Shown: piece by piece, positions 1 through 64,000 of the stretch
How positions within the stretch are numbered: position 1 is the first letter of the stretch
How the letters are laid out: every line of letters begins with the position of its first letter
Source: Tricharina praecox
Lineage: Eukaryota
Direction of reading: 5' to 3'
DNA: 64,000 nt
NCBI RefSeq assembly: GCF_024521635.1
Contig: NW_026250404.1
Location: forward strand, 124,001 to 188,000
Position numbers and translations under genes: made by a program
Notes under the pieces: generated by a model
What the model was told of the DNA's origin: nothing
The model's database searches: none
What the model saw: only the letters and a program-made list of their open reading frames with translations

Positions 1-1692
1 TTTGGGTGTTGAGTGTTTGAGAGGCTCCGGATTGATTGCCGGTGCTACCAGTCGCGCATACGAGGATATTTTCACCATCACTCTCGTCACCTGTCGATCC
101 GTCGGTATCGGTGCTTACCTGGTGCGCCTGGGACAACGTGCAATCCAGATCGAGGGCCAGCCTATCGTGAGTATTCCAAGCCTTGCATTCCGTGAAACAT
201 TCTAACTTACTTGCAGATTCTTACCGGCGCTCCCGCCATCAACAAGCTCTTGGGACGTGAGGTCTACACTTCGAACCTCCAGCTTGGAGGCACGCAGATC
301 ATGTACAAGAACGGTGTCTCGCATCTGACCGCTACCGATGATTACGAGGGAGTGCAGAAGATTATCGAGTGGATGTCGTACGTGCCAGAGCGCAAGGGTG
401 CTCCGATCCCCGTTTCGCCATCTGTTGATACTTGGGACCGGGACATCACTTTCGTGCCACCCGGCAAGAACCCATACGACGTTAGATGGCTCATTGCCGG
501 TAAGGAGGATGAGGACGGCTTCCAGTCTGGATTCTTCGATCGAGATTCCTTCCAGGAGACTCTTAGCGGATGGGCAAAGACTGTTGTTGTCGGTCGTGCT
601 CGTCTGCACGGTATCCCCGTCGGTGTCATCGCCGTCGAGACCCGGTCGGTGGAGAACGTCACGCCTGCGGATCCTGCCAACCCTGACTCCACTGAGATGG
701 TTACCCAGGAAGCCGGTCAGGTTTGGTACCCCAACTCGGCCTTCAAGACTGCTCAGGCCATCAACGACTTCAACCACGGTGAACAGCTTCCGTTGTTCAT
801 CTTCGCCAACTGGCGTGGATTCTCCGGTGGCCAGCGCGACATGTACAACGAGGTCCTCAAGTACGGTTCTTACATCGTCGATGCCCTGGTCAAGTACGAG
901 CAGCCCATCTTCGTTTACATCCCGCCTTTCGGAGAGCTCCGTGGAGGATCCTGGGTTGTGGTCGACCCCACCATCAACGAGAACATGATGGAGATGTACG
1001 CGGACGAGGAGTCCCGTGCCGGTGTTCTGGAGCCCGAGGGTATCGTGGGTATCAAGTTCCGTCGCGAGAAACAGCTGGATACGATGGCACGTCTTGACGC
1101 CACCTACGGCGAACTTCGCCGCCGCGCCGCCAGCAAGGACTTGTCTCCTGAGGAACAGGCTGAGATCAAGACCAAAATGACCGACCGCGAGAACCTTCTC
1201 CTGCCTGTCTACAGCCAGGTGTCGCTTCAATTCGCTGACCTCCACGACCGTGCTGGCCGCATGCAAGCCAAGGGCGCCATCCGCATGCCTCTGCAATGGC
1301 AGCAGGCCCGTCGCTTCTTCTACTGGCGTCTCCGCCGTCGTCTCAACGAGGAGCTCTTCCTCCGCAAGATGGCCGCTGCAGACAAGGTCTCGGTCCGCGC
1401 CGAGAACCTCGCACGCCTCAGGAGCCTTGTTGTGTCGGACGAGAACTCGACCATCTTCGATGAGGACGACCGTCTCGTTGCCATGTGGTACGAGGACAAC
1501 ATGAAGGACGTCCTGATCAAGATTGAGGGTCTCAAGCAGGATGGAATTGCTGCGCAGGTGGCCGCGCTCATCTCGGACCATGGAAAGTCTGCGCTCAAGG
1601 GTGTGGCTATGGCTTTGGCCGGTATGAGCCCTGAGATCAAGGCTATGGCGCTTAAGGCTCTTGGTGGTGCGTCGGGGGAGAAGGATGCGTAG
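1..1692 (+). CDS. ACC1: Acetyl-CoA carboxylase, C-terminal carboxyltransferase part (5' truncated by window edge); intron 167-216
   Basis: [60 protein letters not shown] and [10 protein letters not shown] are CT-domain motifs. GTGAGT donor, CTAAC branch, CAG acceptor. Confidence 0.98.
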
Positions 1693-2230
1693 ACGTTTTC
1701 TGTGGGGACTTGTAGTTTGAGGGGGAGGGGGTCAAATGGAAATGGATATGGAAAAGGGGAGGGGGGCGTTTTGTTTTGCGTGGATTTTTTCTTCTTATTT
1801 TCCTTGCTGTTTGTTCATTTCATTTTCATTTCGAGTTTCATGTGTCATGTGTGGTGGTTGGCTACTTGCTTTCGTTTCGTTTTTTGCTTACCGTATTTAC
1901 TCTACTCTATTGGTGGGTGCTGAATAAATTCTCATGGTTGGTTTGCGTATAATTGCAGCTTGTGACTGTGTGGTCCATCTGTGTGGCATAGCTCCCCGGG
2001 TGGCCAGCCAATTCAGCAAATTCAGCCGGTGGGTTGCGCAAGAGTGACAGTCCATGTCAAATTCATTACTCCTCTCCTCTCTCTCCTCTCTCCAAGGACC
2101 CCGTATCCAGAATGAAAGAAAGAGCCCGAAACGAAACAGTGTACATCAAGAATCAAGAGTCAAGAAATCAAGAAACCAAAAGAAAATGAGACGCGCAAGA
2201 AAAAATCCATCCAACCATCGATCATAAACC

Positions 2231-2236
2231 TCCCCC

Positions 2237-2267
<31 letters not shown>

Positions 2268-2278
2268 CTCCCCCCCCC
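2231..2278. repeat. Poly-C/poly-G homopolymer tract downstream of SMC3
   Basis: Long, nearly pure C run visible in the sequence. Confidence 0.9.
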
Positions 2279-2331
2279 GGAAGTACTACCACAACCCCCA
2301 CCACCAATAGTATCTACCTGTTACCTACCTG

Positions 2332-6195
<3,864 letters not shown>

Positions 6196-6354
6196 GATGG
6201 GTATGTATTGCGGCCGCTGGACTGGTCCCACCGGGTGGGGTGCGTGCGTACGGAGCTCTGGCGCTGGTAATGGCGGTAGACGATTGAGCGGTGGCGGCGG
6301 TCGTGCGGTGCGTCGTCGTGGATGTTTGGGTTTTCGTTTTCGGGATGGTGTAAG

Positions 6355-6360
6355 ACGCGT
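6355..6360. promoter_or_regulatory. MCB-like element (ACGCGT) about 160 bp upstream of the SMC3 start; a second CGCGT core lies near 6375
   Basis: Exact ACGCGT; fungal cohesin genes are typical G1/S MBF targets. A 6-mer can occur by chance. Confidence 0.45.
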
Positions 6361-6742
6361 GGAATCGCAACGGGCGCGTCGGGAATGCTAGTCATGCCTT
6401 TCATTCGTTCACGGCTCAGGGCAAGGGACTGTGGCGCGGCTGTGGCTAAACATGTGGCGAGACAAAATTCATGACCCGAAACCCGATAAGTAAATTTGAT
6501 GGTTCAAAATTACCACTGCTACATGACCTCCACAGAGAGATGGAAATAAGAACGGACGGAACCCAATTGTCGCAAACGCCCGCCAAAGTGCACGCATCTA
6601 TACAGTGAAGTGCCAGCCCAACCCAACCCTACCGAATGAATCCACGCTCCGCCATACGACTCACCAACCGCATGCAACTTTATAACTAACTAGACCCCTC
6701 CGACTTCTCCTACGACTTGTCTTCTACTCTCAGTATTGATAT

Positions 6743-7724
6743 TTACTGAGTCTTGCGCACAATGGGCGACCCCATCTTCTGAATCTCCTTCAGCATCGCC
6801 TCTCGGGTGGAAGTAGTGACTCGCTCGACATCATCCATTGTCAGGTTATCCGTTTGGATAGGCTCCATGACCTGTCGCACACTGTATCAGCAGCCATCGA
6901 TCTACCCCTCCACTTCTCGTCGACACATACCTTCACCCTGATAGTACCCGGCTCAAACGTCCTATCCTGCAGATGCAGCACGTGGGAGTAGTTCTGGACG
7001 ACAACGGGGACGACCGGCACACCGGCCTGGACCGCCAGATGGAATGCGCCCTTCTTAAACGGTAGTAGATCGGGCTTGCCGAAGTACGACCGGGTGCCCT
7101 CGGGAAAGATCCAGACGCTCTGCTTGTTCCCCTTGATCTCGTTCACGGCGCTGTCGAACGCCGCGATGGCAGTTTTCCTATTGCCTCGGTCGATGAAGAC
7201 AGTTCCGCTCAGGGCCACTGTCGCGGGTGCGCATAAGCATCTCTCACATGTCATGTCACGTCTCACAGACCCCGAAACCTCGGAGGAGGAGGAGAAGGAG
7301 GAAACCTACTGAACCAGCCGAGGAACGGCACGAACTTCAGGCTCCTCTTCGCGGTGACGGAGCAGTGTTTTGGGAACGCCCTGCCAAGGAACAAGATATC
7401 GAGTTCACTCTGGTGATTACTGACGAAGACGGCGGGCCTAGTGTTCAGGTGCTCCTCGCCCTCGACGTCAAACTCAATGCCCATGATCGGACAGCCCAGG
7501 TTCTTCATCGCGCGCGCGGTGGTCCACTGGGCGATCGAGACCCGTCCGACGGCACGCAAGGCGAGCGACGCTACGACGCCGTAGGTCGCACATGTGAGAA
7601 GCAGCACGTAGCACGTGAGAATGCGCGCGTAGAAGCGGCAGCTCTTGAAGAATCGCCCGAGCAACGAGAGAACCATGATGAGGCCGAGGATGCTCGAGGG
7701 GATGGTGGTGAGAAGGCTGTACAT
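6743..7724 (-). CDS. SLC1: 1-acyl-sn-glycerol-3-phosphate acyltransferase; introns 7218-7309 and about 6872-6930
   Basis: NHQSELD (HX4D), F|MALSGTVFIDR, FPEGTRS and PFKKGAF motifs; N-terminal TM segments. Confidence 0.95.
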
Positions 7725-8723
7725 AGAGCGCGGGCGGGTGGGGGGGTGGTGGTGTTGGTGTAGATACTACTAGTGGTGGTGGGCGTGGTCGTGATCGTGG
7801 TGGGTGGGTGGGTGGCTAAGGAGAAAGATGCAATGCCATGTGAGAACACACGGAAATTTCGTTTGTTCCTGCGGTGGTGGTGGTGGTAGTAGCGGCGATG
7901 CTGGTGGAGGGATTCGCTCGTTGGTTTGTTCGGTTTGGACGTCGCTCGTGGCCGCAAGGGTTGGACGCGGACCGGAAAAGAAAAAGTCTTGAAAGCGAAA
8001 CGACGGCGGATTTTATCCAGGGCAAGCTGCTGGTGTCACCGGACTACTCCTATGGCGTGGGCGAGGGTGGTGATGTTTGTTGGCACGTGGAACGTGTGCG
8101 TTCGGTTCTGCATGCCGACCGAGCTTTTCCGGCGTAGATGTCGTACTGTGCTGAAATCACGGTTCATCACTCAGGGCGACAATCCTTACCCTGGTATATG
8201 GTACAGCGTAAGTTCATGTCGCTGTATGCGACAAATTGATTCTCTCTCCCTCCCTTTCGTGGGTTCATCTCTCATCATAGTCCAACAAGGCCGTATGTGA
8301 CAACATACATATCTCTCTCCCACAGGTTCATCTCCACAAACAGTTCCATAAACGCTAACTTGCCTTCGACGATAATGAACACCTTGCTCTTCGACGGCTG
8401 CGTGCTTCCTGCAAGACGGGAGGGAAGATGCCGAGAGTAGAAATTGATCAAGTGCGATCGCAGCTATCACATGCCGCCGCACGAAGTTGGGTTGATGCTG
8501 GTCTGCCGGGAAAACTCCGAGAGCGACGAAAGTCGACAGAGGCGTTGTGCCTTGGTCAGGCGGCTGAATGAAGCTGCACATGACGGCTGGATCCGTGTTT
8601 GTGATGAGTGACAGTGAACAGGCAGACCTCTATTTTGCAAATCTATACCCTCTACCGGTACTCTAGAGTGATCATGATCCAGATCAAGACTAACCCCAAA
8701 ACCAACCTAGCTTGTAGGTACCT

Positions 8724-9664
8724 TTAGACCTCGCCTCCAAGCTTCTCCCGCTTCACCAGGTCCTCAACGACCCTCTCAAGCCACCACCGATGCATTCTCG
8801 CATCAGCCCTCAGCTCGGGATGGAAACTGGTACCGACCACATTCCCCTGCCTAACGGCGACAACCCTGGCATCGCCACTACTCCTCTCCCTCTCCCTCTC
8901 ATGATCCACGCCGCTCTTCAGCCCTACCGCATCCTCCTCACTGAACGGCCTATCCATCTGATCCAGGCCCTCCTTTGGCAGGGTACCCCTCCTCAACTCC
9001 GCGAGGATCTGCACGACCCCATCCTGCGTAAACTCCCTCTCGATATCCCCCCTGGGCTGCAAACTCGGGGCATGGACCTGTTCCTCACCCTGTTTCGGCG
9101 TATGCGGCAGGACGGCCTCGACGACGGGGGCACGGATGAACACGCCCATGAACGGGGGCTCGTCCGGGCCCAAAAACTCCAGCCTAAGCGGCTCGGTAAA
9201 GCTCTCCACCTGCCTCCCAAAGTGGTTTCTATTGACGCGCACGTCGAGTCCTCCAATGAGCTCCTGGCCGCCGGCCTTAGTGCGGTTCGCAGACTCCGAC
9301 AGTAGGATCATGCCCGCGCAGGTGCCCCACGTTGGCCGCCGCGAGACTTTGACGAACTCCCGGAGTGGCGAGAGCAGCCCGCTGCGCTCCGCGATCAAGG
9401 CCATCGTTGTCGACTCGCCGCCGGGGATGATGAGGGCGCTGCAGGAAGCGAGCTGCAAGGGCGTCTTGACCAGGAGGAAGCTGAATGTGTACGGACTGTT
9501 GGGGAGCCCAGACGAGGCTTTGCGGAGCAGCTGGACGTGCTCGTCGAATGCGCCCTGCAGCGCTGCGGCGTGTGAGTCATGGTAGTTGGACAAGTGCTGT
9601 GATCAGAGGACGTACCGAGGACGCCTACGACTGCCGTCTTCTTCTGCGGTGTTGTTCCGTTCAT
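8724..9664 (-). CDS. SNO1: PLP synthase glutaminase subunit (SNO1/PDX2); intron 9563-9615
   Basis: VGVL|ALQGAFDEH, IIPGGESTT, WGTCAGMI, FIRAP and SFHPEL motifs. Confidence 0.95.
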
Positions 9665-9980
9665 GGCGATCTATTTTGCGGGAGTGTTGGAAGCAAGTGG
9701 GACCCAAAGAAACTGTGGACGTTAATATACTAGTGATCCGTGGCGGGGATGGAGGGGCAATTGTTTTTCCGGAGATAGCCGCATACATAAATTCAAGACT
9801 CTTGGCGACAGCTATGGTGAATTGCACAACCGACGTCATGCATTCCGTTAGCCAGCATGATTACCACGGAACGACGATGATCATCTCGGAGAAGCGAGCA
9901 AAGTGGATTTGCATATACAAACTTCCAGAACACTTCGAAGCAAAAAAAAATACACAGTTCTGGCGGGTGGGATGATGGGA

Positions 9981-10870
9981 TCACAGCATTCCCTCCCTCC
10001 AGACCCTCTGCGCAAGCGTCTGAATAGCATCCACATCCACGGGTCCACTGACACTCTCATCCTCGAGCGCCTTGACCGCCGCGCCCGCCACATCATCCAC
10101 GGCGAGCGGCTTATACCCCGCGGCGCCCAGGCCCGGCAACTTCCTCCCAAACAATCCATTGACCGCACTCACGACGCCGAGGATGCCCGCAAGCGGAACC
10201 GTGATCGCGCGTGACGAATCGTAGAGAAACGACGGCCTTAGGAAGATGGTGCGCATGTTATCCTTCGCGCCGATCCGCTCAATGATCGACTCTGCCTCCC
10301 GCTTCGTCGTTATGTACCGCGCCGGCAGTGTAGCGAACGAGTCGATGGCCGAGACGTACAGGAACGATTTCGCTTTCGCCTTGACGGCTTCTTCGGCCAG
10401 AGTCACCGCTGCACACACACACACCCTGTCAATGCCATCCCCGCCGCAGCTGCAGAGCACAAACCCGTGTCCCTATTCATAGTCTCATAGCTCAACGCGG
10501 CATGTCCGGCGCGCACCGTATTCTCCGGCCCGCCGCGGGTAGAATCGAACGCCTTCTTGAGCCCGGCCACCAGCGGCTCCTTCCCCGTCAGCACGCCCTT
10601 GTAGTCCGCCTCCAGCAGGATCCCCATCGAGTGCACGACCGCGTCCACGTCCTTCAAAGCCGCCTGGTACGTCCCCGGGTTCATAACGTCGCCCTTGGTC
10701 CAGTTCACGTTTTTGGCCCACGAGGGAGGTGTGGCCTTGTCCCAGGCGGGCTCGCCGGAGCGCGAGAGCGAGGTTACGCGCCAGTTGCGTGAGGAGGCGA
10801 GTTTGCAGATCCGGCTTCCAAGGAAGCCGGAGCCGCCGCAGACGAGGAGCGTGCGTGGTGGTGTGGGCAT
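9981..10870 (-). CDS. COQ11: Atypical SDR / NAD-dependent epimerase, COQ11 (YLR290C)-like; intron about 10409-10464
   Basis: LLVCGGSGFLGSRIC Rossmann motif, VHSMGILLEADYKG, YETMNRD, YITTKREAE, LRPSFLYD. Confidence 0.8.
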
Positions 10871-11388
10871 TGTGTGGGTGTGTGGGTGCGAGGTGTGGGG
10901 TGTTGAGAGCGCGAGGGAGGATTGGCGGGTGTGGGGTTTTGTAGTGCTAGCGACTGTGATCAACTGCGATGCAGGCGGAGTTTGAGTGGGGTGATATCAT
11001 CGATCACCAGCGGTCATCGGCTTGGCAGGGTCCCCGATGTGTTGCAGTAGGAGCATGTACCTCATGGTAGGTGTCGTACATAGCACGAGGTAAGACATGC
11101 ACAGCGGTTGAACTTCAGCCCGGCGGAACTAAGTAGAAGTGTATGTACTCCAATCGATGATTCAGTCCTATCCACAGAACCTGCAGTATTCAAGGCAGGC
11201 CGTCTCGAGCGAAGTTACAAACAAGCGAAAGAAACCACAGATCCCAACCATTACGCCTTCAGGAAAGTCCAATGCCAGTCGCCACGATCGATGTGTGCGG
11301 GTACGGCAAAGGCAAGCCCAGAAATAGAACATCAAATCAAAAAGCAAGACAATGAGCAAACAAAACCCGTTGTCGTCGTCGACACCCT

Positions 11389-12281
11389 CTAGATCATGGT
11401 GCCCCTCTCGAACGAATCTCTGATCTCCTTGGTGTACTTGCCGTACGCCCTCGCCAGCTTCTGGTTGAACGCCTTGTTCTTGTCGTTGATGTATGTGACG
11501 TCTTCGTCCTCTCCACCGCGCTTCCGACTCATCCTGGCGTCCTCGGCCTTCTTAAGATCCGACACCAACCGGTCCACGGCCTCCTTCTTCGGCCTGTTAT
11601 CGACGAAGCCCAGACTGTCGGCGTCCGCATAGAATGTGCCATCACGATCGACAACCACCAACTCGCCATCCTCCGTCTCCACCACGGTCCCATCCTTCAT
11701 CAACTTCGCCTTCTCGGCGCCATATCCGTCCAGGTCCGGCTTCAGCTCCCTCATCTGCTTCTTGTACATCTTCCTGGCCGTCTGGGTATAGTCCTGGAAA
11801 GCGACATCCTCGACATGGCGCTTCTTCTTCTCCATGCGCCGATCCCAGCGTTCCGACTCCTCGACAGTCCAGTCCCATGCCCGCTTGCGTTCAAAGTCCT
11901 CGCCCTGCTCCGCCGTCTCCACCTTCGCCAGCTTAAACTCCGCCTCGGCCTTTTTACGCTGCAGCTTCGATGTAGTGGACGGGTCGACCGCCTGGCGGCG
12001 CCGCTCGGCATACACTTCTTTCAGGTTTGTGGCGGACGATTTTTTCTATCGGTTTTTTGTCAGTCGAGAGTGCACCGGACGGAAGGGAGGGTGGGCGTGC
12101 TTACGGCTCGGCTTTGAAGCGCTTTCCAGCGGTCCATTCGCGCTTTGGCGGCATCGGTGCCGGTGCTGGCGCTGCTGCTGGACGGGATGGGCTCGGGGGT
12201 GTTGGAGGTGGAGGTGGCGCGTGTCGCGGGCGCTGATGAGGCCTCGGGCGCAGGCGAGGTTGAGGTCTCGCTGGGTGGCAT
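11389..12281 (-). CDS. SYF2: Pre-mRNA splicing factor SYF2; one intron about 12025-12103
   Basis: ARMDRWKAL, ERKRAWDWTVEESERWD, DVTYINDKNKAFNQKLARAYGKYTKEIRDSFERGT. Confidence 0.93.
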
Positions 12282-12682
12282 GGTCGTGATTATGGGCTAT
12301 GTGGTCTAATAAGATGGATAGGAACGGCGGCAGCGGTGGTAGAATGGGGGTGTTGGTGGTGTTGGTGGTGTTGGTGATGGTTGTGAGTTTGTGTAGTAGT
12401 CGTGTCGGTCGGTGATGGTAAGCGAAACAGCTTGGAAGGAGTTGCCAACATTCCTGGAAAACGCGTGCACGTGATTAAGCGAGCGCAACTCGACTTGAGT
12501 GATGGTTCTACATACAATTTTCCGCCTGACACACTCATTCACCGTGACTCCACCAACTCACGTCGCGACACCCACCTGCATACCTACCTCATACTTGGAT
12601 TAGCTCAAGAAACACACTCTCACTCCGACTTGCCCTTCCTCTGTCCATCACTCGTCCCCGCCGCCACCACCAGAACTTTAAC

Positions 12683-13533
12683 ATGCCACCTTCAAACACT
12701 AAGCGCGTCAAGGTACCAACCACACGATCCAACCAACACGTCCGGGTTCGCATTTCTTTTGTCTATTCAAACAATCATAAGTTCTCACTTTTTACCATCG
12801 ACTGGTGCGGCGAGTTCTAGGGAATCAGTATCTACCGTCCGATCGTCTACGGCAACATCGCGATCCCGATCGATCCCAATGACCGCCCGCGCGGCATGCC
12901 GGTGGACCACACCCACCAGTGGACCATCTGCGTCAAGGGCGTCGACGGCGCCGACATCACGCACTTCATCAAGAAGGTCCAGTTCCGGCTTCACGCCGAT
13001 ACCTATCCGAATGCGTTACGCTGTATGTCGCCCCCGCTCGCTGCCCGGCCGCGATCGATGGTACGTACTGACGGTGTGGGATAGCGTTCGAGCAGCCCCC
13101 CTTCGAGGTCTCCGAGAGCGGCTGGGGTGAATTCGAAATCCAGATCAAGCTCTTCTTTCACCCCGAGAGCAACGAGAAGCCGTTGACGCTGTTCCACTAT
13201 CTCAAGCTCCACCCGTACATCGGCGATCCCGAGGAGCTCGAGCTCGCGCGCCAGCAGCGCAGGCCCGTCATGAGCTATCTCTACGACGAGCTGGTCTTCA
13301 ACGAACCGACTGAGGCGATGTTTGAAATCCTTACTACTAAGGGCACCGTTAAGCTCCCGTCGAAGAATAAGGCGAAGGGACGCGGGGAGTTCGTGGCTGA
13401 GACGGAACAGGTCGAGTTGGATCGGCTGAGCGAGGGATTGAGGACTGTGCAGAAACATATCGAGGAGGCGAAGAACAAGCTTGCTGCGAAAGAGGAGGAG
13501 ATCAAGGAGATGAAGAAGTTGCTGGACAAATGA
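12683..13533 (+). CDS. YAF9: YEATS-domain NuA4/SWR1 subunit YAF9; two introns (about 12713-12820 and 13023-13084)
   Basis: MPPSNTKRVK|GISIYRPIVYGN, HTHQWT, KKVQFRLH, PFEVSESGWGEF, YDELVFNEP; C-terminal coiled coil. Confidence 0.95.
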
Positions 13534-13672
13534 TTGCGATTGTGATTTATTGGGGGCGTTTGGCGCATTGGTATTGGGATTTGTTTCAAGGCATCTTTGT
13601 TTACTATACCGATAATATCTATACTCCGACTGATATCTTACAACCCCAGCCCCCTCCCCACCGAACAAGAGC

Positions 13673-14080
13673 TCACTCAATCTTGGTCTTCAGCTGCACT
13701 CCATGCCACCCCTTGATCTCCTCCGCGAGCACTTCATTAACCATTCTGTGCTGCTTCATCATGTTCAATCCCTTGAACCGCTGCGACGCGATCTCAATCG
13801 CATACATCGATCCGCATCCGCCCGAGACATCATGTACCTGCCCACCATCAGCCCAGCCCAGCGCAGTCCAGCGCAGTCGCCCCTCCGCAAGCCAAAGCAC
13901 ATAACATACCTCCAGCCTCGACGGCTCCAACGCCTCGGTGAGTTTCTTGAAGACGTGTAGCTCGCGCTCGTCGAGCTCCGCCGGGGGCTGCAGTTGCGGG
14001 TACGAGGCGAAAACGGTGCGGCTGAGGGTTCGGACTTGCTGCGCCCGCGGGAACAATAGGCGGAGGCGGGTGGACAGCAT
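13673..14080 (-). CDS. Mitochondrial BolA-family protein (Bol3/Aim1-like); intron about 13838-13909
   Basis: Arg/Ser/Leu-rich presequence, V(H)DVSGGCGSMYAIEIAS..FKGLNMMKQHRMVNEVL..HGVQLKT. Confidence 0.9.
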   Translation of the reverse strand: MLSTRLRLLFPRAQQVRTLSRTVFASYPQLQPPAELDERELHVFKKLTEALEPSRLEVCYVLWLAEGRLRWTALGWADGGQVHDVSGGCGSMYAIEIASQRFKGLNMMKQHRMVNEVLAEEIKGWHGVQLKTKIE

Positions 14081-15333
14081 CGTGGGGTATTTTTTTGGTT
14101 TTGGTTTTTGGTTTGGGGTGAGGAATGAACCGAACCGCACGGGGATTGCCGAGATGCAGGCTTGTGATGCAGTTACGGCGGGGTTGTGTACACTGTGTGT
14201 GTGTGATGCTCTGGGCGTAAGGCTTGGCGTCACGGGGATGAATGCGCGGGTGTGAGATCTCAGATGGAGGCGATCGAAGAGATTTGTCGGGACTCTTCAC
14301 TCAAAAGTCCCTTGTATCATGTGAACCCTAGTGTTTGGTCCTTTGCTGTTGCGAATCCGGCCCGACGTCGCAACTTGGCGTAAGATCAGTCTTCCCGGAA
14401 CCTCGAGTGATCTGGATTGATTGTCGCGATGACGGCGGGAGAGGGCAGGGAGCTCCTTTACGGAATAGTTGGCGGACACTTCCGATTCTTTTCGCTATCT
14501 ACTCGTGTGCTGCTCTACTCTTTGTTCACGGATTTCCCGACATCTCTGATGTGGCCTTTGTTCCTCCACATTTGGTTGCCCTCGCAACGGAGCGGCGGTT
14601 AGGTTTAGTAAGGATGGCGGTTAGGGGGAAAGGGCGAAGACAGAGGGAAACAGGCACCAAAACAACTGAGCATATCGTTATCTAATTGAAAGTTGAAGAG
14701 GGAAAGGCAGCGAAGAAGAGAGCAAAAGAGACGGTAATACTCGCCCGAAACATCATCACCACTGTACACTCGGATCAATAATATTAGGGCTATCACGGTC
14801 GTTCGTCACTCGGGATCTTTTCTGTTTCTGAGAACTGTGCTGCTGTGGTTCTTCACCTTCTCGCCGCCACCACCTCCACCACCGCTACACATCACAACCA
14901 CACAACCACACACATCACCTTCACTACTACCTCCACCACAACTTCCTCCACCACTTCCTCCCACCTTTCCAACCTCCTCCTCCGCGACCGCGAACCTCTC
15001 ACCTCCGCCATACCATCTGCTGAGTATTCTTTTCCAGCTTCGCAACTTCAAACAACCACATCCACCGCCCTCCGACAACCCCGACCGAACTCAACGCTGG
15101 ATCTATTCTCTAACCTTCTGTCTCCCCTGCGCTCCGCACGACCACACTCCCTTGCCAGCAACCCGCCTCTCCCTTCGAATCTCGGCGCGCCCCATGGTCT
15201 TCATCGCTTTAGTCGACTAAGGAACTCGCTTCGTCAAGCTTCGAAGAATCGCGAATCAAAACAACACCCTTGCCCGTCACCTGCGCAGAGCCGCACCACC
15301 ACTGCGTCCTCCACCAACACCACCACCGCAGAA

Positions 15334-18159
15334 ATGCCCGCCCCTACAGCATCGTCGGCCTCGACGCCGCCAGTATCGTCATCGTCACACGCTTCGACCG
15401 TGCTTCAGCTGCGAGGGTTGATATGGCACTCGTTGGACAATGGCATGTTGGATACTGCGCTCTTCACCGCCGAGCGATTACACGCGTTGGATCCAAAAAG
15501 CGCCGACTCGGCACACTTGCTCGCGCTGTGTTTGTTTCGGGACGCTCAGTGCCGGAAGGCTGAGGCGTTGACGGAGAAGTGGTTGAAACATGTTGGGTGT
15601 GCGTACATATATGCGCAGTGTTGTTTGAAGTTGGGCGGCGGAAGAGAGGCTCAAGGGGTTATCGCGCTCGAGGCTTGCAAGCGGTTATGGATTTCGTCTA
15701 CTGGATGGAGTGAGTGCTCGCTCCTTTATTTTTTGGCGGGGCTTTTGAGTGCCGAGATTCACCGGTGCTCTTTTCTGCCCCGCACCAATCTTCCCTTTAC
15801 GTCCCACGTTTCCAGACTGACATATTGCCCATGGCACGCCTTGCTTAGACCACCATACGGATACGAACAGGAAATCCCTGCCGGATGCTGCCGCGATACA
15901 TTGCTTGATGGGGAAGCTATGGCAGGCCCAGAGCGATAATAAGAGGGCCATAGATTCATACGTTGCTGCCGTGAAGGCGAATCCCTTTCTTTGGGAGGCT
16001 TTTACCGGTCTCTGTAATACAGGTAAGAAGGACCTGTGCTGGCGGTGGATCTGTGCTACGGCGACCTCTCCTCGGTCCAGTTTGGCTGACGACTACAACT
16101 AGGTGTGAACCTCCGGGTGAACAACATCTTCAAGCAATCCTCAGAGATGATTGAATTTTGCAAAATCATACCTGCCCCAACGAATCCGATGGTTCCGGAA
16201 GAACTACCACCGCGAACCCGAAACATCGAGAACTACCAGAGCGATCCATTCGTATCCACAACCCACAACCGGGATCGCTCCGACCTTTCATACAACAACC
16301 ACCCTTCGTTTTTCAACAGACTGAACGAGGGCACCGGCAGCTCCAGTCACCTCGAAACACCAACCGCCCAGCCCTCTAGTGCTGGCCCCCACGACCTCCT
16401 CGGAATGAGCAACAATCTCCACGACAAGCCACCACCACCGCCACTACGAAAGACCCGTGCAGCTGCTGAACTTGGTGCCCGCAAACTTACAAGTCGAGCC
16501 GGCCGAGATGTCAACGAATCGAAGCGAGTAACTACTGAGCCAACAGCACCGGCGGCACCAGCTAGGAGAAGCACCAGGTTGAATACGCTCAAGTTCAGCA
16601 GTAGCAAGTCAAGCACAGGCGAGCGCGAGACGAGATTGACAACCAAAGATCGCGAGCGCGAACAGAAGAAACGAGCGGTCAGTGCCCGTCTTCGATCGAA
16701 CCTCGCCAGCAGTGCTGCACTCGGGGGAGGCAAGGAGAAGGGTGGCTCGGAGGATGTAAATGTTCGTGGCAACCCGCAAGCAGCCGACGGCGCTCTGCCT
16801 GTGACTGCCGCCGATAACAGCTCGGGCAAAAAGCGCAAAGCCCGCGGTGAACCATCGCTGACCCGATTGTATAAAAAACAGATGTCGGAAGCCCCGTCAA
16901 AAATATTCCAGGTGCCTCAGCCTCCCCAGCCTCCAGCCACCACAAAGGATAAGTATAAGGAGGAGGCCCAGTTATATCTCCTAGACATGTACCGCAAGCT
17001 TGGGACCGGTTATTTCAATCTGAACCGGTACCACTGTCCTGAGGCACTTGCGGCGCTAGGATCGTTATCGGTTAGCCAGCGGGAAACTCCACGGATACAG
17101 TGTCTTATGGGTAAGGCGTATTACGAAATGGCGCAATATAACGAGGTATGTCGGTCGGAAGTCATCGCGGGAACAGGCACTGACGAGTTTTGTAGGCGGA
17201 GACGGTTTTCACCAAGATCCGGAGGATGGATGCAGTCCGAACAGAGGACATGGAGGTGTTCTCAACAATCCTGTGGCATCAAAGGAAGGACGTCGACCTA
17301 GCTCACTTAGCAAAAGAGCTTATGGAGCTTGATCAGAATTCGCCGGAGGCTTGGTGTGCCATGGGCAATTCATTCTCCCTCCAGCGGGATCATGACAACG
17401 CACTCAGGTGTTTCAAGAGGGCAACACAGCTCAACCCCAAGCTAGCATACGCATACACGCTGCAAGGCCATGAGCACGTCAGCAACGAGGAGTATGAGAA
17501 GGCTCTCAACAGCTACCGCTTGGCCGTCGCAGCCGACAACAGACATTACAATGCTTGGTACGGCCTCGGAAAGGTTTACGAGAAGCTGGGCAAGTACGAG
17601 AATGCCGAAAAACATTTCCGCTCGGCGTCGAAGATCAACCCTACCAATGCTGTTCTCGTATGCTGTGTGGGCATGGTTTTGGAAAAGATGAAGGACTTTG
17701 AAGGAGCTCTGATGCAGTACAATGCCGCTGTCAAGATGTCCCCCGGAAGTGCGTTGTCTCGGTTCAAGAAGGCGCGGACTCTCATGAGCATGCAGAATTA
17801 CCAGGTATGCACCGAGTGTGAATGATAAGGCGAATGTGAGATTGATAATCCATAGGCTGCGTTGGAGGAACTTATGATTCTGAAGGATCTGGCTCCCGAT
17901 GAAGCGAACGTGCACTTTACTCTGGGTAGACTCTTCAAGAGCCTGCATAACAAAACGATGGCGATCAAACATCTGACCATCGCACTGAATCTCGATCCGA
18001 AGGTACCTCATCTTCCGTACCGCTGCAAGAGCACAGCTAACCACAAATATCCAGGCGGGACATCTCATCAAAGAGGTTATAGAGAACCTCGATGAAGAAG
18101 AAGACAGCTTTTCGGTGGAAGACTCCGAAGTGTACAGACTCTTGGATGGCGACACTTAA
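15334..18159 (+). CDS. CDC27: APC/C TPR subunit Cdc27/BimA/Nuc2; multi-exon
   Basis: N-terminal Apc3 region (QLRGLIWHSLDN..ALFTAERL), C-terminal TPRs (SPEAWCAMGNSFSLQRDH, YAYTLQGHE, RHYNAWYGLG, ALNLDPK). Confidence 0.93.
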
Positions 18160-20327
18160 CATCCGCCACTAAAAAAAAAGCTCCTGATGATCACCCCGCA
18201 GTAACGATATCCCATGAACACCCGCACTACCACAACACACCAGCTTACGGTTCTTTTTTACTTTCTCTTTTGGCGTTCTCAAAGGTGTTTTCCTTTAACA
18301 CGCTTCATTGTGCTTTCCCGGGGATTTTCCTAGAGTACGGAGTTGTGCTTTTTTCTTTTTCTTTGTTACTTCTTTTTTAGTCATTGTGTTTGTTACCATA
18401 TCCGGGGGGGAGGGGGGGCAATGGGAGAGTGTGTGTGTCTGTGTGTGGCTTGCATTGATAATGGCTCTCATGGTTTTTTTTTTGGGAAAAAAAGGCATCA
18501 ATCAGTGTATTCGTACGTCTTTTTTTTTTTGGCTTTCTTCCTCCCTCTTCGTGATCCCAACACTCCTGCTTTCGATTGTTTGATGTCTGCAGTAAGGTAG
18601 CAGCTGCAGGGTTGGATTGGGATGGGAGGTAGGCGGAGTTTTGTCCCTTGCGCTTATTTTTTGATAGTACCTATACTTCTTAGGGGATTTTGCATATGTT
18701 TATTCCCAGCAGCTGCCTGCCCTGGTGGGGGATGAGGGGTGGGTGTGGGGGGTGGGATTGTTGGCTGACTGACTGCGGCTTTGCGCTCTGGGAAACCGAT
18801 ATGGTGCGAGTGGGGGGTGCGGGTGGGGGTGGTTTTTCGGGAATGTGTATAAATGAACTGGAAGATCATTATTTCCAACCCGGACAGTAATTTATTTTGA
18901 ACAATTTTTGAGACATTTGACAAGACGGTCTTGCAAGTTGTAGTGGTCACTGCTCACTGGGGTGTGGCTGGAATACGACAGAGTACTCTACTCGTAGAGA
19001 CCGGTCATGTGAGAACTTGGAAGTTGGAAGGCGTTTTGTTCACAGTCTGGGTTTCCGGTCGCTCTTTCCTAGGTATATACCGAACCCGATGCTCCCCGTG
19101 CCGTACTGTACTGCCGCCACTATAAACACAATCATGTTACGCCACGCCTGGAAACACTCGGGATTTCGGGCCGGTCTTGGCCCCCCTCGGCTTCTTGTCT
19201 ACATACGAACTTCTTCTCCGCCCTCTTTACCTCCAGAGGAGCTCACTGTGGTTAGGAGTCGAGGAGGGAGTTTCGGGGAGAAAGATATGGCGAGTGATAA
19301 TCCTGATGTCGCAGAGGAACCGGAGGAGGACGAACAGCTGCGCTAGGAATGAGCCGGGTTTAGCGAAAAGGATCAAGGGCAGGAGGGAGACCACGGTATC
19401 TATGGATGGTGAGCAGATCACTGGTTCATCACTCTTTCGGGAGTATGGAGTACCTACCTGTCGTAGGTACTATTCTATCGAATCGCAGCTCATGAAACAT
19501 GGGATGTCACTCGAAGATCGACATCTATGTAATTGAGTGCTGCGCCCTGCGTGATCAATCCTTTGCCATAGTCTAGATAGGCTGCATGCGAAATAAACTG
19601 AAGATCTCTCTCTGCGTGGTCAATTATCCTTGTTATGTAGTAGTTGCATGGTGCAGGGCGTGTGGTTGATGGGGTTTTTTGGCGAGATTATCTGTTGATG
19701 AAAGCTAGCCGCAAGACGTAACGACTCGGGTATCGCTAGTAGTGGAGTGGGTATCAACCACTATCTGTCTATTTAAAGATTCAAGCCGGCAACTTTGAAG
19801 AGCGGCTGTGTTTCTAGTATGTGAAATACGGCAATCGATCGTCTATAGGCGGTGCCGTGGTGGTGGTGGCCGTATGTAAACAATAGGCGTCACGGTAATG
19901 CTTTTTGCCAAGCGTGGCTGGCGATGGCTGCTGGTGTTGGGTGCGCATACCAATTTCTTTTCACTTCGGAGACTCCATTCATCGTGTTGGAGCAGGGCCA
20001 AGGTAATGGAAAAACACTTCACAGCCATCTACGGTATGATAGTTACAGAAATCCATTTGCTGTCGTCCTGACTGTTCTTGCAACATCGCTCAACCTCAGT
20101 ATCCGCGGTCATGCAGGTGGAGTGTCGCAGGGTATCATGATAGCCAAGATTTTACAACTTTATATGATACTTTCCCGTTAGTTAGGCCTCAGACTTTACG
20201 GCAATCTGACATCCCTATTCCACAGCCTCATTAGAGTCGGCACTCGGCACTGCCTATCATTACCATGACCAGTGAATAACCCGCTGTTAGTGCCATGTCC
20301 ACACGATAAATATGCATCTCCCCCCGC

Positions 20328-21440
20328 ATGCCCACCGAACATACCTCTTCCGACACAAACGCAACCGCCATGGCAATGCAGCGGAACTCCTTACCGCCAG
20401 TTCTCCGGCTCCCATCCGAGCTCATTCTCGAAATCAACGACCATCTAAACACCTGGCATGACGACTCGCTTAATGGGCATCTGAACTCCTACCACTTCTC
20501 CCTTGCGCACCCACGCCTCCGGTCCATCCTCGGCCCAACCATCAAGAGGACGGAGCTAATAGCATTCTACCACAACTTCTCCAACTCCCCGCTCATGGTA
20601 CCTTGCGAGTGTTGCGAGCGCTTGCATCCGTGGTACAACTTCAACACGACCGTCGCGCAGAGGCGCGGGTTCTGGGGGGGAACCTGCATCACGTGCTCGT
20701 CGCCGTGCACACACTATGTCTACCACACCTGGCGGAACAGAGGGGTCTGTTTCCACGAGGGCGTGCGGTGGATGGGCGGGTACATATCGCTGTGCCGGGA
20801 GTGCGAGGCGCCCGTTCTCGTGCAGTTCCCGCGGCTGCGTCTAGCGCCGCGCCACGACGGATGCGAGAAATCCCAAAAATGCACCGTGTGCGGCGCGTTC
20901 CGGCAGAAGGCGTTCTGTCCGTGTGAAGTCCCGCCCGGCGAAACGATACCGGAGTACGGGGAGTTCAGGGTGCTGGAGCTGTTGAGGAGGCTGGATGCGT
21001 GTGTGCTCACTACTGAGGGCTACGGATGGGATCTGGAGGAGCTGGCTGTGCTCCTGGTCGCTGCGGATGATATGGTCGAGCTCAAGCGGCGGAAACGGTG
21101 GACTACGGATTCGGACTCCGGAACGCTCGAGGGGCGGCGGAAGCTGGGTGCTCGCTGGAATGCGGTCGAGGAGTTCGTGTTATGGGCGGAGGAGCGGAAG
21201 AGGAGGAGGGATGCCAGCTTAGTTGGCATGTCGTTCATCTGGAATTATGGGCGGAATCCAATGGAGGGGATGGAACCGCTGAGTGTTGAAATGAAGCCAA
21301 TGAGAAGGGTCGATAGGAGGGAGCCTAGGTCATATCCGCACAAGCCGGAATCGGGGCCTGGTTGGTTCCGTGCGAGTACTACGGCGAGGGGGAGGTTTTA
21401 TACGGGGCAGAGCTCGGTGGAACGCGGTTATTCCAATTGA
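20328..21440 (+). CDS. Orphan F-box-like, Cys-rich protein (single exon)
   Basis: LRLPSELILEINDHL F-box-like motif near the N-terminus; several CxxC pairs; 370-codon ORF. Confidence 0.6.
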   Translation: MPTEHTSSDTNATAMAMQRNSLPPVLRLPSELILEINDHLNTWHDDSLNGHLNSYHFSLAHPRLRSILGPTIKRTELIAFYHNFSNSPLMVPCECCERLHPWYNFNTTVAQRRGFWGGTCITCSSPCTHYVYHTWRNRGVCFHEGVRWMGGYISLCRECEAPVLVQFPRLRLAPRHDGCEKSQKCTVCGAFRQKAFCPCEVPPGETIPEYGEFRVLELLRRLDACVLTTEGYGWDLEELAVLLVAADDMVELKRRKRWTTDSDSGTLEGRRKLGARWNAVEEFVLWAEERKRRRDASLVGMSFIWNYGRNPMEGMEPLSVEMKPMRRVDRREPRSYPHKPESGPGWFRASTTARGRFYTGQSSVERGYSN

Positions 21441-22460
21441 TAATAGAGTTTTGGAGGGCTTACTCGCTCACCTACCCCATTCGCGGGTCAAAAATTGTGT
21501 GCATAGTCGACTCGCGTATTGGAAGTTAGTTCGTAGTTACATATCATTTGACGACACCTCTCAGTCGATTAGCGAACCCTGAAGCGCTCTCGTCATTTAT
21601 GAATGGATTATCTGAGACTCTGACCTATTACCTCCTCCACCGGTCTACTATCCGATGCTTCCAAGCGGCCTCCAACAGTATTTCCGGTAGCCGATTGGAC
21701 ACAAGACCGAATGACACAGTTAATTAGTGGTTCCCTGCGTCAACACTTCAATTCATTCCAGCCTGGGCCCGCTCAGCCCACCCGACAGTAGAGTAGTCGA
21801 GCAGCTGCATATTCGCGTGATTCCGGCCGCCGAATGTCCCGCCTACAGTAGTGCAATTCTTCGGAGCAACACTCGGCTCCGGATTTGGCCGAGTGAGCCC
21901 CGGAGATCCAATGTGCAACCCCGGAATCCCGAAAGACCCACGGAGAAGAATTTTGGTCGCCGAAGATTGGGCCGAAGAGATGGGGAGTGTGCATTAGTCT
22001 TCGTCTTGGTGCCCGAAAGCGCGTGTGGATTCGGAAAACACTGCCGGACTGGGCTGCGTGGTCGACTCGAGTTCGTGTTTCCACTACTAACTATGGGTCC
22101 GCCTACCTAGGAATAAACTCATTATGTGAATGTGAGACAGCGATTTATCCAAGGGAGATCGTGAAGAGGGGGACTACTGGTACCTTGAGGCGTGTTCACA
22201 TCCTTAGGTGGGGTACCCACGGTGGAACACCGCATTCCCGTACACAATGTCATCGGCGACTCGGCGGCCGATAGATAAACGGGTGGGGTATCAAGATGGG
22301 ATTTCAGGTTTGTCAGTGGGTATATAAACGTACGGATCCGCCAGAGAATATATGCTCATCCTCACCACCAGCTTCATCAGTATCCCACATCTCACCACAT
22401 CTCACCACATCTCGCCTCATCTTACCACATCTCACCAACATCACCAAAATCACCAGCACG

Positions 22461-23674
22461 ATGTCTTCCCAAACCACAAAAATCATCACCGTCTTCGGTG
22501 CCACTGGTTCTTAATCCTGCGTCTCTTCGCTCGTACAATCTACTGACTCAGTCCCAGGCCACCAGGGCGCCTCCGTCATCGCTTCCCTCCTCCGGAACCC
22601 CGCCTTCGCCGTCCGCGGCACAACCCGCAACGTCTCCTCCGAAGGCGCCCAGGCACTTACCGCCAAGGGAGTCCAACTGTTTACGGTTGACGCCGTCAAT
22701 CCGGATGCCGACCAGCTGGAGGCCGCGCTGAAGGGGGCTTGGGGAGTGTTCTTGAACCTGTCTTCGCACGATCCTGTTGGTCGTCCCATACATCTCATCT
22801 TCTGGGCTAGACTGACGGTAGACATTAGTCGATCGAGGAGAATGAATACGCGGCTGGAAAAGCCATGATCGATGCCATCCAGGGGGCTGGAGTAGAGCAT
22901 ATCGTCTACTCATCCCTCCCGCCGTCCTCGCTGCTCACTTCCGGGGAGGTTCCGATGGCAACGTTCGACGGTATGTTCCCTCCCCACCCTCCTCCCCATC
23001 CTGGTCCAAAACCTCTAATACCTCTCCTATATGTAGAGAAATACAAACTGCAGCAATACATCAGCAACTCGTGCAACTTCGCCACCGCCAGCTTCATCCA
23101 AGCCGCCTGGTACTTCGATAACTTCAAGTACGCGGACTTTAGCGGCGGATTCCCGTTCGTTCCGGGTGCGGATGGGGTCTACACCTTACGGTATCCCTCA
23201 TGTGGCCCGAACCTCCCGCTGGTTGCGATCGAGAACGATTTTGGCGACTGGGTGCACGGGATATTGCTCGAGCCCGAGGCGTGGAACGGCAAGGTGGTGC
23301 AGGGAAGCAGCGCGATCATGAGTTACCAAGAGATGGTGGAGAGGTTTGAGACATGTTTGTCCCCCCACCCTCCCCTGCCAGTCTTTGGCGATGCGGTGGC
23401 TGATGGATGATGGCTAGACACCGGCAAGAAAGCCCGCGTCGACGAGATCTCCGTTGCTGAGTTTGAGACCTTCGGGCTGAGCTGGATGGAGGAGATAGCG
23501 AAGATGTTTACCTTCTTCCAGAAGACGGCGGGGAGGTATTATGGTGTTGAGAACGACCTGGGAAACGCAAAGAAGCTTAAGGCGGCGGTCGCGGAGAAGG
23601 TCGGTGGGAAGGCTACGTTGACGACTTGGGAGGAGTGGTTGGCAGAGAATTGGGAGGATAAAGAGAAGCAGTAG
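22461..23674 (+). CDS. NmrA-like NAD(P)-binding protein; introns about 22507-22557, 22776-22828, 22971-23036, 23354-23417
   Basis: IITVFGATG|HQGASV, VRGTTRNVSS, GAWGVF, GVEHIVYSSL, WYFDNF; splicing restores the frame. Confidence 0.88.
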
Positions 23675-24849
23675 GTATAAACTTGATTATATTAAGGGGG
23701 TTGCTTATCAAATTTGGGCTGTACTCGAACGGATGGGAATGTAGGATGGAATGTTATGCAAGTTTTCTCGACGCAAAGCGGTACATGAAAAATCACTCAT
23801 TTAGCAGCCTTCTGAAGTGATGGAATTGAGAGAGGAACTTGACTTGATTGATGTATTGATACGAGGAAGAAGCGAAAGAAGACTGTTTATAAAGGAAAAC
23901 GAGCTCGTGTAGACGACGAGAAGGTCGGGCCTCAGACAGAGGATGCGACGAGAGTCGTCGCCGGACTGGGCTGGGGGCTTGAAGGCTTTCAGCTGACGAG
24001 GCTGATTACGATGAGAAGCCACAGACAAAGCCACGAAGGAAATGAGGGCAGCATGCAAAGAACAGTGGAAATTAGCATGACTCCGGAACAGGTAATAAGA
24101 CGCATAATATCAACATGAAGCTCGGATCTGGAACGTCCTAGAAGAAGCTTCTATATGAAGCCAACAGTCTCTTTCCGGCAGCTTTATTCGGACCCACTTT
24201 TAGGGCTCCCACACAGACTTTCGCTCGTATCTGCGACACAGGTGGCTATGGGAATATATATGAAAGCACTGGATGTCATTACATCCTGAAAATCATGTGC
24301 AGACATCGCCTTCGTACTCTTTCATCGGATCCTTTGCCTGGATAACATCAGCACGAATCCCAGACAAGATCGATAGAAAAGCGGATTGGTCATCTTGACC
24401 ACCAATGCGTAGCCCCTCGTCCGGCATGGCTTGTTAGATACCACACAATGATGCGCTGTTGGTGATAATCACGGGTGGTGATAGAGGTATGCCACTGTTA
24501 AAGGCCAGCGAAAGCAGAGGATCGTCGTGAAGTTTGACTACATCGCGGTGTCGTATCAAGCAAGTCAGCGCCGCTGGTAAAGGAGGATTGTACAGATCCG
24601 AGTTCATGTGGTCAAGTTCTTCGATACAGTCTAGTTATACGCTTGCGAAGGGATATCAGAGGCATAATTATGTAAGGTGGTCATCGTGGTGTAACAACTG
24701 CTACGCCACGAATCTTGGAAGTTGCACCGACATGCAGCTGCGGGGCAGCATTCGCTCAGCTCCACTTCGTAACAGGCAACCGCCAACAGCCTGGTAGACG
24801 CCATCTGTGCACACCGAATCTTTCCTGTCGACCAGAAGCCAATTCTCGG

Positions 24850-26581
24850 ATGGAACCCATTTCGCTCGTAACGGTAGTCCCGGGGCTATTGAAAATCTGT
24901 GCAGAGTTCATCGCGTTCATCTCCACCGCGGTCGATGCACCTAGCACTGCGCGTGACGTGGTCGCTGAAGTTCAGGCGATGCTCGGCATCTTCCGGCTGC
25001 TGAACAATTTCATAGTCCATTTCGACGAACAAAGCGTGGACCAGAAGTCTAGAATCCGTGCCGACGATCTGCTCTTCGTTTTGACGGACTGCGTATGCAC
25101 TTTCTCCAAACTCGACAAGGTGCTCGGAAGCCTCAAGACCGACGTTGACAATCCGAAGTCCACGTTCAGCGCCTGGGACCGGCTCAAGTGGGCGGCGAAA
25201 GACGGGGATATCGCGAAGATATTACAGCGCTTTCAAAGCCAAAAAACATCTCTGAATACTTTATTGTCGGTTCATACATGGTTAGTTTAGAGACCCCTTT
25301 CAGTGTACTTTGTACGGACGTCCAAAAGACGATCAACCCGCTGCCCTTCCTAACCGTGCTCCGGCGTGCCTATGAAATAGTTGCTGATAGCGTAGCTCGT
25401 CAGCTCTGCAAGCGCAGCGCGAGAGGGCGGAAATGAATGCTTCCAAAACGACATTTTTGCAGGAAAACCCGCATATCGCGAATCGCATGGCACCAGCCAC
25501 TTCCTTTGAGGATAACGCCGACGTATTCTCTGTCCGCTCCAGAACTGTGATTCACACCGCAGCATCCGGGGGAGCGGATACCTCGCCCGGAGATAATGAC
25601 GACGTATCCTCTGTTAGTTCTAAATCTTCAGCCCTCTCCACCAGATCTGAAAGATTCTCTCATAGATTCTCAATCGAGTTTGAGCGGTCTCTAGTTCAAA
25701 GTCGGGTCTACAGAAACGCGTCCAGAAACTCGTCAAACGGCTCGTTCATGAGCAATCAAACATCGGATTCAAGATGGTCTCATCTCACCGGACTGAGCAT
25801 GACCCAGATATCAACCATATCGGTCGTCTGTCTTCCAGTATACAGTTCCGAGCTGAGCAACGGCCATATGTACCAACAGGATCGGGTGATACCTGGTGGC
25901 AATGTCACGGGTGGCGGTCTCGCAGTAGCTCAACTTCAACGGCTGCGGATGGGAGGCGTCAGACCCACCACCACAATTCGGCATGGCTTGACGCCCGTGA
26001 GCGAACGGGGCGATCTTTTACATGTTGCGGCTGGCAAGGGTGACAACGTCGGTGTCGATATGCTGGTGAAAACGCTGGGTATTGATATAGAATCGCGAGA
26101 CACTAAAGGCTATACGGCGCTGCATCGCGCGGTCCTTGAGGGGAAGAGTGCTAACGTCCAACTACTACTCGACTGCGGTGCCAACATCGAGGCTGAGGAC
26201 GAAAAAGATAGCACTTCGCTTCACCAGGCCGCCAAAGGCGGACGTACAGAAATTGTGCAACTACTGCTCGACCGCGGTGCCAATATCGAGGCCACACAAA
26301 GGGACGGAACTTCGCTTCACTAGGCGGCCAGAGCCGGGCATATACACACTGTGCAGCTACTGCTCGACCGTGATGCCAACATCGAGGCCAAGGAAGTGGA
26401 CGGTGGGACCCCGCTGCACAAGGCGGCCGAAGGCGGACATACGGGCACCGCGCAGTTACTTCTTGACCGCCGTGCCAAAATCGATACTGCGGACACCGAG
26501 GGAAACACGGCACTCTTCCTGGCGGTCAGGTATTAGCATAAAGGCATGGCACGAATGCTCCGTAAATGAGGAGCCACATAG
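24850..26581 (+). pseudogene. HeLo-like/fungal STAND N-terminal domain + Ser-rich linker + about 6 ankyrin repeats; in-frame stops at 26321, 26534 and 26567; intron 25281-25395
   Basis: MEPISLVTVVPGLL..DAPSTARDV..WDRLKWAAKD..LQRFQSQKTSLN resembles HeLo-like N-terminal domains. Ankyrin consensus (LH.AA..G...VQLLLD.GANIEA) continues in frame across the TAG. Confidence 0.75.
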
Positions 26582-27494
26582 GTTGGTGAGTTTACTGCCA
26601 CCCCTTTCCGACTCTCATCGGATTCTAAACATCGTTCTCAACGGAAATAGAATTAGCAGAAGTATATCAATAGGGAAATCGGGATGGAAAGTTTGACTAT
26701 CAGGGAGGGTTGGAAGTAGGGAGATGGATAGGAGAAGATGTCGATTCTCATTATTATCACTCGTCAGACCGCAGAACTTCTTTATAACCACGCTCATCGG
26801 ATTCAAGGCTCGATATCTCTTCTTACGACAGACTGAACTCCTTTTCATTGACTGCTATCTCTATAGTTCTCTAATATATGGGTGGTGGGAATTATTGGCC
26901 AAGAGAAAAGGGGAAGTTGGCCGTGCCTGTTACGGTTCCGTGTCCGCCAGACCGTGCAATGCATAGAAACTCGACCGGAACTTTTTGGCATGGGACTGCG
27001 TGGGGTCGGAATTGTATTATGATATGTACAGATCGGCAAGTCATGACGGTTCTGCAGGGTCGCTACTTACCATGAGGTGTTTCGGTAGCTTCATAAGGTC
27101 GGATACAGTATGAGGAAACAAAAATAAAAGCCGAAATAAAAACAAAACACTTCATTGGCACCCTATCGACCTAGCACAACCTGTTATTTATGATAGCATC
27201 AAGGGTTCTCTCCTCATCGGACGTCGAATTACAAATGTCTAGTGTCTCTGAGACGTGATCGTTTACTGAATGTGTAAAATTGTGATAGGTCTCAGTAGAT
27301 AATGGTCAGGATGAGAAACCCAATATTATTATAAGTGCAATATTTGCGTACATACGAATAGAGAGAAAGTAAAACAAAGCCACAGAGGTTATCCGCTCGG
27401 AAACGAAGAAAAGAAATGAGGAAAATAGCAACACAAAATTGGCAGACTCCAAAAACGAACGAACAGTATGGAAATGCAATTGAAATTACCCAGC

Positions 27495-29161
27495 TTACTT
27501 CTCTTCAGGATTCTCGGCGACAGGAGTCTGAGTTGGAGTCTTGGTTTCTTCGTCCCTGGGAACAACAACGTCTTTCTTGTCTTTGAGGTGAAGGTCGCCA
27601 ACACTGGCTTCGAGCTCTTTGAACTTGGTTTCCTCAACAACCTCGTCCGGAACCGGCTTCTCGTTCTCCTGCTTGATTGGCTCCTCATCGATGAACTCTT
27701 CCTTCAGAGGTTCTTCATTTGAAGTCTCCTCCTTCGAGACTTCCTTGATAAGTTCTTCCTTAGGCGTCTCATCTTTTACCTTCTCCTTCGTGGGTGCCTC
27801 CTCTTTTGAATCCTCCTTGATTTCCTCCTTCCCCTCCTTCGCCTCCTCTTTGGTGGACTGTTCCTTCGCGGCATTCTCACCCTTCGCCAGCTCTTCATCT
27901 GGCACAACTATATCCTCCTTCTCCGGTCCCGCCACAGGAGCCTCGATCACGGCCTCGGCGGCGACCTCTTTCACTTCTGCTTCGGTCTCCGTTTCGACCT
28001 CTGTGGCCGGTTCTTCCCGCTTAGCTTCCTTCACCGGTTCCTGTACTTCCTTTTCCTCACCCTTCTCGACATCTGCATCCACGTCCGTCTTCTCCTGAAC
28101 AGGCTCCTCCTTCTCAACGACATCCGTCTTCTTCTCCTCGACTGGCTCCTCCTTCTCAACGACATCTATCTTCTCCTCCTTAACCGGCTCTTCCTTCTCA
28201 ACGACATCTGTCTTCTCCCCCTCAAATGGCTCCTCCTTCTCAACGACATCTGTCTTCTCCTCCTTAACAGGCTCCTTCTTCTCCTCGACTGGCTCCTCCT
28301 TCTCAACGACATCTGTCTTCTCCTCCTTAACAGGCTCCTTCTTCTCCTCGACTGGCTCCTCCTTCTCAACGAGATCTGTCTTCTTCCCCTCAACTGGCAC
28401 CTCCTTCTCAGCGGCCTCCGTCTTCTTCTTCTTCTCTTTGGCTGGTTCCTCAGCGACAGATGCAACTGACGGTTCAGCTGCAACCTTATTCTTTGAAGAT
28501 GAACTCTTCTTCTTCCCCTCAACCTTGCCCACAGCACTCTTAATACCGCTCGACTTCCTCTTCCCGGCAGCAGCAGCAGCGGCGGCGATCCCAGCCTGCG
28601 AGAACGCCGTCGGAACACCTCCTGCAGGGTGGCCTGATGGGGCGGCTCTCTCCCCGACGATATTCGGTTTCGCGGTGGTAGAAGGATCCCTGTGCGTCGT
28701 GGAACCGTCCATCACATTCATCTTCTTCTTCTTCTTTTTGAGCCCCAAGTTCTGGCGTAGCTCGCCATGCTCATTCCAGTCTTCAATATCGTCATGGTTC
28801 TATACAATGGAGATCATGTCAGCTCAGGGATGCTGCAGCTTTCGGTAACAAGGGATGGCTAGTAGGGGTGGAGCTATGGCTTACTTACCCCCAACACCTC
28901 CCCGTTCTTTGCAATTCCGGGTAATCGCTTGCCTTTGCCTTTCCATTGCCAAAGGCGGCGAGCTTTGTCGTCGGTAGCGAGGTCGACGGCTTTGAAGGGA
29001 ATCTTGTGAGATGTAAGGATGTGCTCGAGGCGAGAGGTAGCCGTGATGATGCCCGACGATCCGGAGGTCAACGAGGTGAGAAGGAAGATGGTGTCTGCCT
29101 CCTCACGCGAGAAGGCTTGCGGATCGAAGGTCTGGGGAGCTTCGCTCGGTGCGGTCGTCAT
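27495..29161 (-). CDS. SH3BGR/thioredoxin-like domain + long Glu/Lys-rich repetitive tail; intron about 28801-28888
   Basis: IFLLTSLTSG..ATSRLEHIL..IPFKAVDLATDDKARRLW..LPG..LG|NHDDIEDWNEHGEL, followed by low-complexity KTDVVEKEEPV repeats. Confidence 0.8.
28085..28400 (-). repeat. Coding minisatellite (39/60-nt modules encoding KTDVVEKEEPVEEK[KEPVKEE])
   Basis: Repeated GGCTCCTCCTTCTCAACGACATCTGTCTTC units. Confidence 0.85.
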
Positions 29162-29508
29162 TTTTATTGCGTAGATGGAGATGTAGGTGTAGATATTGTT
29201 CTTTGTGTGTTGAGTCGAGGGAGAAGGTGAGAAGGAGCCCCTGGCCCCTGTTGGACGTCAGACCTCCCCACACGACACGCCAAGACGGCAATCTCCGGAG
29301 CCGTCCCAAACGAAACGGGTTCTGAGCAGATCGCAAAGGTACTTTGCGCATGAGTGAAGCGAACGAAGATATAATCCGCGGTCAACCCACCTGGACGCGA
29401 ATCAAACTCCAACAAAACCACCCTGCTGTCCTTCGCCACCGCGAATACTACCACGTTGCACCTGCTTCGTACCACCGGTCTTCCAAGCACCGCGTCGAAT
29501 AATCATCC

Positions 29509-31590
29509 ATGGCAAAAAAACGCAAGAGCAAGGCCAAGCACTACGCGTCGTCGGGACCGTCAGAGGCACCAGCCGCGCCCCCACCGCTGCCCGCACTTGA
29601 TGTGCCCGCCTTCGCGCTGACCGCCATCGTCGTCGAGGACAAGATGTCTGTTTCGCCTCCACCGTACCGCGTTCCCGAAGAAGCCGACGAAGGGGAATGG
29701 GAGCTGCCGGGTCGCAATAAGAAACCGAAGAAAGAAAAGTCCGAGAAGAAACGGAACTACCCAGAATTTGTGGTGTCGCCGCAAAAGCTGAGAAGGCAGG
29801 TGCAGCTGCACGATATTCAGAACCTGGTTCTGTGGTTAGCGGCGGATGCAGCTGCGCCGCAGTGGTTGCTTGTGAGGGTAAGTTTTCTATGACAGGATGG
29901 GCGGGGTGACTTCGGCAGAGTTGATCGTGCGGTGTAGCATAAACCGGCGATCCGAAGGCTGGTAGTGCTTATGGTGTCGGGGTTGACGATGAACATGTTT
30001 GACGGAAACCTGGACCTGGTGCCAGAAGGCCATTCGCCGTCCGATCAGGTCGTACCTGCCAGCGGAACAGCAGAGGAATTCTTCCCCAGTACACTTGATT
30101 CGGAAAAGCTTGCACCGTGTCTCCGGGGGATGGCAGATATGTTCTCACACGTCTGGCCTATCAAAGCCTCCGGCGATGACCGCGCCAATAGGATGCATTC
30201 GCCCGTGGGTAACTTTCTCACTGCGCCGCTTCCGAAGAAGACCGATGTCGTCAAGGAAACTCCGTCCGCACCCAAACAGCTGAAGGTCATACAGCTCTTG
30301 ATGACGCTGGCCGAGCTTGTCGAGAATGAGTACCCTCTTCATTCTTCACAACTGGAGGAAGTGCGTATGAGTATTGGCGAGGAGGAGACAGACGAAGATC
30401 GGGATCTGTTGGAGAAGAGGACATCGGAGGGCTGGGTGGAAACAGATATCTCGAAAGGAAACGGCGAAGACAAGAACCAAGCTGGCTCTATCCTCGATGG
30501 AAAGACCGTCTACTCCCTCGACTGTGAAATGTGCCAGACCGAGCACGGCCTCGAGCTCACACGAATCAGTATCCTGAACTGGGACGGCAAATCAATATAC
30601 GAAACCTTTGTTAAGCCCACAAATGCAATCACCGATTACCTCACCGTATACTCAGGCATTACCAAGGAGAAACTCGAGAACATCTCGACAACACTAGCAG
30701 ACGTCCAGGCCCACCTCCTTACTCTCTTCAATCGCGACACCATCCTCGTCGGACAATCCCTCAACTCCGACCTGGTAGCCATGAAATTCGCCCACCCGCA
30801 CATCATCGACACTTCCTGCATCTATCACCATACCCGGGGACCACCCTACAAACCCTCATTGAAATGGCTCAGTCAGCGCTTCCTCAAGCGCGACATCCAA
30901 AACACCGGACCAACCGGCCACGACTCAGCCGAGGATGCACAGGCTTGTCTCGATCTGCTCAAACTAAAAATCGAAAAAGGTGAAAAGTTCGGTACCAGCG
31001 ACGAAAACCGCGAGAGCATCTTCAAACGCCTCACCCGAGCACCGTACGGGAAAAAGGCCGCAATGGTAGACTACTCCGATCCCAACAAATTCTACGGCGC
31101 CTATGCAACTTCCACCCTTGACGCCACCAACGACGATGAAGTCGTTAAAAATGTAGGCAAGTGCGTCAACGGCGATATGGAAGCCGGACTACCAGCGATG
31201 GACTTCACGTGGGCGCGTCTACGCAGCCTTGAGACTGCACGCTGCTTCAGCGGCTCTAACAGCAAATCCACCGACATTGACGGCCCGCTCCCGGAAGTCG
31301 TTCGCGACCCACCGAAAGAAGTCTTGATCGAAAGCGTTCAGGAAACGGTAACGAGGATCCGGCAGATTTATGACGCCCTGCCGAAATGTACCGCGTTCGT
31401 GGTGTACTCGGGGACTGGAGATCCGAGACAGTGGAGATGTATGAATGACCTGCAGAGGAGGTTTAAGGAGGAGTATAAAGTGCGCAAGTGGGATGAGCTC
31501 GGCGTCAAGTGGACGGATGCCGAGGATCAGAAGTTGAAGAAGTCATTGAGTGCAGCGAGGAATGGGGTTGGATTTATGGTTGTTAAGTAG
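29509..31590 (+). CDS. DEDDh RNA exonuclease, REX1/RNH70-like; intron about 29878-29937
   Basis: SLDCEMC, ELTRISI, YSGIT, GQSLNSDL, IIDTS, PSLKWL, GHDSAEDA motifs. Confidence 0.9.
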
Positions 31591-32903
31591 CTAGTTGGTT
31601 TTTGGAGAGTGGGAGCTCTACTATCGGAGGATGGTATGATACATGCATGTCTGGAATATTTTCGAAACAAAGATGATTTTTCTCGATATAGTAGAGTTCA
31701 CGAATCAGTTACAATCTAGCCTGGTAATCCGAGAACAGGACGACGTTTTTGTACCCACCCAAGGTTGCCATAATAGATGGGTTCTGTAAATTTCTTTGCT
31801 CGTCAACGTGAAGCTTTGCAGTACAAAAAAGTTTAGCTACTCTAGATCACAGGAGAACGAAGGTTTAGGTTTCATGAACGTCAACGAAACCTCGGCAGCC
31901 GGACCCGACGGCGCCGGGACCTGACCACGTCGGCCAAATTCTCAGAAAAGTTTCTGAGCCACAACATATAAATTGAAGATCTCTCTCTCGCAAATTCAAC
32001 GCCTCCATAACTCCAGTATCGGTTATGCGATTCACGTTTTTTGTATTGAGAATCCACGAGTCTTCTGAGATTTTCCGTATGGACCTACAGTCTCCAGACA
32101 CTCCTCGGCCGCCTATCAATTACTATACGGCTCTCCTTGATCGGCCTGTTCTTTCACGCTATTGACAGCTTCGCGGCGGCGAAAATCACCTCAACAAAGC
32201 ACTCTCAGTTTAATCTTTGTGTCATCAGACTTGGTTTGAGAATCCACGAGTCCTCCAAGGAGTTTTCCATATGAACCGACAGCTTTTTGGCCTCTTAACC
32301 GATGAGTTTAAAGATAATCGCATCTTTTTCAACAACTCGCCTGGCGCTGAACATACGCCTGTTTGCTATCAGCTTACCGTCTTCCCTCTCACCTATCGCG
32401 CCCGATCAGTGGCAGTCCTCCGTCCCACCTATCGCTCCAAAGCGTCCAGAGGCACTAGTTGCGCAGAGCCAGCCCAGACAGACCGTTGTGCGAGCTCCCA
32501 AATAGACAGTTGTGTGAGCTCTCAAACGGGCCAGCGCTACCCGAAGACGTTCAGCTATCCCCCATAGCCAGAATCTCAACAACTCAGACTTTTCGGCAAT
32601 CAATCGCGGCCACTGGTCGGAAGATGACAAACAGCTACTCCTGGGCTACTTGTCAGAGAATCTCCGCAATTACGAGGAGTTTAAGGTTAATGGAGTTTTT
32701 ATACATCCGTAGTCATAGTTGAAGACGGAAGAACGGACGATTGAGAAGCCTGACCATTCCGAATCGAACCCAGGTATTCATATTCATTTTGGAGATCATG
32801 TTAAACCTCCTACATACGCCGTCCCAATTTTCCAAAAACCCCTAAAAAGGCGATAAAGATCAACCCAACTTCCAGAACCATAAGATAAACCACGTATCTA
32901 GAC

Positions 32904-35900
32904 CTAGCTAGATTCAAGCTGAGCATCCGAAATAAAATGACTCCCCCCCGCACACCTCCATCCATTTGATGTCTTTTGCCATTGGTATCCTGCCACACAA
33001 ACTCCCATCGCCCTCAACTTTTGCTGGACCTGCGCCTCCTGTTGCCTTCTCTTCTTCTCTAGTTCTCTAATCCTCTCCAGCTCCCTCGCCGCCTTCTCGC
33101 CTTCGATGCGAGCCCTTAGTTGCGTCAGCCTCAGGGTCTCCTGCTTCCGTTTGATCTCTTCAAGGGCTGCGTCATCCTTCGCCTTCAGTGCAGCTGCCTC
33201 CAGTCTCGCCAGCTCCTCAGCCACCCTCTTACGAACGGCCTCTTTAGCCGCCAGCGCTCGGAACTCAGCTTGCTTCTTCGCGATAGCCTCCTGCGCTTCT
33301 CGCAGCCGTTTTTCCTCGGCTGCCTTGCATGCCTGGAGTTCGTTCCAGACTGCGTCCGACACGCCGGGATCGCGCCCGTCGTCTTGCGGGGATGGCGGGA
33401 CCTCGGCGGCATCCTTTTGCTTCTGGGCGCGCGGCGGTGGGGGAGCTGTTGCTGTCCTCGGGGCTACGGATGGCGGAGGCGGCGCATCTAGCGGCGGCAG
33501 AGTCTGAGCAAACTTGGACGTTTCGAACTGCGGAGTCCGGTTTGCGGGGAGGTTTGCTCTTCCCCTCCGTTCTACCAGTAACTGTTTGACACACTCGAGC
33601 GCGGTCCGCGCAGATAGCTCGGGCGCGAACGCAGCGGACCCGGAGGACGATGGTGTCTTGTAGACGAAGCCGATCATTTTCTTGGCCAGCGTCTTCATGT
33701 CTCGGGCGTTTCCCCACGATGGCAGGACCGTGAGCTCACCGATGAGGCTCCGGAGCACGACATATCCGGGAGAATTCTGATCCTGCAGGAAATCCACGGT
33801 GATATTCTTCTTCCCGATGTCACTCGCCATGACCTGAAGGCAATGTTCTGGCGACAGATTGGTGAACTGAACTTCTTCCGGGAACCGGCTCGAGAGCCCG
33901 GAATTGACACTTAGCAGCCGGTTCATGTCGTCGTCATAACCTGCCAGGATTACGATCATCTTTCCCAGAAACTGTGGCTTCGTCAGAATATCGACAAGCT
34001 CATTGACGGCTTCCGTTGCAAAGTGTCCCTCTGCGAGGCGATAGGCTTCATCCACAAATAGCACCTGACCCAAGGCTTTCTCGAGCTGCTTTTTCGTCTT
34101 GGGACCGGTCTGCCCGACATATTGACCGATCAGATCCGTTGCCGAACATTCCACGACCTTGGCTGTCGATAGGAAACCCATGTCATAATATACCTGACCC
34201 ATTTTGCGAGCTGTCGTCGTCTTTCCGGTACCTATTGAAGGGGTTCAGTATGTTCCGGTAGAGTGTCATGGGGTCGCAGCAGTGGGACTAACCTGGGGGA
34301 CCCTTAAATATAAAGTTCGTCGGAATGAGCTCGTGCAGTGGGATTCCCTTAGCCTTGGCATTGATGGCTATTTGTTGATAGCCTTCGAGCTTAGCAACGA
34401 TGTCCTCGCAGCCTATGACGTCTTCAAACAGCTTCCTGCAATTCAGCGTGGCACTGGCGCCTCTGGCAAATTCGGGATCGAAATCCTCGGGCTCGAAGAC
34501 GACATCGAAGGCTCGCTCTGCTGGAGGCTTCTTGCTCTGCCGGGTTTGGAAATTCGTCTTCGCCTTGCTGAGCATGTTTTCCACCTCGCCGGCATTCCCG
34601 AAGTTGGGCCGCATGCTGCACCGATCGAGCAATTCACAGGCTACATCCTTTGCTTCTGGTGTGGCATCAAGACCTTGGTGCTTCAATTTTAGGTCCAAGA
34701 TTTCCCTCAGTTCAGCGTTCGTAAAGTCCAGGAAATGGAATGCGTCATCTATTGCGAAGCGACGCGCGAGACCCGGATTGACGTTCTGGAACATCGTATT
34801 CATCTGTTCTTCGTATCCTAGGAGGAGAACGCAGCGATCTTCTCCCGGTATCGATTGCACCTCGGCGACCAACGTGTCGATGACAGCGGTCTTGAACGGA
34901 TCACTCTGGTTTCCGACCCCACCCCCTCCTGAGTATAGGCTGTATGCTTCGTCGATCACAAGCACCTTCCCGACCGTTGTTACTAGTATCCCCTTGGTTT
35001 GGCTTTCGGAATGTCCTATGTATCCCCCGATGAAGTCCGATGGGTTCTTGACGACAACTGCATACTATTAGTGGTTTGAAAAAAGCCATCCAGAGATTGT
35101 GACCAACCTTCCCCGTTGCTGAGCATGCCCAAATCGTTCAACACCTGACCGTAGTACTTCGCCACAGTGGTTTTCCCGGTCCCAGGGGATCCGAGAAAAA
35201 CACGGTTGAGAGGAACCCGGATAGGCTCCTTTTCACTGAGCTCTCTCAAGTAGTTCGTATGGATCATATCGACCATCGACTGCACCGACTGCTTGACGGT
35301 TTGAAGACCTATCAACTCCTTCAGTTTGTTCCACGCCTCACTCTCCCCCAGGGCCTCCGCTGGGTTTGGTCCGATCAGATCTTCCCTTGTGAAAAAGAAG
35401 TCGTCTGATATCTTTCCATCTCGAGTCTCTCGGGTCAAGCGAACTCCCTGCCTCTCCCTGATCTTGGCGAAGACATTTGCAAGGCCTCTGGCATTCCCGA
35501 ATCCGTTTCGGCCTCGGCCTCTTCCCAGGCGCCGGACCACGATCCGCATGTAGAGGCCGCCCATGCCCTCCTCCACCTTCATTCTACCGCCGTACCATTT
35601 GTCGATCATCTTTCGCAACATCAGGTGGAGTTCGGGATCCTTGTAGTCTTCGAACTTCAGTGTGTACGGGATTCGACTTGGGATTCCCGGATTGTGCTCG
35701 AAGAACTACGAGTACATCACTTGGTGTAAGCATAACCCCGTAGCATGATAGCATGGTGCAGTTGTAACTTACAGACTCCATTTCTTTCGTGTAGCCGGCG
35801 AACAGGAAGACGATCTTTCCCACATTGTTCTCGATCTCCGCAAGCAGGAAATCGAGGACTTGGGCTCCGCCGGTGCTCTGCTTCTCGGTGAGCTGGTAAG

Positions 35901-38900
35901 CTTCGTCAAGAAAGACAGCACCGCCCCCGGCTTTCTGAATGTCGTCGATAATTTTCTTCGCCCCGGGTACGCCGTCGTTGGCCAAACGAGAGCCAGTAGT
36001 CTCCACAAATTCGCTCCCCGGCAAAACGCCCTGGTATGTATTCAAGAATTCGGCATATAGACGTGCCACGGTTGTTTTACCTACAGATTGTTGTCAGAAA
36101 TTCGTCACCAAAAGATGGATACGATTTCATACCAGTGCCGGGATTGCCTAGCATCACCACTCCAAAACGCTCATTCTTGAAATCGACATTTTGACGGAGA
36201 GAAACGTCAATCTTTGCCTATTTTTTTTCCGGAGGGGGAACAGTCAGCGATCGAAACATGACCTGCTCACGCCTTGGGAATACCTTGATATTCAAGACCT
36301 GCTCCTTGACATTCTCCAGTCCGGTCATGTCCATGAGCGTATCCAAGGCCTTGTTGTTGGCATTTTCGAAAGCTTTCTGCCGTCGCCATTCTTTCTCCGA
36401 ATCTGAGGGTTCGAGCACTGGATCTGGAACCAGTTTGCGCGGTCTGGCATGTGGTTTGGCCGTAGCTGGTGGTACGGCGGCGGGAGTAGTGCTGGTTGAA
36501 GGATTGGTTGGAGGCGTGTTCGTGCTTGGATCCAAGGGTGCTAGAGGGGGTACGCGTGGGGGCTGCTGAGTTGCAGGATCCTGTGGAGACGAGGGCAACG
36601 TGGGCTGCTGTGGGGGAGGGATGGGTGCCCGACGTGCAGCGATAGCAGCGAAGGCAGCGTTCTGCAGATCCCGTTTCTTCTGCTCGATAGCATTTTCCCT
36701 TGCTATGCGGTCCTGTTCGTCTTTCATCTCTTGTCTCTTCCGTTCGATCTCTTCGTCGAGAAGTACCAACTGCCGGAGGTGTTCCTTCTGTGCCGCTTCG
36801 CGTTGCTGTTGCAGCTCGAAATCTCTCTGTTGCCTCTTTTCAGCAGCCAGCCGCTCGCGTTCACATTTTTCACACACGACCGGCGGCCCTTTGTGACACT
36901 TCCATCGGTACGGGTGGCCTTGATCGCACTTCGCGTGCGTAACGAATTCACAAGGCATCTTTGAATGATCCGAAAGCTGATGACAGTGTTGAGGGCACTT
37001 ATGCACTCCACAGCTGAGGATAGTTCCGCTAGAATTCTGGTTAGAACCATGCCTTTGAATAGGATAAAGGGAATCCTTACCATGGTTCTGTACACCCACC
37101 GTCGGGACACTCGTCGTCAAAGTCTTGAGGCTTGCGGAGGAACGTTTTCCTGTCCGGGTGCCGCTCACATTTTGCGGGAAGTCCGTCGTGAATGAATCCA
37201 CCTACCTTCAGAAGATCGAAGAACCTGGTCCACATTTCCTTACCCTTGCGGGCATGGAGGAAGGTTTCCGGGTTGCTGAATGTGAAAGTTAGCATTTACT
37301 TTTGTTTCCATACTGCACCAAGGACGTACATACCCAATCAGTATGAGACCGTTTTGCGCCCGAGACAAAAGAACGTTCAACCTCTCCGGAGCAGACATAA
37401 AGCCAATGTCGTTGTCGTCATTGCTCCTTGTGAGGGAGGCAATTACGATCTCGCTCTCCTCGCCTTGATAGTTATCTAAGAACAATCAGCCTTTGAACCC
37501 AAGTTGTTTCAATACTCGACATAGCCGAAGGTAGGTTCCCGTACCGATGGACGAAATCTTTATAGGGTTCTTGGTGACGTGAGCACTGGCAGCCGGTAAC
37601 AATCTATCCGACAGTCAGAAATTTCGTCACACGGTGTTTCTGCAGTCGTGAACTTACCCAGCGCGGACCAGATCATAAGAGTCAAGATCGTTGAGGACGG
37701 GATCGTTGTCTTTGCTCAACTTTTCTCGAAGCAGTTGTAGCTGCCCAAGATATGGCGTCAAAACCACGATTTTGTCCGTGCCATATCCCTGCTGCCCAAG
37801 GTATCGAACGGATTTCAAAACCATTTCAGCCTCGAATGTGTTTTGTTTGGAGGATTTGTACGTCAGTCCGTCCTTATCTCCTAGTCGGGGATTATGGTCT
37901 TCTGGCTTGTCATGGCTGACAAAGATCAGATTGCCATTATGGAATCCTCGAATGTCTGGCCGTTGCTGAGTCCCAGGTCCGTCGATGAGGTCCGGATAAG
38001 TTAGAGTTCTGATGAGTGAGGATATTTCCGGTCGCATGCGATGCTGCATGGTAAGAGTCTGATGGGGAAACCCCTTCATGACGAGACGCTCGAATAAGGA
38101 TCTATTGAGATCGTATCCGTCACCTTTCTCGACTGTTAGCTGATAATTGCTCACCTTTGGCCGTAGTTGTTTGTGGTCGCCGATCAGGATCAACTGGTCG
38201 GTCTTAAACCCCAAAGCAGTGAGGATATGACTCTCCAGTATCTCTCCCGCCTCTTCCTATTAAATAGTTATTCAATGAAACTGGCTTCGAATGGTGGTGT
38301 TTTAATTCTTACCACTAGAAGCACGTCTGCATTCGCTGCCTGTAATTCCTCATACTTCATAGCTGCAGCACTCGTCGTACACCCGATGATACGTTTCTCC
38401 CGTAGGACTGTGGCATCCTTCAATCTGTACATGCGGCTGATTTTGTTCTGGCATTCGTTATACTCTTGGGCGAGAGCACTGATGTCATGTGCCTGTTCTC
38501 TGGACAGTGTCGTCGTCCATCGCTGGTATATAGCCTCCCGGTCTGGGTATGGCTTTTCCCAGATCCCCCGCGTTTCTTGGGTGACATTCCATCTGAAAAT
38601 TCCAGCATCCAATCCCCTAAGCCATCGATCAAGTAGGTAATATTCATCCACGGCCTTGCCTTTTTTGCTTACCGTTACCATTCCATCGTCGTTGGAAGGC
38701 ACAGTGAACGCCCCGAACCAGTCCGGTCCATCGTCATCAAGGAACTCTAGATGAGTCATGAACTGGTGAAATTGGTTCGGAGCGGAAATATATTGTTGGA
38801 AGTCCTGTTTCAGCTGCATATCCAGACGACGTGCCTCCGATTTGAGTTGGTCAATGACCTTGTAGGTTTCCCGGGGAAGACCTCTGCCGCCGGCACCTTG

Positions 38901-40641
38901 GAGAACAAGAGGCTTCGTCCTGGCAGTCGACTTGGCTCCGAGGCGCACCATACTTGACGCAGGAATTCCGATATCAAGCAGATCCTCCAAGAACTGATCG
39001 AGGGCGTGATTTGTATAACACACCACGAGGATCGTCTTGTCGGTGGAGTCATGGATAATCTTGGCAAGCAAAGCTCCGATGAAAGACTTGCCGGTACCTG
39101 CAGAGAATCAATTAGTAGGCGAATAGACAGTGGGGCCCGCGTGGGATGAACTTGCCTGGCGGTCCTTGGATAAGACTGACTCTCTGCCTCAATGCTGTAA
39201 GTAGAGACACGCACTGAGACTTGTCCAGTCTAATTTCTTTCGGCGATTTGATTTTGAGAAGCCCGCGCAAATCTTGGGACGGGTTGGTTTCAATCTCCCG
39301 AATGCGCGCGTCGGGAACTGACGAAGGTTGCTCGACATTAGTTCCTTCGGTCCATGACAGCAGCTCGTCGCTCAGCTCCATTTCCTTGATGCCTTGTAAG
39401 CGGATAAGAATCGGCTCATATGCGAAGACCGCAGTGTTGATCTGAACCAACTTGATAACACGCCCGGTCTTGAGCTTGAGAAATGCGTTATGCATGTTCT
39501 GGTTACTAGAGAACTGTAGCAATAGTATCGGTAGTTTGGCGGCAAGGAGGTCTTCGTCGCGGTTGATGCATGGGAATGCCACTACTTCGTTATCGACGAT
39601 CAAGCAGGTTTGAGAAAGATGCTTCATGAAAGTTTTGTTCGTGATTAGGAACTTCTTCCGCTTCGCCGGCTCCTTGTGCTTGCCGAGTTGGGGGAGATCC
39701 TTCGCGCACTGAAGTTTGAGGCCCCATGGTTGTTGGCGAGCAGGATTGCATTCGATTCCGAGTATCTTGAAGCCTTCGAGAATCATCCCGCGATGGGGTT
39801 TCTTCTTGATTCCAAGGGCAATCTGCAGCTCCTCGCGCATCTCCGCAACCATGTCTTCCCGTAAAAGTCGAAATTGGTTGTCCAGATGGATTCCGAGACG
39901 CACCCCATCGTCACACGCCTCCTCCATAGCCTTGGCCGTCCGCATGAAGGGCTTCTCTTCGGTTCTGAACTCGTCTGCAGTTGGCATGATGGTGATTTTC
40001 CGAAAGTCGGGGAAATCATTGTCATGACGCCCTCCCGGACCGCCGTATCCGTCGAAGGTGAGTGGAGTCGCCGTGGTGGTCGAAACGATGTGTTTGATCC
40101 TGTGGCCGAGGTTGCGGACTTCCAAGTGAGGAGAATTCAACAGGCGTTCCTGCAGGGCATCCTCTTGAGCGAGCTCATTATACTGCGCGGCCTTTTCCTT
40201 CTGAAGAGACACGAGCTCAAGGAGTAGCCAAGCAAAACATTGTTGCGCCTGTCGCTCCAGTTTATCGTCTTTGTATGCGCGTACGAAGCAATCCCAGAAA
40301 ATCGGCGGGTCTACCATCTTCGAGAGGACCTGGTGTAGGAGATCGCCTCCCATGATGGTCTTGAGGTCTGGATTCTGTAGATATTTGAGGGTCAAGGCTG
40401 CCGGCCCGTTCAAGAAGGTCGGATCTGTTCTGAAGCGCATACATTGCTGAACAGTAGGAAGAGCCCCAGCTATGAGCCTCTGAATACAATCTGCTGGGTC
40501 CTGCACCCTGATCGATTCCAAAAAAAGGTTGCCCTGTGTAGAAGTCGATACCGGCTTTTTACCTGTTACAACCTGATTGAAAAGAACGTCGAGTTTGGCC
40601 TTTCGTTTGGCGTCGTTAGGGTCCCCAGAGGACGCAGACAT
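32904..40641 (-). CDS. ZNFX1/UPF1-like SF1 helicase + NF-X1-like Cys/His region + coiled coil + three CbbX/SpoVK-type AAA+ domains + C-terminal Cys/His motif; 12 exons, about 2,350 aa
   Basis: Helicase motifs GGRHDND, IQGPPG|TGKS, YTNHALDQ, VEEAGE, IGDHKQLRP, SLFERL, QHRM, DNYQGEE, NVLLSRA. Three AAA modules with GNPGTGKT, GSPGTGKT, GPPGTGKT and DEAY Walker B motifs. I found no disabling stop after splicing. Confidence 0.92.
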
Positions 40642-41339
40642 CTCTCACGATGTCAAAAGATGTAAATTCTGGGAAATGAGGGGTAGAGGATGTTTCGTGC
40701 GAGTGAGGTGAGACAGCGTTGGGAGCCAAAAAGAGAATGCAGAAAAGCGGATGTTCGGACGAAGTAGAGGGCGAGACAGAGGACGAGACAGAGGGTGATT
40801 TTCAAAGGCAACTCAATGGGGGCGGCAAGAGTATCTAGACTTCCGGCGGGTGGAAGAAGAGGGGTTGTAGAAAGACGGAGAAGATATGAGGATGCCGGTA
40901 TTCTAGAACGTGCAGGCTGCAGCACCGTGTTTGGACGTTTGGGGCTCGCCGGTTGAAGCATCATATATCACGTCACTGCGCCGCATGCGCTATGGTTGGC
41001 CGTGTAAGGAGCAGTGTCGTCCATGGTGTTCTCTCTCTAGCAATGTCGTCCATAGAACAGCGGCGATAGGTGTGAATGTACGTTGTGACCGTCGAGGCCC
41101 ATCACTAAGACGTTCGCATCCTGCCACAACAATTCAGACTCTAGAGAACTCCTCCGAATCTTCGGTATTGTCCCGCAGCACATAACTGCCCCCTCAGCCT
41201 CCAGGTCTTGAGAATCCAGACACCTGTGTCCAGCACACCTTCCCATTCACATATCGTTAGCGCTTTCTTCCATGCGCACTGACGCGTGCATTCCTTGTGC
41301 TCGGCAGCGTGGCCCCCACGATGCGAACAGGGTCGCGGT

Positions 41340-41475
41340 GCTGGAGACATCACGTCGTTGGAGACATCACGCCGCTAGAGACATCACGCCGCTGGAGATA
41401 TCACCCTGCTGGAGACATCACCCTGCTGGAGACATCACCCTGCTGGAGACATCACCCTGCTGGAGACATCACCCA
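41340..41475. repeat. Minisatellite, 8 x 17 bp (GCTGGAGACATCACCCT), upstream of the helicase-AAA gene
   Basis: Eight contiguous units; left copies more diverged (CACGTC/CACGCC endings). Confidence 0.95.
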
Positions 41476-44400
41476 TTGCCCGACCAAGTACAAGACTTCC
41501 CCCAAGTCAAGCCGTAGGATTTGCGGTCCACGCAGAGAAAACGTCACGAACCGAAGACTAGCCCCGCAAAGGCCGCGACTACTTACATACCAGGTAAATA
41601 GTTACAATGTCGCGGAGAGGGAACAAGTGCGCGAAGTGTCACGGTCTTGATTGTTCTGCAATCATCTATAACTATACTCTAGAGTACCATTAGCCGCATT
41701 CCGCTAACCACATACCATCTGGTCCGACTTCAATCATCTCCACAGCATGTCGTAATTTCCGTCTGGCGTCCAGATTGCTGCATTGCGCATAACCACGTTT
41801 ACGGAGGAAGCTTTGGGTGCGGCACGGTGGGATGGTTGGACGGGGAACGGAACCTTGTCGTGACGGGGTTCGTTCGCAAACCTGCGCCTCTTTACCAAGC
41901 GAAGCGTGAAGGGCAAGAATGCACAATGCAATGCGCGTGACGGTGGACGCGGATGATGAGAGCGGATGAAGGCGAGGTAGAGGCCGTCTTTCTGGAGAGT
42001 GATCGCGAATCTGGGGGACGCGCTGCCGGGGAACCGGTGGTTACTCTAGGGCAATGGTATGCGCGAGGGGATGATTGTGTTGTTTTCCGTGTTCGCTTTG
42101 TTTTATTGTGGAGCGCTTGTTGCGGCGAATGTGCTTGCCGGCTCTTGCGGCCGCAAACTTGCTTCCATTCCCGGCGGTAAACGGTTGCCGGCTGGGGGCG
42201 GAGGTCAAACCGCAGGCAGTGCGGGCACTGGGACAGTGGTAATTACTGCCTGTTAAACGGCGCAATCAACCAAGTCAGCATTCCTGCGCCGAAGAAGTAG
42301 CGAACATTGCGGGAGTGATTGTGCGCCGTGCCGTACTCTACACGTGTGCCGGGAGCCCGAGCGAACACGGCGTGCAAGCACCCCCCGCCGCAAACGCCTC
42401 CATTCCAGAGATCCATGACTCCTCCACAATACACACCGTTTTCAAAATCCGAGACGACAGAACTTTCGGGTGCCTCATCTTCCGCACTGTCCTCTACATG
42501 CTACGCTTGTGTTCTGCCATCGGTGTTGGGGGGAAGCCTGAAGGGAGAGTCCATGATGGTGTGGGCACTGTGTCGTGTGTTTTTATCCTGGCCGCACTGC
42601 TACGCGTGGTTCATAGTTTCTCTCCAAAATCCGCGACACGGCAAAAAAACTCCCTCCAACCGCTGCATTGTTTCTCCACCAGGGTGCGTGTGTGCTGGAG
42701 GCTATGTTTCGGCCTTCAAGGTCCGGTATGTATGTTGATGTTGGGCAACCGAAGCACAATCGGTGGTGCTGAGGGAGCTGTTAGCTAAAGTCGACGAGAA
42801 GAAGACGATATGGCTTGACGATGTGACTTATCGAGTGAGAATCGCAACAGTGCTATAGATCTAGCCTACGGCGAGTTCTAACTATCACCGTACCAGAGAA
42901 GAAGGGAAGCAAGATGACGAACGAGGTAGTCGCACACCGGAATTGCGTACCGTCGTTACCTCGGGGATGGCGTGCCGACGGGGAAGGGGCTCGTTCAAGA
43001 GTCCCCCACTTGTGGAGAAGCGGACGAGGGGGAGGAGGTTGTCCAAAGCCTCTCGCAACCTAGCTTTATACATCCCGTGAATTTTGTGTGAGTGCTCGGT
43101 GTCAAGAACTACCGACACGTTGGCACACCAATAAACAGCGATAGGTAAGTTATTCACATCGAGCACCTATGTACATACTTAGTAGGTACATGGTTAGGAC
43201 TTCTAAGCAGTCATTCTCTCTCACTCGTCTTCAATTTCCGTTCTCCTTTGATTGTTTGAAAACAAAACCTACACCATCCCTGTGGCCAGAGCGGAGCAGA
43301 GCGTCAAGATGTCAGCCTGCAGTGCCTTTCTTCTCTCTGCAGTATAGCTGGCATGTTTCCACTAGTCAATCTAGTTAGTCCTCCATCAAAGCACCTGGAA
43401 CCTCTAGGACGATTCTATGAATGTTAGTACTATGTAGGAAACAGAGAGTGCGCTCTCGTACTCAGCTGACTGCGTCTCGCATTCTTGGAAGCCCGGCTGT
43501 TTCGTCACGTACGGTTCGTTCGTCCAGTGGATAGCCGAGAGCCCCATCACCCCCATCCGAGATCTCTACTTTCCTACAGAGACTCAGAGTACTGGCAATC
43601 AAAGCGGGAGGCGGGATACAGGTTTTTACTTTGTTTAATTAGTAATCGCTTGCGACCCAAGCAGATCATGGCAATATAAAGGCGGGATACAGGTTGGGGG
43701 CTATTTAGAACCGAGTTAGCGACCGAGTGACGCGCTGTGTCGTCGCGCGGGAAAGTCCATCAGCTCGTCCAAAGCGGTAGGGGCGGACTACTCAGCTACG
43801 CATTCATAAGCCGACCTCCGGCTGGTGGAGGAGAAGACGTCTGATACCGGCCACGAAAGAACTGCTTAGTAGTTTCCAAACAACATACGGAAAGTACCTA
43901 CCTAAGTAGGTCTACCAGGCTCCAACGGTATACGGTACTTGCAGCGCAGGCTCAACGCCATACGCACACCCGCCTCTCCATCCGGAGAGCGGGTTGAGTT
44001 AAGCCGGACGAGGTCGGCGTTCCACGGTACCCCCACCTGCTGCGGCAGGCAGTGCTTCGGTTGCGGCGGGTGTCCGGAGTGCAATGCGATATCCACCGGG
44101 GGTGACAGAGCAGGGTGGAATCGGGATGTTGGAGTGGGAAGGAGCGAGCGAGGGAGCGAGGGAGGGAGGCTCTATTATACGAGTGAAGTATTGGTATAGA
44201 GCACTGCGGAGTGCACAGCACAGCACAGACAGATGTATGTAGGATATATGTAAGTATGTATTTACTGGTGCTGTAGCTATCATCCGGCATCCCAACGGGC
44301 CGGCCAATGGTATGTTGTTGGGCTTCGTCGCGAAAACCACACAATGGGCCCAGCGACGTCCCCTGAATCGGCCAATACCGGTGCTGCAGAATCGGTTCGC

Positions 44401-44940
44401 TGAAGATTAGAAACATTGTGGGATGATTCCTGACCTGAGTACCTAACCATCGTCCGATACACCGCAAGAAAGAAAACAAAACACCATTTTCGGGACTTCG
44501 AGTGCCTTTAGGAACCCAGGTGTATCAATAGAAACGACGTGCCGTACAAAAGAAAGTCATTCCCTACCCATGACAGAAGGAAGAAAACGTATGCGACAGA
44601 AACTGATCGATTACGTACATGCAAAAGAGCGACAAAAGAGCGACAAAACACCAAGATTCCCTTCCACCATTTGAGAATAGCGCAAGTAGGAAATCATTAG
44701 GCCTAGGAAAACATATCACCATCACACACCTCGCCCTTGCACAAACATAAGGAACCAACATCGGCATCTGTGATCCATGCCCCATGGATGTGAATAAGTC
44801 ATTTTGCATAATATCTCCCACTCGAACTTGCGGACTGCGCTTAAGAGAATGAAATGAATGAATTTACGATAACTGTGGCAAGATTTTGTAGTAATATTAG
44901 CACAAATGGTAAAGACGGCGGTTAGAGGGTTACCCGCACC

Positions 44941-47900
44941 TTATGTGGTAGCGCCTGCTGTACATAGCCGTTCCACTATCTCAAGATGGCCTCCCTTCGA
45001 TGCTGCTTGTAGCGCTGTTCTTCCAAGAAATTCAGCTGGCTCTGCGTTGACATTGGCCCCCTTCTCCAAAAGTCGATTCACCAGCTCAAGATGGCCTCCC
45101 TCCGATGCTGCTTGTAGCGCTGTTCTTCCATCGCCACGTGCTGGCTCTGCGTTGACATTGGCCCCCTTCTCCAAAAGTCGATTCACCAGCTCAAGATGGC
45201 CTCCCTCCGATGCTGCTTGTAGCGCTGTTCTTCCATGAAATTCAGCTGGCTCTGCGTTGACATTGGCCCCGTTCTCCAAAAGTCGATTCACCAGCTCAAG
45301 ATGGCCTCCCTCCGATGCTGCTTGTAGCGCTGTTCTTCCATTCCTCCATGTTGGCTCTGCGTTGACATTGGCCCCGTTCTCCAAAAGTCGATTCACTATC
45401 TCAAGATGGCCTCCCTCCGATGCTGCTTGTAGCGCTGTTCTTCCATTGCCCCATGTTGGCTCTGCGTTGACATTGGCCCCCTTCTCCAAAAGTCGATTCA
45501 CCAGCTCAAGATGGCCTCCCTCCGATGCTGCTTGTAGCGCTGTTCTTCCATCCGATTCAGCTGGCTCTGCGTTGACATTGGCCCCCTTCTCCCAAAGTCG
45601 ATTCACCAGCTCAAGATGGCCTCCCTCCGATGCTGCTTGTAGCGCTGTTCTTCCATCGCTACGTGCTGGCTCTGCGTTGACATTGGCCCCCTTCTCCAAA
45701 AGTCGATTCACCAGCTCAAGATGGCCTCCCTCCGATGCTGCTTGTAGCGCTGTTCTTCCATCCGATTCAGCTGGCTCTGCGTTGACATTGGCCCCCTTCT
45801 CCAAAAGTCGATTCACCAGCTCAAGATGGCCTCCCTCCGATGCTGCTTGTAGCGCTGTTCTTCCATCCCACACAGCTGGCTCTGCGTTGACATTGGCCCC
45901 GTTCTCCAAAAGTCGATTCACCAGCTCAAGATGGCCTCCCTCCGATGCTGCTTGTAGCGCTGTTCTTCCATCCCACACAGCTGGCTCTGCGTTGACATTG
46001 GCCCCGTTCTCCAAAAGTCGATTCACCAGCTCAAGATGGCCTCCCTCCGATGCTGCTTGTAGCGCTGTTCTTCCATCGCGACGTGCTGGCTCTGCGTTGA
46101 CATTGGCCCCCTTCTCCAACAGAATTTCCACGATATCCGTTTTGCCGGACGCCGCTGCGAATTGCAATCCCGTCCGCCCCGACCCGTTATCGCAGTTGAC
46201 GTCAACAATTCCATAATCTAGCAGGTGGCGGACGTTTACAGCATCTCTTGAAAGGATTGCATCATAGAAGGCATTTATGTACCTCGCGTCCACGGCCGAG
46301 GGAGAGATTTGGTTTTCTTCATCAAGAATTTTCGCCTTGTTGCTGGAAACTAGTAGTCGTAGTCGTTTCAGGACGTTCAGCATGGCTTCAAGTAAACCCT
46401 TCGCCAAATCTTTCCCTGGTTGCCGAAGGTACTTCAGCAAAACCACCGCCATCATAACGGCAGCAAACACTGGCACTGCAATGTAGAAATAGGTCGTCCA
46501 GCGAGGGTTGTCCTTAAGCGCGTCCACATTCATTCCGTACAAACTCTAATAGGTACTTAGTAAGCAACTCTCAAAGTTTCGAAACGCAAGGTATCTTACC
46601 GCGACGAATAGTAACGGTAGAAAGATAAACTAAGAGGATTTGTGGTCAGTTACTACTAGACTAGGGATTGTTACGGTGGAGGAATGTACCGTGATCCAAG
46701 AAAGCCTCTTGACGCTGTAATTCTGCTCTCGGGCCTTGCATGCCTCGTCGATGGAGACGATATTGGATGCCTAAGCATAGGACTGTTAGATTTCACACTG
46801 GAAAAGAGAAATTTCCACTAGGATACCCTTTGAAGCAAGACATCGATTCTTCTAATCAACCCTTCTTCTAAGGTTTTGCCGACACCTGCAAGCCGCTGCT
46901 TTGCTTTTACTAGATCGGTGCTGACCTCGTTGTCTCGCTTGGGTACCTTGCCCTCTTGACTCGAGCGCTTCCGTGGAACTCTTGATGTCGCCCACCCCGG
47001 ATGTGAGGTCATCCGTACAGCCCTATAGTAACTTCCGTAGGGATATCTAGGGCGGGGGCGTTGGTTGGAATGAGGCGGCTTGTCCTGACTCTTCAGGTCG
47101 GCGTCGTCATTTTCTTCCTCGTCCTCACTCCCCAGGCGTTGATTCCACTTCACATCACTGATCTGATGCAAGGCCTCAATGCTCTGAATTTGTTCGCGCT
47201 GCGCAGCTTCCAGTCGGGAGGCTACGTCGGCGACGGAGACCAAGGACCGTATGAATTGTCGGTAATTCAATTCCTGATCACCCATTATTTTCCTGCTCTA
47301 AAAACTATGAGTCTCATACTCTGGTATCATAGGATTGAGAAAACATACTGCGTCAGACAATAATTGCTTATAGCAGTTGATCAGCTTCTCCCAATCTCCA
47401 CACACATCGTTTAAGCAAGAAGCTAGAATTGATGCAGGTGTGGTGTTAGGTATAGATTGATTGTCGGTATTCTTCCAGAGGTGGTTGAAGTAATACTTTC
47501 GGCCGGATTTGTCGGTCAGGAAGAAGAAGGCGAGGCGCTTCCGGCGGACAAACGTGTGGCTTCTCATCGTCAGCTTCTCGTGTTAGGGTTATTGATCACA
47601 AACGCACATCGCAGTATCAGTATACAGCGTTACCGTCTCATCCGTGGACGCGATCTGCGCCGTTTCGACGTCCTCAAGTACTTGTGGCCTCTCTCGGATG
47701 CCCACCTCTTCGTAAGTTGGAATTTGCACCCAGAAACCGCGTGCTGTTCAGTCAGTGATGTCCACAAACAAACACTCCAAGCCGCAGTCATTTATCACGT
47801 ACCGCAACGGGGTTTGAGATCGCCTGGGCATCTTTTGCAGCCACATTTTTCGGCATTCCCGATACATTCATTACAATCACATGAGGAGCTCTTGAGGTAA

Positions 47901-48315
47901 CCCGAACAATCTTTGCATTCACATGAAGAGCCTTGGCACGTCGCCTTTAATCCGGAAGAATCGCCTGTTTCGGGGACATTCACTAAGCCTGGAGCCAGAG
48001 GTGCGCGGGACGAGCTGCACAACCCGGCGTATCGGGAATACAGAAGGGCTAACAGTTTTGCCGAGAGCTCCTGGGTGAAGCTATCTTGAATGAGAATGTG
48101 GATACACACTTGACACTAGTCGAGGAGATACAAACTTGAAGAGAACTGGTTTATCTTTCTAAATGGGTATTAGCAATGGCGGCTGGGGCGACAGCCACTC
48201 GATCTCCACCTACCGTCGTGTCGACCTTATGTAGCGCATCTCGTAGATCTGCTTCGGTACAGATCTTATCGAAATCATCTCCTAGCCACACCTCCATGAC
48301 AACCGGATTGGACAT
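44941..48315 (-). CDS. CorA-like membrane protein (2 TM, GMN motif) fused to a C-terminal array of highly conserved ankyrin repeats; 9 exons, about 975 aa
   Basis: Approximate exons 48315-48214, 48158-48136, 48080-47803, 47743-47634, 47576-47349, 47297-46827, 46770-46690, 46629-46600, 46545-44941 splice in frame. SVKRLSWIT|FIFLPLLFVA|SLYGMNV..FYIAVPVFAAVMMAVVLL is the CorA C-terminal signature. The two 5' exons are less certain. Confidence 0.85.
44975..46120 (-). repeat. Coding tandem array of 105-bp ankyrin units (11 variable windows)
   Basis: About 93 nt nearly invariant + 12 nt variable per unit; variable windows start at 45025 and recur every 105 nt to 46075. Confidence 0.97.
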
Positions 48316-48419
48316 TTCGAAAGGCTTTGCCGGGTAGTGTAGGTGTAAGTGACGGAGCGCGAGGACCGGTGTTGAGCGATGACAGTTCTTCGAACGCGAC
48401 AATTGATGCGGGCTTCGAG

Positions 48420-48491
48420 TTCGTAGGGTACGTGAGATCCGACGGGCGGGCAAGATTCGTAAGGTACGTGAGATCCGACGGGCGTGCGAAA
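48420..48491. repeat. 2 x 36-bp tandem duplication upstream of the CorA-ankyrin start codon
   Basis: TTCGTA(G/A)GGTACGTGAGATCCGACGGGCG... occurs twice in tandem. Confidence 0.85.
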
Positions 48492-49824
48492 TTCGTGGTG
48501 AAGTTACGCTGTGACGAGAAGATGGGAAAGTCGGGCAAAGCGGAGATACTCCAGCCGCCACACAGATTATGTGCTTCTTGGCTTTGCCAGTTGTCGGATG
48601 GTGATTGGGATTGGAGTCCCCGCTGAAGTGAGACATACGTGCTGCAGGCCGGTTGGGAACTGGCGTTTGCCTGATGGTGGAGCAACAGCCGCGGTCATCG
48701 TGGCATTGCGAGTAGATACAGAACTCTGAAGGGACGTTTATTTGCTTCCGGCATGTGAGATGTTGATAGAGTAAGTACTTGTTCGAAGGATGTTGGGAGA
48801 AGAGAGGTGACTTTACGTCGTAGAGCGTCCTCGTTCCTGAAGGGCCCATACGCAGCCCTGCATGCGTATGGTTTGGGACACTTTGAGCCGACACTAACTA
48901 AGGGCCTGTTCGGTCGCCAGCTGCATTTTCAAACCTTGGGTTTTCTGACGAGTTGACGCTTACTAAAGCTGAAGCTGCAAATTCTCGTCTCCCCCAATGT
49001 CCCATTTGGCAACCCAGATATTTAACAGCACGCCACACTGTTTATTTGTATTGTGGCTCAGTCGAAAATATGCAGTTTTTCAAATTGTTAACTTGGGGTG
49101 GTGTGCCGAACGCTCACCCATCGCCCGGAAACTGAGGGTTTCAAACTGCATCTAAAGTTTATGTGGTAAATTTGAAATGCAGCTGTGTTTATCATTTGAG
49201 AGCGTAAACTGAAAATATGGGCCCGTCGACACAAGTTGTGATGGTGAATGCCGAACGACAAGGGCGCGACAATATACCGAGAGAAGGGACCAAGACCCAA
49301 ATCCAGCCTCGGTGGGTGCAGAATAGGAAAGTACTATACTAGGCGAGTATTTTGCATTCTTCAAACTTATTGTACCTATATGTAATCCAACCGCAACGTT
49401 CACCAGCTCTCGGAAACTACACTTCACCACGAGGCCTCAGCTAATGGAAAATATTTATTTTTCTTTTCTCAGTCCTCGCGAAGGCGGAATGGGTACTTCA
49501 GATAATGGTGCACTTCGGGTAGTCGGGCTTCACGGATCGCCTCCCGCAACACCTCCAAGCTTCGGCCTCGAAATGTGAAGCGGTATTCAATGTCAAATAT
49601 GTGCCACCCGGGGGTTTCCAGTCTTGCCTGAACGACGCCGTGAGACTTAGCCGCGAAGGTCGGGATCGTTCGGCACGGCAATATTTCACGGATCATGTGA
49701 TTTCAAAAGTGGCCCCCAATTCTGGCCGCACTAGCACTACACACATACAAAAAGTCATATGGAGATGCCCGACTGGAAAGTCACTTCAAAGCACAATTAA
49801 TTCCTGATTTCCAACGCTCAACCT

Positions 49825-50265
49825 CTATTTATCCTTGATCGGAATGTCGCTGCCAGTGGTCGACTTGTACTGTCCGCGGATGACTGCGCATCTCGTGTTA
49901 GCGACGGGCTCCCTGGGGTAGGAGCACGCGACTCACAATCGCTAATCTGTTCGTCCTTTGCCTGCTCAAGGGCACTCTCGTTGTCCTGGGGTCCAGCTCC
50001 CATGAACTTCTCCTGGACGAGGTCGATACCTTCATTCAACCTTGTCAGTTGTCCGTTTGGATCCCGGGGAAGAGAGGTAGCGCTCGGGCTAGGGCTCGGA
50101 CTCGGACGCACCCTTGTCAAGATAATCTTCCTTCTGTTCACTCTGCTTGCCGCCACCGAGAGCACCGTTGATGCTGTCCATGAAGCCGCCGCTCGACTCC
50201 TGGGTTGTCGCCTCGGGCTTCTTCTGCGTGTTGCCGCCGCCGGTAAGGTTCTTGACGTAGTCCAT
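49825..50265 (-). CDS. Small conserved fungal hydrophilic protein (two introns); family often loosely annotated as DDR48-like
   Basis: MDYVKNLTGGG..GGGKQSEQKEDYLDK|GIDLVQEKFMGAGPQDNESALEQAKDEQISD|FIRGQYKSTTGSDIPIKDK*. Confidence 0.8.
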
Positions 50266-51995
50266 GATGTTTCGATTCTTATTGTTTGGATTTCGTGGAT
50301 TGGATGTGTAGTGGTCGGGTTAAGGGTGCTCGTTCGTATGTTGGTACTGATGTTGTCAAGCGGAAAGCGGAAAAAGTGATGTTTTATGGCCGCGGACAGA
50401 GGCGGTGATGTCACGGCGCGGTGACGGATTGCCGCCGATCATTCTTGGAAGTTGGAATTGCTGGGGGAGCCTGGGGGCAAATTGCCGTAAGGAACCGCGG
50501 CGAGGCGGTAATCTATTCTGCCCCAGATTACCTGGCCGCTCGCGACTCCCAAGTAACCAACTGACTGAGACCGCATGTGACGTCAGCGATCGTCACTGAC
50601 CACACTAACTCTCGTCGGTTGCAAGCTACAGGCCGATCACGGGAGAAATATTCTCCGAACACCTGTTTACCCTTGATGGTGCGCCGGCTGAATCTGGGTT
50701 CGAATTATTTTGGCATGCGATAAGCGAACGAGGCCAAGAAACGCATATCCAAAGAGAGAGAAAATCAGGTTCGAGTATGGTGCCTGCAGTCTATAACGGC
50801 ACAGTGGTTTTTAGCTTTGCATCCGGATAACTTACATGGCAACAGCCGACCCCACCAAAAAGAACAAAAAAGATCACCTGACAACTCTCAAACATGCAAC
50901 TTCACCACCCGGCGATCACTAGTATACACCAGTTCCTTTCCACTACGAGAATCAATCATTGCCGGTGGTTGGCTATGCATATCCTGGGACAGGCTATCTG
51001 GTGGTGGCGTCTGGATGGCGGCCCGTATTTCGGATGGCAGTTGAAGAGCTGAGTTCCGGGTCCGAAAATCTCTCCGAGCTTTTCTTCAAGCGAGTACATG
51101 TGACCACTCCACTTACTTTAGAGTGAAAATCAGTTGCTATCACGTGGGGGTTTAGTGTACACGATGATGATTTCCATAAAAACCCGATGTTTCATCTTGC
51201 AAAAAATATCCACACCAGCATCGGACCAGGAGTCTAATGATGGGGGAGGTACACAACCTGTGCCTTTTCCACTTTCCGTCACTCATAGCTGCTGCCGGCT
51301 GCTAGCTGGCTTGAACAATTAACCGCAATAAGTGGGCCCTTCAAAATTGCAGGCACCATACACACAGGGCTTCGTTCGGGAAAGAGAGTGTGACAGGCCT
51401 CGGAAGCTCGTGCACAAAACATCCGAGATGGGGCGCAAGGACGGATCTCAGGAAGGGTTCACGCTGATGACGAGGTGCGCCATAAATAAAGACTCGGTGC
51501 ATATTATTCGTTCGGTTTGGCTTGTGAAGGCCCAGGCGGGTGGAGTCGCTCCCTCGTACTAGATCTATGCAACGCGCCTCCGAGTGCTCGAAGAGTCGGG
51601 ATCCGGGTACATACAACTTGCCATTCTGGCAATACCTACGGTACCTAACGTATGATACGGCGAGGCAATAAAACCGAAGTAGGTGCATATAAAACATGAC
51701 AACCGAAATGCCCACCTGAAGGCTGAAGTATACCACGATTCCGTGCAGATAAAACACCAGCAAATATGCAGTGCTTGGAGACTACCTACATACGTCGGCA
51801 TCGCCTACACTTCTGGTAGTGTTCAGTACATCCCTCACTGGACAAGTAAACGGCTGCCGGAGGAGCAACCATCTACGGGCCGTGGAAGCAATGTACACAG
51901 GCAACGATGCATCACCATCACGTCACGGCCGAAACGCCTTCATATATCCCCCCTCTCACCATACTCTACTACCCTATCAACACAAACCTCCCAAA

Positions 51996-52415
51996 ATGCC
52001 AACCATCACAATCCGCTGCCTCCCCACAATCCGTCCGCGCTTCCTATCCACGACTGCCCGCCTGGCCAGCCGCCGGCCGCGGGAAGGGACAACAGGAGTT
52101 TTCAACGACCCGGCGTCTTCCAAAGCCGCCGAAGAAACGCGGCCCATGGGCAGCCAGCAGGACCGCGTGCTCACCGACGAGATCAGGAGCCGGAAGTTCG
52201 ATAGGATGTCGGAGGCCAACGAGGTGCGTTCGATACCTGCGATACCTGTGACTGTGCGATGGACATGGGCATGATGCTAAGCATTAACCTGTGGATAGGG
52301 TCAGGGGGAGTCTTCGACGTTTGGTAAGGAGGAGCGCGTGGGCGAGCGTGGCGATGGGAAGCCGACGAAGACTGGCGGCAGAAAGGGTGGCGGGTTCGTT
52401 ATGGTGGATCAGTGA
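51996..52415 (+). CDS. Small hypothetical protein with a mitochondrial-presequence-like N-terminus; intron 52224-52298
   Basis: CAAAATG start context; MPTITIRCLPTIRPRFLSTTARLAS; GTGCGT..GCTAA..TAG intron gives an in-frame second exon. Confidence 0.55.
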
Positions 52416-54736
52416 TCTTTCGCTATCTCTATGCTTGACTTACTGGTACATGTGCACATCTGTTCAATGTTTACTTTCTTAACCGAACAGAAATGTCGCC
52501 GCAGCCTGTCTGTGCCATCATATTCGAGGGGAGGGTACCGTGCGGTGGTGATTAGGTGTGAATCGTAACTGCGTCCCAAGTCGGGATCTATGTAGCAGCT
52601 GAGGGACCTGGTGGCGCAAGGATGAAGAAGGTATAATTGCAATCTAGATACTCCAATGGCTCATTCGTAGACGTTTATATCCTATCCTTTAGCGGTGAGT
52701 CCTATTTTCCGACGCGTCATGCTATGTAGAGGCAAGTTCCCATAACTGCAAACGTTACCTGTTGGGGAGGCTCGCCCCCCGCACACGATCGGGACTTGGG
52801 GTTTCTCAATTATCGGTACTGTATGTAGAGAGAGTCCTTGAATAGCCGAAAAGTCTATCTTTCGCCTCTGATTATCTGAGATTAGATTTGTGGTCAGCTA
52901 AGGACAGCTGTACCAGAATTCGGCCGAGACATTCGCTGGGCCACAGATCTAATCTCAGATAATCTCCTACAGAGGGGTAGTAGTGGGGATTCAGAGCACC
53001 TACGGTACCTACATCTTTCCAGCCGCCCAAGTAAACTGCTACCATACTCACTGCTCGCACTCATACAAGCGGTGGTAAGATCTTCGGGTCACGTGGCTCG
53101 ACTACGGTAGGTATTCGGAGCCCATGGCTAAATTCCACGGAAGCAACCAACCAAAAGTTTTGCTTAATGCAACCTCGCCAGCTTTCTGTACTCTGATGTG
53201 TATCTTGGATACCCTTTTACCTCCGGTCACTTGGTACTATCATAGCCGTCCCGCCTGCTCCGTCGGCACACCCATCAATCAAGCTGCAGCTTGATAGCCG
53301 GGAACGCCAATCGGCAAGCGGGCTGCGGCCATAATCCAGTGTGAAACTGCCCGTCCTGTTGGTAGGCAATGGCATATACCCATGGTAAGTTCGGAGTGTT
53401 CATAACGGTGTGGCGTTTTTCCCGGTGGTAGGATTTCGAACCTCGAAGGCGCGGTCGGCCGCTGGATGCGGGGGGGTGGGAATCCTTGGGATACTCATGT
53501 CTCAAAGTTCATGTCTGGAAAGAGCTACAGTACAAGATTGGAGAGGCGGGGGGGAGGAGGGAGAGGAGGGAAGGAGAGGAGGAGAAGGAGATGCTTCCTC
53601 GGACACAACAACCGACGAGGGACGAGCGCAGCCAACAAGGAACCTCTGCCTTCGTCAGATCCGCGGCAAAACTCGCGGTTAACCAGCAACCATGCAAGCG
53701 ACATCTAGCGACGAACCTCATGCGGTACGGTCAGGCACCGGCATGTATGGGGTCCTACTCAGGTTTACAGCAGTCCGTCATTGTCGTGTGAGTCCTTGCC
53801 TGACAAGGGCCCGTATCGGGCGCTGGTCCTCAAGCTCCGGACACAATCTGCCTCCGAGTCGCGCCGAGTCAGCCGCCAATCGTCTCCCGAATCTGTGCAT
53901 CGCCGGAACGCCGGTTGTGTGTATTGTTTTTTGATTTCACTTCGTGTCGGTTACGCGCTGCGTGGTGATGCGGGCTGGCTTTCGAGAATGCAGTGAAACA
54001 CACCTTGCCGATATAGGATTCATTGGACGTGGAGCAGCACATCTAGTGGGGTTTTGACCGGCCATACACCGCATCACTTGAACCTTCATGACATCTGTGG
54101 GGACTACCATCACCTGACTGTGATAGAACGTCTGAGGTGGGGTGCGTGTATTCAAGAAAAGAAGTCACGGCCAGTCAAACGGCGAGAAAGTGCAGGAACC
54201 TAGTACCGTAGAGTAGAGTACCTATACCGTCAGCTCACGGGAAGGCCAGTAACGTCCAGCAATCATGTGGAACAGTAAAATATAGCTAAGTGCGGTTTGT
54301 TCCATGAGTCCTTCCGTAGAGCTCGCCGGGATGTTTGCGAGATTGCACTAGCAGCCATCCGCTGGGACTCAAGGGATGCGGCAAGTACATGCCAACATCG
54401 TGAGCCACGTGATCGAACGGATAGTGTTTCGAGTAATATCTCGTTCCTTCGTGCACGCACAGGACCCACCACTCCCGTCGGTATTTAGGTTACACAACAC
54501 CTATAAAAGCTGTCGAAAGTTTCTCTCGCAGCTTCCTATGCAGCTTACCCCACCACCACTCCTGAGGACGCCTGCCGTTTGCCCGCCACCTCCTCTTGCC
54601 GATCAACCACCGCTTGCTCATCCACCAAGTGCTGCAGTGGGCCTTCAATTAACGTTACAATTAGAATTGCTTATATTGTGTCAGGTAGCAGTCTTGCGAT
54701 CAGTGATAGTCGCGAACACCCGTCACTGAGCTCGGG

Positions 54737-56109
54737 ATGTCGCCGCGCGATCCCATCGTCGAAGCGGGCTCTCCGGCAAAGGGCGAGAACGAAGTGGCAC
54801 CTTCGCCGGCGGGGGTGAGGAGGCACAGAACCCGTCAACAAACAGCCTCTATGTTTGTTCTCGCGACCCTATTTCTGGACGACGGTCCACCGCCCCCGCC
54901 TGCGAGGTGATCCAAGAGACACTTGGAGACGGCTGCCGCGAAACCCATCCCACCAAAGAAGCGGATGAAGGCTACCGGAAGCTCCGATGTGACTACCTCT
55001 AAGGTGCAGCGGCAATCGAAGAGCACAGCGGCACCGGTTAAGACCGAAACTCCAGCTGCAAAGACCCTGACTCGGGTTAACAACACTGCTCCGAAAGAAG
55101 TCGCTACTCGTCCTCGTTCGGCACGAGTCATCAAGGCCGCTGCATCGCATCTCAAGGCTGAAAGTGCTGCTTCGGGAGTAGCCACAGTCCGATCTCGTTC
55201 GGGACGGCCCATCAAGGTGCCCACTTCGTTGCAGCCCCAGGCTGACACTGTCGCTTCGGGGGTAGCCGATGCTCGTCCTCGTTCGGGACGGAACATCGAT
55301 ACCAGCTCAACCCGGAAAGCGCCTCGCGGGCAGCATGTCAAGGCCGTCCCGAGGAAGCCAGTGGCCTTACCAGAGCCAGAGATCGAATGCGCGATCTGTT
55401 TGGAGTCCATGCGGCCGGCGAACTTTCCGGCGAAGCTGACTTCCACCTGCAACCACTCGCCCACTAGTTGCGGCGACTGCGTGCGCAACCTCCTTACCGA
55501 GGCTTTCGCCGGCAAGGAATGGGTTCTCCCAGCGTGTCCGGATTGCTCTGCCGAGTTCACGTCCAGCGAAATTCGGCTCCTCGGCACCGCCGAACAGGCG
55601 GAGACATTCGAGTGGCGGTTGACGAGCCAGTTTCTGCGAACACTGGAGGAGTACCGCAGCTGCCTCGATCCCGAGTGCGACGCGGGGCAGATCCACGCGG
55701 GCGGCGACGACACGCCCATCGTCACCTGCGACGCCTGCGGGTTCCAGCAGTGCTACTCGCACAACATGCCGTGGCATGCGGACCTGACGTGCGCGCAGTA
55801 CGATGAGCGCGAGCACCACCAGCGGCTCGAGGAGAACAAAGCCTCCGAAGAACTGGTGAAGCAAACTGCGCAGCGCTGCCCCGGTTGCAGCATCACCGTC
55901 ACGAAGATCGATGGCTGCGATCATATGACGTGCCAACGATGCAAGACCGGCTTCTGCTACCTGTGCGTGGCGTTGTACGCCGGGAAAAACGGGTATATCA
56001 CGTGGGAAACGGTGCCCACAAAGAATCGTGTCCGTACTACGCCCGGTACGACCCTCACGCCCGATATGACCCTCACACCGGGCACGATCGCACCCACGAC
56101 CGCAACTAG
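54737..56109 (+). pseudogene. RBR (RING-IBR-RING) E3 ligase paralogue with an in-frame TGA at 54908 and a -1 frameshift near 55990
   Basis: CAIC..CNH..CGDC..CPDC RING1, IBR, CPGC..DGCDHMTC RING2. The homologous tail VYHVGNGAHKESCPYY lies in the -1 frame. A protein could still start at ATG 54965. Confidence 0.7.
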
Positions 56110-56554
56110 TAACAGCGCCACGGTCATATAACGCTCTCGTATGCGTATATAAACCTGGGGCAGGAGGCGTACTCGGGGGACGACGTTCGAAGACAGCTGC
56201 GTGCTGAGACATATGGGATGGATGGTGGCTAGAAGGAGGAATTGCGGGCGGGCTTCAAATAAGCTTTAGTCCAGTATCTCGGTGTTAACTATCATTAGCT
56301 GTGAGACAATTGCGTTTATTTCCATACATATCGTTTGTTTCTTGTATGTACCCGGTCGTGGCGGCCGGCAGTTCCTTATTACTTCATTCATCTTGTTTAC
56401 GATATCTCCTAGGCTAGTTATTTTCACCTTGCATACTCTGCTCTACTCTAGGCCACTTATTGTTATCTCACCTGCTTCATTAATTCCCACACGCCGCGAC
56501 GATACCAGTCGCGGATAAGAACCTTCAAGTTGGATAAGAGTCAAGACCACATTC

Positions 56555-56638
56555 GTACCCGTGCCAGCGCCCGTGCCAGTGCCCGTGCCAGTGCCAGTGC
56601 CAGTGCCCGTGCCCGTGCCAGTGCCCGTGCCAGTGCCA
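56555..56638. repeat. Hexanucleotide microsatellite (GTGCCM) x 14
   Basis: Contiguous GTGCCA/GTGCCC units. Confidence 0.95.
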
Positions 56639-56812
56639 GTGACATCGCACGGTCCAGTCCACCTCAACGACGACCACGGTGCACAGAGCGGAGACACAGT
56701 GCTCCTAAGCAGCGACTTTACGCAGTCCATTACTATCTACTTCCATATCTACATACTCCACCAACCCCTCTCCCTTTTTCAAACCCCTCCCCCGTCCGGG
56801 GCCATCCTTCGA

Positions 56813-57262
56813 TCAGAATTTACCCTCCCCCACGCCCCCTCCCCTCTGAGCCACCGCCTCCACGCCCTCCTCCTCCTCTCTCCACATCCTCCTCCCGCGG
56901 CGATTCTCCACGTGCTGACACGTCCTCTCAGCCCACGACAGCGTGATCTCGCACGTGACGGCCAAAACGACCAGCACCGCCAGCAGCGCTGTCGTGAACT
57001 TTAGCACGTTCTTCAAAGACGCGTTGAAGTCGAAGTCGATGTCGGTGGTAGAGTCGCTGGTTGGGCTGAATGGGCTGCGGCGGGTGACTATGGGAAGTTA
57101 GGGGGTGGGCATGGGGTGGGTACTGCTGGATGGCCCACCCGCGTAGGACTCCCGGTGGCTCCCGAACATGTCGGTCACCAGCGTGAATACCTTCCCGTCG
57201 CTGCCGGCGCCCAGCCGGTGCGAGCCGAAGGGGTCGAGGTAGTTGCGGGCGAGGACGGGCAT
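56813..57262 (-). CDS. Small hypothetical single-pass membrane protein; intron about 57088-57138
   Basis: AAATG start; GTGGGC..CTAAC..TAG intron joins in frame to LKNVLKFTTALLAVLVVLAVTC hydrophobic helix. Confidence 0.45.
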
Positions 57263-58511
57263 TTATTTTCAGTGTTCGGTGGTGGATGAGGTGAGAATGG
57301 GGATGAGGATGAGGGTGAGGATGAAGATGGGGAGAAAGATGAGAAGGAGGTATGAGGAAGGAAGGAAGGGTATCGTGATTAACGGGCTCCTGGAGAGTTT
57401 GCTATTCCCATAGTAGCTTCGACGACTCGAAAGTAAAATCGATAGAGTTCGGGCCAGGCTATTGGTTTGGCTTCGGCCCGTCGTAGGTTGATTACACAAA
57501 ACGATATTGATGGTCTCGGCGTGGCGAGACCCACAGTGAGAGTTCGGGTTTCTTTTTTGGCTTCCTTTTTTTTCTGTTTCAGTTTTACGTTTGTTGGTTC
57601 ATCTATTACTGTCATCGTCCATCGCGATTCGCGAGCCCACGGCCCGAGTATGTAAGCAACTATTGCGAGTGACATCGATGATGGTGAGGATCCACGGTGC
57701 ATGCACCGATGATCATCTTGATATTGATGTTGGTATTATGTATCAGCTAGCCGGTTCGACGCAGCCAAGGAACGAGCTGGATGCAGCTGCAGCTCGCCAT
57801 AGATAGGATCGCCGATGCGGAAGGGAAAGTCCAACCAACCCCACGCGGAGCTTTCCGGTTCGAATACGGGTATCGTAGGTAGGGAGTTGTGTGCGGAATA
57901 GCGTACCTAGAGGCTGCCGGAATCTCCGTATCGCAAAGCTGGATTTCCATCCGGGGGGTTGTCTCGTTGGAGGATGTTCGTTGAAGTGCGGGGTACCGAC
58001 TAGCAGAAGCTTATCCGTATCGTAGGTAACTAAGGACCAACGGCAGTAGTGGGTGCGCACTCGTAGGTTAGCGTCGAGCACCCGTTTGCGCACTTTCCAC
58101 GCCACGCCAGGCCCACAATCTCGCCTACATACGGTGGTTGTGGATGTAAGTTCAGCCGTTGGTAGAGAAACAGCCAACACAGCACACACACATACACACC
58201 AACCACAGCCTTGACGCATCCAGCCGATGGGGCCGCCACCGCCATTGGACGGATGCTTTTGTTTGTGCAGAAAGGAAAAGCCCCAACTCTACTCGATGAA
58301 TCCCGCAAGTGGCTGGTCGATTACTGAGGGGTGTGTGGATGTGTGTGGGTTGCACTGTGCCCCCGCTCTTGCTGGAGCTTCCCCTCCGCCTGTGTTTATT
58401 ATGACCATACCAGCTCTCTGCGCTCGCGCAATCCTTCCTGTCCGCGGATCTCGCACATACCGCTCGCTCTTCTCCGACTCCGGATCCCACCACACGGCGC
58501 CGAGCTGAAAC

Positions 58512-59639
58512 ATGTACGCTGCTACTAATCCCAACGGATTCTGGGAGCACCTGTTTCCCGGGGCTGCCGGTGTCCCTCACACTTTCCCGCGCGATGTCCC
58601 TCACTGGCCGCCGGCGCCGGGCCCACCCGCTGCCAAAGCGTTCCCGGAAACGTTCACACCGCGCTACTCGCACCGCTCCATCTCTCCCAAGCTATGCGTC
58701 GGCTGCGGCGACTTCGCACCCATCTACTTCCACGAGACGCCCGGTCTCTCAATCCTCGCACGGCGCGTGCACCAGCGCTGCTATATCTGCCTGACGTGCA
58801 TCCAGTCACGGATCTCTGGCACAGTATCCGGCACATGGGTGCGCTGCCCCGGCTCCCTCTGCAGCCGCGAGCTCAGCAACGCCGACATCCGCATCCTCTT
58901 CCGCGCGAACGAGCACGGCGAGAGCCGCGACATGCCACTACCCTCACCCGGCACACTCTTCCCGGCCACACACGCGCCCGTCAAGTGCTGCACCTGCCTC
59001 GAGACCGACCCATCAGGCGGCTTCGCCCCCCGGCTAACCGACAACTGCCGACACCACCCCACACTCTGCTTTGGGTGTCTGCGGGCGATGCTCTCGCACG
59101 CGCTCGACGGGAAGGCATGGGTTGATCCCGCGTGCCCGGACTGTCGACAGCCGCTCTCGGCCGCAGACGTAAAGCGCTTCGGCACCGCGACGCAGATGAA
59201 AACGTTTGCGGACCGCGCGGCGCGCCGCTTCCTGCAGGATAATCCCGACTGGCTGATGTGTCCCAACGGCTGGTGCGGGCAGCTGCAGAAACATGAGGGC
59301 GGAGCCGCTCGCCCCTGGCTGCAGTGTCTCGCTTGCGGATCGTTCATGTGCTTCAACCATCGCGACGAGCCGTATCATGCCGGACTGTCGTGCGCGGAGG
59401 TGGATGATGCGAGGAATAGGGTCATGCAGGAGGGCATACAAATGAGCGAGGAACTGGTCCGCAGCATCTCAAAGGTTTGCCCGAACTGCCAGTTCGATAT
59501 CCATAAAACTGGCGGATGCGAACATATGACCTGCGGAAAGTGTAAGTACGAGTTCTGCTTCCTGTGTCTGGCGTCGTACGAAAAGATTAGAGCCATTGGG
59601 AACACGGCGCATGTGAGGTCCTGTGCGCATTATGCATGA
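58512..59639 (+). CDS. RBR E3 ubiquitin ligase with an extra N-terminal RING-like module (intact, single exon)
   Basis: RING1 CCTC..CRH..CFGC..CPDC, IBR CPNGWC..CLAC..CFNH..H..C, RING2 CPNC..GGCEHMTC..C..FCFLC. Confidence 0.9.
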   Translation: MYAATNPNGFWEHLFPGAAGVPHTFPRDVPHWPPAPGPPAAKAFPETFTPRYSHRSISPKLCVGCGDFAPIYFHETPGLSILARRVHQRCYICLTCIQSRISGTVSGTWVRCPGSLCSRELSNADIRILFRANEHGESRDMPLPSPGTLFPATHAPVKCCTCLETDPSGGFAPRLTDNCRHHPTLCFGCLRAMLSHALDGKAWVDPACPDCRQPLSAADVKRFGTATQMKTFADRAARRFLQDNPDWLMCPNGWCGQLQKHEGGAARPWLQCLACGSFMCFNHRDEPYHAGLSCAEVDDARNRVMQEGIQMSEELVRSISKVCPNCQFDIHKTGGCEHMTCGKCKYEFCFLCLASYEKIRAIGNTAHVRSCAHYA

Positions 59640-60309
59640 GGAGCGTGGGTGTTGGATATATGTACATATGGAGTTTTTTCCTTGCACCAAAGGGGGGGAT
59701 CGTGAAGAATGATTGCGTGTAAGCGAATCGTTTTTTTCTAGGGGAGAGGTGAATTAAATATACTGAGAATGAGCTTCAAACCTCGATATCGGAAGCACTC
59801 GCAAGATGTCGTCCGGGTACTATATGCGAAAGCATGCGTACTGGTACCGTCGGGATCCAGCCCTACCAGTCCAGGTTGCAGGCGCTATGGAGTAGGTATG
59901 CACGACGAACAGAAGAAGGGACGAACATGGACGTGATTATTCGTGCACCGTGATAAATGGATACGAAACATCACGTATTTGCATCCGGCGTGTCACATGA
60001 TGCCTACGGGTGATATCCAGTGCACCACCCGTCTAGCCAAAAACAAAAACAAAAACCGTCACCACCCCCGGTGGGTGGCTTGGAAACCCCAAGAGCTGAA
60101 TAGAAAGGAACTCTATCAGTGCCTTTTCAGCGGCCATCTAACTACTCGAGCGATGTCATCAACATCGATCGTGCCCCACACATACAGCACGCTCGCAGAG
60201 AGTCAGACGTTGGAATTAGTAAGGATTCTCGCCTCCCCAGCCAGCAGTGTGCAGCGTGTCACATGATAAACCCGAGTGATATTCAGTGCTTCACCCGTCT
60301 TACCAAGAC

Positions 60310-60451
60310 AAAAACAAAAACCGTCACCACCCCCGGTGGGTGGCTTAGAAAGCCCAAGAGCTGACAGGGCCTATCACCCGAGCTTGAACCGGGGACATTC
60401 TCTCAACTACCCTCGCCGATTGCGTGGTCTTAACCACTAGACCACGCGGGG
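60310..60451 (-). mobile_element. tRNA-derived Pol III element (SINE-like or tRNA pseudogene), copy A
   Basis: Minus strand reads CCCCGCG-TGGTCTAGTGGTTAAGAC (A box/D-arm) ... CCCGG-TTCAAGC-TCGGG (B box/T-arm), then a GC-rich body ending in T runs; acceptor and anticodon stems are broken. Confidence 0.55.
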
Positions 60452-61235
60452 TTTTTTCCGTGCTGGAGACTTGAATTCGAAAATTATGAAGTGGTGGGTA
60501 CCACCCCGCGACAGACAAGCTTCTACGCCACAACTCTGGCTGTATTGAACCAGCGAACAACATTCCGTGTATTCTTCATACCCTGGCGGTTTGCTTCCTC
60601 CCTATCCATGGCGGCCAGCTTCTCAACACTGTCACTGTCGCAACGCTCCCAGCTAGATATTCCTTTGCTATTTCAGCGATCCAGCTCATCTGCTTCCTTC
60701 GCTGTTTCAACGATGCAGCGCATGGTGCACTCTACCAGCTTCTCTTCCCCCAAGTACTGATACCACCTCTCTTGAACGTATTCCCCAAGACTTGCAAACT
60801 TTCGCAGCGCCACATAAATCGCATGTGTATGAGAGTGGTTGGTGATAGGACACTGATGTAGTTAGTGTGGATGGCTAGAGCAGCTGGCAGCGGGAGGGAG
60901 GGAGCGCACTTGAGAGCTGAGGCTGACCGAGAGGCCTGGTCCTCTTCCTCTCTCTTCCTAACTCTCTCCCCCTCTATCACATATCATCATTACAGAATAG
61001 ACGTTTAACCTCTACCTCATCGAGTCTCTCTCTCTATCCCTGGTATCCACTGCAACGAAAGCATTATATCCACGGCGAGGACAGCAGATTATTCACGGCA
61101 AGGACAATGTGCTATCCGCTGCGAGAAGAGCATGGTATGCGCAGCGTAGTAGGGATTCTCGCCTCCACCGCCGGCAGCACAAAGACGTGTCACGCGATAC
61201 TGCCGAGTGATATTTGGTGCTCCAATCCTCTTGCC

Positions 61236-61382
61236 AAAAACAAAAAACCGTCACCACCCCCGGCGGGTGGCTTGGAAACCCCAAGAGCTGAATAGAAAGG
61301 TCTTTGATCTGTGGTGAACCGGGACCTCTCCCTCAGCTCCCCCTCGCCCATTGCGTGGTCTTAACCACTAGACCACGCGGGG
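61236..61382 (-). mobile_element. tRNA-derived Pol III element, copy B
   Basis: Identical A-box hairpin, GAGAGGTCCCGGTTCA partial B box, same body and T-rich end. Confidence 0.5.
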
Positions 61383-63014
61383 TTTTTTTTCCGTGCTGGA
61401 GACTTGAATTCGAAAATTATGAACTGATGGGTGCCCGGGCATGCTTCATAAGCTGGCGGTTATCTTCATCCCCATCCATGGCGGTCAGCTTCACATCACT
61501 ACCGCAACGCTCCCCGACGAGGCGTTTCTGCGCGATTTCGACGATTCAGCTCATCTGGCTCCTACAATATTGTGCACTCTACCAGCTCCTCCTCCGCCAT
61601 ATATATGATACCGGCTCCCCCGGAAGTGTTCCCTGGGACTTTCTAGGAACTCCACCAGTGCATCCGGTATCTCATGCCGTGAGAATGCGAGATCGGTATG
61701 ATGTTCGTGCCAGTGACCTAACGGCCATCAGGACGTTGCGCTACGCCGGTACTACGGAGTCCGTATGTGCTTGGCCAAGACAGTATCCGAGTCACTGGAA
61801 TTATCGCAATCGCTAGCCACCGTTATGTACTGGCCGACAGATATTTACACACGCTGCACCAGCCAAGGATGCGCCGGAGAGAAACTAGGAGGCTCCACAC
61901 ACATACGGCCCCACGCTCGCAGAGAGTCAGAGACGTTGGGATTAAGTTATCTGAAGATCTGCTTGCGGGAAAGCTAAGGATCAACACTATATTAGTTTAC
62001 AGTTTTAGCTGGTGATCCGGCACATGGACCTTGCAAGTCGCCATTGGCATTCGGCCCCACATATCCGCTCCGGGTCCACTCTTCCCACCGCCCCCCATAC
62101 ACAAAACTTTGGACGTTCCGGTGGAAACGATTAACGTAGGGAAGATGGTTATTCCGGCCTACCTATGTAGAGTACTCATGTATGTACGAGTTGCTATGTT
62201 TTCTCGGCGGACTGCGAAACAGGCGGAATCTTGGTACATGACAAACTAGGTAGCTACTTCTGTATAGTCAACGGGGAGTCAAAAATGCGTTGTTCTTCCC
62301 GCAGGACACATATTGATATCGTATCAGGGCATAAAAAACACGTATTTTGACCGTACTGATACGATATCACTAGCATTTTCTTAAAAATACATTAAAACTA
62401 TGACGACAAGAGTCCTACGGAAGACATGTCGTGGTGAAACTAGGGAGTTTTCAGATGGGCAGGTACAAGACAAAGCAAAGCAAATGGCACGCACACTCGA
62501 CGGAAATTGTCACTGTTATGTCAGTGGATCATGAGACTACACTCGGTGAGCGACAGAACTTGGGCTTGGGCCCGAGGTTTGGACTCGGATTCGGGCGACG
62601 GAATTCAGCTCGGACTCGGGCTCGGGGGGTCTAGAAAGGCTGTATACGAAAACAAAATGATCTTCTCTCTATCTCTCACAGACCGGAGGTCCGGAGGATC
62701 GAAAAGCAGCAACCTGTCCTCGAGTCTCGACGGTCGCAGGCCACACCCACAGGGGAAATCAAAAGAGCATGAGTGGACAAACAATGAATGCCTGAGCGGT
62801 GAAGCCGAACGTGTTTTGGAAACACCGTAAATGTCACTCCTTGCAGTCCTCCCGGGCCTTCAACTCGAGCCGATTCCCCTCAATTCCATTCCAGAGTAGA
62901 TACTATGGTATCTGATCACCTCGTCGGGCACCCCGACCGCGGATCATAAAACCTCCATCCGCCTCCCCCACCGCTTCAGCTTCCCCATACTAACCAACAG
63001 AAGAAGAAGAAACC

Positions 63015-63695
63015 ATGCTCTGCCCGACCTGCTCCGCGACCTACTGCGGCGAGTGCCACGTGTTGTACACAGGGCCACTGGGGATAATGTGGGTAGGCAA
63101 CGGGGCGCACATGCCGTGGTGCTGCTCCTTCGAGCCGCCCGTGCCGCCGCGGGGACAGGGTCCCCTGCACCGCGAGGAGCAGTGTTTCGAGGCGGCGCGG
63201 GAGCGTGTTAGGGTTTTGAGGGCGGAGATGGAGGTGGGAGGGTGGGGGAAGGATGGGGAGGGGGAGATAAAGTACGTGGAGGAGCTGGTGCCGGTGCAGT
63301 GGGCGAGTAGGCAGACAAGGAGGGAGGTGGAGAAGACAAGGAGGAAGGACAGGAGGAAGTGGGAGAGGGAGAGGATGGAGAGGAGGGAGTGGGGGAGGCT
63401 GAGGAGGGAGTGGGAGAAGATCAGGAGGGAGAGGGAGAAATCGGATAGAGGGGATAGAGTGGGCCCGTGGAATCCACGAGGCCTGTTCACCACGTTATTG
63501 AGGAGTTCTAGCAGCGGGGATTGCTACTCGCGGAGGTATGGCTGCGTTCTGGGACCGTGGGAGATGCTAATGGAGAGGTTTCTGCGGTGGTTTGTGTGGA
63601 GCACCGGGGCGGGGATGTGGGTGGTCGAAGGGTGGAGGTGGAGGAAGGAGCTGTTGGTGTTGACGGGGTTGTCGCAGTTGTTGGTACTTGAGTGA
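63015..63695 (+). CDS. Truncated RBR-related ORF (RING2 tail fragment + charged extension); may be a pseudogene
   Basis: MLCPTCSATYCGECHVLYTGPLGIMWVGNGAHMPWC matches the GNxAHxxxC tail of the two upstream RBR genes; CTAAC..CAG acceptor at 63000 but no convincing upstream exon. Confidence 0.45.
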   Translation: MLCPTCSATYCGECHVLYTGPLGIMWVGNGAHMPWCCSFEPPVPPRGQGPLHREEQCFEAARERVRVLRAEMEVGGWGKDGEGEIKYVEELVPVQWASRQTRREVEKTRRKDRRKWERERMERREWGRLRREWEKIRREREKSDRGDRVGPWNPRGLFTTLLRSSSSGDCYSRRYGCVLGPWEMLMERFLRWFVWSTGAGMWVVEGWRWRKELLVLTGLSQLLVLE

Positions 63696-64000
63696 TGAGT
63701 ACGACTATGGCAAGTGAGCCGAACTCATGGTAAAGCGAGAAGAAGATGGTCTCTTCAGGTGAATCCTGTGAGATCCCAATACATTATCCCACTAAATGAT
63801 CAGACTTCATCCCACTAAATCAAAAGGTATATTCGCTTGCCACTACGGCCCCTCTTCAAAAATCTTCCAATGTTTCTTCAACCTCTTACAAAGCCCACTC
63901 CTGTCCTTCCACTCCTCCACCACATCCGCCAGCTCGCATCCGACCTCGACCATCTGCTGCCAGACAACCATCTCTATATCCTCCCCAAACCTCTCGACGG

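Follow-up and report, generated by a model that had tools for sequence, protein, structure and literature searches.

Gene structure and domain architecture

The window analysed here, a stretch of 64,000 nt of the Tricharina praecox genome, carries on its minus strand a gene for a giant protein. The spliced frame of 7,095 nt encodes 2,364 residues with no internal stops, and each of the 11 introns measures 50-69 nt, the first being of the GC-AG type. All 11 introns are absent at the predicted joints in contigs from two public runs (X1 and X2, from two studies), whose RNA nature is presumed, no listed run being recorded as RNA, and one 7,811-nt contig spans the complete coding region. Since intron-less contigs are the product expected of spliced RNA, the gene was taken as one spliced transcript. 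The gene is real and is expressed in the fungus. Its product unites in a single chain a ZNFX1-type SF1 helicase, a short zinc stalk, three AAA+ modules of the SpoVK/CbbX clade and a terminal domain, the tail:

32904..40641, minus strand: whole gene, 12 exons, 11 introns, 2,364 aa
40641-39156, 39097-38313, 38256-37658, 37603-37545, minus strand: exons 1-4
37475-37334, 37275-37081, 37028-36284, 36217-36133, minus strand: exons 5-8
36080-35773, 35705-35108, 35057-34293, 34231-32904, minus strand: exons 9-12
40072..40641, minus strand: variable N-terminal domain, aa 1-190 (median identity to relatives 27%)
37185..40062, minus strand: ZNFX1-type SF1 RNA helicase, aa 194-1054, bearing insertions; assigned by Pfam, PDB match and motifs
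36857..37184, minus strand: Cys/His zinc stalk, aa 1055-1146, 17 conserved putative ligands
36407..36856, minus strand: coiled-coil-like charged segment, aa 1147-1222, and Pro-rich tether, aa 1223-1296
35355..36406, minus strand: AAA+ module 1 (AAA1; SpoVK/CbbX clade) with Walker A/B, GY, Arg finger and sensor-2 Arg
34465..35354, minus strand: AAA+ module 2 (AAA2), Walker A/B intact
33558..34464, minus strand: AAA+ module 3 (AAA3), every motor element retained
33006..33557, minus strand: second Pro-rich linker, R-D-x-G-V-S-D motif and charged helix
32907..33023, minus strand: terminal domain of ~40 aa, Cys-x14-Cys-x4-His (C2334, C2349, H2354)

The N-terminal domain (aa 1-190) has no Pfam match and may, by analogy of position, be the counterpart of the armadillo dimerisation domain of ZNFX1. 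The intact SF1 helicase, the Cys/His zinc-finger-like region and the Pro-rich linker of a preliminary description of this DNA were all recovered. The helicase matches AAA_11 and AAA_12 in Pfam and contains Walker A at residue 493 (K499), Walker B (EEA) at 758-760 and motif VI. Exon 1 has human ZNFX1 (9q9z), an antiviral sensor, as its sole match among PDB sequences; the Neurospora crassa relative considered below matches the same structure with E 1e-76 in an alignment that extends across the zinc region, and UPF1 is the next helicase match behind ZNFX1. The RNA-binding F-x5-R pair (F1002/R1008) is retained, F in 115 and R in 114 of 118 relatives. Of the Cys/His residues in the zinc region (aa 1060-1144), 17 are retained in 94-110 of the 118 full-length relatives, and three further His are not conserved among them. 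The stalk is a homologue of the first NF-X1-type fingers of ZNFX1, with only the first few present. A pattern scan, made without a profile, found no Cys cluster between residues 1145 and 2333, which bears on the RING-like Z-RING/Miz E2-binding domain. The first Pro-rich linker (34% Pro) is poorly conserved; the R-D-x-G-V-S-D motif (aa 2209-2215) is near-invariant (115-117 of 118 relatives) and is also found in Phytophthora and Eutreptiella relatives.

The AAA+ modules had been described as three complete ones of CbbX/SpoVK type, and the type is borne out. The GY signature of the sensor-1 region is present in all three (Tyr in 117/119, 117/119 and 113/118 relatives), as is the Asn preceding the Arg finger (N1473, N1761 and N2032, retained in 115, 116 and 107 of 118-119), and exon 11 matches CbbX (E 2e-18) and EccA1 exclusively in the PDB. 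The conserved Arg lies 6 residues past this Asn (5 and 6 in AAA2), as against the 4 worded in PMC11513918. Completeness holds for Walker A (at residues 1361, 1640 and 1920) and for the DE of Walker B, found in every module, but not for AAA2, which has Gly at the position of the sensor-2 Arg and two neighbouring Arg at the finger in 118/118 relatives. The pore loop of AAA2 has Tyr in the T. praecox protein and Ala or Val in 96/118 relatives; AAA2 is a derived module within the SpoVK/CbbX/EccA clade. AAA1 keeps the sensor-2 Arg (117/118) and lacks the pore-loop aromatic residue, and AAA3 has both (pore-loop Tyr/Phe in 115/118 and sensor-2 Arg in 117/118). To judge from sequence, the inequality of the three motors is itself conserved, with the full set of motor elements in AAA3 only.

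Relatives and gene neighbourhoods

The architecture in which a helicase is followed by three AAA+ modules is common in Dikarya and already annotated, as the preliminary description noted, and eukaryotic SpoVK/CbbX-clade members with an SF1 helicase have been mentioned in passing in print (PNAS 2024, PMC11513918); the triple repeat, the tail and the neighbours are not described in the accessible text of that paper. In literature lying largely outside subscription journals we found no paper on ZNFX1 or NFX1 together with CbbX and no functional study of the N. crassa protein or of the family, in line with the preliminary description, and no paper was found under 'GbpA', the name of an Aspergillus relative. 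The T. praecox genome retains a separate canonical ZNFX1/SAD-3-like gene with its RZ finger intact, and the giant helicase/AAA+ protein is thus a second, specialised paralogue. Copy number, put forward earlier as a check, is not strictly single: AAA-only paralogues exist in the T. praecox genome, and Sordaria has two close-by copies. The unit of three AAA+ modules and tail is frequent without the helicase, so the motor also has uses independent of RNA. The ~900-1,400-aa matches are not all natural AAA-only proteins; many of them begin within a domain and resemble incomplete gene models.

A DXO/Rai1-fold gene, of the RNA 5'-end nuclease kind, lies head-to-head with the family gene in 14 of the 20 full-length loci that have at least 1.5 kb upstream (12/17 when non-redundant), and for a model of this DXO-like partner (pLDDT 65) the match is mouse DXO/Dom3Z (E 9e-10), followed by Rai1 proteins. 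Of the family loci, 30 (27 non-redundant) have at least 2 kb of downstream sequence, and in four of these an Argonaute gene lies within 10 kb downstream, accompanied in two by a Dicer gene, against about 0.03-0.08 expected by chance. In locus L087, the helicase/AAA+, DXO-like, Argonaute and Dicer genes stand all four in a row; in L010, Argonaute and Dicer are arranged in a different order. These neighbours of the relatives suggest a role in RNA silencing. On a quick tree L010 and L071 group as sisters, and identity among the Argonautes of the four linked loci is 47-78%, so the four loci are not independent and one ancestral cluster could explain them all. This non-independence counts against a silencing or antiviral role, as does the frequency of the helicase-free unit.

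The window contains no DXO-like, Argonaute or Dicer neighbour, and the surroundings of the gene are largely core genes. The T. praecox genome has its best Dicer match on the same contig, at a distance of ~2.25 Mb, and its four Argonaute loci on different contigs; its DXO-like matches lie elsewhere as well and are distant ones (22-27%). The absence from the window and the remoteness of the genomic copies also count against silencing.

N. crassa XP_958936.2 ('stage V sporulation protein K', 2,307 aa) has the architecture and the tail in common with the T. praecox protein and is 47% identical to it across 2,215 aligned residues. It is equated with NCU09357 by shared annotation name only, and NCU09357 is likely the N. 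crassa orthologue. According to the accessible portion of PMC6468284, repeated in that of PMC11708020, NCU09357 rises in conidiation in dependence on ADA-6, and these expression data count against the silencing or antiviral reading. So does the orderly conservation of the Sordariomycete relatives, unlike that of fast-turnover immune genes. In favour of silencing, NCU09357 is tabulated, for raised dN/dS on one branch only, alongside qde-2, NCU08435 (an RdRP) and NCU05861 (an NF-X1 helicase) (PMC3571971, available sections). Induction by virus, on the other side, was looked for and not found: NCU09357 is absent from the accessible text and searched supplement files of PMC7648066.

We consider it somewhat more probable than its contrary that the fungal protein remodels silencing complexes when triggered by RNA, probably in an antiviral capacity. 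It is also conceivable, if unlikely, that the protein serves developmental or housekeeping RNA processing, for example in UPF1-like surveillance or in remodelling of ribonucleoproteins during sporulation, with the DXO-like nuclease acting on the fungus's own RNA and the Argonaute/Dicer adjacency a relic of one old arrangement. The induction in conidiation, the second place of UPF1 among helicase matches, the good conservation over Sordariomycetes and the core genes around the locus all fit such a role, and the DXO-like partner is much commoner than Argonaute. However, it would leave unexplained both the two orders of Argonaute and Dicer in L010 and L087 and the turnover of paralogues together with the presence of the tail on the giant-virus-like contigs described below.

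The terminal Cys/His domain

The terminal Cys/His motif of the preliminary description is present at residues 2334-2354. Its two Cys and one His, at 0/+15/+20, hardly ever vary (of 438 HMM-selected copies, 437, 428 and 424 retain them), and the predicted fold consists of a helix, a beta-hairpin, a knuckle, a short strand and a helix (model pLDDT 91). The searched library holds 1,640 tail representatives. The tail is repeated as many as 16 times in an array and follows TPR (P0271), the ubiquitin-like ULD_2 (P0132) and DM9 (P0213) as well as fragments of NACHT-like (P0145) and kinase (P0134) type, both under Pfam cut-offs; some of these fusions could reflect errors of gene calling. A search by words for short proteins with the tail gave 2 only. 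The tail is a separate, unnamed domain, mobile and repeatable, and plausibly a small zinc-binding module; a prediction of two tails in complex with zinc, in which the alignment went unused, scored 0.00 and speaks neither for nor against this. The tail profile has no match among PDB sequences, and the ESM Atlas gave no usable match for the tail or P0123. Searched by fold, the tail model has no clear counterpart (best E of 4.4 by Foldseek in the PDB, best Z of 3.9 by VIA-align, best viral E of 1.7); at 45 residues, such searches are silent on novelty, on absence and on the RZ beta-sandwich fold.

Two contigs (L007 and L012), giant-virus-like by their IMG/VR origin, intronless genes, P9_TM match and 26% GC (L012), encode a long helical protein with the tail at its end. 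Two other viral loci (L008 and L009; E 2e-4, 13-14 residues) were dropped, the tail pattern being absent. A strict DNA pattern, which diverged tails may escape, gave 2 matches in prokaryotic genomes and no genuine prokaryotic tail: L010 is an intron-bearing fungal contig within a bacterial MAG and L011 a chance match outside a gene. The tail search of the T. praecox genome was a single-sequence query, which diverged copies may escape as well.

The company kept by the tail raises an alternative that we regard as improbable, namely a sensor of non-self comparable to fungal NLRs, in which RNA would drive AAA+ oligomerisation and the clustered tails would signal to kinase, TPR or NACHT effectors carrying or binding the tail domain, with growth arrest or cell death as the outcome instead of silencing. 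The arrays, the listed fusions and the tail-ended protein of the two giant-virus-like contigs would fit this, as would HET and HeLo genes found downstream, in one locus each. However, the NACHT and kinase matches fall below Pfam cut-offs, the fusions include possible artefacts, and fungal genomes commonly carry HET and HeLo genes.

The preliminary description had suggested that the terminal motif could be a small zinc or ubiquitin-transfer module like the C-terminal finger of ZNFX1/RNF213; an RZ-like ubiquitin-transfer module finds no support in the sequence. The RZ finger has six Cys/His at 0, +4, +11, +20, +23 and +32, with zinc ligands C-x3-H ... C-x2-C, a catalytic Cys (+11) and a His (+32) (PMC11549300), and this six-residue spacing was confirmed in the T. 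praecox genome's own ZNFX1-like protein. PF20173 matches 0 of 32 tails and neither the exons nor the N. crassa relative; in the positive control, it matches both halves of the true T. praecox RZ (E 9e-13, 8e-5). The RZ pattern occurs in 0/118 relatives, hhalign of tail and RZ gives a probability of 0.2-0.3%, and on the tail HMM the true RZ reaches -6.3 bits, lower than 271 of 272 scored shuffles. Spacing, PF20173, hhalign and HMM score together rule out, on sequence, that the tail is an RZ finger. A shortened RZ that would make the protein a ZNFX1/RNF213 hybrid E3 ligase is very improbable: the tail does occupy the place of RZ, at the extreme C-terminus behind a helix in a ZNFX1 paralogue, and its near-invariant Cys-His pair could be nucleophile and base, but it has three Cys/His instead of six, it fails these same comparisons, and tandem arrays of 16 are more in keeping with a binding role than with catalysis.

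Proposed mechanism and comparison with known systems

An RNA-triggered remodeller of silencing complexes, the reading we prefer, could have arisen if a ZNFX1 paralogue swapped its ubiquitin-ligase end for a dedicated remodelling motor. The helicase would bind single-stranded RNA and track 5' to 3', as ZNFX1 does, and two chains would bring six AAA+ modules into one ring, in which AAA3, with its pore-loop aromatic and sensor-2 Arg, may be the gripping subunit and AAA1 and AAA2 structural or regulatory ATP sites. Like CbbX, EccA and SpoVK, the motor would remodel one narrow client without degrading it, most likely Argonaute/Dicer or an RNA-bound complex, or else proteins coating foreign RNA. The tail, at the end of a long helix, may be a zinc-held docking module that recruits the client, and the DXO-like partner may trim or decap RNA 5' ends for decay or silencing. 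The process served would be RNA silencing, most likely its vegetative antiviral or anti-transposon branch. The earlier idea of nucleic-acid sensing coupled to protein remodelling is supported in part, by the ZNFX1-type helicase with its F-x5-R pair and by the DXO, Argonaute and Dicer genes near relatives.

A more far-reaching version, which we offer tentatively and regard as doubtful, is an undescribed arm of RNA-silencing immunity in filamentous fungi, in places organised as a Dicer-Argonaute-helicase/AAA+-DXO cluster, in which an asymmetric two-chain AAA+ ring would load, recycle or strip silencing or viral ribonucleoproteins, docked by a new Cys2His domain that is reused in fungal and protist conflict proteins and was captured by giant viruses as a decoy. 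The fungal paralogue suggests that the ZNFX1-type RNA sensor is also wired to a second output, mechanical remodelling. If the Argonaute/Dicer/DXO link is true, the family would add a new component to fungal RNA silencing, in a model organism, and the tail is of interest as a small, unnamed domain, predicted to be well folded.

Among known systems, ZNFX1 is an RNA-activated ubiquitin ligase that binds single-stranded RNA and tracks 5' to 3', according to the accessible parts of bioRxiv 10.1101/2025.10.14.682297, 10.1101/2025.09.05.674436 and PMC13710534, and the helicases SAD-3, Hrr1 and RnhA have RNAi roles according to those of PMC5384783. The fungal protein has in common with ZNFX1 (9q9z) and these helicases the SF1 core, the preceding region, F-x5-R and the first zinc fingers; in contrast to ZNFX1, it has a short zinc stalk and no RZ, followed by three AAA+ modules and another tail. 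With SpoVK, CbbX and EccA its modules share AAA_lid_6, GY, the Asn before the Arg finger and CbbX as best PDB match, but there are three unequal modules per chain and a fused RNA helicase. RNF213, too, is a giant chain that has several AAA+ modules and ends in a small Cys/His domain; it differs in having six dynein-like modules, RING and RZ (PMC11549300), whereas the fungal protein combines three CbbX-type modules with an RNA helicase and a non-RZ tail.

The spliced gene and its motors

The gene, an intron-containing fungal one on the minus strand (32904-40641), has 11 introns of 50-69 nt, and their removal leaves a single frame of 2,364 amino acids with zero internal stops. Since all 11 introns are absent from the contigs of two public sequencing runs from two studies (X1 and X2, presumed RNA), and since one contig of 7,811 nt spans the whole coding region, the helicase-AAA+ fusion is genuine and is transcribed as a single spliced RNA.

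The X1 contig extends 5' of the gene at least to position 41000, and thus the 5' UTR is long. A tandem array of eight 17-bp units with 91% matches lies at 41339-41474, ~700 bp 5' of the start codon. In run X2, an additional 53-nt piece with canonical ends is skipped inside exon 3 (38102-38154); because 53 is not divisible by 3, its removal would cause a frameshift in the helicase.

The preliminary description had recognized an SF1 helicase and three CbbX/SpoVK-type AAA+ modules (AAA1-3), and both assignments stand. The exons match AAA_11 and AAA_12 (the helicase), AAA and AAA_lid_6 in Pfam; among PDB sequences, human ZNFX1 is the sole match of exon 1, and exon 11 matches CbbX and EccA1 and nothing else. 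The Walker A Lys and Walker B Asp-Glu are conserved in all three modules (117-118 of 118 long relatives). The sensor-2 position of AAA2 has Gly instead of Arg in 118 of 118, and its finger carries a double Arg in this comparison. In CbbX, Tyr114 has a role in gripping Rubisco; across the same 118 proteins the pore-loop position aligned to it is Tyr or Phe in AAA3 (115 sequences), mostly Ala or Val in AAA2, and non-aromatic in AAA1. We infer that the motors would split the labour, AAA3 being the working subunit, and that a six-module ring may be built from two chains.

Relatives and the terminal tail

The search with the last exon returned 976 longer proteins out of 7,999 scored, and the named matches among its best 120 are mostly from Ascomycota and Basidiomycota, and also from Eutreptiella and Phytophthora, the relative from the latter having four AAA+ modules. 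Another search yielded 120 long relatives, the majority of them Sordariomycete proteins of 2,200-2,400 aa; one, from N. crassa, is annotated as 'stage V sporulation protein K' (XP_958936.2) and shares 47% identity with the window protein. Among the relatives seen, the helicase fusion was encountered in fungi only, and AAA+ repeats with the tail and without the helicase occur in fungi and protistan-looking sequences. In two protistan-looking loci with three AAA+ modules (L089 and L080), a thioredoxin-like domain is inserted ahead of the tail, with a Pfam match in L080.

The T. praecox genome also encodes a triple AAA+ paralogue without helicase or tail (contig C13, L004:3260-8026), with a low-complexity, Pro/Gln/Tyr-rich N-terminus and similar proteins in Wilcoxina and Trichophaea; a quick AAA3 tree of 88 rows, from which 5 redundant loci were omitted, places the window protein with this copy and the Wilcoxina/Trichophaea proteins (SH-aLRT 97). 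An AAA-only paralogue present on C42 (L005:860-1100) and C67, the two copies identical across 3,180 nt, has an in-frame TAG just ahead of an otherwise intact tail, possibly reflecting recent loss or read-through. On C61 lies a canonical ZNFX1-like gene, whose zinc fingers are long and whose RZ is complete.

The first sets comprised 122 proteins, and 115 of them carry the tail motif, C-x2-G-[YF]-x-W-x5-G-[YW]-x-C-x-GG-x-H; C2334, C2349 and H2354 are conserved in 117, 109 and 111 of 118 long relatives, respectively, and AlphaFold2 predicts a small confident fold (pLDDT 91). The tail had been proposed to resemble the RZ finger; at the sequence level this identity is ruled out by spacing, hhalign and HMM score, as well as by Pfam, which did recognize a positive control.

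A profile of the tail matches 1,640 representatives (E up to 0.001), of which the best 150, a sample biased to multi-copy proteins, were examined. An AAA+ region was found in 74 of 155 tail proteins examined, and many of the rest resemble last-exon fragments. A minority, among the best listed, is clearly different: arrays of 16 and of 8-9 copies, and fusions of TPR with four copies, of ULD_2 with four copies (Pleurotus) and of DM9 with one copy. The tail also accompanies NACHT-like and kinase pieces with sub-threshold Pfam scores. On two IMG/VR contigs that carry giant-virus-like genes, an orthologous gene codes for a long helical protein with the tail at its end, near P9_TM, SAM decarboxylase and a DNA polymerase III alpha-like gene:

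L007:3756-5138 and L012:4956-6290, tail-ended helical protein, 444-460 aa, same gene order on both contigs

The tail is an independent mobile domain.

Gene neighbourhoods

The metagenome pattern scan gave at least 119 stretches, 39 loci of at most 663 bases giving no context. Among the matches listed, 20 full-length loci reach 1.5 kb or more upstream, and 14 of them (12 of 17 non-redundant) have a head-to-head gene. A model of its product matches DXO/Dom3Z and Rai1 (E 9e-10); Pfam RAI1 matches one member weakly. This DXO/Rai1-fold family (L021:616-1845 and relatives) has almost no Pfam coverage, an acidic C-terminus of its own and a four-Cys motif in about half of the aligned members.

Downstream genes were counted in 30 family loci that extend 2 kb or more on that side (L010 and 29 from metagenomes), six short ones among them having been assigned manually. 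Argonaute follows in four of the 30, with Dicer too in two of these four, among the matches listed; the chance expectation for Argonaute linkage is 0.03-0.08, and the linked loci share ancestry. The order is DXO-like, helicase-AAA+, Dicer, Argonaute in L087 and Argonaute, then Dicer in L010 (NYXK01000109.1), which is filed under a Deltaproteobacteria MAG yet is fungal: it contains introns and, besides the helicase-AAA+ gene, Argonaute and Dicer. In the tree, L010 and L071 are sisters and L087 is placed elsewhere; L023 is too short for placing.

Within the window itself, the gene has no DXO-like, Argonaute or Dicer neighbours. Downstream and tail-to-tail with it is an RNase_T-family (REX1-like) exonuclease gene (29503-31590, plus strand), which may be ordinary synteny. 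Upstream lie what we take to be an ankyrin protein, its ~12 repeats nearly identical, and two Cys-rich proteins of RBR-like type (44941-46545, minus strand; 54911-56131 and 58509-59639, plus strand).

Comparison with known systems

The architecture, traced in the preliminary description to fungal annotations, is indeed known from these and from one passing published mention, and, as that description also held, no functional study of the helicase-AAA+ protein was found in the literature searched. NCU09357, joined to XP_958936.2 by shared annotation name only, falls outside the Sad-3/Hrr1 cluster as a helicase termed 'uncharacterized' (PMC5384783), has raised dN/dS on one branch (PMC3571971) and is covered in expression studies of conidiation (PMC6468284, PMC11708020). 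A virus induces a different helicase, NCU04472, and NCU09357 is absent from the available text passages and source data of that study (PMC7648066). New here are the Argonaute/Dicer linkage, the conserved motor asymmetry and the tail as an independent mobile domain. The best reading, towards which we lean slightly, is that of an RNA-triggered remodeller serving RNA silencing, with a probably defensive role.

A probably bacterial metagenomic protein of 1,689 aa (P0103) has four related AAA+ modules and a trypsin-like peptidase at its end; for the CbbX/SpoVK-type AAA+ clade, PMC11513918 reports that no peptidase associations were found. For ZNFX1, published sources describe the residues of the RZ and those that bind RNA, the order of the domains (PMC11549300, bioRxiv 2025.10.14.682297, bioRxiv 2025.09.05.674436) and its properties (PMC13710534). 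Unlike ZNFX1, the window protein has no RZ and thus is not a full ZNFX1 member; its putative function would combine a ZNFX1-like input side with a CbbX-like output side.

Follow-up and report, generated by a model that had tools for sequence, protein, structure and literature searches.

A spliced Tricharina praecox gene joins a CorA-fold membrane module to a near-identical ankyrin array and may encode a membrane-bound non-self sensor

Non-self recognition in fungi is now explained mostly by NOD-like receptors (NLRs) with HET, HeLo, patatin and similar effectors. Canonical CorA members end a few residues past the second transmembrane helix (TM2), TRPA/TRPN channels have N-terminal ankyrin arrays, and ACD6-type proteins have a PGG domain. 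Dyrka et al. 2014 (PMC4986451) give >85% identity over at least 100 aa as the HiC criterion for fungal NLR repeats, map the hairpin-tip region as the binding face and report a period of 33-34 aa for NLR ANK repeats. Closer to CorA is mimpvic32 of Morchella importuna, described as a CorA-like protein (PF01544) of 765-773 aa with 8 introns, whose alleles are 92.6% identical and differ mainly in the C-terminal region and which bulk segregant analysis tied to vegetative incompatibility, as a mapping candidate only (PMC8940278). CorA-family effectors activated by SAM-AMP are reported to serve type III CRISPR defence (PMC10600005, PMC12255297), and the plant ANK-TM protein Lr14a is described as giving race-specific resistance without an NLR.

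The gene analysed here is an intact, spliced, filamentous-ascomycete gene for a CorA-fold two-pass membrane protein with a C-terminal ankyrin solenoid. It lies on the minus strand (48315-44941) of the window, the whole 64,000-nt stretch of T. praecox DNA under analysis, where the adjoining genes are housekeeping-type or unrelated. Nine exons join in frame into 978 aa plus a stop, close to the nine exons and ~975 aa put forward in the preliminary description, with the following features.

44941..48315, minus: complete coding sequence of 978 codons plus stop in 9 exons; ATG 48315-48313, stop 44943-44941 (contigs X2, X3)
48214..48315, minus: exon 1, aa 1-34 (spliced contigs and translation)
48136..48158, minus: exon 2, a 23-nt micro-exon between two 55-nt introns, aa 35-42 (joints 48158>48214 and 48080>48136)
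47803..48080, minus: exon 3, aa 42-135, with the Cys-rich cluster (spliced contigs and translation)
47938-47804, minus: Cys-rich cluster, 11 Cys in aa 90-134 (translation; a similar cluster in the metagenome orthologue L001)
47608..47743, minus: exon 4, aa 135-180 (contig joints)
47349..47559, minus: exon 5, aa 180-250, belonging to the N-terminal cytoplasmic domain (aligns with residues 184-256 of the Pyronema homologue P0001)
46827..47297, minus: exon 6, aa 251-407, helical cytoplasmic region, acidic/basic low-complexity insert and start of the stalk helix
46690..46770, minus: exon 7, aa 408-434, where the stalk helix ends and TM1 begins (contigs, translation, hydropathy)
46600..46629, minus: exon 8, aa 435-444, mid-TM1 (FIFLPLLFVA; contigs, translation)
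46545-44941, minus: exon 9 (spliced contigs; open frame)
46528..46536, minus: GMN motif, aa 448-450, outer end of TM1 (read from the sequence)
46426..46500, minus: TM2, aa 460-484 (hydropathy; residues 16-39 of the exon-9 product predicted as a helix)
46285..46425, minus: predicted cytoplasmic linker between TM2 and the ankyrins, ~aa 485-531, partly helical (low-confidence model, pLDDT <50 at residues 45-84 of the exon-9 product)
44944..46284, minus: ankyrin domain, 13 helix pairs (Pfam Ank_2, E 1e-132; AF2 pLDDT 81-98 across the array)
Sub-parts of the ankyrin domain, minus: N-cap; degenerate unit starting at 46179; ten core 105-nt units, 46074-45025; C-cap, 45024-44944
Within 45025..45981, minus: hypervariable codons 32-35 of the ten core units (10/12 nt columns variable, against 4/93 elsewhere in the unit)
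Units 1-5, minus: 45981-45970, 45876-45865, 45771-45760, 45666-45655, 45561-45550
Units 6-10, minus: 45456-45445, 45351-45340, 45246-45235, 45141-45130, 45036-45025

All eight introns are GT..AG (CT..AC on the plus strand) and are skipped in spliced contigs of X2 and X3, sequencing runs from two separate studies in which not a single letter differs from the window. These contigs bridge 8/8 joints; that the runs are RNA is a guess, and the intron-less form attests splicing at those sites whether it stems from cDNA or from a processed copy. A homology-guided model with 8 exons and 979 aa was rejected because the spliced contigs contradict it in two places: its single 98-nt intron is really the two 55-nt introns around the micro-exon, and it misplaces the intron at 47560-47607, where the joint is 47559>47608. 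The start codon is also kept in L001, in which an upstream stop excludes any earlier Met. Exon 9 by itself keeps one frame open across SLYGMNV, TM2, the linker and all ankyrin units, and a single contig takes in sequence upstream of the ATG, the whole of TM1-GMN-TM2 and the first ankyrin units. Because the GMN motif, TM2, the linker and the 13 ankyrin units share one exon, the CorA-ankyrin junction requires no splicing and the fusion is not a splicing artefact.

The TM1-GMN-TM2 module proposed earlier was recovered in the spliced product, with RLSWITFIFLPLLFVASLYGMNV at aa 429-451 across exons 7-9 and YGMN (aa 447-450) at the end of TM1; hydropathy marks only two hydrophobic segments in the 978 aa, at ~aa 430-447 and 460-484. 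Each of G, M and N is at least 90% conserved in a 47-sequence family alignment (A1). Pfam, run on six reading frames covering 6/9 exons, returned ankyrin families only, with neither CorA nor any other membrane family, CorA going undetected in the exon pieces because the introns split the domain. By sequence comparison, the closest full-length homologues nonetheless place the protein in the CorA family: P0004 aligns with it end to end (aa 28-737, 38% identity, E 2e-125). Both P0004 (E 3.5e-17) and P0001 (E 2.4e-17) hit PF01544, and a direct match of P0001 to T. maritima CorA has E 5e-6. Moreover, phmmer with the first 560 aa of the spliced product against Pfam-verified CorA proteins gave scores from ~60 up to 211 bits, and its matches with P0004 are high-scoring over aa 372-545; the N-terminal domain is only 24% identical to that of P0001.

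The fold agrees with this placement. An AF2 model of P0004 residues 1-469 has helices at 220-255, 262-304, 320-388 and 401-446, mostly with pLDDT >85, the equivalent of the exon 6 region forming long helices (pLDDT 87-96) and the alpha/beta N-domain region (residues 1-210) being modelled at low confidence. All 24 Foldseek matches listed for this model are CorA, Mrs2 or CmaX chains, at probability 1.00 with TM-scores of 0.21-0.42 and 13-18% identity to solved CorA chains. Like the CorA/Mrs2/Alr1 family (PF01544; T. maritima CorA 4I0U/3JCF, CtMrs2 8Q8P), the T. praecox protein has a helical cytoplasmic domain and a long stalk helix that leads into TM1-GMN-TM2, but it differs in having ~490 residues after TM2 (the linker and 13 ankyrin units) and a divergent N-terminal domain with a Cys-rich insert. 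In the alignment of P0001 with T. maritima CorA, TM1 of the CorA-ankyrin family is largely hydrophobic. An L would stand there at the place of T305 of T. maritima CorA, which we take to be a pore-lining position.

In agreement with the preliminary description, in which no NACHT/NB-ARC P-loop was visible, none is present: Pfam on the six reading frames (6/9 exons) gave no NTPase family at E up to 1, and the 978-aa spliced product has no Walker A motif, which P0001 and P0004 likewise lack. Of the two marks of a fungal NOD-like receptor considered, the NACHT/NB-ARC P-loop domain is absent and a C-terminal highly conserved ANK array is present. Compared with HiC fungal NLRs, as described, the protein also has no known N-terminal effector, and its repeats sit on a membrane channel module.

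The ankyrin repeats are near-identical, as earlier noted, with a variable patch at the hairpin tip. At 44980-46119 Tandem Repeats Finder detects an array of 10.9 copies that repeats every 105 nt, with 93% matches. Over the first 93 nt of each unit, the DNA of the ten core units is 98.8% identical, and the contrast in variable columns between the last four codons and the rest is highly significant (Fisher p = 2e-9). At offset 35, self-identity is 96% over 140 aa, above the HiC threshold, for an array known in full from one genome (short-read contigs of other runs end inside it). AF2 models codons 32-35 in a loop/beta-bridge, the beta-hairpin tip, immediately ahead of the following unit's helix 1. 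In P0001, P0003 and P0004 entropy is greatest at the same unit positions, and in L001 they differ from those of the T. praecox array. Four codons at each beta-hairpin tip are diversified on a unit framework kept almost identical in DNA. HiC ANK/TPR/WD repeats of fungal NLRs are described with the same near-identity and with variation limited to a few surface codons on the hairpin/concave face; the period here is 35 aa, not the 33-34 aa reported for them. RIP was rejected as the source of repeat variation, since the few framework changes (CTG/ATA, TTG/TGG, AAG/AAC) are not C-to-T transitions.

The architecture is not a one-off. Ankyrins occur in 46 of the 150 nearest CorA-like cluster representatives, and 7 of the 150 are also fused to an NPHP3_N/NACHT-type NTPase with a WHD. 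Proteins with CorA followed by ankyrins (at least 10 cluster representatives) form one clade in the module tree, comprising Pyronema, Peziza, Ascobolus, Lineolata and Arachnomyces and spanning at least three classes of Pezizomycotina. This CorA-then-ankyrin family is monophyletic and lies inside a wider CorA-like clade recurrently joined to ankyrins and sometimes to NACHT-type NTPases. The label 'NLR-independent' given earlier hence holds for the T. praecox protein, which is without a NOD domain, but not for the wider family. The seven NTPase-WHD-ANK-CorA proteins are all from Sordariomycetes: P0033 (Colletotrichum tamarilloi), P0037 (Podospora fimiseda), P0045 (Apiospora hydei), P0050 (Whalleya microplaca), P0052 (C. 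karsti), P0074 (Xylariaceae sp.) and P0141 (Apiospora aurea). Their CorA-like module is homologous (59-60 bits against the gene product) and they carry ankyrins, but their domain order is reversed, they fall in a different module-tree clade and most of their repeats are ordinary (14-40% self-identity). P0045 has a weak SesA-like match at its N-terminus.

The family is not hypervariable throughout, since the repeats of its more distant CorA-ankyrin members are ordinary and divergent (12-27% self-identity). A soil-metagenome variant 99% identical to the T. praecox gene has 14 differences, 12 of them non-synonymous, and none in the five introns that its contig covers. A metagenome scan found two relative loci (63% and 82% identity) and no allele of the gene. 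Our literature searches found no published description of CorA-ankyrin or NACHT-ANK-CorA architectures.

We propose tentatively, at slightly below an even chance, that the protein is a ligand-sensing channel, in which binding of a variable ligand by the ankyrin tips would open the CorA gate. Like other CorA proteins it would form a pentamer with both ends cytoplasmic, its cytoplasmic funnel ringed by five ankyrin solenoids. The diversified tips would bind a variable protein ligand, non-self or altered self, and binding would alter how the gate-controlling cytoplasmic parts pack together; the ensuing cation flux would be a signal for defence, allorecognition or cell death instead of housekeeping Mg2+ uptake. 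Such a sensing or cell-death role is plausible as judged from sequence and structural models, and the protein may represent a type of membrane-bound non-self sensor that has yet to be described.

Several observations count towards the sensor reading: the gene and the fusion are real, the array is at HiC level, its variation is confined to the tips here and in relatives, and the excess of non-synonymous differences from the metagenome variant would fit fast protein evolution. The recurrent fusion to ankyrins, the fusion to NACHT and the Morchella candidate lend new support to a role in defence or allorecognition. Precedents are of three kinds. Type III CRISPR CorA effectors resemble the proposal, by description, in using a CorA-fold membrane protein as a ligand-activated defence effector, but are described as bacterial, with a small nucleotide signal acting on a soluble domain and without a repeat array. 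mimpvic32, compared by its description, is likewise from a Pezizomycete and has PF01544 and 8 introns, but no ankyrin domain is listed for it in its paper or in the annotation table (PMC8940278). Lr14a, the third, is like ACD6 and animal TRPA/TRPN in combining an ankyrin array with a cation-channel-like membrane domain, but in all of these the membrane domain is multi-pass and unrelated to CorA, and the ankyrins are N-terminal. Unlike the plant ANK-TM family, the T. praecox protein has its membrane module ahead of the ankyrins, and this module is CorA; the resemblance is of logic, not descent.

Other observations weigh against a sensor. Ankyrin arrays on channels are commonly scaffolds or springs, not variable receptors. 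The GMN motif and an apparently complete CorA cytoplasmic domain are kept, which would suit an ordinary regulated Mg2+ channel; distant members have ordinary repeats, the neighbouring genes are as noted above, and mimpvic32 is, as reported, a mapping candidate with no ankyrin annotation.

The strongest alternative, which we consider unlikely, makes the protein an ordinary regulated divalent-cation (Mg2+/Co2+/Ni2+/Zn2+) channel whose ankyrins are a scaffold to the cytoskeleton or a dock for regulators, as in the scaffold ankyrins of TRPA/TRPN channels and the plant AKT1 K+ channel, its repeats having arisen by recent unequal crossing-over. Retention of GMN, of both TM helices and of the CorA helical cytoplasmic domain agrees with this, as do the ordinary repeats of distant members and splicing like that of any expressed gene, and the Cys-rich insert (11 Cys, aa 90-134) could be a metal site. 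Neutral recent expansion, however, leaves unexplained why 10/12 tip columns vary when 89/93 framework columns are identical, and why variability peaks at the same four positions in the Pyronema, Arachnomyces and metagenome relatives; nor would NACHT-type NTPase fusions be expected in the same CorA clade as a housekeeping transporter. Were the array only a scaffold, it would still be a clean case of concerted evolution with tip-restricted diversification outside NLRs.

It is less probable still that the CorA-like module is non-conducting and acts as a membrane anchor, pentamerising so as to present five ankyrin binders, with relocalisation as its output, for example capture or sequestration of a partner protein, and not ion flux. 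The far C-terminal place of the module in the NACHT-ANK-CorA relatives would be that of an anchor, the SesA-like match of P0045 could mark an effector, and the hydrophobic TM1, in which an L would stand at the place of T305, points the same way; near-invariance of G, M and N across the 47 aligned family members nevertheless argues for selection on the pore mouth. Decay or relaxed constraint, with the array an unstable tandem repeat lacking specific function, could account for the non-synonymous differences from the metagenome variant and the low N-terminal identity to Pyronema, but is very improbable given the intact and correctly spliced 978-codon frame, the strong conservation of the repeat framework and TM module (phmmer with P0004) and a clade spanning several classes.

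If the ligand-sensing channel is real, a channel module coupled to a binder that evolves fast, whether or not a NOD domain is present, would be a new output route, direct ion flux, and would open up a further class of candidate genes for incompatibility or defence. It would link channel-based immunity in fungi, bacteria (CRISPR CorA) and plants (Lr14a/ACD6). A broader proposal, which we hold as doubtful, is that the CorA-fold pore is an unrecognised class of membrane output in fungal immunity and allorecognition, used both by NLR-type proteins (NACHT-WHD-ANK-CorA) and by NOD-less one-component receptors in which five rapidly diversifying ankyrin solenoids would directly gate a cation pore on meeting a non-self protein. 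On this proposal, such modules would be the eukaryotic equivalent of the bacterial type III CRISPR CorA effectors and of plant ANK-TM resistance proteins. The family is tractable, being a single chain with GMN as a knock-out point, a swappable array and existing Mg2+-transport mutants for complementation. Repeats of high self-identity also occur in the other domain order, in Botrytis P0165 (93%), P0029 (91%) and Nemania P0026 (75%).

The exon structure of the CorA-ankyrin gene was derived by placing contigs of public sequencing runs on positions 46100-48400, where a first model guided by the Pyronema omphalodes homologue P0001 (eight exons, 979 aa) was overturned by spliced contigs. Two runs from two studies (X2 and X3, presumed RNA) gave one contig each, identical to the window save for eight skipped stretches, all CT..AC on the plus strand and GT..AG on the gene strand, and a soil metagenome (X1) gave the unspliced form at ~99% identity. 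Such exact joints in intron-less copies show splicing at these sites, whether the source is cDNA or a processed copy. The nine exons, separated by introns of 48-60 nt, join to give a 978-aa product, in line with the nine exons and about 975 aa of the preliminary description.

Exons 1-9 of the CorA-ankyrin gene (minus strand; spliced contigs):
48315-48214, exon 1
48158-48136, exon 2
48080-47803, exon 3
47743-47608, exon 4
47559-47349, exon 5
47297-46827, exon 6
46770-46690, exon 7
46629-46600, exon 8
46545-44941, exon 9

Since the spliced contigs cover, without a break, sequence 5' of the ATG, TM1-GMN-TM2, the linker and the first ankyrin units, and the CorA-ankyrin junction lies inside a single exon (the stop-to-stop frame at 44941-46545, minus, encodes SLYGMNV, a hydrophobic helix, the linker and a long ankyrin run), the CorA and ankyrin parts are not separate genes. 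Exon 2 is a 23-nt micro-exon (48136-48158, minus) between two 55-nt introns, easily overlooked by gene predictors and recovered only via the spliced contigs. The latter reach more than 400 nt past 48400, which points to a possibly long leader; close to the start codon, on its upstream side, is a 36-nt tandem repeat (48420-48496, 2.1 copies).

Pfam searches of the separate exon frames matched ankyrin families only and not CorA, because introns cut the CorA domain. Family and fold tests were run not on the window product but on its closest full-length homologues, P0004 from Arachnomyces sp. (aa 28-737 of the product aligned, 38% identity, E 2e-125) and P0001 (aa 400-974, 54% identity). Both matched PF01544 (E 3.5e-17 and 2.4e-17, respectively), and P0001 residues 321-406 matched Thermotoga maritima CorA chains (E about 5e-6). 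P0004 1-469 was modelled with AlphaFold from a 47-sequence alignment: long helices are predicted with confidence at 220-446, and the alpha/beta N-terminal part is poorly resolved. CorA, Mrs2 or CmaX accounted for all 24 Foldseek matches listed for this model (probability 1.00, TM-scores 0.21-0.42). The window product itself has only two hydrophobic segments of membrane-spanning grade (about aa 430-447 and 460-484), with YGMN at aa 447-450, and G, M and N are each at least 90% conserved in the 47-sequence alignment. The CorA-type identity proposed earlier is thus backed through homologues, and the reported lack of a NACHT/NB-ARC P-loop agrees with our finding no Walker A motif in the 978-aa product. 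The N-terminal cytoplasmic domain carries a Cys-rich insert (47804-47938, minus), with 11 Cys in aa 90-134. The metagenome orthologue L001 shares this insert, P0001 and P0004 have a weaker version of it, and it may bind metal or serve in redox chemistry.

The ankyrin array (105-nt period, 10.9 copies by Tandem Repeats Finder) comprises, in register, a single degenerate unit, then ten core units and a cap at the C-terminal end; together with the N-terminal cap seen in a model of the window's own exon-9 product, the helix pairs number 13 (array pLDDT 81-98). The repeats are indeed near-identical, as first described: across the first 93 nt the ten core units are 98.8% identical, with 4 of 93 columns varying, compared to 10 of 12 columns in their last four codons (Fisher p = 2e-9). 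In the model, these four variable residues form the loop and beta-bridge directly before the next unit's first helix, that is, the predicted hairpin tip. Entropy is highest at the same four positions in P0001, P0004 and a further relative, P0003, and the seven units of L001 carry different residues there. Repeat-induced point mutation was rejected as the source, since none of the few changes in the framework is a C-to-T transition. With a self-identity of 96%, the array falls within the definition of high internal conservation for fungal NLR repeats given by Dyrka et al. (2014, PMC4986451), >85% identity over at least 100 aa, and so resembles these repeats, but in a protein without a NOD domain. 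The same authors map positively selected ANK sites in fungal NLRs to the concave face and hairpin region.

When the CorA part of P0001 was run by phmmer against the full library, 466 proteins were retrieved (E <=1e-3), and the 150 representatives listed were all scanned with Pfam.

Ankyrin-bearing architectures among the 150 representatives:
CorA then C-terminal ankyrins: 10, plus 3 fragments matching the TM region, then ankyrins
N-terminal ankyrins then CorA: 25, plus 1 with ankyrins and a CorA match below cut-off
NACHT-type NTPase (NPHP3_N), usually winged-helix, ankyrins, C-terminal CorA module: 7
All architectures with ankyrins: 46

The first group comes from P. omphalodes, Peziza echinospora, Ascobolus immersus, Lineolata rhizophorae and Arachnomyces. 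The NTPase group (P0033, P0037, P0045, P0050, P0052, P0074 and P0141) is Sordariomycete (Colletotrichum, Podospora fimiseda, Apiospora, Xylariales); sub-threshold NACHT hits overlap its NPHP3_N region, one member has a weak SesA-like N-terminus, and the arrangement would be a membrane-embedded NLR architecture. In a tree of the ~123-aa module (114 sequences having [YFW]G[MI]N after a hydrophobic stretch and sufficient flank), all 10 CorA-then-ankyrin tips form one exclusive clade (support 0.97), and the ankyrin-then-CorA and NTPase types fall together in a second (56 tips, support 0.84). Repeat self-identity in the nearest 35-aa-period relatives is 49-76% (140-aa span) or 55-80% (99-aa span) and in more distant members 12-27%; some members with the other domain order reach high values (Botrytis 91-93%, Nemania 75%).

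This architecture is observed; the mechanism we infer from it. Both ends of CorA subunits are cytoplasmic, and hence the ankyrin solenoids would lie in the cytoplasm, next to the regulatory funnel. Tip-restricted diversification of the repeats and the repeated joining of this CorA clade to ankyrins and NACHT domains argue for sensing of variable ligands rather than housekeeping Mg2+ uptake. Against the X1 soil variant, 46318-48400 shows 14 differences, all exonic and 12 of them non-synonymous, and none in the five introns its contig covers; this excess of amino-acid changes, in small numbers, is only suggestive of the same. We tentatively regard the protein as a possible sensor-channel. The tip-variable array and missing NOD domain give this proposal of the preliminary description partial support; the retention of a working channel's pore motif and cytoplasmic domain, and the unrelated neighbouring genes, speak against it. 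That retention suits an ordinary regulated channel with the ankyrins as scaffold domain, which is somewhat unlikely given the tip-restricted variation. A non-conducting pentameric anchor is less probable still, and relaxed constraint very doubtful.

With its CorA channel module, its highly conserved ankyrin array with variable tips as a putative sensor, and no NOD domain, the protein belongs to a family that is present in databases. Whole-word and accession searches of the literature (without most subscription journals and bioRxiv supplements) found no description of a fungal CorA module with ankyrins or with NACHT. CorA-family effectors are documented in type III CRISPR systems (PMC10600005, PMC12255297), and Lr14a, an ANK-TM protein of wheat, is channel-like and gives resistance independently of NLRs. 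In Morchella importuna, two genes were tied to vegetative incompatibility by bulk segregant analysis. One of them, mimpvic32 (8 introns), encodes a CorA-like protein annotated in the source's table with a CorA-like domain only; its two alleles share 92.6% identity, with most of the differences towards the C-terminal region (PMC8940278). Nine CorA-like relatives (P0044, P0076, P0080, P0084, P0091, P0095, P0123, P0133, P0135) extend 250-430 residues past GMN with no Pfam match, which may be another kind of C-terminal appendage, and mimpvic32 could belong to this type.

Elsewhere in the window, the repeats of a second ankyrin gene (24676-26696, plus) are of the ordinary, divergent kind, 32-39% identical to those of P0001, and the gene has no CorA match. 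At 32904-35705 and 36218-40644 (minus), reading frames that encode AAA and AAA_lid_6 ATPase domains adjoin a large AAA_11/AAA_12 (Upf1-like) helicase gene, with no evident link to the CorA-ankyrin gene. Neighbouring IBR/RING-between-RING type genes (54911-56131 and 58509-59639, plus) look like a tandem duplicate.

Follow-up and report, generated by a model that had tools for sequence, protein, structure and literature searches.

A tandem array of near-identical 105-nt units in the 64-kb window (the whole stretch of Tricharina praecox DNA that was analysed) encodes ankyrin repeats that probably constitute an HIC ('high internal conservation') ankyrin domain, a rapidly re-specifiable binding module, on a CorA-like carrier. 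Judged from its predicted translation, the carrier is a CorA-like membrane protein and not an NLR. In fungi, the combination of homogenised repeats and hypervariable contact residues is the best-documented means of diversifying intracellular receptors, and to date it has been analysed almost only in NLRs; here the same pattern occurs on a channel-type membrane protein without a NOD domain. When set against the main texts of PMC4986451 and PMC13449251, it is this carrier that is new, namely an HIC array on a predicted channel-like protein lacking a NOD domain.

Tandem Repeats Finder (TRF) returned a single array with a period of 105, 10.9 copies, 93% matches and a score of 1928 (Table 1). The array is contained in a minus-strand ORF (44941–46545) whose reading frame is open across all 12 units, and the protein carries twelve ankyrin repeats at its C-terminal end, ten of which are near-identical in DNA outside four codons. 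With the unit register set to GRTALQ...AEPxxxx, each 105-nt unit comprises a variable segment of 12 nt and a constant part of 93 nt. Among the ten homogenised units, 10 of the 12 columns in the variable segment varied compared to 4 of the 93 in the constant part (Fisher P = 2e-9), with mean pairwise nucleotide identities of 52.6% and 98.8%, respectively. All 11 variable segments listed in a preliminary description of this DNA were reproduced on the minus strand at an exact spacing of 105 nt, together with their tetrapeptides from N to C. Its codon families and the internal changes that it had recorded were also correct; these are K/N (K in 6 units, N in 4), one L to I change (CTG>ATA) and one L to W change. 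The claim that the 93-nt part is nearly invariant held for 10 of the 11 units but not for unit 1, because nt 1–63 of this unit match the consensus at 52% (100% at nt 64–93); the terminal unit is likewise homogenised over only ~48 nt, and its identity to the consensus falls from 94% in these first 48 nt to 42% further on.

Table 1. Positions of the array, its variable segments and the parts of the host gene.
Feature	Position	Strand	Basis or remark
CorA-like/ankyrin coding region	44941..48315	-	spliced model
3'UTR intron, begins 1 nt past the stop codon	44873..44939	-	67-nt GT..AG joint in X1 and X3 contigs
Terminal truncated ankyrin unit, C-cap role GRTALQAASKGGHLEIVERLCTAGATT	44944..45024	-	translation and consensus comparison
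Array	44980..46119	-	TRF; starts within unit 1 (at nt 64) and stops within the last unit
Variable segment 11, AEFL	45025..45036	-	translation
Variable segment 10, ARGD	45130..45141	-	translation; spanned by exact contigs of X2, X3 and X6
Variable segment 9, AEFH	45235..45246	-	translation; spanned by an exact 62-nt contig of run X1
Variable segment 8, TWRN	45340..45351	-	translation; unit bears the L>I change
Variable segment 7, TWGN	45445..45456	-	translation
Variable segment 6, AESD	45550..45561	-	translation; unit bears the L>W change
Variable segment 5, ARSD	45655..45666	-	translation; spanned by an exact 66-nt contig of run X1
Variable segment 4, AESD	45760..45771	-	translation
Variable segment 3, AVWD	45865..45876	-	translation; whole 105-nt unit equals unit 2
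Variable segment 2, AVWD	45970..45981	-	translation
Variable segment 1, ARRD (GCA CGT CGC GAT)	46075..46086	-	translation
First ankyrin unit GRTGLQFAAASGKTDIVEILLEKGANVNAEPARRD	46075..46179	-	5' 63 nt outside homogenisation; comparison with consensus
GMN motif (46528..46536), short loop and second hydrophobic segment (about 46426..46500)	46426..46536	-	translation, Kyte-Doolittle
Two small exons, 46690..46770 and 46600..46629 (...KRLSWIT / FIFLPLLFVA), first hydrophobic segment	46600..46770	-	joints in X1 and X3
Intron between the small exons	46630..46689	-	joints in X1 and X3
Fast-evolving 157-codon exon, predicted cytosolic CorA-like part	46827..47297	-	contigs of public runs; phmmer search
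Predicted exon 2, cysteine-rich motif (C-x-C-x2-C...C-x-C-x2-C...C-x-C-x2-C)	47803..48115	-	model; motif kept in L001

The repeats were identified as ankyrin by a profile search of the ORF, in which Ank_2 (E = 1.1e-132) and Ank (E = 9.8e-94, 12 stretches) passed the curated cut-off. An AF2 model based on a 57-sequence alignment (pLDDT 94.0, pTM 0.88) contained 13 helix pairs and showed the solenoid of helix-turn-helix and beta-hairpin units that is typical of ankyrin repeats; a single-sequence model (pLDDT 41.7) was set aside. The best Foldseek match was a 12-repeat DARPin (E = 3e-26), and the top matches were DARPins and ankyrin-R/B at a probability of 1.00. When aligned to solved 33-aa ankyrin/DARPin repeats, every unit opened a gap of 2 residues in the hairpin, which confirms that the 35-aa unit exceeds the canonical 33 by 2 aa. 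The turn that precedes G-x-T is where the four variable residues are placed, with the 2-aa insertion, and the beta-bridge residue in the AF2 model is the third of them. The earlier placement of the variable segment on the beta-hairpin finger is thereby backed by both the alignment and the model. Helix 1 and the position after G, which are the other DARPin-type contact positions, were invariant among units. The array resembles DARPins in combining a constant consensus framework with few varied positions: its four residues occupy the turn at which the modules of solved DARPins differ from one another, and its K/N site corresponds to the N/Y residue that precedes GADVNA, both of which we take to be designed randomised positions. 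It differs from them in being natural, in having a hairpin 2 aa longer and in keeping the helix-1 positions constant.

The gene model that carries the array has 8 exons and encodes 979 aa without internal stops, ending in a stop codon at 44941–44943; its 7 coding introns are all GT..AG and 51–98 nt long. The model and the CorA-ANK protein P0074 are colinear, residues 46–738 aligning at 38% identity (E = 2e-121); around the two small exons, gaps in an alignment to P0074 coincide exactly with the introns. YGMN is found at residue 449, and Kyte-Doolittle windows above 1.6, starting at 430–437 and 461–468, flank GMN. Single exons gave no match to Pfam CorA, the domain being split by introns. PF01544 was matched at E = 1e-13 to 1e-17 in the homologs P0074 (3.5e-17), P0121 (2.4e-17), P0127 and P0130, which align to the model across the CorA-like region. 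The predicted CorA-like character of the carrier rests on these homologs together with the GMN and hydrophobic motifs. No NACHT/NB-ARC NOD domain was found in the four largest ORFs of the gene region, which cover most or all of exons 2, 4, 5 and 8. In common with the CorA/Alr1/Mrs2 channels (PF01544), a superfamily of pentamers that conduct Mg2+, the predicted protein has GMN closing the first of two membrane helices and a long cytosolic N-terminal domain; it differs from them in the ankyrin array (about 490 aa with linker) that follows the second helix and in a fast-diverging cytosolic domain. When the 157-aa cytosolic exon was used in an exhaustive phmmer search, it yielded 5 relatives, all fragments of 80–161 aa, and a homolog search with the linker region yielded one match, P0121.

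CorA-like and ankyrin parts are joined in several domain orders in fungi: CorA-ANK in this gene and in several Pezizomycetes, ANK-CorA in Aspergillus, Morchella and Letharia, and NACHT-ANK-CorA in Colletotrichum. No description of a CorA-ankyrin fusion was found in the literature. The matches to 'CorA' in Dyrka et al. 2014 are to the word 'coral', and the terms CorA, PF01544, magnesium, transmembrane and ion channel are all absent from the NLR effector survey PMC9815663. A cytosolic ankyrin solenoid is likewise borne by the oligomeric cation channels NOMPC and TRPA1, which were recovered as structural matches (5vkq, 7ykr); they differ in that their pore family is unrelated and their arrays are neither internally homogenised nor hypervariable.

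Four of the coding introns, those downstream, and the 3'UTR intron are missing from contigs of the public runs X1 and X3, giving five spliced joints, and the gene therefore appears to be transcribed and spliced. The 3 upstream coding introns are predicted only. Among the listed runs none is recorded as RNA, and the intron at 46546–46599 is retained in the DNA run X2.

HIC repeats of the ANK, WD40 and TPR types with hypervariable binding-surface positions are known from fungal NLRs (Dyrka et al. 2014, PMC4986451; a 2026 GBE study of Podospora, PMC13449251), and non-canonical ANK units of 33–36 aa have been noted in print (PMC13449251). The novelty that had been implied for the repeat pattern is thus not borne out, as it belongs to the published HIC phenomenon, and ANK units of 34–36 aa had already been described. 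Published HIC thresholds are an identity of at least 85% over at least 100 aa and a Psim of at least 0.7 (PMC4986451; PMC13449251); the ten units lie above both, with a mean pairwise amino acid identity of 89.7% over 350 aa and a similarity to consensus of 0.93. HIC loci are further marked by polymorphism in repeat number between strains. As in HIC domains, variation was found at predicted binding-surface positions and the units showed concerted evolution. The array shares near-identical units, a hypervariable beta-hairpin/loop, concerted evolution and repeat exchange with the HIC ANK domains of fungal NACHT NLRs (Podospora Pa_3_8560, Pa_7_10370 and Pa_2_8180). HIC NLR arrays are also closest to its units in sequence, the NLR-type winged-helix domain PF22939 being present in 14 of the 20 best-scoring array homologs. 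The same pattern is seen in P0003, where 35-aa units of 92% identity have their entropy focused in the last 3–5 positions. In contrast to these NLRs, no NACHT/NB-ARC was detected here in the four ORFs scanned, the array stands behind a CorA-like membrane module, and variation is limited to four contiguous hairpin residues and one K/N site with helix 1 constant; the variable surface in the published Podospora ANK case is wider. Four hypervariable positions per near-identical repeat are also a property of the HNWD WD40 repeats of Podospora (HET-E, HET-D and HET-R), which are shuffled within and between genes and for which rapid re-specification of the recognition surface has been proposed (Paoletti 2007 and Chevanne 2010, as relayed in PMC4986451). 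These differ from the array in forming a WD40 beta-propeller instead of an ANK solenoid, in their NLR architecture and in their proven allorecognition function.

Divergence among units was evaluated within the array and against the metagenomic ortholog L001. Codon 4 is GCG in 10 of 10 array units and GCC in 7 of 7 ortholog units, and such a synonymous difference, fixed in every unit of each array, fits concerted evolution. Together with constant-part identities of 98.8% within the array and 92.3% to the ortholog units, this upholds the concerted evolution proposed in the preliminary description. Exchange or shuffling within units was supported in turn by nt 69 (G/C) and nt 94 (G/A), which are combined in all four possible ways among the 11 units, by the two AESD segments, which lie in non-adjacent units differing at one nucleotide (the L to W change), and by the adjacent AVWD units 2 and 3, which are without difference across 105 nt. 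Synonymous divergence of the framework from the ortholog (pS 0.041) was about nine-fold lower than that of the flanking exons (0.358; Fisher P = 0.001). Such low divergence between species goes beyond what concerted evolution alone predicts.

The selection statistics rest on one allele. Naive NG86 counts for the variable segment resulted in a pN/pS of 0.77 (pS 0.58, pN 0.45), both classes being saturated. A minimum-spanning network of the segments comprised 17.5 non-synonymous and 3.5 synonymous steps, compared to an expected synonymous share of 22% (P = 0.28). The segment therefore did not show the excess of non-synonymous change that had been suggested earlier. Synonymous divergence in the segment (0.58) was roughly 100-fold that of the adjoining 93 nt (0.005), at sites 3–90 nt apart, and because of this contrast, taken by itself, diversifying selection on the segment is indirectly suggested. 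RIP was rejected as a source of the variation, as array indices were not RIP-like and the network held 9 transitions to 12 transversions.

The gene could instead encode an ordinary transporter of Mg2+ or another metal, in which the ankyrin tail is a scaffold or regulatory part with no role in recognition, the identity of the units stems from recent tandem amplification and the loops are under relaxed constraint. The GMN motif and the CorA-type membrane hairpin are indeed kept, expansions of the CorA family in filamentous fungi are usually interpreted as sets of transporters (excerpts of PMC3897900 and PMC10694956), and both the lack of a dN/dS excess and the housekeeping genes that make up the neighbourhood agree with such a role. 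We nevertheless consider it unlikely. Recent amplification would have copied the 12-nt segment along with the rest of the unit, and the difference in synonymous divergence between the two is beyond neutral mutation. The 35-aa period and the hypervariable position are, moreover, shared by the ortholog L001, which makes the arrangement an old one rather than something that arose by chance of late. The CorA-ANK proteins P0128 and P0129 also have near-identical units that vary at the same hairpin position. An error of assembly, affecting either the array as such or how many units it has and in which order, would have to contend with the same ortholog, whose independent array has the same period and a register that, from sequence, is close to that of the Tricharina praecox array (TRF start at 2874; first GRTA at residue 162 in the frame from 2432; start about 44 nt before the first full unit). 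Unit order and number are backed by the window sequence only, as the array is broken into pieces of 62–135 nt in the contigs of all four public runs. The summed depths across the array do not represent copy numbers and were left aside. Junctions of variable segment and flank were on the other hand recovered without difference in contigs of several runs that belong to separate studies (ARGD in X2, X3 and X6; AEFH and ARSD in X1), and the frame is open through 12 units, which makes such an error very improbable. One of the public runs may be the source sample.

A localised mutational process, such as hypermutation targeted to the 12-nt patch, would account for the saturation of both synonymous and non-synonymous classes in the segment without selection. 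It is judged highly improbable, since closely related segments lie single steps apart and form recurring families, which is what ordinary mutation combined with shuffling would be expected to give, and since array indices are not RIP-like. Neither reverse-transcriptase nor mutator domains were found among the 41 ORFs scanned, and the 64-kb window held no unit repeat or template-like copy elsewhere: no further copy of the 93-nt framework was detected in it, only chance matches of 10–12 nt. The comparison with TAL effectors made in the preliminary description implies a linear code, in which each tetrapeptide would recognise a single monomer in a polymer (DNA, RNA or an extended peptide) and the order of units would spell the target. 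TALEs consist of near-identical repeats of ~34–35 aa with a hypervariable patch, each repeat reading one DNA base. The array shares with them the unit length, the near-identity in DNA and the short hypervariable patch, although this likeness is formal only. Long ankyrin solenoids do bind extended peptides in their groove, and solved AnkB/AnkR complexes were among the top structural matches. Fold and family are however ankyrin and not TAL, the TAL family being absent among the 13 Pfam families listed for the ORF; the protein is predicted to be membrane-anchored, with no nuclear or DNA-binding features seen, and ANK fingers have no known periodic target. With no sign of a unit-to-monomer correspondence, the code is hardly credible and this part of the preliminary description is not supported.

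In the reading that we favour, an HIC ankyrin domain on a CorA-like carrier, the data show that the ~93-nt framework is kept near-identical in ten units by intragenic unequal crossing-over or short-tract gene conversion, and that the four codons forming each fingertip of the beta-hairpins stay diverse and are reshuffled relative to it. Selection may maintain this diversity because the finger tips form the predicted ligand-contact ridge of the 13-repeat solenoid. The array would then act as a binding module whose specificity can change rapidly, as proposed for fungal NLR sensor domains. By analogy with CorA topology it is expected to be cytosolic, following the second membrane helix, and ligand binding might regulate, localise or gate the putative CorA-like pore.

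A tentative and rather doubtful extension is that the CorA-like module is a pore-type output domain that fungi have repeatedly coupled to ankyrin sensors. Here an HIC sensor would be wired to the pore without a NOD, giving a 'sensor-channel' in a single protein that serves non-self or allorecognition, where a ligand bound along the ridge of fingers changes ion flux or sets off cell death. The low synonymous divergence of the array would then stem from recognition cassettes that are shared across species or were introgressed. A recognition role was supported by neither ligand nor phenotype, nor, in the 41 ORFs of the window that were scanned, by any NLR or HET gene nearby; the neighbours are housekeeping genes. 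Should the ankyrin ridge control the pore, the protein would be a compact sensor-effector and some of the reported fungal 'CorA transporter expansions' would need re-reading. Should it not, the array would still provide a clean natural ankyrin framework with a four-residue variable patch.

One X3 contig carried a T>A change at 45345 (AGG to TGG) that replaces R by W in variable segment 8 and may originate from a paralog. In X1, 131 contigs were matched, 67 of which were just 90–99% alike. One contig each of X1 and X2 ended loosely in the start of a related unit whose framework is unlike that of the array. These X1 and X2 contigs hint at paralogous arrays in the same organism.

The ankyrin array at the end of the CorA-like gene was resolved into 12 units of 35 aa in the register GRTALQAASEGGHLELVNRLLEKGANVNAEPxxxx, where the last four codons (12 nt) form a variable patch and the remaining 93 nt the framework. 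The eleven tetrapeptides read in the preliminary description were recovered at 105-nt steps in units 1–11 (ARRD, AVWD, AVWD, AESD, ARSD, AESD, TWGN, TWRN, AEFH, ARGD and AEFL). A nearly invariant framework had also been claimed, and this held for ten homogenised units, where the framework averaged 98.8% pairwise nucleotide identity and the variable patch 52.6%, with 4 out of 93 and 10 out of 12 columns varying, respectively (Fisher P = 2e-9). It did not hold for unit 1 before nt 64, where the homogenised tract begins, nor for the last unit after ~48 nt, where it ends. Mean amino-acid identity of the ten units was 89.7% (350 aa). The array observation is real and statistically strong. Several junctions between variable patch and flank were matched exactly by contigs from independent public runs, so the unit types are real; the order and number of units are taken from the window sequence alone. 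No further copies of the 105-nt unit were found within the 64-kb window.

Coordinates of the array, its carrier gene and other features in the window (X1, X2 and X3, public sequencing runs).
Feature	Position	Strand	Observation
Tandem repeat of the array	44980-46119		period 105 nt, 10.9 copies, 93% matches
Reading frame of the array	44941-46545	-	534 aa
67-nt intron	44873-44939	-	begins one base past the stop codon; removed in contigs of two runs (X1, X3)
Intron	46546-46599	-	absent from X1/X3 contigs; X2 (DNA run) reads through
Intron	46630-46689	-	absent from X1/X3 contigs
Intron	46771-46826	-	absent from X1/X3 contigs
Intron	starting 47298	-	absent from X1/X3 contigs
Cys-rich exon region	47803-48115	-	also at L001:827-1198
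36-nt tandem unit	48420-48496		2.1 copies, immediately upstream of the CorA-ANK start codon
Second, unrelated ankyrin-repeat gene	24676-26700	+	ordinary non-homogenised repeats; in-frame stop within one repeat (…DGTSLH*AARAGH…) near 26321
434-aa ORF	27498-28799	-	Lys/Glu-rich; degenerate tandem peptide repeat (…KEEPVEEKKEPVKEEKTDVVEKE…)
17-nt tandem unit	41339-41474		8 copies
Adjacent paralogous gene pair	54911-56128 and 58509-59636	+	IBR (RBR-type E3 ligase) domains

The last exon of the carrier gene opens with SLYGMNV followed by a hydrophobic stretch, which fits the signature end of CorA-type channels. In a tblastn comparison with P0074, a CorA + ANK protein of 670 aa from Arachnomyces, the gaps coincided exactly with the predicted introns. 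The resulting gene model, which includes three upstream introns by prediction, has 8 exons and encodes 979 aa with zero internal stops; its coding introns are all GT..AG and 51–98 nt long, GMN is residue 449 and is flanked by two hydrophobic segments, and identity to P0074 is 38% (residues 46–738). Single exons of the window gene gave no Pfam CorA match, and the homologs P0074 and P0121 matched CorA at E = 3.5e-17 and E = 2.4e-17. The gene region's four largest reading frames were scanned for a NOD domain, and none was found. Based on the spliced joints in contigs of X1 and X3, neither of which is recorded as RNA, the gene is apparently transcribed and spliced; the DNA run X2 had no joint at any of these intron sites. 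As both termini of CorA proteins are cytosolic, the array would be cytosolic, and it may act on the pore. The N-terminal cytosolic part contains a Cys-rich stretch of three C-x-C-x2-C groups (nine cysteines), conserved in the ortholog on L001 and weaker in P0074 and P0121, that may bind metal.

Pfam identified the array as ankyrin (Ank_2 E = 1e-132; 12 Ank stretches). Alignment of each unit to ankyrin and DARPin repeats of 33 aa with solved structures placed a two-residue gap in the hairpin and the four variable residues in the turn directly before G-x-T, in agreement with the earlier statements that the unit is 2 aa longer than 33 and varies on the beta-hairpin. The K/N site of the units aligned with the N/Y position preceding GADVNA in one solved DARPin. 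An AlphaFold model of the array (57-sequence alignment; pLDDT 94.0, pTM 0.88) had 13 helix pairs, and the third variable residue was predicted to form the beta-bridge between adjacent fingers. Its top Foldseek matches were a 12-repeat DARPin and ankyrin-R/B. An alignment-free model was discarded (pLDDT 41.7). The likeness to a TALE code is purely formal.

Homologs of the array were investigated by scoring 7,999 candidates, out of which 610 had an E of 0.001 or better. The best matches were fungal ANK proteins at 51–67% identity, and 14 out of the 20 best carried PF22939, the winged-helix domain found in fungal NLRs of the NACHT type. Repeat spacing between G-x-T-[AP]-L motifs was measurable in 67 of 121 relatives examined and was most commonly 35 aa in 40 of these (145/275 spacings). 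The NLR-type protein P0003 has 35-aa units of 92% identity that vary only in the last 3–5 positions. Given these spacings and P0003, the variable-tip 35-aa unit is a common subtype that is not specific to the CorA-ANK gene. A metagenomic protein of 491 aa (P0008) has the linker and array of the CorA-ANK family and an N-terminus without the CorA part, the result of a domain swap or of an incomplete gene call, its contig being 3 kb long.

With the CorA part of P0074 as query, 44 proteins were returned (17 CorA + ANK, 25 CorA only, 2 ANK only), and three domain orders were found among relatives. CorA preceded ANK in P0074, P0121, P0127 and P0130 (Pfam scans run here) and in P0128, P0129 and P0131 (order read from sequences). 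ANK preceded CorA in P0159 from Aspergillus (Pfam scan run here) and in P0148, P0149, P0150, P0157 and P0162 (order read from sequences; the last two Aspergillus), and NACHT, ANK and CorA followed one another in P0153, P0155 and P0156 from Colletotrichum (Pfam scan run here). The membrane motif RLSWITFIFLPL...GMN was common to all sequences read, two having RITWITFIFLPL / RLSWITLIFLPL instead. As this module is C-terminal in both NACHT-ANK (P0153, P0155, P0156) and ANK-only proteins (P0159, P0157, P0162), it recurs with ankyrin arrays in three domain orders. P0128 and P0129 contain near-identical unit runs that differ at the same tip as the window's array. One fused unit of P0128 (Pyronema) breaks the register (…GAVVNAEPAAAGSGHGDIVNRLL…), as though a stretch of a repeat had been lost by unequal exchange, and is a visible recombination trace in a CorA-ANK array.

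The ortholog, on metagenome contig L001, aligns colinearly with the window gene (3.1 kb, 78% nucleotide identity, same exons). The L001 array shares the 105-nt period, comprises at least 7 units and is less homogenised (TRF 85% matches, framework identity 92.0%); framework identity between the two arrays was 92.3%. The sole fixed difference across the 93 nt, window versus L001, was the synonymous GCG versus GCC at codon 4, fixed in 10/10 and 7/7 units, and this array-wide difference bears the signature of the concerted evolution previously proposed. Within the window array, nt 69 (G/C) and nt 94 (G/A) are present in all four combinations, so that either framework and variable patch recombined or those sites mutated recurrently; the proposed unit shuffling fits the first reading. 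Synonymous divergence was calculated between window 44941-46545 and L001:2432-3664 and between the consensus frameworks. The flanking exons gave a pS of 0.358 (86.8 differences in 242.8 synonymous sites) and the frameworks 0.041 (1/24.5 sites; Fisher P = 0.001), roughly nine-fold lower within the same gene, with 4/68.5 non-synonymous framework sites differing. Neutral divergence between species should not be slowed by concerted evolution alone, and possible explanations are recent array sharing, through introgression or a shared unit pool, or constraint on the DNA itself. For repeats with high internal conservation (HIC) in Podospora NLRs, introgression and balancing selection are reported in the text drawn on from a 2026 GBE study (PMC13449251).

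Selection on the variable patch was evaluated by NG86, which gave pS 0.58 and pN 0.45 (ratio 0.77), both saturated. When the nine distinct patches were joined in a minimum-spanning network, 17.5 steps were non-synonymous and 3.5 synonymous, at a chance expectation of 22% synonymous (P = 0.28). Neither measure showed the excess of non-synonymous change implied by the preliminary description. The case for selection is indirect and comes from the contrast of pS 0.005 at synonymous sites 3–90 nt away with 0.58 within the patch. Whole-unit duplication or conversion would wipe out the patches as well, yet they are diverse, so something preserves or regenerates their diversity. Diversifying selection over homogenisation is the published explanation for HIC repeats; a local mutational process generating the diversity is a minor alternative. 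It is reasonable to read the array as homogenised repeats whose binding fingers have kept their diversity, and this reading fits the published phenomenon.

In the passages drawn on from Dyrka et al. 2014 (PMC4986451), 10% of NLR ANK domains count as highly conserved, NLR-like proteins hold 60–70% of the highly conserved repeats in Dikarya, and repeat-length polymorphism is described. Those from the GBE study (PMC13449251) add that genes exchange repeats, that HIC ANK units span 33–36 aa and that many HIC proteins are without an ATPase domain. CorA-family expansions in fungal genomes are interpreted as transporters in the corresponding text of PMC3897900 and PMC10694956, and a term search of the available text of an NLR effector survey (PMC9815663) returned no CorA, PF01544, magnesium, transmembrane or ion channel. 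No description of a CorA-ankyrin fusion, or of the set of CorA-like/ANK/NACHT combinations to which the window gene belongs, was found in the literature searched; such proteins might be listed in supplementary tables. The new element is the domain arrangement, in which a CorA-like membrane protein that is apparently expressed carries a HIC ankyrin array.

The genes around the CorA-ANK gene are mostly housekeeping, and no NACHT or HET domain was found among 41 ORFs scanned. The 434-aa ORF gave no Pfam match. On account of its in-frame stop, the second ankyrin-repeat gene may be a pseudogene or have an unrecognised intron.
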